A DNA stretch of 52,901 nt, taken from NCBI GenBank assembly GCA_000934665.2, contig KZ538701.1:1-52901 (forward strand). The letters are read 5' to 3'. This document shows, piece by piece, positions 1 through 52,901 of this stretch; positions within the stretch are counted from its first letter, which is position 1, and the number at the start of each line of letters is the position of its first letter. The DNA is from Catajapyx aquilonaris (lineage: Eukaryota). Under the pieces are notes generated by a model, which was given only the letters and a program-made list of their open reading frames with translations, did not search any database and was not told the origin of the DNA. A program made the translations under genes and the position numbers.

Positions 1-167
1 AAGTGGCCACCCGGTGCGTAATCCTTCGGCAGGGGGTGGGTGGGGAGTGACCTAACCTGAGTCTTCAATAACCATGATCTATAGGGACCCCCACTGAACA
101 CTGAACACAGGAAAAAAGCTGACCCCGAGGAGGGGATCACAACAACAGACAATATACCTTACAAGCA

Positions 168-318
168 GCAGTGCCGGTCGCCGGATTTCCCAAAAGGCAA
201 AGTAGGCAAACGCCTAGAGAGGCAAATCTTTAGGGGCGGCAAATTTATTTTTTATTTTTTATTCGGCATGGGGAGGGTTTAACCCCCAACCCCCCCCCNC
301 CCGGTGTGCACGGCCCTG
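168..318. mobile_element. Probable hAT-type MITE
   Basis: CAGTGCCG...CGGCCCTG ends with AAGCAG on both flanks; the TSD is imperfect. Confidence 0.45.
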
Positions 319-980
319 AAGCAGCTACAAGCCTTGACTAGCTTGACTACCTGTACCCTTTCGCATTTCCCCTCCAGGCCTCCTCGATGCCAGACGCCCA
401 GAGATGGCCCTGCTTTCCTGCACTTGGTTTCCATCTGGCGCACGTGGTCTGGTCTGGCTGGCTCGGCTGGCTATTCGACAAAACAAAAGAGCCATGCAGT
501 GCGGCCTGGTGCGGTGCGGCCTGGGTGCGGCCCACATGTGCATGTACTGTACCCTTTGCATGTACCGTACCAGCGTCTTCTGCACTGTGTCTGTGTGACA
601 CCGGTGTGGCGGTATGGTACATGTGTGACTGTGACATGTGGTGTGAGTGGCACCCACGAACTACCCACACGCTTTGCTTGTGTTTGCAGTGGCTGAATCG
701 TGGGCTGAATATTGCTAGCTGCCTGTAATTATTAGAGCAATGCGCAAAAATAGTAACATCAAAATTGTGGGGAAGAATGTTATGCTGGTGCCATACAGAG
801 CTGCTCATGTTCTGAAGTAAGTTTGGGTACATACTGGTTTATGTTCCGTGAGTTCATGATGCCCACCAGCCAGTATGAAGTTAACTGCACTTTATCCTTC
901 AGAGTTACTATAATGTAGTTTGAATTCTGTGTTACCAACCCAATAGTTGAGTTGCCACTATATCACATGTCCCATTGCAG

Positions 981-1090
981 ATACCACCATTGGATGCAGT
1001 CTGAAACATTGTTAGAATTGACAGGATCTGAGCCTTTGACATTGGAAGAAGAGTTTTGCCTACAGCAGAGCTGGCTAAATGATGATCATA
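981..1090 (+). CDS. NAT9: NAT9 internal coding exon (YHHWM..NDDH)
   Basis: Acceptor ttgcag| at 980 and donor |gtgagt at 1091; contains the SEPLTLEEE motif. Confidence 0.92.
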
Positions 1091-4000
1091 GTGAGTATAT
1101 CATAATTATTACCCTGCCATCTACAGTATGCCAGCATTAATTTGGGAGCAGGTGTACTCCAGGGGCAGCTGGCTGGCCAGTATCAAGTAGGGTAATTTCG
1201 TGATTTTCTCTACTTAAAAATTACCACTTTTACCAGTATTCCAAAAAGAAAAAAGAAAAAGAGAAAAATCTTTAAATGTTGAAAGTATTTTATGCAGACA
1301 CAGACATGAACCCTAAAAAAGTAATCTGTAGGTCCAGTTAACATTATCATTAGTCCTCTAATAATGGAGTTTGGTTGGTTGGTTGGTGGTAGGAAGGGTT
1401 ACCCAGCTTGTATGGCTCTTTCTGAGTCGAGCCTTGGCAGCCGGGGTTAGGAGAGGAAGGTGTGGGATTGCAAGGTAGGGGGTGGGTTAGAAGGGTGGGG
1501 GAGAGGAGGGCTGGCCCCGGCTGTACTGCAATGCCGGGTCCAACCCAGGGACGGGGATGGGAGATTCTCCCAAGCACCCCGTCCGACCAAGAAATGCGAG
1601 TCAGGTCCGAGGACCGCTCGAGTAGGAGAGTACCTTCACTGGCGAACCAGCCGGGACCTCCATTGGGATATTGCTAATAATGGAGCTTAAATAAATATGC
1701 TATACACACATCGGATATAACATTTCAAGGAACCGCAGAAAAATGTATGTTATAGCCAAATCACCACTTTCTCAAATAATCCGCAAAGTTACCTGTTTTC
1801 CACATGCTTGTAATGCACATTCCATACTGATTAATGATATCCACTGTCATTTACAGGAGTTCAAGCCTGTAGAGCAGCAGTTCCCAACCTGGGGGTCGCA
1901 CATGCCCACGGTAATTGTTAGGAATTAAAAAATTACTTTAAAAAAATAAAAAATACAATTTTTATAGGCAATTTCATTGCGAAGGTTTTTCAACACCTAC
2001 TAACGGGTTGGGGGGGGGTAAGGTTACTTGACTATCATAAAAGGGGGTCGTGACCCGAAAAAGGTTGGGAACCACTGCTGTAGAGTGTAAACTTTCAAAG
2101 TGGACACGCTTCCACCAAGTACTTGGGAATTGCTCATTATAATTATTGGAAGGGATTATATGATGTACAGTGTTGGTCATTTATCGAGGCAACCGCCAGC
2201 GACATTTTCCGAAGCGGCAGAAGAAGGAATCTTGCTCGCCCGGCTTGTATAGCATGCTTATCTTCGATTCCTTCTTCTGCCGCTTCGGAAAATGTCGCTG
2301 GCGGTTGCCTCGATATATGACCAACGCTGTACTACTTGTTTTTGTCAAAGTCTTTGGCACTGAACAGTGCATTCATGGCCAACAGCCCATTACAATCAGT
2401 TGTGATCCATCCACATAACAAGGAGGCCAGCAAGAGAGCTGACTAGGGAGGTGCTGAGATTGTTGCCCTTGGGCCTCACTTGCTTCTCATGTGCACTTTG
2501 ACGTCCTTGATGGAAAAGGATTGCAAGACCTACAAGTGACAGTGGATATGAGCCTTAAGACATGTGAAATATATGTGGATTTTCTGACATTAATATGCTC
2601 TGATTTGTGTGCAATTTCCAACAACACGCAAGTAAAATATGTCATGAAAGCATTTCCATTTCAGAATGTACGTTCATCATCCTTGGAAGAGCAATGTATG
2701 ATACATCACATGATGAAGTTGGTGAGTACGTGTATTATTATAGGTCTTGGGCGTTGGATAAAGGTAAACCTGACGGACTAACTACACAATGGTGTAATAA
2801 ACTACTTGCACATCCTTATATTACTTTTGCGTGCACTATCAGACTATCTGCAAATAGTTTGCGAGAATTTCTTCACCCTGTGTATGAGGATTTTACCATA
2901 TACTGCACTGGGACAACAAATTGTACCTCTACCGAATATTGACCAACTTAACAATGGTAAAATAACAATGATGTATGCTTTTTGATGTAGTAAATACACG
3001 CAGGGAAATGTGATTTTTTCCCCATTTCATGTAGGCACCTGCAGCTATCGTTTTCCCTCATCAATTTTTTTTTTGTCCCAACAAAAACGATGCATTGAGG
3101 TTTCACTGTACTATAAAATATTTCACCTTGGATGATTCCATATTGATAAGTAGGCTTACTTCACAATGTTTATGTGTTATGTTAGCACAGGTCACATCTC
3201 AGGACAACCATGATCTTGTAACATACCATTGGCAGCACAAATGAATGTGCTTTTCACACAACCCCAACTCATGCAGACAGCAAATAATGTTTTGCAAGCA
3301 GAAATAAGACACCAAAAAGCATGTTTAGTTTCCAAAGTTATATTACATGTACACAATTTCTTCAGCCATCAGATTGGTATAATTTCAATTACAATTAAAT
3401 ACCACCTTACAGTAAAAGAAAATGAGAACTAAATTTGAACAAACTCGCAATAATGAGTTTTCAATCTTGTGAACAGAAGCACACATTTAAATATCAGTAC
3501 CAAATTCCACGGGAATGCAACACTAATAAGGGCTGGTTGTGTGATCAATGGTACATTCAGAGCAAGTTATTGATCCATGTTATTAATTGAGAGGCTAATC
3601 ACTTGTTCCAGATTTACTGTCAATCATACAACTGGCCCAAAGAAGACAGTGTGATTATACAAGGGTGATTTCAATGAATGTGAGCCAGGCAATGGTGCCC
3701 AGATCTGGTTGTTAAAAAAATCCAGGATAAAGAAATCCCAAGGCTATGGCTGTCTCAACTTGTTTGTGAATCATTTGGTTAACAGAGTGAGATTGGAAGC
3801 TGTCTTAGATGGAATGTTTGATGGCAGCCTGACAAAAGTCATACCTAGAGAATGGATTTCTAGGTTTTTACCTACTTTTTATTCTGTAGGCAGAACACCG
3901 AAACCAAAATATCTATCAGTTTCATAACACAAGGACCTCAAAAATTGTAGTTTTATAGAACCTACAATTGCCTATTTTGGGCATTGGGGCCTAAATGGCC

Positions 4001-7000
4001 TATTAGGACAGTCTATTTTCACTTTATTGATGCCGTTCTGTAAGTTTTCGAGAGTTTTGAGGGTTTCCGTTCAAGGCATCTCACCCGCTTCAACCTGTGA
4101 AGGGAGAAGCCGTAGGCGTACCAGATGAATTTACTGTAGAAGACATTTTTTTCACTTTTCAAGTATGATCCAGTTACTTCGTGTGAGTCGAAATGCCATT
4201 TTCAGCGTATCAAGATGTATTGTCAGACAGATGTCACCAAATAACAGCGATCAACCAACAAAAATATGGAACAACTGCTAGTTTGTTACCGTGCTACAAA
4301 ATTCCGTGGCAAAGAGTAGGCTGTAATGTTGCATAGCAATGAAAATAAATTAGGACCTGCTTGATTTTTACAGCTTATTTAAGAGCCTATTTTGACAATT
4401 TTCAGGGCCTAAATGCTATTTGAGGGTTTTTAAAACCTAAAAAAATCAGTTCTTCATAACATCAATGATCAATATGGATGAGATGTCCTTGGATGTAATT
4501 TGATCAATTGTGTTGGACCCCATTTCTGATCTGTTAGCAGTGGAGCAAGGAGATGCCGTAAAATGTGTTTTTCTCTAGGCCACACTATCACTTGTAGTGG
4601 AATGTTTTTGCTTGCAATATTGTTGAAAGGTGAAACTTTTTCTTCTTCTTATTGGTTCAGGAATAGGAACAATCCTGCTTTGAAAGTTGTGGTTTTGCAA
4701 CTTTTCCAGCCTAATTTTGCTACAAAGTGTGATGAAAAGGTGGATTTATACAGTATTTCATTTGTTGACAATAATGTTAGTTCAATAATTAGTTTTACAC
4801 TTCAGTATATTTGGTACTCTCAAAACTTTGGATGAGCTTTGTTGATCTTAACTGACAGAATATTTCACCAAAATGTTTAATTGAAAATTATCCAAAGAAA
4901 TTTATCACAGTGACATATATCTTATGACTTAATACAGTGTAAGATTATTAAACAGCTGGATTATCCTAAGCCTCATGATCCATCCAATGAATATATTCAC
5001 AGCCATTTCTGTGTGCACAACCAGCTAGCTCACATGCATTTGATTCACTCATACAGAAGGTCTTCCTAACCTATATAGAATAACAATTTTATTGAGCACG
5101 TAGCATGTGCCCACTTTTGATAATAGCCCACTACATGTTTACAAATGCTAGAATCAACAAAGAAAAGGTGGCAGAATTTGATCATATGGTAGATACATGT
5201 GATAATAACACTTTTCCCACATGATAAAATCCTGTCCAACCTGGAGATTGAACTCAGGATGTAACAAGTAGTATGACTTGTCCTAAACTACTACACCACC
5301 ATGCCACCAAATGCCCTTAAGCATTGACTTATTTGAGTTCTTTATGCATCATTTTGACATCTGCTTTTGACCTCCATATCCATCTGTTGGAATGTCACAT
5401 ATTCCCACTATCCCTGTTGGCACCCTGAGGGGGGAAGAAAGGAGCAGGGGCGTAACTATCATAGGGGGAGGTGGGGCGACTGCTCCAGGGCCCCAGAGCA
5501 AAGGGGCCCCCGAATCGACGAGTTTTAGAAAAATGGGAGGAAACCCACAAATCCATAATAGACCCATACGTCTATCACCTATATTCTATAAGACGTATGA
5601 AAGCGGGTTCGATCCAATCAATTCGGGGACGTACTATCTCACTGTGAGACTCTCGCAGTCACAGTGTCAGTAATCAGTATGGCACAAAAACATTGAAATG
5701 AGAAATCATTATAGTAATAGTATTACTATGGAGGGGACCCCGCGTACCTTTTTGCACCAGGGCCCCCAAAAGTCTTGTTACGCCCCTGGAAAGGAGGGAG
5801 ATGTGCATGGAGAATGCGCATGATCAGTTCTTTTGGCTAAAATTTGGTGATGTGGGAGCACTAATTTGACACAGAAGAATCAGACCCACTTCAGCCAATG
5901 TGGATGTAAGCTTAATTCTGAAATTCACAGTATTCTTTGTCAGACCCGATGATTTTGCACTAATTCACAAGGTGGCATAAATGGGAGCAGTGGAACTCCT
6001 CAACTGTTCATTTGAGTATATCAGATACAGCATGATAAGAAAACACTTTACATCTCAAGACTTTCCTGTACTTATTCGCTCTCCTGTGAATGAATTACTG
6101 CTCTCTCGCTTGCTGTTCCTTGACCTGTAAAGGTAATCCAATGTTAGATCCACAGCATATGGGCTTAAACTGTGATCAGAGCTGTCATGCTGCTAGTTAG
6201 TAACATGCGAGATAAAATTATGTGGAGTAAAAAATGGAGGAAACTTGAGGACAGATACATTCCCTTGACAATGCCAAGAATCAACTTGGAACATTTTAAA
6301 AGCATCAGTCTCCTGGTTATGTTTTAGTATTTGCACAGCTCACCAAAAGATAGCCCAACCCTGCAGTCTTATTCTGGAATCTCCTGGACTTGCACTGCAA
6401 CAGCCTTATTTTGACATCCAGTGTCATCACAGAATTCCATAACTCACTACTCACTGACCATTAGCACCAATATTAGACATGCCATACGTATATCATCATT
6501 CATTGTCATGTATACTTCAGTGTGACACACGACTCGAAGCACATGTGTATAAAATTTCCCTAACATACTTTCCAGTAGCAGTTTATGTTGGTGTTTATGT
6601 GCCAGAGATACAAATGGGAGAGCTAAAGCAAACAGCAGTAGTGTACCTACAACATGTAGTAAGTTATTTTGTAATATTGTGATGAATCATTCTAAAGGCG
6701 CTTATTTCTGCCATGAGGGGAAGTAAAAGTAAGCATGTGAAAACTAGCCATTATGACCACCCATTCTAGCCACTCCGACCAAGCCTGCTTGATGCATCAA
6801 TGTCCCCTTGAGGCAGAAATAGACAGGTATGACATGATGCAATGCAATTCACTACTGATTTTCAAAAGTAGGGTAAGGGCAATTCCATGCGTTACGTACA
6901 GACAATCGGAAGCTGTATTGAGGTGTTTAGGAGTCCACCGCGGCTAGGTACTTGCCGTAATAGATTAACTGTTATGAAAATCAGATGCAGCGCAGAAATG

Positions 7001-10000
7001 TGAAGGTGAGGGACATCATGGAAATTTCCTTCGATGGCCATCCACGCGTGTGCGATTGTCTGAAATCTCGTTACGTACAATCCGTCATTGGACACCAGTT
7101 TCTGGGGTATATGCAACTAGGGGGAAACTCTGCGAAATTTGACAGCACAGGTTTCGAAGCTCAAGTGCATGTGGGGCAGTAGGGTGCGAGGAACCTCATC
7201 ATGCCATTAGATTGGGAGAATTCTCATTTTGAACGTGAAAACATTTGAGATATCCACCCGTTACGTACCACCCGGCATCGTTACGTACAACCTACAGCGA
7301 TTTACTGGGAGTAGCATAAATTTTTGGAGATTGAAATGTCTGTGAATTCATAATCTTATAATGGCTCCGCTGCACTGAAATAGGAACTAGGTCAGTTTTT
7401 GCCCTTTGGATACCTTTTGGTGTGGCTGTGGAAGGTCACACATTCATGAATACAGCAAAGTGATTGCACAGGTCGATGTTGCATTTTGTGCCCTTGAATT
7501 ATATGAAAACGTCTGTCTCTCTTCCTTTCACATATCGCTACAGCGAATAACCAGCTGGCAATGCGCATTAGCCAAACGGATATCACAGAGCGCACGCTTA
7601 GATACTCTGGGAATAATACTGTGTTGTTGGGAATGATACTGTCACGAACTAACATGTCTAAGGAAACCATGGTCCACATGCTATCGGTTTTAGTCACTCA
7701 GATTCCAACTGCGTCAAGATGTAAGAACCGCACCCCATGTCCGCTCTTTCGTGGAATTGCCCGTAAGTAAGGGACTAAGGGTAAAGGTTTTTCCAATAAT
7801 TTCTCCCCAAAAGTCATATAATGACAGAGGCCCTTAATTACTCGAGGATACCAACACCAGGCTGATTGATGGCCAGTTGTTTCAATGTCAGTTAAGGGAG
7901 TTATGTAAACAAGTCCTAACTCCATAGTTAAGCTTAACTCATTTTCATACAACCCGCCCTTAATCACTTTGGAATCGTGGTACCATATGTTGTAAGCTTA
8001 TGCCCAACACACTCTGCCAAACCTAATCCTTCACATCTTGGTCACTCCTCTATACAGCCTTTTGCATGTCAAAAATATTCTGTATGTGCTGAACTTGTGA
8101 AGCTTACTTGATGCATGATATCCACCATAGTCTCAACCATGGAGGATGCGCAAAGACTACTTGACTTATTAGAAAAGGATGTACAACAATGGCAGACTGC
8201 ACATGGCAGTTGTTGCTTGGGCATTTCTCCAAGTCTCATAAAGTTCAAGGGATGCACCTGAGCAGCCCCCCGCAACTCTCTGTCTAGCCCTATGGTGACT
8301 GTAGTTTAATATAAAAGTCCTCGCCAGCCTGGAATTTGGCACTGGAGGCACTTCATTGTGGCCCCGGACTCACTTGGGCAGACGCCTTGTTGCCATCTGA
8401 ATCGTTCTGAACCAATCCAAACCAAACAAAAACCAAACCTAAACCACTTCAGAGCTCTCTCGGGATGGGTAGGAAACCTAAACAAGGCCAAGGGCACTGG
8501 ACTTTTTAATCCTGACACACCGCATGCACCTCACAACATAGCGGCATATGCGGCAGATCCGCCCACCACCCACCCAAGTGAGTCTGGGTACCCGCTGGAG
8601 CACCAAGGGAGTAAAATTCTCGCTAACTAACAACAGTAGGACCGAAATCTTTTCTGTGCAAGTGTAACTGACCTCTCTCTTACACATGTTGGTGGTACTT
8701 TTCCCATATTATTAATACGAGTATTTTTAAAAGACATTTGCATGCAGAAGTAATTTACACTGTCATGAAATTTTAAGTTATGTCGTATCAAGCACCCAAA
8801 AATGCGGAAAAAAGAGGTGCTCCTGACCTATGAAGCCAATTTTTATGATTAGTTATAACTTATAAGTCCTACAACCTTTCGGCAAATAATGTGTCAAAAT
8901 TTGACTGATTTGTACGCTAGCGTGGGGCTTTTGAGAACTACTAGCAGTTGGGAGAACCCTCATTTTCAAGGTTTTTGTTGTGCCTAGAGGGGATGGTCAA
9001 CCGCAAATGCGACCCTTCTTTTATGTAGGGAGGGTGGCCTCGAGTGTCTCCTCTTTCATCCAGACTTGGGACGCGAAGAAGGTACAAATTATCTTTATCC
9101 CTCCTTAAACTATCGTATCAGAGGAGTTGCATGGGGCTGCACCTGAGTCTAGTAGTCTAGTGTGTGTGCTTCTGTCCAAAAGCTTGGAAACCCATATGAA
9201 ACTGGGGTATGGGACTTAAAAGTGTTCCACATAATTTATTGTTTTCCTGCCTTCCCCCCTTCCCCCCCCCCCCNNNNNNNNNNNNNNNCCGCCTGCAAGT
9301 AAAGCGAAAACAGTGCAAACATGCAATTAGGGGCAAATGGTGTCAAACTCGACATAACTGAACAGAACTGGTAGATGGAACGTGTTCACCAGTCACTTGA
9401 AAAGCTACTGTTTTTGCATGAGAGTATAGATAATAATCAGTTGCTACCAATTTCCTTCCTTCCAGAAGCAATGATAGGTGACACCAACTTGTACTTCAAC
9501 AATTCAGAAGCACCTCATGAGGCAGAAGCGGAGATCATGATTGCAGAGCCAGCAGCCAGGAAGCAACATTTTGGTTGGGAAGCAATGCTTCTAATGATGC
9601 ACTTTGGTAAGAGCTTTGCACAAGATCAGGCAATTGGATGGTTGGGGGCAGGAGGAGGACAGGTGGCAGGAAGGGAAGAATGATGGTTCAATATCTTGGC
9701 ACAATTGGACAGATTGAGCTCCACATTTGATAACAGGTAGCAAAAGTTTTTGTTGTTGGGGAGGCATGGTGGTCCAGTGGTTACGCCACTGGCCAGCCAA
9801 GCGGGAGGCCGGGGTTCAAATCCTGTCCCCGTCACCTCTGCTTGGCCGGGTCTTTTTCCGCTTTTAACCCGACATGCCGGGGCAGAATTGCACTCCCTAC
9901 TCTGCCCGGGGCCAGCAGAAAAGGTCTGGTGTATTTCACAAGAGTCAGAAATGACTAAAAATTCAGTGCCCTCCCAAGGGAACCTCCCCTTCCCCCCCTA

Positions 10001-10552
10001 AGAGGGCTCCACCTTATCACGGGGTATTTTTTTAAAAAGAAAAAAGAAAATAAAAGAAAAAAGTTTTTGTTGGATGAAAACAGGTTTTCTATTCCTGAAT
10101 ATAATACATGAACAAAGCTGGGTCATTGCTCACTGGGCATAGAAGGACCCAGCTGCATCTGCAGTAGATATGGAACCACCATCCAAATGCACAGCTGTTT
10201 TGCCTCCAACATGGAATATTACATTACACTTTAAAACTCATTTCAGGTGTAAAAGAACTAGGTGTTACTAATTATCAAGCAAAGATCAAGGACAACAATG
10301 ATGCCAGCATCAACATGTTCCAGAAAATTGGTTTTAAAGAGGTAAATGAACTTAGAATTAGGTTCAGCCTGTATTTCATAATTAATGTGGAGTTTCACTA
10401 TTACTGATTAATATTTTTGACATTTCTAGGTTTCCCATAGCTCAGTGTTTGGTGAAACAACATATGCATTGCCAGTGACAGAAACATGGAAGGACTGGCT
10501 TTCCAGTGAAACAAGTGACAGTGAAACCATTGTTATAAGTGAGCAGCATTAA
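981..10552 (+). CDS. NAT9: N-acetyltransferase 9-like protein (GNAT family), 5'-partial; join(981..1090,2665..2721,9466..9606,10247..10341,10430..10552)
   Basis: All introns are GT-AG and the phases are compatible. The spliced product YHHWMQSETLLELTGSEPLTLEEEF..SWLNDDHKCTFIIL..EAMIGDTNLYF..AEAEIMIAEPAARKQHFGWEAMLLMMHFGVKELGVTNYQAKIKDNNDASINMFQKIGFKEVSHSSVFGETT..* follows the NAT9 motifs (YHEWM, SEPLTLE, DKCTFI, GDVNLF, EVMIAE, SSVFQE). The start-codon exon is outside the window. Confidence 0.93.
1370..1673 (-). mobile_element. GC-rich retroposed element with (CCAA)n tail, copy 1
   Basis: TSD CTAATAATGGAG at 1358-69 and 1674-85; (TTGG)n at the left end; homologous to 24288-24633. Confidence 0.75.
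1875..2077. mobile_element. hAT-type MITE
   Basis: CAGCAGTTCCCAACC...GGTTGGGAACCACTG with 8-bp TSD CTGTAGAG. Confidence 0.85.
2168..2329. mobile_element. TA-flanked foldback MITE (64-bp near-perfect TIRs)
   Basis: 2168-2231 is the reverse complement of 2266-2329 with 2 mismatches; TA on both sides. Confidence 0.85.
2665..2721 (+). CDS. NAT9: NAT9 coding exon (KCTFIILGRAMYDTSHDEV)
   Basis: Acceptor tttcag| and donor |gtgagt; phase 1 at both ends fits the neighbouring exons; contains the KCTFI motif. Confidence 0.88.
3530..3638. mobile_element. PIF/Harbinger-type MITE (degenerate)
   Basis: TAA|GGGCTGGTTGTGTGAT...ATCATACAACTGGCCC. Confidence 0.5.
5445..5788. mobile_element. hAT-type MITE
   Basis: TIR CAGGGGCGTAAC/GTTACGCCCCTG with 8-bp TSD GAAAGGAG. 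Confidence 0.85.
6877..7762. mobile_element. Non-autonomous Sola-like element in a NAT9 intron
   Basis: 11-bp TIR GGGCAATTCCA/TGGAATTGCCC and 4-bp TSD GTAA on both sides; four internal CGTTACGTAC motifs. Confidence 0.7.
9466..9606 (+). CDS. NAT9: NAT9 coding exon (EAMIGDTNLYF..LMMHF)
   Basis: Polypyrimidine tract plus ccag| acceptor and |gtaag donor; contains the GNAT acetyl-CoA-binding region EIMIAEPAARKQHFG. Confidence 0.92.
9756..10058 (+). mobile_element. tRNA-derived SINE in a NAT9 intron
   Basis: A box TGGTCCAGTGG and B box GGTTCAAATCC; tail CCCCTAAGAGGGC..ATCACGGGGTA plus A-rich end; TSD AAAAGTTTTTGTTG. Confidence 0.85.
10247..10341 (+). CDS. NAT9: NAT9 coding exon (GVKELG..KIGFKE)
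   Basis: Acceptor tttcag| and donor |gtaaat; AKI..NDASINMFQKIGF matches the NAT9 pattern AKI..NEPSIRMFQKL.F. Confidence 0.9.
10430..10552 (+). CDS. NAT9: NAT9 last coding exon (VSHSSVFGETT..EQH*)
   Basis: Acceptor ttctag|; SSVF.E.T motif; TAA stop at 10550-10552. Confidence 0.88.
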   Translation, partial: VSHSSVFGETTYALPVTETWKDWLSSETSDSETIVISEQH

Positions 10553-11322
10553 AGGATATGGAGACTGCAATCACTCTTGACTAATAACATCTCATGTTGC
10601 GCAATATGATTATAGTGGAATTGACATTGGGCCAGATACAAATAAGCTCATATCATGAACATGCTTTGTCATCTTTGGGCATCATTGACCATTGCATGTG
10701 ATGTGGTTTGACTTGCCATCTAGTTTAAAAATAAGTTTAACTCAAATTAGCCTCTAACATAAGAGACGATACTCTCTCTGCCTCACGAGTCATGAGGTAG
10801 TGGCAGGATCGCCTCTCTTAGAGGCTAATGTGAGCTTCAGGCTGGCTAACACAATCATTTCCGCTAATTCACTGTGCATCATATAAGTCCAGGTAGTTGC
10901 CTAGTTACAGACCATGCTTGGGATGGTTCTTCTACCGCATTGGTGCAGTAAAGAGAAACTATATTATAACTGCATCTTTTTCTGCTGACATTTGTTTCTT
11001 AGAGTAAACCCTTTTTTTCAAATTCAACACTTCGACCCATCAGAGTCCAGCAGTGAGTCATTGAAGCACATTCTACTGTACTGTTTTACTTCCCATGGAT
11101 GGTGGATGTGAAAGTAATGCTTCATTTGTACTTTTCAACACAAAAGCGAAAATGAGCAACCACTGTGGCACTGTTGTGAGCTTCGCTTTATATGGATAAC
11201 AGATAAAGAGTACTATGATTTTGAGGTACAGGGACCAAGTAAACCACCTTAAGGAACAATAATTTTTCTAGGCTGACCTATTTTAAGACAATCAACTCCA
11301 GATATAAAAACCTCGGCTATAA

Positions 11323-12219
11323 CCTCCTGAGACCTGGTGTCGACATATGTCGACATCAGCAAAAGATTTTTTTGGCGCCAACCAGTGATGCCAACAGAAC
11401 TGTAATAGGCTGGTATCCCATGGTTACAATCTGGCCTCAATAGCTGTAGCCACCTAGCGTCGAATATCTGGCTTGGTCCGCGAAAATTAAATCGCGGAAA
11501 AAATGGCGGATGCCGCTGCTGAAGCTTAGGCGCTCATCTGATCAGTTTTATTTTTTTACTCATATTTAGAATGCGATTTTCGCAATGCAGTGAATGTCCT
11601 GGGATTCGCAAGGAATGTGTCTTAGGAACTGCGAAAAGATGATTCTGTGACAATCTTTGTTGCTGTAGAGAACTGGTCATTTTCTTTTCTTCCTGAGACA
11701 AAATGTCCATTTAAATGGACATCCGAAAAATGGCATTTTTAGCTGAATGGGTGTGACTTTTCTTTACCTGCCTGTACCTATACACCCATAAGGAAGTGAG
11801 TTTTGCACTATGCTGTTCAGTTTTGAAATCTAGGATAGTAAGGTACCACTTTAGCGGGTAAGAAGGGAAGGAGCAAGCCCCATGCCTGGAGTGGTGGCGT
11901 TAAAAAATGATTTCATTTATCTTTAATTGTCTTCTGAGAGGAATTGCTACCACTAATTCCACAAATTAATTTTAAAAACATTGTTTGGAGGATAGAGCAC
12001 TATGTGAGGGATCCATTAAGTGGTATTTCAATTTTCAGCTTGCATCCATTCTGCTTTTGTAGCACCAATTGGGTCCTAATGTTCCCATTGGTTGTTTGTC
12101 GCCATTTTTGTCGATATTTTAAAACTAAATTTTTTTTCTTGTTTCTTATTGGGAACATGTTCAGAAAATGCAATAGGAACTGACATTGCGTTAAAAAATT
12201 CTTCTCAGGTCTCAGGAGG
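11323..12219. mobile_element. piggyBac-like non-autonomous element with ATAA TSD
   Basis: Perfect 14-bp TIR CCTCCTGAGACCTG/CAGGTCTCAGGAGG with ATAA on both sides. A solo matching end (GGTCTCAGGAGG) occurs at ~16243-16254. Confidence 0.7.
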
Positions 12220-12798
12220 ATAAGCAACCCTCGGTTACAGCCAACTCGAAAGGCCGGTCCTGGCACACTTCCGTAAGGCCCTGTGTGTTTTTACACTGGA
12301 TATAGCCAACTCATTTTTCACTGCACATTGACTATAACAGACAATTTCTTGGCCCTTTGGTGGGAAAATATGTAAGATTTGATTACCTGGACACTTCAAA
12401 AAGCTATTTACACTCCAGCTCACCGAGGGAAGAGATAAAAAGGCACAGTTTAACATGAATGTGGTAAACACTGTTCTGATACCGTATTACCTCTCATATT
12501 GCGGCACGCCGGTATAAAACGAGGTCGACCAGCATGCCGGTATAACCCGGGGGTGGCCGGCATGCGTCAATAACTGAGGTAGGTTTCCGTAATTTTGATC
12601 CTTGCCAAATTTTTTGGAATGCTTCTGGTACATTCCAAAATAATGTTACAATGAAAATGGGCGAGTGTACAGGCTGTGAGAATATGTCAGTTCTGTTGCA
12701 CAGTGCATTTAAAAATGTAGAGTGTATGACCAATCCCATTGTCAGCCTGCTTTGACAGGGGAACCCCCTGCTCTAACATACTGTTTAAATAGAGATTA

Positions 12799-13867
12799 CT
12801 AGCAGGTTACCCGGTGCTGCCCGGGTATGTTGGGGTGCTGGTAAAAATAGGGGTACATATCTGTGATAGATTACCTGCTTGTCTTATAGCGTACAGTCAA
12901 CACGGATATTCTGATTGGATGTGTAAAAGGAGGAATGCGGATGGAGTTGGCCCAGGAAAAGACTGCACAGCCATGTGTTTTTTCCCCTGCATTTTTGACC
13001 CCTTGACCCCCCCCCCCCCCAACCCCACTTCACACCCCCACCTCGTTCCATAATTATGTTTGCTCTGAAGAACTTTAGAAATGTACGTACAGATGTATGA
13101 TGGGAAATTTTGTTTTCAACACGGAGTAATATTTTGCAAGTACTGTATTATTTAATTGTATTTACTTTGTCTGGAAGTCTACTTTAAAATCCCACAAAAT
13201 CCCGGAATTACCATAAGATACGAAGTCACGTGAGGTGGCCAATTAGCGTAATTGGTGGATGCGCTGATGGAGATGGTTTAATTTGCTAGGTATTGTGGCA
13301 TAAGGGCATTTCCTAGGGGAGACAAAGTGGCGCTTCGGAAATGTCGGGTTCGATCCCAGCCCGGGGTTCCCCCCTTCATCTCGTGCAGAGTTGGGTCGTC
13401 TCTGGCTTCGTTTCGGGTGGAATCTCCTCAGACTAATCCACCCGGGGGAGTTCACAAAATATACCGTTTGAGAATTGCACTTGCACCTTGCACATCCCCT
13501 CCCAGTCACCCTGCCCGTGGGCCCGGGCGCTACGTCATAAAGGTTCCATCAAGACGAAATAAAGGTTCCCTCCCTGCGGTACGATGCAGGGAGGTAAATA
13601 GCTAAAAAAAGAGAGGCATTTCCATGGGAATGCAAATTGATTTATTGTTATTGATGTAGTAAGCTAATTGTTGAGGCAGGAATATGCATGTTGTGGGAGT
13701 TAGGTACATTGTCGGAAGCTGAAACATGCGGCGTTAGATTCCTTGGAAAAAGTTACCCTCGATATGCTAATTTAAGGCGGTGTAAGGGCCTTCCCCTGGA
13801 TTTCTATAAGGGACAAACATCCAAACTGACAAACTAACAATCAAGCTTCTTTATTTATAGATATAGA
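12799..13867 (-). mobile_element. Non-autonomous Helitron
   Basis: The minus strand starts TC and ends with a CCCGG-GCAGCA-CCGGG hairpin followed by CTAG. It is inserted between A and T with no TSD; the empty site GATTA|TTGCC is seen in MITE copy 2 at ~47993-48002. Confidence 0.85.
13315..13612 (+). mobile_element. SINE family B copy inside the Helitron
   Basis: B box GGTTCGATCCC and shared body GTGCAGAGTTGGGTCGTCTCTGGCTTCG; flanking GGCATTTCC duplication. Confidence 0.8.
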
Positions 13868-15493
13868 TTGCCAAACACTGCGATTCAAAACAATATATGG
13901 TACGGGTGGTACCCTCTTTGGAAAATGTGCCTTTTCGATATTTTCGATCGCGTTTTTTCTGATAACATTGATATTGAAAAAAAAAAAAANNNNNNNNNNN
14001 NNNNNNNNGGGTGGGGGGGGAGGGGGGGGGGTCAAAAGTGGCCTAAAATCGGTCACGTGGTATTTGCACGACCCCTAATGTAACTACGTGAAAACCTCGC
14101 CTTATACCGGCATACCTCACCTTGTACTACCGGCATGCCGGTATAGCCACCAGATCATGCATTTTAAAAAACTGTTCAACCTCACCTACACCGGCATGCC
14201 CCAATATGAGAGGTAATACGGTACTAAAGAAAGAGTGGGAAAGAGTGACCGGAACCACAATTGCCAGAGCTTTCCGTCATGTAGATCTGTAATCATTGTT
14301 GGTCAACAAGTCAGGTGAAGAAGATGAAGATGATCTTTCCCTTGCCAAGTGGACAAGGCGGCATGGTATTAACCCAGATATGCCTGAAAGATTTTTTGTT
14401 TAAATTTTGGTTTTTGTTTGTTTTTATTAGTTCATAATAGTCCCCAAAACACAACAAAAATTATTTAAAAAAATTATGGAATGCTAGATTGTAAGAAAAG
14501 GGCCGTCCCCTATAGGGGACACTCGGAAAATGTAACCTCTAGTATGGCTATACTGTACAAGGAAAACGTAAGATATAGGCTGCTGTATTGAAGTAAAGAT
14601 GAAATATTTAAAAAAAACAATTCATTGAAAAATATAGAGAAGGAATGTTATAGCTAAGACCAAGAGCTATTTATTAGCTCTTGCTAAGACCCAATGTCCT
14701 ATATATTGGACATCTAATTTTGCAATAAGTGATTGCAACAAAAATATCCAATTCTGAAAAATGGCTTCTACATCTCCACTACAGAAGGTTCTTTCAAAGT
14801 ATCCCCCTATAATAATTGCCTTGTCTGGAATGCCAGATGTTGCTGCCTGAAGAAGTAGTGCCATGACGAAAAAGGTGGCAGTACTCCCTTGGCGGCCTTT
14901 GGCGGCGGCCAAGGGAGTGCTGCAACCTTTTGGTCAGTACGGCACTAATTCTTCAGGCGGCCACTTTCCCTTCCCGCCAAAAGTCCTAACCGCCACATAT
15001 TTCCTTTCTCGGCAATACAGGTCTGCCAACTGATTCAATCTGAGCCTCAGAATATTCAGAAAGCTGTCATAATTATACGCTGCTACTTTCAGCCCCACTT
15101 TCTAACTATGCCGCCATCTTGGATCCTGATCTAGCATCTCTTATGATTTTCAGCGGATAGCTTAGCTGAGAGCACGGCTGAGAGTAAACCATTGCGACTT
15201 ATTTAGCGGCGTAGCATGAACCTGCCGGAGCAAGCAAACAAGATGTCAGCGGTGGGATCAGCTGCAGGGGATTGGAGGTTGGCAAAGCCACAATAACGAC
15301 GTCCGTTGGCGTCCGCCGCCACAAGACGGACAGTACTGTAAATGTTGCGGATACGAAACCCACAATGGGGGTGGCGACTGCTACTTTTGGCCGCTGGAGC
15401 GCTAGGGGGCTTGGGGCTGTAAACCAAGGACATGGCTGCTGGCAATGTGCTTTGTATTGACTCGCTCATCGCATTTACACTTTTTAAAACAAA

Positions 15494-15650
15494 ATGCCGA
15501 CTACGTGTGTGGCCTACGGTTGCAGTAAGAACGGGGGGCACCAATTCCCCACCCCAGGGATAAAGTGCTCAAAGGAAAGTGGTTGGCAGCTAGTGTACAT
15601 CAGCGTCCCGCGGGTGTGCCGGGATCACTTTTTGGAAGAGGATTACTGCA
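15494..15650 (+). pseudogene. THAP-domain remnant of a DNA transposon (Kolobok/P/Harbinger-type)
   Basis: MPTTCVAYGC..HQFP..W..RVCRDHF matches the C2CH THAP signature but is shortened. A Kolobok-like end (..AGTTCCCTTGTAA) lies at ~16990-17004. Confidence 0.55.
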
Positions 15651-15947
15651 CGGATGGATATTATGCAGGTTATATATTAATGTATACTTATAACCGTGTC
15701 AGCCACAATGCTCCGCGAGATTTAGTCGAAATGCTTGTCACTCAGTAAAGAGAAACCTTTACTCCAACCTGTATTTTGGCGCTCATATCTGCTGAGGCCT
15801 CAAGCCCAGTGCTGCCACCTACGCTGAGCTTCTCATGTCGCCACCCCCATAATCGCCCAGCTCCGCTTCCTCTCCGCATTACCAAAAAATATCCTGCAGG
15901 GCGACGAACCCTGCCTGGCGGGGCCACAACAGATGACAGTGGAGATA

Positions 15948-16115
15948 ATGGATACCCCGTGATGAGCCTCCTTCAGCTTTTTAGGGGATCATCTTTTAAT
16001 TGACCGACTTTAATCATTGCCTTTGCTGTGATGGATTTTGATTGTGAGAGGAAACGGGAGAACCCCCGAGAAAACCCACGCGAACACGGAGAGAACCCAT
16101 CGAAACTATATCCAC
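15948..16115 (-). mobile_element. Truncated copy of the V-like SINE
   Basis: Highly similar to 48950-49120; the head is missing. Confidence 0.8.
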
Positions 16116-16254
16116 ACTAGCGCACCCGTAGCGAGCCGTCTCATTCAATTTTTTCATTTCCATTGTCTTCCTCATTGCAGGTTTTGCCACATTTTGGCTA
16201 CGGGTGCGCTAGTTACTAAATAATTGCACAAATGGCTTCTCGGGTCTCAGGAGG

Positions 16255-16725
16255 GTATAACGGAAACTTGTTCATTGTGGAATTTTAGAGTCACTTGCTA
16301 TTCAGATATGTACAGGTTTCACTGTATATAAATATACAGTGAATCCTGTCCACAATGGTCCCTGTGTATAATTGAAACTTGCCTATTGCGGAATTTTTCT
16401 GGTAACTGGCGTATGAAAATTACACAATTTCCGCTATATTCGACGCCAGTTACCAGAAAAAATCAGCAATAGGCAAGTTTCGGTTATACACAGGGTCCAT
16501 TGTGGACAGGTATTACTTCCCATCTAGCTATATTCAGTGAAACCTGTGCAAAGGGGAAATGCACAGGACTCTAATATTCCGCAATGGACGAGTTTCCGTT
16601 ATATACAGGGTCCGTTATGGACAGGTTTTACTTCTCTAGCTATATTCAGTGAAATCTGCACATGGCGGAAATGCACGGGATGATAAAATTTTCCGTAATG
16701 AGCAAGTTTCCGCTATATTCAACGC
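16255..16725. repeat. Cluster of tandem and inverted pogo-like MITE units
   Basis: Repeated CAGTGAAACCTGT..AAGTTTCCGTTATAT..GGACAGGTTTTACT units; palindromic unit at 16337-16516; spacer TCTAGCTATATT repeated. Confidence 0.6.
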
Positions 16726-18743
16726 GGAAATCGTGTACCATGCACTGTTGCAATTTAGAGCTCTGCTGATCAGAGTAATTTGCCCTTTCCAATGATGTAA
16801 TAAAATGTCTGCTTTTTTGAGCGCAAAATCTGAAACGTCGCTCGTAAGGTAAGCTGTCCGGGATAACTTCGAGAGGTCATAACTTTTGACCTTTTAGCGC
16901 TCAGCCGAAACTGTTTGCATTTTGTTGAATGACTTACCTGCCTCTATTATTGTGCCAAGTTTCAATCAGCAAATCCATTCACAGTGTGTGAAGTTCCCTT
17001 GTAAGTACAGTACTACAGAAGAACCCGCACTGCCTCTTAAACTCATGAAGACGTGACTCATGGGAGCGCTACTCTGATCTCAGTGTAAACTGTCAAGCTT
17101 TGCCTGCTCCATCGTGATCTCAAGGGTTGCATATCTGCACATAAGCAGAAACCATTGCTGTGGGCTTGCAAGCATCAAAACTGGAGTGTGGAACAGTGAT
17201 CCAAGATGCTGCTCATGGAAGAGTCCCAGTTCGAAATTTTTGGCAGGAGACAATTTCACAGTCGAACTTGATTGATGTTGTATTTGCATGTTTCTTTAGA
17301 ATCCGTTGGCATCATTTCTGGGAACTGCTTAAACCTTCAGTACGTTGCGTTGTGTGTTGAATTATTGCACTTTGTTACCAAAACAGGCTACGTGCATCAA
17401 ATTTGCTAAATCCAACTTGAGCCTGATTGCAAAGTAATCAAATGATGAGGGACTGAACAGCCCCTTAGCATATGCCTGAAGATGGCTTGGACAAAAGATC
17501 GAGCAGGCTAACGATGAGTCCTGCTACCTGAAGTAATCAATATTGTAGCTATGTTCCACCAAATGAAATAGTGTCAGGACACCACTGGAGATCAAATTAT
17601 CCCCTTGACACTTCCTGCAACTGTCAGTCAGTAGCGATATAACCACTAAAAGTGTAGGTGCTCAATGAGCTGCAATTATTGCGATTTAAACAATGTTCAG
17701 AAAGTGATGCACTGTTTCTATTCAAGTCATGTGAATTCAATTTAAATTGTTTCTCAGGTGCACTACTTTATGTTGATTCTTAGCAGTTTGGTCACCTTCT
17801 GCAACCTCTTCAACCAGTTTGAATCAGGTGATTCCTCAAGTGTGTGTTCCTGACATATGATAGTGGCAACAGGGCCAAGTTTCAGTGAGAGTAGAGAGAG
17901 GGGTGACTGGGAGGTAGGGAGGGTCAGAAGTAAATCAAATATAGTACCGGTACTCTGTGACTGGGAAGAAAGCAGAGGGAGATTCCTGATGGAACACACT
18001 TCACAACACCTGCCATGTCACTTACTGCTGATTGCTATGCCAACTTGTGCTTCTGATGTGGAAGTGCTATTAAGGTGGCACTTAACTCACATGTGTACTT
18101 ACAATGCAAGACAGTCTCCAAACTGGAATCCCATTAGATCTGCATATTCTAACAGGATTGGCTTTCAAGGTGATCATGTGATGGATGAAGTTAACAGATA
18201 TCACATTCTCTATTGCTACAGTATATGTATGTATTAAATGAATGTTGAGAAATATAGTTCAAACGCTTTACAGTAAGCTGTGTAGTTTCCCTGTTCTAAT
18301 AAATGTGTGGTAGTCTATTGTAATTTCTTTTCCTACCATCTTTATCTTTCTGTGCTGGGACCTCCATTTCTCTGATTAGTTTCAAACATTTCATCTTTAA
18401 ATTACTACTAAAAGAACAATGGCTGACACAGACAAAATCACAATAAAACAATTCCGTCAAAATGAATGATGGCATGACAACAAAATAATTCTCCAGTTAA
18501 AATGAGGGTGGAAGCAATTTTGTCACACAAAAAATAAGCAAATATCTGAAAACTAGATTTTGTATTAGGTATTACATTAGGCATGACTCATTTAGGAACG
18601 AAAAAGCTCCTGGGAAAAATGCTGTTGAACTGTATGTTTACAATGGAAAAGCATTACCTGAGACCAACAATATTACCTTGTAAAGTCCACAGCAGCAACA
18701 GTAAAAAGCAAAGCAAATGCATATACTGTATCATAAGCTATCA

Positions 18744-18900
18744 TAAGTTGGGTTCATATGGAATACTCTGGTGGCATTAATTTATTTAAAACAGTACATT
18801 GTTCATATTGGCAGCGCCATCAACATTATTAGAGCCGATTGGGGCATAGCACTATTCCAAACAAATGCTACCAGTGCATGTCATATGAACCCACCTTATA
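18744..18900. mobile_element. Degenerate MITE (Harbinger-like)
   Basis: Inverted ends TAAGTTGGGTTCATATG and CATATGAACCCACCTTA. Confidence 0.5.
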
Positions 18901-20694
18901 ACCATGGCAACAACAAATACTGCACACATTGGCCTTGACACGTGACGGAGAATTAAAAAAAAAAAAGGTTTGCAAGAAGACCTGGGGGTCATCTGTCACA
19001 CTGTACACCACAAGGGTGTTCATATTGCTTGCAGTAATTTATTGGTCTAGAAGACAGTAAAACAGGTGCCCCATGTAAGGTGAGCTACTGTGAAGCTAAA
19101 CAGCGAAATGAGTTCGGGCAGTATGAACACTCCTAAAAAGACTAAAAAACTTTTGGACTGAACTATGGTCAATCCCCTACCATGATTCCTTCTGTGTGAA
19201 AGAAACAACTGAAACAGAAGAAGAAAAAAACACTGGCCCTCAAAATCATGAATTATCTCTCGGTATGATGTTTTACACTGTATCTGCCTTACCTCAGGGA
19301 GGAATGGGATTGTCCCACCATGACATATGCATGCACAGTGACAAGAAGAAAGTGAGCTGTCATGATCAGCTGGTCTATTCACGTTGAACATCCAGAACCC
19401 AAAGAGATGCAATTTTTCTAATTCCCAGGTGTTCCTTTACTATGTGCTGGACATTTGTATGCAATAATCACATCTCACAGGCTAAATGACTAATTGCCCA
19501 CCACCGTTTCTTCTCCATCAGTGAGGAAACAGCACCCACCTGTTCCTCATTTGCATTGGGTTGTCCTGGCTGAGGCACATCTGTCACATTTTGCCTTCCC
19601 TGCCCACTTGCAACTGTTCTATATGGTAATGCAGGTGCCCCACAATCCTCTGCAAGTCCTTGATGACACTGTCATGCTGTATGCCCTTTAACAATTTCAG
19701 TTTTTATCTCCCATTTCGAAAACACAGTTCACAGATCTGCTTGTTGTGACAACTCACATTCTTCTTTTTACTGTGCACACATGTCATGGTGGGACAGTCC
19801 CATTCTGCCATGAGGTAAGATAAGGACCCATCCTGTCGTGGCATAAGCAGTATAAACTTCCTGCATTTCAGTTACCCTGCAAATGTGTTGCACCTAATGA
19901 AATTCCAACCCTTGCAATTGAATGCAAAAATCTTGAACAAATATGGTGGCACCAGTATCACGTGACAGTACTACTAAGTTTTCTGTGATATGTATGCTGC
20001 CATTGAGATAATACCAACAGACTTCCCAAGCTCGTACATTAGCACAAACTGTTAACAGACAATGGCTGTATGGCATCAACATTGCATCACCACGTAAGCA
20101 CATGCATTTCTCTTCAGTTAATAAATCATGGTTGTACCATAAATAAAAGGTTTTGTTTACACAGGTTGATAATCTCTTATGGGAAGTTCTTAAAACCTAA
20201 AAGCTCAAAATACCAAAAGTTTTTCCAATGAAGTCATCAGTTCACCAAAGCTAGCTTTTTATGCCAGGCATGTCCCAATGCAACCACAATGGTGATAGGA
20301 TTGATGAACTGTACCATCTTCTCCAATCCCCAATCTAGGAGTATTGCACCTTTACAGCATGTAATAAATGTACTGTACTGGTATTTAAAGTGGGGTATAT
20401 GGGCACATATACTGTGTATGTATACAGTAATACCCTTCTGAATTCCAAAAAATGTATGGTCCCAAGGGTTTCAGAGAAGAGATTATCAACCAATATTACA
20501 GCCTTTTACCAGCAGCAGCAGTATGACAGTCATCAGACAAGCACAACAAAGAAAATTCTTGCAGGAAAAACCCTTGGGAGACTTATCTGTACTAAAAATG
20601 AGCATTATTTAATGTGTTACCACAAACACCAGAGTTCATTACAGACAATCAAACTGGACTAATATACCAGTCAGTCACTCTTTTAGCCCTGTAA

Positions 20695-20907
20695 AGCTGG
20701 GTATCCACGTAAAAGTTTTCTCTTGCAAGAGAAGCCAACTGCGCATGCCCGGATCAGAGGAAAGAGGAAAAGTAGAAAATTTGCAACTTTAATCCCTCTT
20801 TAGAGGGGCCAGAGGGGCCCTGAGGCGACATAGAGTCCGTCTCGATGTACAAGATTCCTCGAGCAAGAGGACTCTAGCACGAGAAACATTTACGTGGATA
20901 CTCAGCT
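20695..20907. mobile_element. PIF/Harbinger-type MITE
   Basis: TAA|AGCTGGGTATCCACGTAAA...TTTACGTGGATACTCAGCT|TAA. Confidence 0.75.
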
Positions 20908-21488
20908 TAAGCTTCAAATTCACACAAAATATATATACAATTCCTTCATGATCTCAATGACTAGTATGCAAGTTGTGCAATTCATTTTTTGGCACCTGCA
21001 CCTTAAACTGTCACCAGTCTGCCAAGTTATGTGAGTAAACATTATTTTAGAGTTTAGACCAACCCTTCCATTCAAGTCTATGTACTACAGGTGTTTAAAA
21101 ATTGCCTAATGAAATATGAATATTTCTTAAACCTAGCTCATAACACAATATTTTGTGAACCTGTACCTTAACATGTGATTTCAGCGCATACACTGACTAG
21201 CGCATACACTGACTAGCTCAAACTGCAGGAAAAATTTATATACATCCATGAGGCAGTAAATGATACATTGTTACATGTAGGAATCACAAAATAATCCCCG
21301 AGATCCCTCAAAAGAACAAAGTTGCACTGTCCCCTGAAGTGGCACATCTTTGCATAGCATTGTTACTGATTCCACTTTCCTGTAAACTTAAGTCATACAT
21401 TTTTGGCAGTCAACCAGTTGCAACAACTCTACTGCTCAGCTTTCAGGAACTATATTAATCATCACATGGCTCAGTAACAGAAGTAACT

Positions 21489-22072
21489 AAAGTGAAACTG
21501 CTACAACTTGAACATCTATAAGCTCAAGTTCTCTATAAGTCAAAGAAACTTATTTTATTGAATGATCACAATGTAACATAATAGGAATTCAGTTTCTCTC
21601 ATTTCTGTTTATCAACATTATCCATAACTCGAAATTCTGGCAATAATTTAACTTGGAAATTATACATTATTTTGTCAGGCTGGACAAGTTGGAGTTTGTG
21701 CCAGATGAAGATAGGATTTTCCACCATTCTGTCTAAGTGTTCATGACAGATCAGAACATGTGGATTGAATTAAAACTGGAGTGCAAATAAACGTTTTTGC
21801 ATCTCTAGTGACTGTCTAGAATCATGTACTCAGAGCTAAATCATCATAAGTGTTGCCAGAGGTCTATCGTGGACTCTTTTTCCCCCAAAATTCTAGAGAT
21901 CTCCTAAGCCCATGTTCTTTCAAATTCCATTAAACAGAGGAAATACTAGGTATAAAGGTAAGCGTCAATCTATAAATTTGTGCTGGACATTTTCTCAAAC
22001 CTCTCAAACTCGAATCTTTCATAACTCAAAATACTTTCTCTCTTGGAGATTTGAGTTATAGAAGTTCCACTG
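21489..22072. mobile_element. Older relative of the 39568-40167 MITE
   Basis: Same motif order (CTCTATAAGTC, CACAATGTAA, TATAAAGGTA, ACTCGAATCTT) and right end TATAGAAGTTCCACTG|TA. Confidence 0.6.
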
Positions 22073-22888
22073 TAATCGCAGTATCCCAACATAAATGGTA
22101 GATTCTAGCATGCACAGAGGACAAAAATAAGTGGTAAAAGAATATTTGGTGATGGGCTGTAAAAAATCCAAATGGTATCTCCTTCCTTCCAGTTATTAGG
22201 CTACTGGTACCTCGATACTATTATAGCATAGCATACTAAGTAGGAGAAGCAATGTTCATAGTAATTGCGTAATAACAAATTGCTGACTCAAAACAGACAT
22301 AATTCAATGTTGTAATAGTACTATGTGCACCTAAATATAAACTTCTCTTGTGGGTCCAAACACAAAAGAATTTCCCCACACTAAAAGTTTACCAAGTACT
22401 ATCAACTGCCCATTCCCACAAAATATGACATTCATGGTCTTGAAGGTACACACCCACAAAGATATACTCGTATTATCAGCTACAAGAACACTCATGCTGT
22501 AGTTATGATTTAAAAGTTATGGGCATGAAAAAAGCTGCACTTCTCATATTATGACAAATGAACACAGCATTCCATGGATTCATTCACATATACAGTATAG
22601 TTAATCTCCAATGTAATCTAGATCAATCTGTAATATATGACCACAGAATTATTAACAATTAACAGTACACAGAAGCAGTGCACAACACAAGACATATTTT
22701 ACATAAGGATTTAACTGACTCTCTCATACAAGCTAATCAGGAGCTCCTGATACTATTCTCACCAATAAGGTATTTTATATAATGTCTTGTAATATTTTAA
22801 CTGAGCCAACTCATTATGACAGACCACTATCCATTTCCAAAAAGACTCACCTCAATTGGCACTAGAATTGCACAAATACTGCTGCATG

Positions 22889-23231
22889 AGGGAGACGGAG
22901 TGGCGCCGCGGTAACGCGCGCGCCCACGGAAGTTAAGGTCCCGGGTTCAATCCCCACCCGGGGTTCCCACCTTCTTTCGTGCAGAGTTGGGCCATCTCTG
23001 GCTTCGTTTCGGGTGGCAATTTCCGATAGACTAAGCCACCCGGGGGAGTTCACAAAATGACCAATTAACGACAGCGCACATGCACTTTGCACATCCCCTC
23101 CTAACTACCTTGGAGTATACTAATAAGATTATTCTTAGCTCGCTCCAAAAAAACAAATACCAATGGTGGTAATCCACCACCCCCTATAGACCTACAAAGG
23201 TCATCACGGGGTAAGTAAAATAATAATAAAA
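22889..23231 (+). mobile_element. SINE family B, full length
   Basis: A and B boxes; TSD AAATACTGCTGCATG; tail ..ATCACGGGGTA. Confidence 0.88.
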
Positions 23232-23479
23232 AAATACTGCTGCATGTAAAAAAATCATAAAATCATATTACATGAAAGCCTGATTCAAGCACTTTAACAG
23301 GGTAGGCTACCAATAATATTCTTGATGTCAGTGAGCAAGTAAAAAGATAAACTACAATCAGTTTAACACAATCCCCAATGTTTTCACTATTCTGAGGGAA
23401 TAAAATTTTTGTGATTTTCAATGGTCATGTGTGGATGGCCAAAATATTTCCCTGTGGCTCAACAATGAATAAGATATTT

Positions 23480-23789
23480 GGGAAGACAGAGTGGCACAAC
23501 ATTAACATGTGTGCCCAAGGATGGTCTATCCCAAGGCTGGTCTTTCCCCATTTTTTGTGCAGAGTTGGGTCGTCTCTGGCTTCCACTTGAGTGGGATTCC
23601 TTGAGACCAACCACCTTGGGCGAATATGCAAAATGGCTGTTAACGACACTGCATTTGCACCTTGAACCACCTTTCCCAATCACCCCTACCCACAAATCTG
23701 GGCACTTGACAAAAAAAAAGTATTACAGCATATGAAAATAATAAAAGTCTGTGCAACATACCCCACAAAGGGGTCAAAGCACTACCTGG

Positions 23790-23834
<45 letters not shown>
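23480..23834 (+). mobile_element. SINE family B, diverged copy ending in (ATT)n
   Basis: Body GTGCAGAGTTGGGTCGTCTCTGGCTTC; tail resembles 48610-48665. Confidence 0.7.
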
Positions 23835-24074
23835 GTTGTAATACCCCTTGCCACCCCTTACGGGATATTCGGGGAGGCCATGTTAGAAGCACCCAGGCCT
23901 ACGGGCAGGGGGACTGGGAGGGGATGTGCAAGGTGCAGTGCATCGACTAGTAAGGTCATTTTGTGAGCTCCCCTGGGTGGCTTAGTCTGTCGGAAATACC
24001 ACCCGAAACGAAGCCAGAGACGACCCGAGAACTCTGCACGAGATGAAGGGGGTATCCCCGGGTCGGGTTCGAAC

Positions 24075-24075
<1 letters not shown>
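23835..24075 (-). mobile_element. SINE family B, 5'-truncated, embedded in (ATT)n
   Basis: Reverse complement of the family B body starting at the B box GGTTCGAACCC; flanked by (ATT)n on both sides. Confidence 0.8.

Positions 24076-24144
<69 letters not shown>
24076..24144. repeat. (ATT)n microsatellite
   Basis: Direct reading; other (ATT)n tracts are at 23790-23834, 41287-41352 and 48665-48735. Confidence 0.95.
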
Positions 24145-24287
24145 TCTGGGCAGAGAAATAGCCCAGTCATCATCGAGCATCCATCCACACTTTATGATTA
24201 ACTATTGAAAAAATTCTCTTCCAACTGACTCAAGTAAAAATTGGGGTTGTTTTAAACTTCACTGGCTCACTGACATCAGGAATAGTA

Positions 24288-24633
24288 GGTTGGTTGGTTG
24301 GTTGGGTTTGCCTCAGTAGGTATAGCTCTCATGTAGTGGAGACTTGTTAACTGGGGGGAGAGGAGGGGAGGTATGGGATGGCAGAGTTGGGGTGAGTTGT
24401 GATAAGGAGGACTGGCCCCAGTTGTGCTGCAATGCCAGGGCCAGCCCAGGGACAGGGGTGGGGGATCACCCCTAGCACCCTGTCTGGCCCAGAAATGTGA
24501 GTTAGGTCTGATATAGACCTCTTGAGTGGGCACCCTGGTCTTCCCAGCCAATAGCCAGGCAGGCCAGCAGTATCAGCAGGGTCAACAGGGGCACCAAGAG
24601 TGTACCATCCCTGAACAAGCCAGCCAAGGGATA
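24288..24633 (-). mobile_element. GC-rich retroposed element with (CCAA)n tail, copy 2
   Basis: Shares CTGGCCCC..TGCAATGCC..CCAGGGAC..AGAAATG.GAGT.AGGTC with copy 1. Confidence 0.7.
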
Positions 24634-24644
24634 TTATAGATATA

Positions 24645-24967
24645 CAGTGGAGCCTCGATTATCCGAACACCGATCAACCGAAACCTCAGTTAACCGAAAG
24701 CGTTCGAGTTGGGAAATTCAAATTTGCGTGCGAGATTTAGCACCAAAAAACGAAATCTCAGCTCTGAAGCAAAAGAAAATTCATGTATTGGACTTCTTTT
24801 CATAAACTGTAGGCCTACTTTAATGTATGTAGTGTACTGTATACTACTTTATGTAAGTATTTTTAAGACGTGACTGTGATACAAAATATAGTTTTTTGGT
24901 GATCCGAAAAATCAGTTATCCGAACACCCCCAGTCGCCCATTGTTTCGGATAATTAAGGCTCCACTG
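24645..24967. mobile_element. pogo/Tigger-type MITE
   Basis: TA|CAGTGGAGCCTCGATTATCCGAA...TTCGGATAATTAAGGCTCCACTG|TA with internal TATCCGAA repeats. Confidence 0.8.
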
Positions 24968-26158
24968 TACATACATCAAGAATAATATTATTGCTACTTC
25001 ACTGGAGTGCTTGAATCTGGATCACTTGTGATACATTACATGAATTTTTATATGCAACAATATTTCTGCAATTCTGGTGCCTACTGGGTGACATTTTTGA
25101 AATGGATAGCAGAGAACTCAGCATAGCCCACACAAACAATCAAAATTCCTTTTCACTCCTGCTACCCCCATAACCCCTCATTCTTCTTTAGACCTTCATG
25201 GTTATACAAAATCACTGTTCCCATGTAATGAAACAAATTCAAACAAATTGGGCATGAAAGGAGGTCCAAAATACAACTCAAGCTTGACCAATTGTTAGAC
25301 CAATGTTAGCCACAGGTATGACCATGTATGATTATTATCAATGTTGCTGATGGATTCAAAGCCATCATCAGCAAAGCTCCAATCCCAGACACACATGCAA
25401 CTCTTCCTTTATACCACCTGTTTCATAACTGAGCTCATTTTCGTATCATTGGAAACATTTGTGAACTCCCATTTCAGCTCACTTCTGTAACGTCGCTTTT
25501 AAGTGTAAGAGTGTACCACCACTGTTGGAAAGCCCATTAAATGACATTTTCAATAGTGTGTATGATTCCACACCAAACTTGAAGGTAACTTTGCAGGGGC
25601 AAGCATCCGGATAAAAGTTCCACTGATGCATATGTGAACTTAATTCTGGCACATACAGTATATCTGCAATAGCGTCACAATAACTCTGGAACAGTCAATC
25701 ATCACAGGTGGGGCTTAGCAGGTTTGTAGCCTTACATTACCTGTACTGTACAAGTGGTGTTAGTGGTATTCACATTACATGCGTACATACGTAGGCCCTG
25801 TACATCTTTCCCAATTATTTTACTGTTGTTTGTACATAGACACAAAATCTGCTTTTATCTTATACAGCCTACTATTCAGGGTGGGCATATTTATTTACTG
25901 TATGGTTATGAATGTCCTTGGACTGGGCTAGACATGGTCAGACCAACTGAGGCTACCAACTGGCCTACATTAATAGGCTTGTTGCTGTAAACCTGCCAAT
26001 TTGCATCCATAATTACGTAATGTTGAATGATTGCTTACTCGGTTTACAAACTTGAAAGAATGCATAATAGGATTTGAAGCTGGTATTCATCATGAGCATG
26101 TGAAAGGAAATAGTGCTTTAAACAATTAAAGGGCTTGGGAGAAAAACGTGTTAATCGC

Positions 26159-26700
26159 CAGTTGGAAATGCAAAAAGTTCTCGGCCTGAATTTTTTCTGC
26201 AGAAACAAATGAAGCATGGAAGATGTCCTCTGGTGGGGAGTACCTTCATGAATATGATTCATGAATTTTTCCCCACCTGTAGAGAGAGTAAGTTGCTGGC
26301 AGTCAGCCTGCGAGTCACCGAGGGTAATCGGCTTCCGTTGAATTTTCATTTTCCGCGATAATGACGGAACAACTTGAACAGGGTACGATCCACAACTCGT
26401 CACCAGTAATCAGGAAGTCAGGGTCACTGTTTGAGAAGTCCATAATGTCCTGCCAGACTTGCAGCTCCGTTGGTAGGTAGCTTTGGCACGAATTGAACAT
26501 CTCGGGAGTAAAACGTATTAACCGGCATGTGGGAGTGGGCTCACAGGCTGACTGTTAGCGACTGGTGCTCTCTGCAGGCGGGAAAATATTCACGAACACT
26601 CATGAAGGTACTTCACACCTACCCACACGAGGACACCTACTGTGCTTCATTTGTTACCGTGGAAAAAATTCCGGTCAAGAACTTTTTGCACATCCAACTG
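26159..26700. mobile_element. Degenerate long-TIR MITE
   Basis: Begins CAGTTGGAAATGCAAAAAGTTCT and ends AGAACTTTTTGCACATCCAACTG; ~150-bp diverged inverted arms. Confidence 0.65.
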
Positions 26701-26708
26701 ACTGTTAA

Positions 26709-27016
26709 TAATAATAATAATAATTCATACCCCGTTATCAGCCTATCGGCTCTTTAGGAGGGAAGTTTTGTTTTGCCTGGAACTCTTTGCTTTCATTTTA
26801 CTGGGCTTTTTGGGATAGGATAGGGACGGAAGGAAGCGGCCCCGGAAGCGGCTGTGGCCTATTAATTACGGAAACAACTCCGGAATTTTCCTGGAAGGAC
26901 CATGGGAAACCACAGAAAACCACAGTCAGAGTTGCCGGCACCGGGATTTGATCCCAGGACCTCCCGATTAGCAGTTGGACACCATATCCCCTACTCCAAA
27001 CTGCTTCGGTCATCTG
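26709..27016 (-). mobile_element. SINE family A
   Basis: Reverse complement of the ACCGAAGCAG..GGGGATATGG..CTGCTAATCGGGAGGTCCTGGG head; TSD ACTGACTGTTAA. Confidence 0.85.
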
Positions 27017-27523
27017 ACTGACTGTTAACATGTTTTTCTCCCGAGCCCTTCAATTGATGTGACTGTAATGTTTGCTGATGATGAATACTGCTGCATTTTA
27101 TTCCTCTGATAACTTCTACCATCATATATTTATCGTCCTGGAACACATCCTGGTACACGTATTTTTGGTCATCACTTGTGTCACAGACGTATGGCCAAAC
27201 ATAATTCAGACCTCTCCTAGAATGATACATGTGTCTCTTACATCTTATAAATACCACACACCTGGTCTAATTGAAAGAATGGTGGCAAGCAAAGGGGATG
27301 TCCATAACATATGGCATGCTACTATTAGTGGTTGATAACAGGCAAGAAAGACCTTGGAAGAGGAGTGGTGGGAGACTGGTTGACATCATGCTTGAAAATT
27401 GTTGCAAAACAATGATACTAGAACATTATGAAACAAGTTAAGTAATTTTTTATTAATGCCAATGTAGGGGCTCCCAGGATTCCAGAAACCTCTTTTCTGC
27501 TCTCTGAATTCATTCTCATTATA

Positions 27524-28030
27524 CAAGGTGTTTAAAAACTATTTGTACAAATTTTAATGGGTGATAGGGAACACCAAGACAAACCTTTTTTGTCAATGAA
27601 TGTATGTCCACTGACACCATCCTTTGGTGCTTGAGGGTGCTGACAGATATCAGTAGAGCTGGTACATACATGAAAGGAAACCAGTGCGAACAACATGTCT
27701 ATTCAAAGAAACTGCTCAAAGATGTGCAAAGCACTGCTTGCACAACAGTGTCAAAACACGGACTGAGTTATATTTTCACAGATTGCCGCACTGTGAGAAC
27801 AGTTTCCAAGGTGACAGTGACTCTTGTGACGAGGTCTTCCTCTGAGTCAATGCCATCTCAGCAGTCATAAAACAGCCGTGTCCCCTCTCAAGCCAAATGC
27901 AGCACTGCTAAGCAGCACCCACAAGGGCTGAAGGATGACGGCAGCAGATATACATTCATGGATGGAAAAGGTTTTGCCTTGGTGTTCCCTATCACATATC
28001 AAAATTTGGCCACAGTTTTTAAACACCTTG
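27524..28030. mobile_element. Tc1/mariner-type MITE
   Basis: TA|CAAGGTGTTTAAAAACT...AGTTTTTAAACACCTTG|TA with ~65-bp imperfect TIRs. Confidence 0.75.
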
Positions 28031-28293
28031 TATTCAGGAGTACTGTGATCTCTTGAAGGAGACAGACTTAATCATATCTGTAACCACATACTCCTAGTTT
28101 TGTAGTGCAGTACAAAACTATGACTATCAACACATGGGAGGTAGGGAAACCAAATGTGGGGTATCTCAATAGCAGCAGGATGGTTTTTAAAGGGGGGGAG
28201 GGGGAGGTGGGTGTCCTGACCTACATGGGCATGACTGGGAGTGATATTGTTGTAGGAGGGAGAGAGAAAAAAAGTCCTGAACTCAGCATGATA

Positions 28294-29005
28294 CGAGGTA
28301 AGCGCCAAAAGTTTCCGCCCTGGCTATGTTCCAGGGGTGATGGAAATAAAACGACAGTGTCATTTTTCAATATAGTCACCTTGTACATCAATGCTATTCT
28401 GTTTGCTATGGTGATGGTCCGAAAACGTTTGGCGACATGTTACACATTTTTGCTTTTGAATTGCGGACAGAAGTTGGGGCACCCATCTTGTGCTGACCTT
28501 ATTCATGTGAAGATGTTCATGAAGAATGAGAGGAACGGTGGTGTCTGAAAGCCCCAACTTTGCTAAGAGTTCCTTCACCTTCAAGGGCCTGCTTGCAGCA
28601 CCTACTCCTCCACAAGAGAGACGGTCTCTGCTGTCAGCACCTCCACGGGCAGAAAGTCGCATAGCTCGCCTTCGATGCTCTCTCAACCCAAACGAACCTT
28701 CTTAGCCCATTCCTTCATGGTGGAATATGAAGGGGAAGTTTCACCATACACACCACCCAAGCTCTGTTTAATAGACATGGTAGTAAGGCCTTCCTTGGTG
28801 AGGAACTTGATCACTCTCGATACTCAATTTTCACCATGTTGCAATTCATCTGACTAAAGTTGACTTTTCTAAGAGACTGACTGACGTTGCCGGGTGAAAC
28901 TCGTACATTCCTCCACTCATAGTTGGGACTACCGGACACTATAGTTGTTTTATTTCTATCACCCCTGGAACATAGCCAGGGCGGAAACTTTTGGCACCTA
29001 CCTCG
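28294..29005 (-). mobile_element. Non-autonomous, internally deleted mariner
   Basis: TA|CGAGGTAAGCGCCAAAAGTTTCCGCCCTGG.. with ~60-bp TIRs and TA at both ends. Minus-strand remnants VIKFLTKEG..VYGETSPSYST.KEW and ILHEHLHMNKVSTRWVPQLL (mariner WVPHEL-like motif). Confidence 0.88.
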
Positions 29006-29474
29006 TATACCTTGTGTTTTACTCCCCAACTGACCACCAAGCCTTTCAACCTAATATTAGTAGGTAATATTTTATGTTCCCCAAAAAGAAATTGTTCAAT
29101 AAGAGCCAGAAAGGAGCTGGTTAATGAACACCTTAGTGCAAAACATTGCTAACTGAAAAAAACTTCGAGTTTGGATCACAGTAAACATATTCTCAAGTTA
29201 TACAGAGTGTTTTTTTAACAGTGGAAGATCCTGCTGCCAGAGTAATTGCTGGAAAAATATAGGTAAAATACGAGGTGCATTCAAGACAAAGCAGGACTTT
29301 CAGGCATGAACAGGAACGTGATCACAATGAGTTGCTCATTGTGGCAAGTGTCTCCTATCATGGCTATGCAGCGCGAATGTATCAGGCCAATCATTACTCA
29401 GACAGTGTCATCACATGTGTGGGACATCGTATTGTGACATATCTTGGGAAAGGTGTGAAACATGAGGATATCTA

Positions 29475-29986
29475 CAGGGTGGTCGGTAAATGGCGAACAA
29501 GCTTCAAGTAGCGAGATTCCTTGTGAAAAACCATTATAATGAAGTGAAGGTCCGATAGCTCTACGATGCATGGTTATCTCTCACGAGGCCTCCGAAAGTT
29601 GGAGCTAAATCATAATGTCACGTCTACCAGTGAAATTCAAACACTACCATATTGCTACTGTATCCAGTGCAAATCCAGGTGTTGCCAAGCCACCGTTGCC
29701 CACATTCACGCATGTTCAAGAGTGTTGGGGTGGGAACGTGAGGGATGGCACCATGGCAACGCCTGGCAATATCTGGCAACACCTGGCAACGCACCGCATA
29801 CAGTAGCGATACGGCAGTGTTTGAATATTGCGGGCGGACGTGATGTCATGATTTGGTTCCAACTTTAGGAGGCCTCGTGAGAGATACCCACACATTGCAG
29901 AGCTATCAGACCTGCACTTCCTTATAATGGCTTTTCACAAGGAATCTCGATACCTGAAGCTTGTGCGCCATTTACCAACCACCCTG
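29475..29986. mobile_element. Tc1/mariner-type MITE inside the mariner remnant
   Basis: TA|CAGGGTGG...CCACCCTG|TA with >100-bp imperfect TIRs; it interrupts the mariner reading frame at the TA. Confidence 0.8.
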
Positions 29987-30113
29987 TATAGAAGACTTCA
30001 AGCACAGTACGATGATGAGCCAATCAGCTGCAGCAAAACATTTTAATGGTGTGAACATTTTAAAGATAGGCATATATCCATGAGTGATGATCCCACCCAT
30101 GGTGGTTCCAAGC

Positions 30114-30236
30114 CAAGGGAGTAACCACTCCCCAAAAAAGTGTACACCAGTTCCTGGAACAGGGTGGTTCCACCCAGTTCCAGGCCAGTTCCACAGGAAC
30201 CCTGTACACTGGTTTCACGAAGTGGTTACCCCCTTG
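30114..30236. mobile_element. hAT-type mini-MITE
   Basis: TIR CAAGGGAGTAACCACT / AGTGGTTACCCCCTTG and 8-bp TSD TTCCAAGC. Confidence 0.7.
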
Positions 30237-30769
30237 TTCCAAGCCCAAAGCGGTTGTTGCTGTGAATACTCAAAGTGTAGAGCTCCTAATCCTGGATAAT
30301 TGATGGTAACATGTCGTAAACTTGCAGCAGAGGTGAATCTTGCTCTGGGAACTTTTAACACAATAATTCACGAACATCTGCATTTCTGGTAGGCTATTAC
30401 GGGTACCAAGACAGTATGCACGACCCCATACTGCCCAATGCACTACCTCCACATTACAGGAGCTTGGCTAGCAGGTATTGCCTGATTCCCCTTACAGCCC
30501 AGACCTCACTCCAAGTCATTTCCACCTTCTCCAACCCATAAAGGACTTCCTAGAAAGCCAGCATTTCAGCAGGGTTCAGCAGTGACAACAACGTGAAGTG
30601 GGTTGTCCAATCCTGGTTAGGTATACTGACATATTATATTTCTACACTCAGGCTCTCAAGTTACTAGTTAAATGCTGCGAGAAGTGCATAAATGTAGCAG
30701 GGGATTGTGTCAACAAATAAATGTAGGTTCCTCTCCAATAAATGTGTCTGTTATTTCATATCACTAAAA

Positions 30770-31414
30770 GGGTAAATCCATGTCAAGGCGATCACTCATG
30801 AAACCTTACCTCCTCCGATTTTGACCAAATTTGGCACAGTTGTACCTTTCATCGAGATATGGTATTGGACCAAATTACATGTCAATTTGTTCGACCTGTT
30901 CGGCGTGAGAGGTCACGGGAATTGTCGCTCTCGGTCAGCACGCGCCGCAATTTTTCGGACATTTTCTTGAATAACTTTTTTTCTACTGGTCACATTTGGA
31001 CAATGAGCATATGTACGGGTAGATCATAGAGAGTTGCATCATAATATGTCACTTGTATGAAAATATCGGTTAATTTAAGCACGTGTCATGGGAGGTTATT
31101 TGTGTGACCTTTGACCTCATTTTAAAGACATTGAGGTATCTTCGATTTTGAAAATTGATGTGCCATGTGAAAGGGCAGATCATGGTCTAAGTGACTGCCA
31201 AAAATCAGGATGGGCCCCTCCAGAGGCCGCTGAGAAAATAAATAAAACGTGTACCACCAGCCGGTGACGCATATGTGTGAAGTAAACAGGCTACCTGAAA
31301 CCAGCACCTTTGATGGAGAATTGACTCACCTCTTGTGACGAGTATTGTTTTGGCTGCCTCTGCTGATGTATTGGCTCCCACGTGAGTGGGTGTGTGTGTT
31401 GATTCTTGGGATAG
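30770..31414. repeat. Left long TIR of the Sola2 element
   Basis: Reverse complement of 34073-34725. Confidence 0.92.
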
Positions 31415-31578
31415 GTGTTCTGAGCTCATTTGGAAAGTGTCAGTGCCAAGTGACAGGGTCCTTTGGTGTGTGGTCATTATTATTACCGTAAGTACCTGTA
31501 TTGTGCATTTTTGGTTTACTATGTCGGAAATTTTGCAAGCAGCCCCTTATCATTATTTGCACAGGTTCGTCACTTGCA

Positions 31579-33927
31579 ATGGCATGTTCGGTTGGTTATA
31601 TCCTGAATGAACCATGCCCAAGTGGTAGTCGTGATGTAGTGTTGTATTCCATCAGCAGCGAAGAGGAGGAGTTAGTTCAGTTAAGGATAGGCCATTCTGA
31701 AAAAATTGAAAATGTGTGCGATGAACATCGTGACAGGTTCCTGCGACTCTACAGCGTTACCCATAAAAAGTGCTGTGATCCTCTTGCTATGCACTCAGAT
31801 GATATTAGGAGAAACAATATCAGGCCTATCACACTGGACACGGTTCATCATTCCGCCTTAGAACTAATTCCTGGACAAAAACTATGCACGCCTTGTCGCA
31901 AAGCAATCTCACAGTATCATATATCCTATGATGATGATGACCGTGAGAATGATTCCGAACCTGAAGGCGCATCAGGTAACGAATCTGATGCACCGTACGA
32001 GCCAATTGAGGGTGCCTTGTCAGAAGTTATTTCCAGCCTCAATGAATCCGTTGTTCCGCTGGTGGGGGAGTCTCCAATTGTGTCCAAAAAAATGAAGCAG
32101 AAAAAGTACCCAGAGAAGAAACTGAAACAAATTCATGAGGGGGTCCGAAAACGCCTGAAGATGGCGCCAGAAGGGGAAAAAGAGCAGCAAATTCAGTCAA
32201 GTAGTGCAGATAATGCCGAGGAAATGCTGTCACAGTTGAAGGACAAGTTTAACATTGCTACAGACCGAAGTGAAAGAATGCAGATTTTAACAGTGTTGCC
32301 TCGCAGTTGGAGCATAAGAAAAATCATGGGCCAATTTAACACAACATATCACATGGCAAGGGGCTCCAAACGTCTTCAGCAAGAGAAGGGGGTACTTTCA
32401 TCCCCAAATCCAAAACCTGGAAAATCACTGGATGACACCACAGTTAAAAGCGTACGAGAATTTTTTGAGAGCGATGATGTCAGTCGTTGTATGCCAGGGA
32501 AGAAGGATTGTGTTACAGTAAGAATTTGTGGAAAAAAAGAAGTCGTTCAAAAGAGACTGCTCTTGTGCAATTTGAAAGAAGCCTACAGCTACTTCAAAGA
32601 GCAGAATCCTACAGCCAAAATAGGATCTAGCAAGTTCGCTGAATTGCGTCCCAAAAATGTAGTGCTGGCAGGGGCAAGTGGTACACACAACGTATGCACT
32701 TGTCTGACACATCAGAATGTGAAGCTGATGGTTGAAGGGATGCAACTGAAAACTACTCCAGAATTTGAGGATCTTCTTGACAATTACACCGGCAACATTT
32801 CCTACAAACACCTCATAGCTGCAATAACATGCAATCCGCCTCAGCCCACTTGCTTGCTAAATGAGTGCGTGATGTGCAGCAGCGAAAAGGACTCGGAATC
32901 TTGTGACTACTGTAGCGGGGAAGAACATGATGAAAGCGAAAGCCAATTATTCTGCCCCTGTTGTGACCGGATTCGGAGCCTGCGGAGTGCCATCAGTGAT
33001 AGATTCGAGGAGCTCCAAAGTGATTACATAACGTATAGATCCTGGGTTTCTGCTGACCGGACAACTTTAGAAGTAATCACAAAAGGTACAGATGACTTCA
33101 TGGAAATTCTTATGGAGAGACTGGTGGCACTTCGCAAGCACGATTTCATAGCTAAAGAACAAGCTTCTTTTCTGCGAAGCAAGAAGGAGAGCATTAGAGA
33201 AGGAGAAATTGTCGTTCTATGTGACTTCTCTGAAAACTATTCCTTTGTGGTGCAAGATGCTGTGCAGGGTTTTCATTGGACAAACGATCAGGCGACAATA
33301 CACCCGTTTCTCACCTACTATTACTGCCCTGAAACCCGTGAAATCAAGACCATCAGCTACGTTATCATTTCTAATTCCATGATTCATGACACTATTGCAG
33401 TCCACCTTTTCATCAAGAAGTTGATTACATATTTAAAAACAAAAATCCCAGTCTCGCATATTTCATACTTTTCTGATGGAGCTGCTTCCCAATACAAAAA
33501 TCGCAAAAATTTCCTCAACTTGGCCCACCATCATCATGATTTCGGAATTTTGGCAGATTGGCACTTTTTTGCTACCAGCCATGGAAAAGGACCATGCGAT
33601 GGACTGGGAGGCACTGTAAAAAGACTTGCAGCGAAGGCCAGCCTGCAACGGCCCAATGAGAACCACATCACCACAGCAGAGCAGCTGTACCAGTGGGCAG
33701 AAGGTGCCTTCAACAGTGTCGTCTTCCACTATGTGGCAAAAGAAGATGTCAAAAGAGAAGAGGCACTGTTGCAGGAGAGAATAGACGCAGCCATACCGGT
33801 CAGAGGCACACAAAAGCTACATTCTTTTCAACCCGTGTCAGGCTCTTGCGATAAATTGACTGTCCGTATGTACTCCACGGAAGAGAGAGGGAAGATTGTG
33901 CGAGTTGGTAGACTGAAAAGTGAATAG
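31579..33927 (+). CDS. Sola2-type DDD transposase, 782 aa from ATG 31579
   Basis: Uninterrupted ORF; the track start at 31501 is TTG and the first ATG is at 31579. Catalytic motifs are LCDFSENY (D at 33223), YFSDGAASQYKN (D at 33475) and FFATSHGKGPCDGLGG (D at 33598). Also has a CTCLTHQN..C..C-x4-C-x2-C cluster and an N-terminal Cys/His domain. Confidence 0.9.
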   Translation: MACSVGYILNEPCPSGSRDVVLYSISSEEEELVQLRIGHSEKIENVCDEHRDRFLRLYSVTHKKCCDPLAMHSDDIRRNNIRPITLDTVHHSALELIPGQKLCTPCRKAISQYHISYDDDDRENDSEPEGASGNESDAPYEPIEGALSEVISSLNESVVPLVGESPIVSKKMKQKKYPEKKLKQIHEGVRKRLKMAPEGEKEQQIQSSSADNAEEMLSQLKDKFNIATDRSERMQILTVLPRSWSIRKIMGQFNTTYHMARGSKRLQQEKGVLSSPNPKPGKSLDDTTVKSVREFFESDDVSRCMPGKKDCVTVRICGKKEVVQKRLLLCNLKEAYSYFKEQNPTAKIGSSKFAELRPKNVVLAGASGTHNVCTCLTHQNVKLMVEGMQLKTTPEFEDLLDNYTGNISYKHLIAAITCNPPQPTCLLNECVMCSSEKDSESCDYCSGEEHDESESQLFCPCCDRIRSLRSAISDRFEELQSDYITYRSWVSADRTTLEVITKGTDDFMEILMERLVALRKHDFIAKEQASFLRSKKESIREGEIVVLCDFSENYSFVVQDAVQGFHWTNDQATIHPFLTYYYCPETREIKTISYVIISNSMIHDTIAVHLFIKKLITYLKTKIPVSHISYFSDGAASQYKNRKNFLNLAHHHHDFGILADWHFFATSHGKGPCDGLGGTVKRLAAKASLQRPNENHITTAEQLYQWAEGAFNSVVFHYVAKEDVKREEALLQERIDAAIPVRGTQKLHSFQPVSGSCDKLTVRMYSTEERGKIVRVGRLKSE

Positions 33928-34072
33928 AGACACCACCCATCCGTGCAATCTTCACTTCCAGAACGCGATAGCCTGTACAAGTAAGTCTAAAATACTTCTA
34001 CATCACATCATGTATCATTTCATAATCCTAGGTGGTCTCACATTGCCAGATAGCCTGTTTACATCACACACA

Positions 34073-34725
34073 CTACCCCAAGGATCAACACACAAGCCCA
34101 CTCACATGGGAGCCAATACATCAGCAGAGGCAGCCAAAACAATACTCGTCACAAGAGGTGAGTCAATTCTCCATCAAAGGTGCTGGTTTCAGGTAGCCTG
34201 TTTACTTCACACATATGCGTCACCGGCTGGTGGTACACGTTTTATTTATTTTCTCAGCGGCCTCTGGAGGGCCCATCCTGATTTTTGGCAGTCACTTAGA
34301 CCATGATCTGCCCTTTCACATGGCACATCAATTTTCAAAATCGAAGATACCTCAATGTCTTTAAAATGAGGTCAAAGGTCACACAAATAACCTCCCATGA
34401 CACGTGCTTAAATTAACCGATATTTTCATACAAGTGACATATTATGATGCAACTATCTATGATCTACCCGTACATATGCTCATTGTCCAAATGTGACCCA
34501 TAGAAAAAAAGTTATTCAAGAAAATGTCCGAAAAATTGCGGCGCGTGCTGACCGAGAGCGACAATTCCCGTGACCTCTCACGCCGAACAGGTCGAACAAA
34601 TTGACATGTAATTTGGTCCAAAACCATATCTCGATGAAAGGTACAACTGTGCCAAATTTGGTCAAAATCGGAGGAGGTAAGGTAAATTCCAAGACCAAAG
34701 TGATCGGATTCACGTGGACTTACCC
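34073..34725. repeat. Right long TIR of the Sola2 element
   Basis: Reverse complement of 30770-31414. Confidence 0.92.
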
Positions 34726-36662
34726 AAAAGTCCTTGTACGGGTGAGAAATGTCAAGGCGCTAACCAATAATAATGAGGTAGATGAACAGACATCCACATT
34801 TGCCTGTCCCTAGATATATGCAGCAGCACACGTTACACCTTATTGTAGAGAGAATGCATGGCAGATTGACCCACATAAGTGCGGAAAACGAAATGGCGAT
34901 CTGACGTCATCGTTTCTTACCTTGTTCTTTTTTGTTGACAATTGTTTACTCATACTGTTGTGTGAGGGTATTTCCATGGAAACCTTGATGACATCAGATC
35001 GCTGATTCGTTTTCCGCACTGTATGTGTAGTCATTGTCTAGGGAGCAGGATGCAAGAGAGATATTTATGATGGTGGAAATTTGCAAGGCTATAGGCTACA
35101 TTATTGGGCTCACATCCCACTCCCTAAGCAAGCAATATACCAGATTTGCAGGTCCCTTTTTTATAACTGATATTGCCCAATAGCAGTTATTTTTTTGTAG
35201 CTTGTTGTGCCCCTAACCATGTGCCCCATTCTATAACTACTTCTATATTCAACCCACTGGGGGTCGAATATAGCACGTGCTATAGAATGGAGCACAACAA
35301 GCTACAAAAACATAACTGCTATCTGGCGATATCAGTTGTCAAAACTTGACCCACGAATCTGGAACACCCTGTACTCTTAACCGCAACAGTAATGTCGCAC
35401 TATTATGTGATGGCATCCGCGACTTGTTTAGCATGGGCGTTGCCGAGTTACGGATGTTAATTTGGCAACACTCCGGAATCCACAACCCATGCTAAACAAC
35501 AAGTCGCAGAAGCCATCACATAACAGTGCGACATTACTTTTGCGGATAATAGTACATGCCTGGGTCAACCTGCAATTCAAGATCCCTAAAAAAAAGGCGT
35601 AACGTGTGCTGCTGCATATAGTATGTAGGGACAGACAAATGTGTGTGTCTGGTCATCTACCTTGTTACTGTTTGGTCCCCCATGACATTTCTCACCCCTA
35701 AATATTTAACTTGTACTAAGACAACAATTACCCTGGCAGCAGGATCTTCCACTACTAAGAAACACTGTGCATTAAAAAAGCAAGCTAGAGGATATCTTAT
35801 GTATGCTGCATAAAAATGGTGATCACAACTTCCTCAGTATTACAGACCGACTTTTTAACACTTTTTTTGTTAATTATTTGCCTCAATAATGGTAGGCAGG
35901 TTGTTAGTATGATCTAAGGATACAAATATAACACCAGAAGTCAAGCTGTATATGGTACAGATCAAAAAAAAAAAAAAGTACTGTGAAACGTGCATACAAT
36001 GAACTTGTTGACTGTGGAAAAATTTGTGGCACTTGGCTATGGTGATGGCCTGTCATGGTAGTAATGGTTTGCTGTTAAAGGAGGAAATTCTCAAGTGGAG
36101 AAAAAAATACGTTCATGAACCTGAAAAAACAATGACTCCTCTCTCCAGAAGCAAGCGTCACACTGGTCACACTGGGTCGGAGGCACAGTATGTTGGTGGG
36201 AGGAGAGTAGAGGGGGTCCATTCAAAGAATGTCTCTAATCCAAATGCCAAAGTTAAAAAAAAAAAAGTTATTGCTCCTTTTTTTTCAATTTGCCCCACTC
36301 CACCCCACTCTATGCAGGTTTCACTGGATTAGCAATTATTTACAAATGTACTAATATCACATGGAAATAAGAAAGTTACTTTAATCTATTCCCCTGCAAG
36401 AAAAAGCAAATTTACTTGATCTAGCACAGGTTTCTGAATAGAAGTTGAATAAAATTTATACTTCCATACTGGACCTACTTTGGCTAATCTTAAGAATCCT
36501 AAGAAGCCAGCAAAGTCCAAGCTGTTTGGCATTGATGTATGTTTACACCAAAGTTGCATGCTCTTTTCTGATATGGGCATATGAAAACCCTCTAAAATCT
36601 AAATATTTAATTAAAGAGATTGTAAACTGAGAAGAGCAATATATAGCTTGCTTATTAATTAA

Positions 36663-38274
36663 CCCTAATAAGACAGGCGTCACATATGCTGTGACAGTGG
36701 CTTTAAAAAATTCTGCTGGCGAAACTATAGCGTTTTCCCACTTTGTAACGTAGTTTCTGTGTGGCTTTTTTAATTTCCTCTCGCGTAAAAAACCGCGAGT
36801 TCTGGACTACAAAATCGTGCATAAATAAACCGGATTAACCAAATTAACTTGAATAAAATCATCTTTTTACGGCCGCTGAAAAAAAAAAAAACTTAAAAAA
36901 AAAAAAAAATCCGACCTTGACCGGCAAATTTTTGGTGTAATATGGGCGCCAAAAGAATTGACCGGAGTTTATGGGTATATGGCGCTATATACCCATCAAC
37001 TCCGGTCAATTCTTTTGGCGCCCATTATACATAGTTGCCCCCAAACCTCCTCAAGACCCTAAATTACCACCCTAAAATTAGTGCAAAAGATGATTCAATA
37101 GTTTTAAAATAAATAAATCATGTTCGTAAATGTCAATTACCAGTTGCCGGGAGTCTGCGCACTTCAACGCCAGCCTTCGTGTGGCTGTAGGGAGCATTTC
37201 CCCCCTCCCCGCGCCTTTTGAATAGCTGTAGCTGAAGGATGTTTATACTCGTGTGTTTATCAACACAGCTCGCTTGACAGGCCTGTGCCGTAATGGGGAA
37301 CTAGCCTTCATTTTGGAAACTATGTAATAAATTCGCCCATAATTTTTGGATTTTTTTGGCGTATTCCGTTTTAAGATATCAGTTTCGGTTCCGGAGTAAT
37401 TGGGGTTTTTATGTAGGGAAATGGTGACGTCACTGTTTCCCTAGAAAATGTTGACGTCACGCGAAGTGAAATGAACGCAAAAATGGTGTTATAGAACACG
37501 CCCCGTCAATGTTGTAAAATGCTTCGCTGTTGTTAGCAACCGGCCCATTCCGTGAGCAAGGTAGCGGCCGGGGCGCGTTTTTACTTCACCCCGCTTAATC
37601 AGCTGATGGGCTGGCAGTGGTGCCAACTGGCAGGAATCATCTGTCACCTGAATTCGGCACATGAAGGCCCCTTTTCTCCACCTCGATGGCCTACAGCCGC
37701 CTTGCGAATGCTTTCCTTGGTGTCCGCGGTTAATTCAAAGTCAAATTCCTCATATCTCGCAGTCAACCAGGCATTTCAGTGTACCCTTTCGATTGGCAGC
37801 GGCGTTTTTCCCGCCAATTTTGAAGGCACTTTTAAATGTGCCGTAATTTATCCTGTAATGTCACTTTGATGCAACAGAGTGGTGGAATGTATGTTTACAG
37901 GCATGGGCTAGCTAGTTATGAACAAAATTTCCAAATCCCAGACCAAGGCTAGTTCCCCATTCATGCTATGTGCTTGTGTACGGCTTTTTTCAGAGGTGCC
38001 AAGGCTACATACCGATAATTTTTTGTCAATCAAGCAGAGTGACAAAAAATTGGAGTAGACGAGAAACAAACCCATCTGCGCCACCTCGTTTTGCATTTGA
38101 GAGTTTCCACTGCATATGTATGAGAGGAGGGTCACATAGATGGCCTCAGGATCAAGCCTGGACACTATATGATCTTATTCACCAGTGCTGTCAAGACTCG
38201 TCCCCCAAGTCCCAAAGAAAGCGAATTTTTTGCAGAAACTTGCAAAAACGCGAAAACCACCCGTATTATTAGGG
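36663..38274. mobile_element. Non-autonomous piggyBac-like element (1612 bp)
   Basis: TTAA|CCCTAATAA...TTATTAGGG|TTAA; no transposase ORF; contains a long palindrome at 36936-37031. Confidence 0.75.
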
Positions 38275-38941
38275 TTAACACTATTGTCATTCCTGGTATA
38301 TATATTTTCCCATCCCTTACAAGGTATGCAAATGAACACAGGGTGTAACAAAAGCAACACACCATTTACATTGAAGCCGTCCAGCATTTCAAATATTATG
38401 GCTTCAATGCAAATGGAAAATTAGATTTTTTTACATCCTGTATTATTCAGTTTCCTCACTCACATCCTGCACATAGTGTGCAACCTTCTTCTGGAATTTC
38501 TTCACTCACTCAAGGTGCTGAAGGAGTACATTACCATCAGCTAAATAATATCTGCCCATAATCCCAATAATAATAATCTAAAAAGCTTATAAATTGATGG
38601 CAAGTGAACAAAATTGAGCAAAAAAGATCCCTATAAAAATATAACCCTCTAACATTGTTTTAAGTGTCAACACATTGACTGCCTCACAAACTTTACAGCA
38701 GACTAAAAATAATTGACTAGTAGATGAATCAGCTATTACCCATTGTGAAATTGGTGCCACACTAGATGCTCTGCCTCACTTATTAAGACTGCACTCTTCT
38801 GGCAATAGCATGTTGCCTGCACATCACAAGTCATAATTTTGTTCACAAAGAAAGCAAGGCTTTCGACACATGGTACTTCACCAAACAATGTCCTAATAAG
38901 CAATGCTGAACGACACGCTAAGCACAGTGCGATGTTGGCAA

Positions 38942-39006
38942 TTACCTGGTTGAGAAAATGCTCAGAGTTGTTCCACCTGCCCGCTTTCGAACCAAATTGA
39001 CAGCCA
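38942..39006 (-). CDS. ADAP1: ADAP exon 7 (MAVNLVRKRAGGTTLSIFSTR*)
   Basis: Follows a 58-nt intron ending ttacag|; phase fits exon 6; short basic C-terminal tail; TAA stop. Confidence 0.8.
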
Positions 39007-41286
39007 CTGTAACGAGAAGTATGTTTAAAGTTTATCCAGGTGCAAAGGCATACGCTATGCTCACTGGCTGTATCTCGTGGTGTCAGCTGACGATCTAAGA
39101 CTTGGCTCAGAACTTCCATCCATTCTTCCTGTTCTGCATCATTCTCTGCTGCCAGAACATAAGTTCTTTCTGGTGTGACCAGTGTAAAGGAAAATTCTTG
39201 GCTGCGAGAACCAACAGGTACACCAGAGTTAACTGCAAATCCTTCTGATCGGTGTCCCAAAAAGATTTCACCTTTTGGGTAGGCAACCTGTAGAAAGTAC
39301 TACAATTTTATACAAAAATTTTAACAAAGGTAGATTAAGCACTACTACAAGCTGTAATTAACACAAGTACACAACATAATGCTAAGGTCGCCTTACTGAG
39401 AAAATAATGTAAAAAACAGACAGCTCTTGTCATCCAAGTGGGTCATGTATTCCAAAATATGAATGCATTCAACAAGATGTACTGGCAAAGTACATGGTTC
39501 AAGAGAGTGGGAGGGGGAGAGAGAGAGGGAGAGAGAGAGAGAGAGAAAGAGAGATGATTTACATATACAGTAAAACTTCTATAAGTTGAACTTCCCTAAG
39601 TCGAAGTTCTCTATAAGTCGAAGAAAATTATGAGCCTGGTTGGTCACAATGTAAAATAATAGGAAATAAACTTCCCTAACTCGAATTTCTATAACTCGAA
39701 TTTCTTCATAACTCGAAGTGATGGCAGGGCCTTATGATGCGATATCAATGCATTTTCGGTCTCCCCAAGTCGAAGTTCATGCAAGTACGGAAAATCTTCT
39801 CATTTCCCAGCCGAAGGGTCGAGAGTAGGCCACATACACAGAAAGGCTCAATTTCCTGATCTCCGTCTACCAGATGTACCGAAAGAAGTGTTTGTGTCTA
39901 TTGCGACAATTGAATCCTTGAATCTAAGAATAGGCGTATGTCCATAACTGAGATTTTTTTTTTTTACACCAAAACAACGAGGAACATTGTAAGTGTGATA
40001 GTGACAGTTATTTTTAAGTTTTGAACACCTTTCGTCGCTAGATATAAAGGTAGGCTTCCTTACAGAGTTCTGTGCTTTAAAAAATCCAAACTTCTCTAAC
40101 TCGAATCTTCTATAACTCGAAGTTTTTTTCCGGTTCCATGGAGATTCGACTTATAGAAGTTTTACTGTACATTAACAATTTTTAACTTGCTCACCAATGG
40201 CTCTTCATGATACATCAGCTTTCGATTATCCAAAGTGAACCACCTGCGTCGATATGCATCACCACTTCGCGGTCCTGTTTTCCAAAGCCATCCTTCTTTT
40301 GGAAAATCCTTCACCAAGTTCTGAGCCAGCTGCAGACCAAATTAAGAATACGTCAATATATCCACACATTGCAATCATAACCCGACAAAAAATGTCGAAA
40401 TATACACATGAAGTTGATTAATCCTTGTAGCACATTTTCTTATTGAAAGACAAATTTGTGCAGAGGCAGATATACAACAGGGGTGGATTTAAAAATGGGT
40501 GTAAGGGGGTATCTTCTTGGTCAGATGACATGGCAAGGTGAGCTGCAAATCATAAACTTGTATTTCCTTAACCATCATGTACCATACCACCTTGTCAAGG
40601 GAAATATCATAATGTAATGTTCTATTGGTGCAGAAAACCGAAGGAATGGTAGCGGAGGGGATATGGTATCCGACTGCTAATCGGGAGGTCCTGGGTTCGA
40701 ATCCCGGGGGCCGCCGACCCTGACTGTGGTTTTCTGTGGTTTCCAATGGTCTCACCAGGAAAATTCCAGGGTCGTGTCCGTAATTATAGGCCACAGCCAC
40801 TTCCTTCCATCCCTATCCCATCCCCATATAAGAGAAGTAAAAACGAAAGTAAGAGTTCCAGATTTAGAAAATATGGTGGTATCCCACCCCCCTAAGGGGT
40901 CGTCCATATACCACGTGACTGATTTTTGGACACTTTTTGAAACACCCTTGAAACCTGCTGCCGCAAGTCAACCNNNNNNNNNNNNNNNNNNNNNNNNNNN
41001 NNNNNNNNNNNNNNNNNNNNNNNNNNNNNNNNNNNNNNNNNNNNNNNNNNNNNNNNNNNNNNNNNNNNNNNNNNNNNNNNNNNNNNNNNNNNNNNNNNNN
41101 NNNNNNNNNNNNNNNNNNNNNNNNNNNNNNNNNNNNNNNNNNNNNNNNNNNNNNNNNNNNNNNNNNCCCCCCCCCCCCTCCCCCCCGTGACCAACCATGG
41201 TATTTCAGCAGACCCCTCCCCCCAAAACGGTCACATGGTATATGGACGACCCCTAAGAGGGCCCATGGCTCTCGCACAGGGTACAA

Positions 41287-41352
<66 letters not shown>

Positions 41353-44300
41353 GGTGCAGAAATGGTATGGTCACTTGCCAATGGTCAGCTTACCCTGTTC
41401 TGTAGTTTGGGTTGTTGACCCCTAGATAGTGTGCAAATGAAATGGCGTCATCATATGCCTACACCTTCAATTGGGGCTTCGGGAACCATGTCCCCAGCAA
41501 AATTGGTTAATATGGGCAATATAGCACTGAAGGACTCATAGAACAATATAATATTCTTGATGCATCTTATTTGCATCTTTTATTGAATCCATCCCCTGAG
41601 GCCTAACACCAGTGAAATTCAAGCTCTGGAAAAACAAATAATTTCATTCCAGAGCTTGATTACTATCAAGTCACTATTATCAGGAGGTCATTTTAAATTC
41701 AATTCCTCCAGAGTAGACCTCTTAAAGCAGGGGTTCCCAACCTGGGAGTCGTGGCCCCCCAAGGGGGCCGTGGAGCAGGTCCAGGGGGGCCGTGAGAGGC
41801 ATTGTACCTTATTTGGTAAATATATTTCTTGTATTGTTTGGCCACTTCATTGAAGATGTTTCGCTGCTTCATTAAAGATTTATGTATGTAACTTTAGCAA
41901 GGGGCCGTGGAGAAATTTTAGGTGATTTGGGGGGGGGGGGTCGCGGGTGCAAAAAGGTTGGGAAACCCTGTCTTAAAGGCACAGGTTTCATAGTGAAGAA
42001 ACAGAAGTGCAATGACTTTTAAATCTCATGCATGCTTATTTATCACATGGTCATAAGGTTTTGTTCAAAGGTTGAAGGCTTGATAAAGGTCTGAATTTTT
42101 AAAAAAACTAATGTAGCACAAACAAGAGGTGAATGTCTTGAACAGAGATTTTGCAGAAACTGTGATCCCCAACGAACATTGAGTGCATTATTACACAATG
42201 ATATGATATATTCATTCCAACTTTATTAAATTGCAGAGCACATGAGACTTTTGACAAATCCATAAACAAGTGATAATATATCTTGCAGGTCAAACTTGTT
42301 TTTTAACCTTATAATGTGGGCAGTTCAGGGTGGTTATCTATCATCATAAGGCAGATGAAACAAAATTCATACAAATTTTCATTTTCTCTAAATACACTTG
42401 GTGGTCTTCATTTCATATGGGATATTATACCTCCAAGATATGCTAACATGCACAGCATGGTCCAACAAGAAGAAACACTGCTTATAGAATTTCAGTTTAT
42501 CGAGCTCATTTCTAGCAAACAGAATGTATTCGATTTCTTGTAGCATTCAAAGTACTACTTGCTCCTCTTCTAGCGTAGCAGAGATAATCGATGGCTGATG
42601 GTTATTGATTTCAATTCTGAATTTCAAAATTCCACCTTGGATAGTAAATCAATGTTTGGCCATCTAATGGCATCATCTTTGCAGCCAATGGATTTTATAT
42701 CTCTGAAAAGTTCAGATCAGAAAACTAGGCTTAGAAGCCATACATAGGAGGAGGTAGGAGCAGCACTGGAATTGTGAATGATATGCTTTGTCATGTCAAA
42801 AATCATTCTAGTCTCCTCCCAGATAGGGCATCCAAGCCTGGGCCTTATGATATTAACTTTTGGCTGCTGAATATTCAGAATATATCCAGGGGCCTCAACA
42901 ACCTTTGGCCTCTGACGTCGTGCCATTAAAAATACTCATGGACATAGAAACTATGAACATTTCTTAAGGCCATGGTGAAAGAATTTCTGTCGGGGTTATA
43001 CCAGTGAATTTAAAAATATATATATATATTTAGTTTGGTTGTATTATAATACAACAAACTCGACAAAGGGTTTAAAAAAGTATTAGGGAACGGCTCTGCC
43101 CATCCATCTGCCCATCTGTCTGTGGACAGGTATCAGGGCCTAAACCACAAGAGATATCGACGAACAGTTTTTGGATTTGGATTCTGTAGACCCTAAACAG
43201 GTTTCATGGTCAACTTCCAGTGACCAGCCACTTCCAGTTTTCCGGATCCACTCTATCCTCAGTCCAGTCTAGAGGCAGATGAGACATGAAACTGTCCAAT
43301 TTGAATTACCTTAGCAATCTACTTGAATCACACTCGCCTTTGTCGCTACTGTTACTGTGACTCATTTAGTAATGTGTAGTGGCCCAGACCGCTCTGTTGT
43401 TGTTAAACAACAAGAGGGCAAGAATGTACGCAATTATGTTTGTTAGTCTAGAATAAACCATTGACTGGAATAGATGGTGTTAGTGGTCTTTCCAAGCCTC
43501 AGTCACTGCCTCGTTACGTCCCTGTCCCAACTGGTGGCAAGCGGACCACTACAAATGACAACAATGGTGATGCCATTGGGAACTTGAAGAATTCGGAATA
43601 CATAGCTGTGCTTTGGGAAAAATAAGGTCTGGTACACTTGAGAGCACACCTTACTTAGCTTATTCATAATGATATTAAATTTCAATTCACCTCAGCCTCA
43701 TTAGCACTTGGATATGCCACAAGCAGGCGATGAAGCTTGACGCTCCTAATGGACATGTACCAGTTGACAATTGTCTCAGGATCATCATGGTAGACAAAAA
43801 TGTGCCGAGTAGAACCATCACGAAGAAAAGACAGCTGCATTGAATTTGGATTTCCAATTTTTGCCGGGGCAAAAGACACATTCAGATCAGATATTCTGAT
43901 GACAGCTTTGGGTTCCTTTTTCTGAAATAAAGAACCAAACCATTAACCTGTATATACTAATTGAAAACATATAACTTACTTCATTTACATAATATTTCAG
44001 GCTATCATCTGCTTCAGAGAGGACAAATTTTCGTGGATAATATTTGCAGTCTTCTTTCCCCCTTTTCATTAGGAAACTCTCCGTCTGGCCTGATAAGTAC
44101 ACTTGGCGCTCAGGGTGGATAAATTCTTCTCGGTCATATTTGGCGAAAATCCATTGCTCAATTAGAGTCCTATAAAATGTGCAAGAAACACTCATGACAT
44201 ATTTAGGCCTACTTGATATTGTTCAGTTGTTCTTTAGTGATAAACTACAAAGCAACTGTTCAAAAGCTTAATAATAAGCAGTTTATTGCCAAAAATCACT

Positions 44301-46140
44301 AACCAGAACTGTTAGATGGGAAAAGAGTGTACAATGATTTAGAGAATATTATCACACTTCCTGGAATTTAAATTCGCAACTAGTCCTCACTTTTAGTTTG
44401 TTTATATATTCAAATTCACAATTACTCCTGAAATACATGCGAAAATAACGTTCCTTCAGGTCATAATATTCCAAAACAGGACATACAGTGGGTCACCTTC
44501 CACAGGACGGCGATAACATGCTGGTACCCATTGCTCATACTTCAGCTTTGCAGCAACATTTCCCAGTTGACGCATTCGCTCCACCTGTGATTGTTCCCAA
44601 CGATCTAACTTTAAGTGCTTCACCTTGGAGATGTGAGGACCAAGGCCTCGGTGAATCCCAGCACAAATCTTGCACAGAAACACACCCAAAATGTATGATG
44701 CATATTCTGGTCCTTTGAAAGAAAGAAAAAAACATGTCTAGTAAATGAACAACATTAATATTGATTTTTTAGTCTTGACAAAATTCTGTAGCAAGCTCTT
44801 TAAACTTTCAGAAACTTTAATAATCCAACTTTATACAATTTAAGGCAAACCATAACTCACGATACTTTGCATTTTTTTTTATTCCAACAAAGTCTATTTC
44901 CTGTCATCCACTGAGAACTTGTGAACTGCTGAAGGTTTTTCTCTGCACCAAACCAAACAGGGATAGTTTTAAAATCCCACAGACTCAGTCTAATGCAGTG
45001 GTTCCCAACCTTTTTCGGGTCGTGACCCCCTTTTATGAGAGTCAAGTAACCTGCCCCCCACCCTGTTAGCAGATGTAGCAAAAGCCTTCGTGATGAATTT
45101 CCTATAAAATTTATTTTCTTGGTTGATTTATTTTAGTTATTTTTTATTTTATAAAAATAACCGCAACCTGTTACGGCCCTCCTGGACATGCTCCATGGCC
45201 CTCCCCTTGGGGGGTCGCAACCCCCAGGTTGGGAACCACCAGCCTAATGCCACACATGGTCAGGTCAGAAGATCTGCATTGGTTTGTCATTGAATTGGAT
45301 GATTAATAGATAGATCTTACTAGGCTCTAGGCACAAATGAAACACAAGCTATACTAGGGAAAGAACACATCTTCAAAAATTAATTTAATAATTACTAGCA
45401 GAAATAAATTTATTGTTATTACAAGTATCCTAAAACTGCTACTAATACCATGGTGATTTAAAATATCTCTTGGCATATTGTAAGTTCATCTCAGTAGTGA
45501 GGCGGCCACCCTACGCCTTCATATTTACCCACTAGATCCCTGCATTCCCACTGCTCTCTCTTTGGCCTTGGTTTTTTTCTACTAAAGGTACAACATGAAT
45601 CTGAAATATCACTTGCCTTGAGTAACTTTTCACACAGGAAAAAAACTACACGAGCACAACTGACTGATGGTAGCATAGGATGACAATCAAGTCCAAAACA
45701 ACTTGCGTCAGCAACCCTTCATTCTCCAAGGCCAGTACACACATACCCCATTTAATTTGGAAAAAAAAAAGAAGAAGAAGAAGAAGAGTAAAAAAACAAC
45801 TGAAATAATTTACCTGTCACCTACTAACCCTCCGAGTCCTGTGTTTCGATTTTGATTAGCGTGTAATTCTTAATAGCGAAACTGATACGTACAGCTACAA
45901 CTAACACACTTATATCACTGAATAATGGGATTACGCGATTGCATAAACTCAATACACAGGCCTTCCAGAGTCCTGTTCTGCCTTTTTCTATCACCCCATA
46001 ATTGGAAGAATAATGTGTGATAGAGACACCACTCCATGACGTTAATAATGAGTTTTACCTTTGACTCCGCAGTCAACGCAAGTGCCATTTCCCGACTTTT
46101 TAAGGAGCTCCTGCAACAACTTCCCATTCTCGTCCGCCAT
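38942..46140 (-). CDS. ADAP1: ArfGAP with dual PH domains (centaurin-alpha / ADAP1-2 orthologue), 383 aa; complement join(46059..46140,44487..44712,43980..44169,43691..43921,40195..40329,39065..39287,38942..39006)
   Basis: All introns are GT-AG; exon lengths sum to 1152 nt. Contains the ArfGAP zinc finger CVDC..ASYILGVFLCKICAGIHR, then EQWIFAKY, PH1 (FLMKRGKE..PRKFVL..IVNWYMSIR) and PH2 (EGWLWKTGP..RRWFTLD..EQEEWMEVL). The C-terminus is LVRKRAGGTTLSIFSTR*. Confidence 0.93.
39065..39287 (-). CDS. ADAP1: ADAP exon 6 (PH2)
   Basis: Reads VAYPKGEIFLG..FTLVTPERTYVLAAE..EEWMEVL; acceptor ctacag| and donor |gtgagc. Confidence 0.93.
39511..39554. repeat. (GA)n microsatellite
   Basis: Direct reading. 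Confidence 0.9.
39568..40167. mobile_element. pogo/Tigger-type MITE in ADAP intron 5
   Basis: TA|CAGTAAAACTTCTATAAGT...ACTTATAGAAGTTTTACTG|TA with repeated TAACTCGAA/TAAGTCGAA motifs. Confidence 0.85.
40195..40329 (-). CDS. ADAP1: ADAP exon 5 (start of PH2)
   Basis: Reads LAQNLVKDFPKEGWLWKTGPRSGDAYRRRWFTLDNRKLMYHEEPL; acceptor ctgcag| and donor |gtgagc. Confidence 0.93.
40637..41349 (+). mobile_element. SINE family A (interrupted by the Harbinger MITE) with (ATT)n tail
   Basis: tRNA-like head with B box GGTTCGAATCCC; TSD ATTGGTGCAGAAA. Confidence 0.88.
40896..41253. mobile_element. PIF/Harbinger-type MITE inserted in a SINE tail (spans an assembly gap)
   Basis: TAA|GGGGTCGTCCATATACCACGTGAC...GTCACATGGTATATGGACGACCCC|TAA. 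A related right end is at ~14050-14078. Confidence 0.8.
41728..41970. mobile_element. hAT-type MITE
   Basis: CAGGGGTTCCCAACC...GGTTGGGAAACCCTG with 8-bp TSD TCTTAAAG. Confidence 0.85.
43691..43921 (-). CDS. ADAP1: ADAP exon 4 (PH1)
   Basis: Reads KKEPKAVI..PAKIGNPN..STRHIFVYH..W; canonical splice sites. Confidence 0.93.
43980..44169 (-). CDS. ADAP1: ADAP exon 3
   Basis: Reads EQWIFAKYDREEF..FLMKRGK..RKFVLSE; donor |gtaagt. Confidence 0.93.
44487..44712 (-). CDS. ADAP1: ADAP exon 2 (ArfGAP domain)
   Basis: Reads PEYASYILGVFLCKICAGIHR..SKVK..LDRW; canonical splice sites. Confidence 0.93.
44996..45241. mobile_element. hAT-type MITE, same family as 1875-2077 in the opposite orientation
   Basis: CAGTGGTTCCCAACCTTTTTCGGGTC..GGTTGGGAACCAC; TSD GTCTAATG/GCCTAATG. 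Confidence 0.8.
46059..46140 (-). CDS. ADAP1: ADAP exon 1 (MADENGKLLQELLKKSGNGTCVDCGVK)
   Basis: ATG at 46140; first CxxC of the ArfGAP zinc finger; donor |gtaaaa. Confidence 0.9.
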
Positions 46141-47458
46141 CTTTGAAAGACTAACAATGCTGCCAATCTTACTTTTCGCCAGGGATAGGGATGCCAACAT
46201 GGCTCTCCAATACGGTGCCATTTCATGAATACAGTATCAGAAGGCTGGAAGGCCTAACGTACTACAACACTATTAAGCAGTCATGTAGAGACGATAGACG
46301 AACGTGACCTCAATACTTTTTAGGGAGAGGGAGGAATCACAGGCTGTAAGCAGGTGCAGAAGGACTGGGAAAATCACATACGTACTAGTAAATAAGTATA
46401 CTGTAGCTAGTTTTGCTTCCTTATTGCATGGCATTATATAGCCTAGTCTGGAGGAGATACAGCATGCTTGATGAAAATAATTGTGTCATGCCCATGGGTT
46501 CATACAAATGAACAGATCGCATGCACTTGACAAAATCTGATGCTTATATTGTGGAGCACTTTTCATAGACAACAGAGCAGCCATCATCATCAACCAGGGT
46601 TCCACAAAGATGTTTGGAGTAATACCTAATGTATTAGCCTAGTACTATGTACTATGATTCAATATTATGGTTTCAACCCAAATATTCCCATATTATTTTA
46701 TTGTTTAATTTTTAAGTGTTTCTTTTTATGAGCAAATGAAAAACTAACACAGTAGCCTAACTAAATATCTAACATATGTGCAAGTGTCTAAGAATTACAG
46801 TTTTATGGATTTCTAAATCGTAACTTCTAAATAAGCCTTACTTTGTAGTCATTGAGGTGTCCACTACAAGGGATGGTCGGCAAATTTGGGTTAAGAATGG
46901 CAGAGAATTTTATTATAAGGGTTCCTGTAAGGTGTAAGGTTTTGTGGCAATGCAAAGGATTCCATGACAAGATTGTAGTTGAATATTGCTCTACTATTGG
47001 ATCATTCATTATACGGGACTGGCGTAACAAACCAAGTAGAGCGACCATCCTGCAGTCCACTCACCCAAGAGGAAGGGTCCAGACTGAACCACAGATGGAC
47101 ATAATTATTGTCATGTTAGCTACCAGATTTTTTTCCCCTAAATATAGTGCACGGGCAGCAATTTGTTAAATTAAATGTAATTTGGTTGGTTTTTCTTCCT
47201 ACTGCTAGTTAGCAGTCTACTTCTGCCAGCAACTTGTATGTACAACCATGTGATAATAACTCATGAGGAAGTGTATGTGAGAATTCTGACTAGCAAATGC
47301 AAGCCGCTAGCAGACTTAGCAGGGGGACGAAAAACCCACCCATTATCATTGAAAGTTAAGCAAGATTTTTGACAGTAGGCCTACCCTGCCTTGGTCTTAT
47401 GGCTAGTAGTTTTACTGGTAGTAATTGTTTTTACGAAACTAGGCATTTGCAGCATGCT

Positions 47459-47484
47459 TATAATAATAATAACAATAACAATGA

Positions 47485-47536
<52 letters not shown>

Positions 47537-47664
47537 AATAATAATAATAGCAATAATAATAACAGCAATAACAATATTAATAATAATACAATAACAATAA
47601 TAATAACAACAATAATACAATAACAATAATAATAACAACAATAACAATGATATTAATAATAATA
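47459..47664. repeat. Compound (AAT)/(ATT)/(AAC) microsatellite
   Basis: Direct reading. Confidence 0.95.
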
Positions 47665-48232
47665 CCTTATTACCTCTCATAAAGCGGCATGCCGATATAA
47701 AACAAGGTCGACCAGCATGCCGCATGCTGGTATAACCTGGGGTAGCCGGCATGCCGCAATAACTGAGGCAGATTTCCGTAATTTTGATCCTTATTGTTGC
47801 CAAATTTTTTGGAATGCTTCTGGTACCATACTAAAACAATGTTATAATGAAAATTGGCGAGTGTACAGGCTGTGAGAATATGCAAATTCTGTTGCACAGT
47901 GCATATAAAATATGTAGATTGTGTGACCAATCCCATCATCAGTCTGCTTTGACAGGTGAACCCCCTGCTCCAACATACTGTTTGAATACATAGATTATTG
48001 CCACGCACTGCAATTGAAAACAATATATTTGGAAAATGTGCCTTTTCGATAGCCTTTATGTGAATTTCGATTTTCAGCCAAATGTCAAGTTCGGAAAGGA
48101 TAATGTAACTTATGCGAAAACCTTGCCTTATACCGGCATGCCGGGATAGCCACCAACCAGATAATGCATTATTTTCTAAAAACTGGTCGACCCCGACTAC
48201 ACTGGCATGCCGCTTTATGAGAGGTAATACGG
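47665..48232. mobile_element. CCGTA-terminated MITE, copy 2 (no Helitron insertion)
   Basis: TA|CCTTATTACCTCTCATAAAGCGGCATGCC...GGCATGCCGCTTTATGAGAGGTAATACGG|TA. Confidence 0.85.
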
Positions 48233-48335
48233 TAATAAAAAGAATGAACTTCTGTACTTGAGCTACTGTACAGTGTACAGGGTGGCTCTGCTAAATTAGG
48301 ACACATTTTGCAATCTAACAGTATAAAGACGACAA

Positions 48336-48664
48336 GGGGAGGCGGAGTGGTGCTGCGGTAACGTATGCGTCCATGGATGTTAAGGTCCCTGGTTCAATCC
48401 CAGCCCGGGGACACCCCCTTCATCTTGTGCAGAGTTCAGGGTCACCTCTGGCTTCGTCTCGGGTGGTATTTCCACAGACTAAACCACCCGGGGGAGTTCA
48501 CTAAAAATGGCCATGTATAAGACATTGCACTGCACCTTGCACATCCCCTCCTGTCATCCTGCCCGTGGTCCCGGGCGTTACGTACAAAGGTTCCAAATGT
48601 ACTTGACATGTAATAAATAAACGTCCGTGCTACATACCTCAGATGAGGTCAAGCACTACCCCGA

Positions 48665-48735
<71 letters not shown>

Positions 48736-48742
48736 CATTATC
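48336..48742 (+). mobile_element. SINE family B, full length with (ATT)n tail
   Basis: A and B boxes; TSD ATAAAGACGACAA. Confidence 0.88.
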
Positions 48743-48949
48743 ATAAAGACGACAATATGTAGTATACTGTAATTGGTATAACAACAAGGTGTTTCTCTTG
48801 GGTTTACAAAACTGCCATGCATGGTCAGCATTGTGAACTGCACCATGACCACTACTATCACGGTTGTCCATGTGGGGAGGACCCCCAAGGAGATAGTGAA
48901 GTTCCTCAAGCTCCCAAAAGAGCCTGATTTACTGGATAAAAAGAACTAT

Positions 48950-49206
48950 AATGGATACCCCGTGCTAGGCCTCCATGGGCCTCTTAGGGGATCATCTTTT
49001 CTTTAACCGACTTTAATCATCGCCTACGCTGTGATGGATTTTGATTGTGGGAGGAAACGAGAGAACCTCGAGAAAACCCACGCGAACAGGGAGATAACCC
49101 ATCGAAACTCTATACACATAAGTATCCTCCGTCCGACCCGGGGATCGAACTCGGAACCTTAGAGGTGGAAGGCTGCAGCACTAACCACTCCGCCACTGTG
49201 TCGCCC
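48950..49206 (-). mobile_element. tRNA-headed SINE with V-domain-like core, full length
   Basis: Minus strand: A box TGGCGGAGTGG, B box GAGTTCGATCCC, core GCGTGGGTTTTCTCGAGGTTCTCTCGTTTCCTCCCACA; TSD GATAAAAAGAACTAT. Confidence 0.85.
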
Positions 49207-50869
49207 GATAAAAAGAACTATGATGCTGCGGAGAACCAGGAGGAGTTCTTTTCTTACGCAAAATGCATGCCCATTGCTGCATCACCAAGAGAGACAATTA
49301 AGGAGTTTGTCACCACAGTTGTTGACAAGATTGAGAAGATGGAGAGGACCCAGGCAAGTTCATATGCATTCTGGCCAAAGAGAATGGTGTGCACCACAAG
49401 ATCATCTCCAGCAAGACAGTGAAAGATTGGGATAAAGGCCTATTCTTGAGGACTGGCAGTCTCCTGACGGACGCCATGAAGGAGAGACCTAAGGCACCAT
49501 TGGGAGTTGGACTTATGGTCTCGCAGCTTCCCAGTGGAAAATGAAGGAAATGTGGAAGCCACGAAAGTCGAGATGACACATCATATTCAGGCTTATAATT
49601 CGACGTGTTACGGCTTACGCAAGTTGAGTCAGTGCGCCATGTTACATGTCCTTGCGGAGGCCCCAAGGAATGACTGTGCATGCAATTCTTGTAATCTGTA
49701 AATGTCAATGAGTAATATTGGCACAAACCTGATATGTTTCAGTGTCCATTCGTTATGGTGAAACATGAATCTGATCGTGTGGGGCAACATGTGCATTTGA
49801 CAGTTGTATCTTCTCGGTTTCAAAGGTAAGTCAGGGAGGGAGTGAGCTGGACATTTTCCATTAAATGCATCATCTCTCTCAAATGACTGTAAACATCATT
49901 TCTCCGCCGTTACGAACGGACTCCCCATGTAGTGAGGCACACTTGCGCAGGCAAGCTACACAGGTGACACCATTGGACAGTACCAGTTATGAGACCTCCA
50001 TCCTACAATCACTACAGAGCAGTTCCACGAAAATGTGTTTCCTACATAAGCGTGCAAAAACCTAAGTTGTAGGGAAAAATCATGTTAACATAAATTGACA
50101 TGATTAATTCGGAACTAGATAGCTATTGCGTGTGATATGTACCTAATTTCCTGCCACTGTATGATTCTCTACATTGGGAAAGTGATACATGTCCACACAC
50201 ATTATGCAGGATACATACCGTGTGCTTCAGAATGAACATGAAATAGTGTCATGTACTATCCTAGGTTCAATGTCCCATTCGCATTGGATGAAACGATGTC
50301 ACGTACCTGCTGGTCACCTTCACAGGGACTTCAAATTATACAGAGCAGAGAGGAACGGGATGGAATGGGAAAGGTAGCGGGGATGATGAGGGGATGAGAG
50401 GGGGGAAATATGCATTCGTTCACCTAATTTATGCAGCACAATTGGGATTTGAAACATTCATGTGCTGTCAGCTTGTAGGAGCGTCGATACAATTTCACCC
50501 AATACAAATGAGAATCTCGAATAATTTGGCATTGGGAACTGTTCTTAACAAAGAAAGTTAGAGTCGTATGTCCAGCATTCCTTAAAGTGACTGAAATTTT
50601 CTGTATGTAGGTAACTGTCCTGAAGTCATTGTGAAATAAATTTGTGTCTTCAGAAGTAGGACTATGAACTTGAAGTTGCCTTCATGACAACAGCATCAAC
50701 CTCAATTTGGTTTAAACAGCATTTCTCCACATAAGGTATTTTATTTTCCCTTTCCCAGTCACTCTAGGAAAGTCTGTGTTCTGTTGTCATGCACGTCGCC
50801 ATGAAGTAGTTGTATGCTTCCTGCTGTGTGTATTTATCCCTTTTTTCTGAATAAAAATAGCTTCACAAC

Positions 50870-51307
50870 TGTCGGTGGATTACGATGTCCATTCGTTACA
50901 ATCTGTCCATTCGTTACGGCAGCATGGAGAGATCGGCGCTGATGTTGCCATTATATGAAAACTCGAAGATCATAAACGATTTTGCTTCCTTCAATGCTTC
51001 TCTTGCCAACGTCACAAGAAATTGACGTTTCTGACCTCGGAGCTCGCAGATTTTCGACACTGTTATGTTGGCGTGAAGGCGGATTTTTATGTCTCGGACG
51101 CGTCTGTTTGTTACGCAGACTTTGAAGACGTGTACAAGGGTATGTTATCGTAACGAAATGCATGCACTGCATGAAATGGATTCAGCATAGCCACATGCTA
51201 CATGCAATATGCTACCATTTTCCCTGACAGTCTATTTATCCTCTCTGCGAACGTTTTCATTGCGGAAATAGAGAACGACTTTCTGTTCGTTACGCGTGGA
51301 AATGCCC
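50870..51307 (-). mobile_element. End fragment of a second Sola-like element
   Basis: The minus strand from 51307 reads GGGCATTTCCACGCGTAACGAAC, close to GGGCAATTCCATGCGTTACGTAC at 6877. Recurrent CGTTAC motifs; the other end was not found. Confidence 0.45.
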
Positions 51308-51326
51308 AGATACAGTACTTATGGTT

Positions 51327-51870
51327 ACCGAAGCAGTGGTAGCGGAGGGGATATGGTATCCGACTGCTAATCGGGAGGTCCTGGGTTCGTTCCCCGGGGC
51401 CGGCAACCCTAACCGTGGTTTTCTGTGGTTTCCCACGGTCCCTCCAGGTAAATGCCGGGGTTGTTTCCTAAAATAATAGGCCACAGCCGCTTCTTCCATC
51501 CCTATCCTATTCCCAAAAAGCGAAGTAAAAATGCAAAGAAAGAGTTCCAGTCAGTACTTATGGTTGAACCGAAGCAGGTTGGTGTAGTGGATATGGAGTC
51601 TGCCTGCTAATCAGGAGGCCCTGGGTTCAAATCATGGGGCAGGTGACCCTGACCGTGGTTTTCTGTGGTTTCACCCGGTCCCCCCAGAAAAATTCCGGGG
51701 TCGTTTCTGTAAAAAAGGCCACAGCCGCTTCCTTCCATCCCTATCCTTGGCCCCACCCATGTGTGATGTAAGAGTCAGAAAAATGGAAGAAAACTGATGG
51801 TGGTATGCCACCCGCCTAAAAGGGCTCCCCCCTATCACGGGGTAAAATGAAATTGAAAAAAATTGAAAAA
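51327..51870 (+). mobile_element. Two tandem SINE family A copies (51327-51551 and 51568-51870)
   Basis: Same head and body. The first copy is flanked by the direct repeat CAGTACTTATGGTT; the second ends ..ATCACGGGGTAAAA. Confidence 0.85.
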
Positions 51871-52901
51871 ATATACAATACTTATGTTTGACATAATTCA
51901 CTTCATTGTAATCATCATCTATTCCTCTTTTTAACGACGTTTCTATTTACTTGTTCATTTGTCCTCATTATCGGGACCATCCTGTATGTATACAGGGTGT
52001 GTATGTGAATTCACTTGCCAAAATGGTACAGGCGGTTGGGGATGCTTATGGAAGAAGCATGGCATGAGTCCAAAAAGCCGGCAACAGCATTGACGATGTC
52101 TATCCTGACAGATATGGATACCCCTGTACACAGCCATACCAGGTTGGCAGAAGCCCGAACCAGGTCCGGTTCAGTGTGATACTGGCCGTACTCTCCCGTG
52201 AGTCGCATACCAATAATCGACCTTCATCCTGGCGTCACATAGGGAGAATTTGGGAATAGGAATCTTGGAGGGTTTTAACCAGGTTTTCGGTATAGTTATT
52301 ATCAGGTGATTGGGAACGTTTTAGGATGTCATCGAAAGGGAAAACCATGTCCCTTAGGGTGGAGTGAAAAAAGTCAATATTTTTTTTTCGGAAACGGGTA
52401 TTCTTCAATGACTGTGTATGAGACCTAGTAACAATTCTGTAAAATTTTTAATTTTTACGACGTCATCTTGAGTCTGCACATTTGGCTTAAAGTTTGAAAT
52501 TTTTTGAAATTTTTTTATATTCTTACAAATTTTTTTATATTCTTACAAATTTTTTTTAAGTACTTGAAACAAAAAAAACCCCTGCCGGGTAGTCACTACA
52601 TAGTTGAACAAGGCCTGAAATATAGACAGGATTTTTTAAAACATTTTTAGGTGGTGGTTTCAGTCTGCATATGAGGCTTAAACTTATCCAAATATTCGTA
52701 AATGTCTGATATTTTTAACGTTTTATCATTATTTCTGATATCCTCTTTTAATGTTATCAAAACTTGTTTATATAGCTTTCGTTATTCAACTTTGCATTGT
52801 GCATCTCTTCGCTACTGCATATTAAACTACCCAGGACTCACCACGGGGAGGTGGTTGCACTTGGAGTCCCACCCATGCCCTCCCAACCACCCAACCATGA
52901 G

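Follow-up and report, generated by a model that had tools for sequence, protein, structure and literature searches.

A Cys/His module at the N-terminus of a Catajapyx Sola2 transposase matches the N-terminal half of vertebrate ARL14EP

Introduction

SETDB1/MET-2 silences transposons and lineage genes, and ARL14EP (ARLE-14 in the worm) is among its few constant partners. To our knowledge, a role has been assigned only to the C-terminal Cys-rich domain (CRD) of ARL14EP. According to Peter et al. 2019 (PMC6739341), SETDB1 is bound through this CRD (residues 209–237), as was also stated in the preliminary description of the DNA studied here. Published binding partners of ARL14EP include SETDB1/ATF7IP and histone H3, the latter still being bound when the CRD is removed, and ARL14EP/ARLE-14 has been proposed to aid chromatin binding by SETDB1/MET-2.

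In host–transposase fusions and domesticated transposase domains (Cosby et al.), e.g., captures of the THAP, BED, POGK and SETMAR types, a chromatin or transcription factor of the host reuses an N-terminal transposase module, which is the same kind of event as that considered below for ARL14EP. The main text of the corresponding preprint (10.1101/2020.05.07.082677) mentions neither ARL14EP, C11orf46 nor Sola, and targeted full-text literature searches together with this main text yielded no description of a link between ARL14EP and a transposase. A full-text search for three short ARL14EP motifs found no paper. In the available excerpt of Kojima 2018 (PMC5753468), domesticated human genes are listed from Transib, P, Harbinger, Ginger1 and Crypton elements, and none from Sola.

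Sola2 elements produce 4-bp AT-rich target-site duplications, according to Bao & Jurka 2013 (PMC3627910). The transposase alignment published there (Additional file 10) begins 119–371 residues into the reference proteins, and therefore leaves out the N-terminal module that is the subject of this report.

Results

The window, i.e., the whole stretch of DNA analysed, covers 52,901 bp (positions 1–52,901, forward strand) of contig KZ538701.1 of Catajapyx aquilonaris (assembly GCA_000934665.2). It holds a 3,956-bp element (30770–34725) with inverted ends of ~650 bp, inside which lies an intact ORF for a 782-aa transposase (P0001; Table 1). The inner parts of the terminal inverted repeats (TIRs; 30803–31418 vs. 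34068–34683) are 98.2% complementary over 617 columns, and the outer ends have diverged (22 of the outermost 27 positions agree, followed by an indel). A scan of the TIR for a repeated sub-terminal motif revealed none that was conspicuous. The single copy examined is flanked by AAAA on both sides, an AT-rich 4-bp duplication that is weak evidence by itself because the sequence is of low complexity. In contrast to these long TIRs, those of dictyostelid Sola2 elements measure 12–21 bp in the consulted part of PMC3627910.

Table 1. Coordinates of the element, its transposase ORF and the regions of the encoded protein (positions in the window).
Feature	Position	Strand	Details
Left target-site duplication	30766..30769	.	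AAAA, read directly; same as 34726-34729
Left terminal inverted repeat	30770..31418	+	Outer 33 nt begins GGGTAA; inner 616 nt = 30803-31418
Sola2 transposase ORF, intact (P0001)	31579..33927	+	782 aa + stop
Module first half	31579..31764	+	aa 1-62; putative zinc site 1: C3, C13, C47, H50; LR.G motif
Module second half	31765..31923	+	aa 63-115; putative zinc site 2: C65/C66, H72, C103, C106
Acidic linker, predicted disordered	31924..32007	+	aa 116-143; pLDDT <50 in whole-protein model; Asp/Glu-rich
Helical bundle, candidate helix-turn-helix DNA-binding region	32203..32469	+	aa 209-297; invariant LTVLP.SWS motif
Predicted RNase H-like catalytic core	33205..33648	+	aa ~543-690; candidate acidic triad D549, D633, D674
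Right terminal inverted repeat	34068..34725	-	Inner part pairs with 30803-31418
Right target-site duplication	34726..34729	.	AAAA

Judged by its sequence, the ORF is an intact Sola2 transposase, presumably of the DDE/D type. A homologue search with a cut-off of E ≤ 1e-3 returned 848 proteins, and by eye the encoded protein agreed with the printed Sola2 transposase alignment (Additional file 10, PMC3627910) in every conserved block, the reference rows compared including Sola2-1/2/5_HM (Hydra), Sola2-5/6_AAe and others (Bao & Jurka 2013). The common core motifs comprise FF.SDD.SR.MPGKKD, KRLLLCNLKEAY, RPK...GTHNVC.C..HQNVKLM, DFSENYSFVVQD..QG.HW.N.QATIHPF, SDGAASQYKN and WHFFATSHGKGPCDG.GGTVKR. 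The signature blocks of the transposase core are thus all present, with residues that are invariant across 40 relatives, and together with the TIRs and the 4-bp duplication they sustain the Sola2 identity proposed in the preliminary description.

The candidate triad residues D549, D633 and D674 are each invariant in 40/40 aligned sequences, D674 probably being the third member, and the modelled order of strands and helices (E543–548 to H672–690) fits the RNase H-like DDE/D fold of known Sola2 elements. Foldseek matches of this core to retroviral integrase and RNase H folds were weak (best E 2.2e-3, none at E ≤ 1e-3). Upstream of it, the whole-protein model contains a bundle of five helices (209–226, 230–237, 246–253, 257–270 and 286–297; pLDDT 84–94), in which L237 and W244 are invariant in 40/40 aligned sequences; this model suggests a helix-turn-helix fold for residues 209–297. 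In contrast to most of its relatives (32/40 aligned), the Catajapyx protein does not have a C-terminal domain of ~95 aa, and this copy may therefore not be fully functional.

The translation of 31579–31910 (+) quoted in the preliminary description proved exact, and its delimitation of the first ~115 aa as a Cys/His module agrees with the conservation seen in two alignments, i.e., the 10 transposase N-termini that constitute profile A1 and the 52 sequences of A2. The ligands of both sites fall in invariant or near-invariant columns, and the invariant or near-invariant positions of A2 are C3, G6, C13, R36, C47, H50, C65, P68, H72, P98, G99, C103 and C106 (P0001 numbering). These conserved Cys and His residues presumably bind zinc. 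The second half further contains the motifs CCDP...H and PG.K.C..CR. An AlphaFold2 model of residues 1–115 (pLDDT 91, pTM 0.78) indicates with high confidence an autonomous, separately folding domain of ~115 aa composed of two Cys/His units; its first half (pLDDT 79–97) shows a helix at residues 48–61 following C47-x2-H50. In each unit, an N-terminal ligand pair (C3/C13 or C65–C66/H72) would meet a knuckle at the start of a helix, the knuckle being C-x2-H (C47/H50) in unit 1 and C-x2-C (C103/C106) in unit 2. The disordered acidic linker would then connect the module to the helical region, which is followed by the predicted RNase H-like core. No similarity between the two halves could be detected (hhalign E 0.27).

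No Pfam family was found in the transposase at E ≤ 10, nor did any (ZAD and THAP included) match among the 152 module-bearing sequences scanned. The PDB contained no sequence relatives of the transposase or of profile A1, and we know of no solved structure for a Sola2 transposase. A Foldseek search with the module model gave nothing at E ≤ 0.001 (THAP1 at only E 7.3). With VIA-align, the best matches for either half were ZAD domains (1pzw, 7po9, 6fp5, 7pok and 7ppp; rmsd 2.4–4.2 Å over 50–68 residues), with Z scores of 3.0–4.1 that lie below the tool's own reliability range, as does the Z of 2.1 for residues 1–63 against THAP (3kde, 2jm3). The ZAD is a C4 treble-clef zinc site with a dimerising helix and functions in homodimerisation, and the THAP domain is a C2CH zinc-dependent DNA-binding fold. 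Like the ZADs of insect and vertebrate C2H2 proteins, on which it superposes weakly, each half of the modelled module would have a zinc knuckle pair and then a long helix, but the ZAD uses four Cys where each module unit includes one His, and there is no ZAD sequence match.

A search of 1.84e9 (1.84 billion) representatives with profile A1 yielded 1,287 matching proteins with E ≤ 1e-3, of which 539 at E ≤ 1e-10. Within the best 150 of these 1,287 (lowest 80.6 bits), 43 showed Sola2-core similarity to the Catajapyx transposase, most of the others being too short to extend that far; among the matches of at least 400 aa in this set the proportion was 20/21. The ARL14EP C-terminal domain (PF14949) occurred in 0/150, and ARL14EP itself was not among these 150 matches. 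Three 259-aa matches (P0127, P0139 and P0143) considered as ARL14EP orthologues were rejected as N-terminal transposase fragments with LTVLP.SWS. Nearly all of the best 150 carry the first half of the module, which is present in 10/121 of the closest homologues, and the second half, alone or with the first, stands at the N-terminus of 100/121. A sponge (Ephydatia) protein, P0007, is among the full-module carriers. A tree of the core region of 129 transposases shows the full module in all lineages but one, a clade of 104 rows that has only the second half and comprises 86 of the 88 such rows, and module state requires 3 changes vs. 16.9 in shuffles (0/500 as low). This tree is unrooted, so that an ancestral full module depends on midpoint rooting. 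The branch that sets the half-only clade apart is weakly supported (56).

The ARL14EP residues were taken from Peter et al. 2019 (PMC6739341), whose Supplementary Fig. 4a shows the human, mouse and chicken sequences as CLUSTAL rows, and all counts that follow were made by eye from this PDF-extracted alignment and are not profile scores. The human row contains all ARL14EP fragments that the preliminary description had cited, and the in-order motif match that it had noticed could be followed position for position along residues ~5–120, with the motifs falling on the defining positions of the transposon family. Specifically, the three species agree by eye at 13/13 near-invariant module positions, the human counterparts being C5, G8, C17, R45, C57, H60, C75, P78, H82, P111, G112, C116 and C119. 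By eye, ARL14EP further matches 32/38 majority-consensus positions (P0001 itself also 32/38) and 14/17 columns invariant in 10 full-length transposases, and shares ~33 identities over ~108 positions with the Catajapyx protein. The spacings C-x2-H, H-x14-C, CCDP-x3-H and C-x2-C are the same in both by eye, and the five variable gaps of ARL14EP (8, 27, 11, 14 and 28) all lie within the family range, four of them at the family mode. At motif level and by eye, residues ~5–120 of vertebrate ARL14EP/C11orf46 thus show the same module, ligands and spacings, with CSVG, LR.G, C..H, QK.CCDP...H and PG.KLC..C recurring in the transposase.

Beyond the module the two proteins differ: ARL14EP runs on into its SETDB1-binding CRD and has no catalytic core, whereas the Catajapyx protein continues into a transposase. 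Since the SETDB1-binding ARF7EP_C domain (PF14949) is absent from it, as the preliminary description had noted, the latter is not a member of the ARL14EP family and has only the N-terminal module in common with it; an annotation of the ORF as an ARL14EP-family gene was therefore rejected.

Discussion

Sequence comparison makes it very probable that the module is homologous to the N-terminal half of ARL14EP, so that a stretch of a host silencing factor would share its origin with a stretch of a transposon enzyme. Given this homology, transfer probably ran from transposon to host, and overall we lean towards a Sola2 module, old in its lineage, that was captured by ARL14EP and has a targeting role. 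The module would then have belonged to this Sola2 lineage for long and as an integral part, and ARL14EP would have gained it by capture of a transposase N-terminal exon (molecular domestication), fused to the C-terminal SETDB1-binding Cys-rich domain.

A chance or convergent likeness of two Cys-rich segments is highly improbable. Cys/His-rich sequences do yield spurious motif matches, and the comparison with ARL14EP was made by eye, but a strict signature found in 58/141 full-module proteins occurred in 0/282,000 composition-preserving shuffles of the same Cys-rich segments, and a ligand-only signature (120/141) in 2/282,000. Moreover, agreement extends to the non-ligand positions G, R, P, PG.K and QK.CCDP as well as to the rigid spacings and, in four out of five cases, to the modal loop length. 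That both proteins instead keep an older cellular two-zinc module (e.g., of a ZAD/THAP-like treble-clef family) without direct transfer is quite improbable as well: the only structural neighbours are indeed cellular ZAD domains, albeit weak and per half, but the Pfam scans recovered no such family, the halves are not detectably similar to one another, and a consensus score for ARL14EP that equals that of a family member is unexpected for an ancient split.

The reverse capture, with an ARL14EP-like host gene as the source of the module and a Sola2 lineage as the recipient, is unlikely. Through such a module the transposase would be tethered to chromatin of the H3/SETDB1 type, and the H3 binding of the non-CRD part of ARL14EP could be useful to a transposase; in parallel, some retroelement integrases have acquired chromodomains. 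The largest clade among the close relatives also lacks the first half, and one gain explains the unrooted tree as parsimoniously as one loss. Against this stand the second half at the N-terminus of most of the closest transposases, the full module in all deep lineages sampled (32–50% whole-protein identity to P0001 in alignment A3) and in the sponge element, and the absence of the ARL14EP C-terminal domain from the best 150 of 1,287 profile matches. Moreover, worm ARLE-14 is described in a figure legend as aligned to "the human ARL14EP domain", which we take to be the C-terminal Pfam domain.

Under the favoured capture by ARL14EP, the module would act as a targeting module that brings the transposase to transposon-end DNA or to nucleosomal H3, and in ARL14EP it would anchor the SETDB1 complex on chromatin. 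The suggestion in the preliminary description that it is probably DNA- or TIR-binding did not hold at that strength, as no DNA-binding fold was recovered for the module; DNA binding is a plausible but tentative function, histone or chromatin binding is possible, and self-association is distinctly unlikely. As a more specific and rather doubtful scenario, a vertebrate ancestor would have joined the Sola2 N-terminal targeting module to the SETDB1-recruiting Cys-rich domain, yielding a host–transposase fusion in which the module, formerly the guide of a transposase to its own DNA or to chromatin, would now guide H3K9 methylation and which may have started as a repressor of its source elements. 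If true, no Sola-derived coding sequence would have been recognised in the human genome before this one, and the half of ARL14EP that is still uncharacterised would gain a function.

On the capture reading, ARL14EP would be a further instance of a known phenomenon, i.e., a host gene with a domain derived from a transposase, and the Sola superfamily would join the sources from which vertebrates have domesticated protein parts. A transposase-type two-zinc module also provides a testable hypothesis for the contact between ARL14EP and chromatin. The present data moreover define a large domain family outside Pfam (1,287 clusters at E ≤ 1e-3) and give a first domain map for Sola2 transposases.

Word-index searches with residues 1–125 of the transposase against shorter proteins, and with protein P0251 against longer ones, gave no match, and Atlas look-ups returned only "hypothetical protein" clusters from echinoderms, molluscs and cnidarians. 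A metagenome scan with P0251, for which a tree of 141 module sequences gave no clear placement, returned a single weak match (L001, 21 residues). Finally, P0251 carries the ARL14EP-like motifs ICFHH and PGWKLC, and matches the transposase-only profile at E 5.7e-18.

The Sola2 element and its transposase

The transposase ORF (P0001) is enclosed by long inner inverted repeats, beyond which a weaker similarity extends outward up to GGGTAA termini. Since AAAA adjoins both of these termini, the element measures 3,956 bp and is flanked by a 4-bp AT-rich duplication, as described for Sola2 in the part of PMC3627910 on this group. The window holds one copy. Translation probably starts with the ATG at 31579, since homologues begin at the equivalent Met (e.g., 'MACSIG...' in the related protein P0127). 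The outermost 33–42 bp of the ends are far more diverged than the inner 616 bp, and left and right may not be functionally equivalent.

Coordinates of the element and of neighboring features in the window
Feature	Position	Strand	Details
Transposase ORF (P0001)	31579–33927	+	782 aa, sole long ORF in the window
Inner inverted repeats	30803–31418 and 34068–34683		98.2% identity over 617 columns
GGGTAA termini	30770 and 34725		
Outermost ends	30770–30802 and 34684–34725		22/27 terminal bases match, indel thereafter
Hairpin-like inverted repeat	29473–29988		215-nt arms, 84% complementary, spaced 86 nt
Hairpin-like inverted repeat	35140–35362		74-nt arms
Hairpin-like inverted repeat	35370–35556		59-nt arms
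ORF with FTLVTPERTYVLAAENDAEQEEWMEVLSQVL	38736–39260	-	174 aa
ORF with N run	40726–41190		N run read as X (~40.9–41.2 kb)

The short hairpin-like repeats adjoining the element look like MITE-type insertions. Further downstream, the stretch FTLVTPERTYVLAAENDAEQEEWMEVLSQVL of the 174-aa ORF looks like part of a host gene, namely a PH-domain exon. In total, the window contains 228 N (first 299, last 41166), with one N run situated inside an ORF.

No part of P0001 is covered by a Pfam model, and it has no sequence relative in the PDB. The Sola2 label of the preliminary description proved correct: the core blocks FY.SD..SR.MPGKKD, KRLLL.NLKE.Y, RPK...GTH.VCVC..HQNVKLM, DF.ENYSF.VQD..Q..HW, SDGAASQYKN, and WHFFATSHGK..CDG.GGTVKR were all found in the reference Sola2 transposase alignment (Additional file 10 of Bao & Jurka 2013, PMC3627910). 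The strand and helix order of an RNase H-like core was seen in the whole-protein AlphaFold2 model (pLDDT 81.8), the acidic residues D549, D633, and D674 were invariant in 40/40 aligned relatives, and retroviral integrases were matched only weakly by Foldseek with this model (best E 2.2e-3). In the same model, the N-terminal module (residues 1–115) is followed by an acidic disordered linker (116–143) and then by a helical bundle (209–297).

A conserved C-terminal extension of ~95 aa (motifs WWLACVL, FLHP.GPS.SF.YP, and TGR.Y.L) was present in 32 of the 40 aligned relatives (including P0002, P0006, and P0007) and partially in three more, while being absent from P0001 and four others, and the sequence behind the P0001 stop codon (33925–34068) showed no remnant of it. 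The extension has no Pfam family and could serve as a second domain in contact with chromatin or DNA; the P0001 copy of the element is perhaps a naturally deleted form.

The N-terminal module forms a genuine domain

A profile (A1) built from the N-termini of 10 close homologues possessing the module, with C3, R36, C47, H50, Y58, C65, C66, D67, H72, R82, L96, P98, G99, K101, C103, C106, and R107 as invariant columns, matched 1,287 proteins at E≤1e-3 (539 at E≤1e-10 and four at E≤1e-30) among 1.84 billion representatives. Within the best 150 of these 1,287 matches, 43 were similar to the remainder of the transposase (P0001 residues 126–782), as were 20 of the 21 matches of at least 400 aa, and the short ones were fragments, many of them terminating in the LTVLP.SWS motif of the transposase family. 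The only Pfam family encountered in these 150 was part of a ZIP transporter, in P0219, whose gene model is probably chimeric.

Modeling of the module from a 52-sequence alignment (A2) gave a confident structure (pLDDT 91, pTM 0.78) with the elements H4-9, E22-24, H27-37, E45-47, H48-61, H86-91, and H104-120. In this model each half closes with a knuckle (C-x2-H or C-x2-C) that opens a helix, the layout of treble-clef zinc sites, and we infer putative zinc sites at C3/C13/C47/H50 and C65(C66)/H72/C103/C106. Sequence similarity between the two halves was not detectable (hhalign E 0.27).

Foldseek of the module model returned nothing at E≤0.001. ZAD domains ranked top for each half separately in an exhaustive VIA-align comparison, i.e., 1pzw (Z 4.1 over 68 residues), 7po9 (Z 3.8, model residues 1–63), 6fp5 (Z 3.5, model residues 64–125), 7pok (Z 3.0), and 7ppp (Z 2.6), with THAP domains at Z 2.1, all values that the tool's own calibration places too low as proof of a shared fold. 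The weak ZAD/THAP likeness is a lead to the fold and no classification.

The module is very probably homologous to the N-terminus of ARL14EP

The preliminary description had noted a resemblance to the N-terminus of ARL14EP (C11orf46), which was confirmed when the human, mouse, and chicken rows of the CLUSTAL alignment in Supplementary Fig. 4a of Peter et al. 2019 (PMC6739341) were compared by eye with A1 and A2 (all ARL14EP counts below are by eye and refer to this figure). All 13 near-invariant A2 positions were found in human ARL14EP (C5, G8, C17, R45, C57, H60, C75, P78, H82, P111, G112, C116, and C119) and kept in mouse and chicken, and ARL14EP carried 32 of the 38 majority-consensus residues (initiator Met excluded), as did P0001 itself. 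Of the A1-invariant columns, 14/17 were identical (exceptions Y to F, R to H, and R to T). The spacing of the rigid segments C-x2-H-x14-CCDP-x3-H, H-x-K-x5-L, and PG-x-K-x-C-x2-C was the same, and four of the five variable gaps (8, 27, 11, 14, and 28) had the modal length of the family. Overall, ARL14EP and P0001 were identical at ~33 of ~108 positions, within the range of the transposases among one another (33–40%).

Chance was weighed with shuffles preserving the Cys-rich composition of each segment. Written as a strict regular expression, these positions matched 58/141 full-module proteins (including P0001 and P0251) vs. 0/282,000 shuffles, and a ligand-only expression 120/141 vs. 2/282,000. 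Judged from sequence, the resemblance very probably reflects homology and not chance; the preliminary interpretation is supported in part, as to homology, with the direction of transfer and DNA binding as proposals.

The 128-aa protein P0251 carries the ARL14EP-specific ICFHH and PGWKLC motifs, with ~38% identity to human ARL14EP (by eye, same figure) and 41% to its nearest transposon-type neighbor. It matched the transposase-only profile (E 5.7e-18) and was placed, without support, among transposon-type modules in a tree. P0251 could belong to an ARL14EP-type gene of a non-mammal, as its N-terminal exon, or represent the transposon lineage nearest to such a gene.

Distribution of the module and probable direction of transfer

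Of the 121 nearest homologues over the whole protein, the query itself counted, 10 had the full module, 90 only its second half (typically CCNPF..H...C..CRK at the extreme N-terminus), and 21 neither, most of the latter being N-terminally truncated models. On a core-region FastTree of 129 rows (18 full, 88 half, and 23 unknown), the module label required three changes vs. a shuffled mean of 16.9 (0/500 shuffles as low). The half-only rows formed one 104-row clade (support 56), and all other lineages were full, P0023 among them as well as the distant P0155, P0161, P0194, P0224, P0246, P0156, and P0178; the two 'half' rows within the P0001 clade, P0009 and P0012, have the appearance of truncated models. 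Under midpoint rooting of this unrooted tree, the full module would be ancestral with its first half lost once, a single gain being an equally parsimonious reading. A sponge protein (P0007, Ephydatia muelleri) is a named full-module carrier.

Eleven of the best 150 A1 matches (P0136, P0140, P0142, P0153, P0165, P0168, P0173, P0184, P0223, P0240, and P0245) had a full module directly followed by an extra second half, and P0197 had two tandem full modules, so the module was duplicated in some lineages.

Transfer from transposon to host is the probable direction, because Sola2 transposases carry the module in deep lineages and across phyla, because its second half is near-universal in this group of transposases, and because the C-terminal Cys-rich domain of ARL14EP (PF14949) was absent from the best 150 of the 1,287 module carriers. 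The reverse, i.e., acquisition of a host domain by the transposon, appears unlikely. In Mutlu et al. 2018 (PMC6105299), worm ARLE-14 is aligned 'to the human ARL14EP domain' according to the Fig. 5K legend, a hint that this orthologue may share only the C-terminal domain.

Capture of transposase domains is itself a well-known process, and the interest lies chiefly in the host gene being a SETDB1 cofactor. Full-text literature searches pairing ARL14EP with transposase or domestication, the hits of the former being judged by title and abstract, revealed no description of an ARL14EP–Sola2 link. The preprint by Cosby et al. on the capture of transposases mentions neither ARL14EP nor C11orf46 nor Sola in its main text; its supplementary gene list could bear on novelty. 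The section of Kojima 2018 (PMC5753468) on domesticated human genes gives Transib, P, Harbinger, Ginger1, and Crypton as their sources, with no gene derived from Sola.

Possible function of the module

N-terminal zinc modules of transposases usually bind transposon-end DNA. According to the binding experiments in PMC6739341, the Cys-rich domain of ARL14EP (aa 209–237) is required for SETDB1/MCAF1/KAP1 binding, recombinant ARL14EP recognizes H3-tail peptides on an array, and ARL14EP without the Cys-rich domain still binds histone H3, so a chromatin-contacting activity resides outside that domain. The module is the only other conserved, folded-looking part of ARL14EP and a candidate H3-binding region. 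Moreover, worm ARLE-14 is described in passages of PMC6105299 and PMC8850192 as helping MET-2 associate with chromatin.

Since the module forms an N-terminal domain of its own, attached by a flexible acidic linker and upstream of the helical region, three functions were ranked. Binding of transposon-end DNA comes first as a tentative assignment, no DNA-binding fold having been recovered; histone or chromatin tethering, by analogy with ARL14EP, might come second, as a somewhat more doubtful one; and ZAD-like self-association seems improbable. The helical region downstream of the module could be the sequence-specific DNA binder of the transposase.
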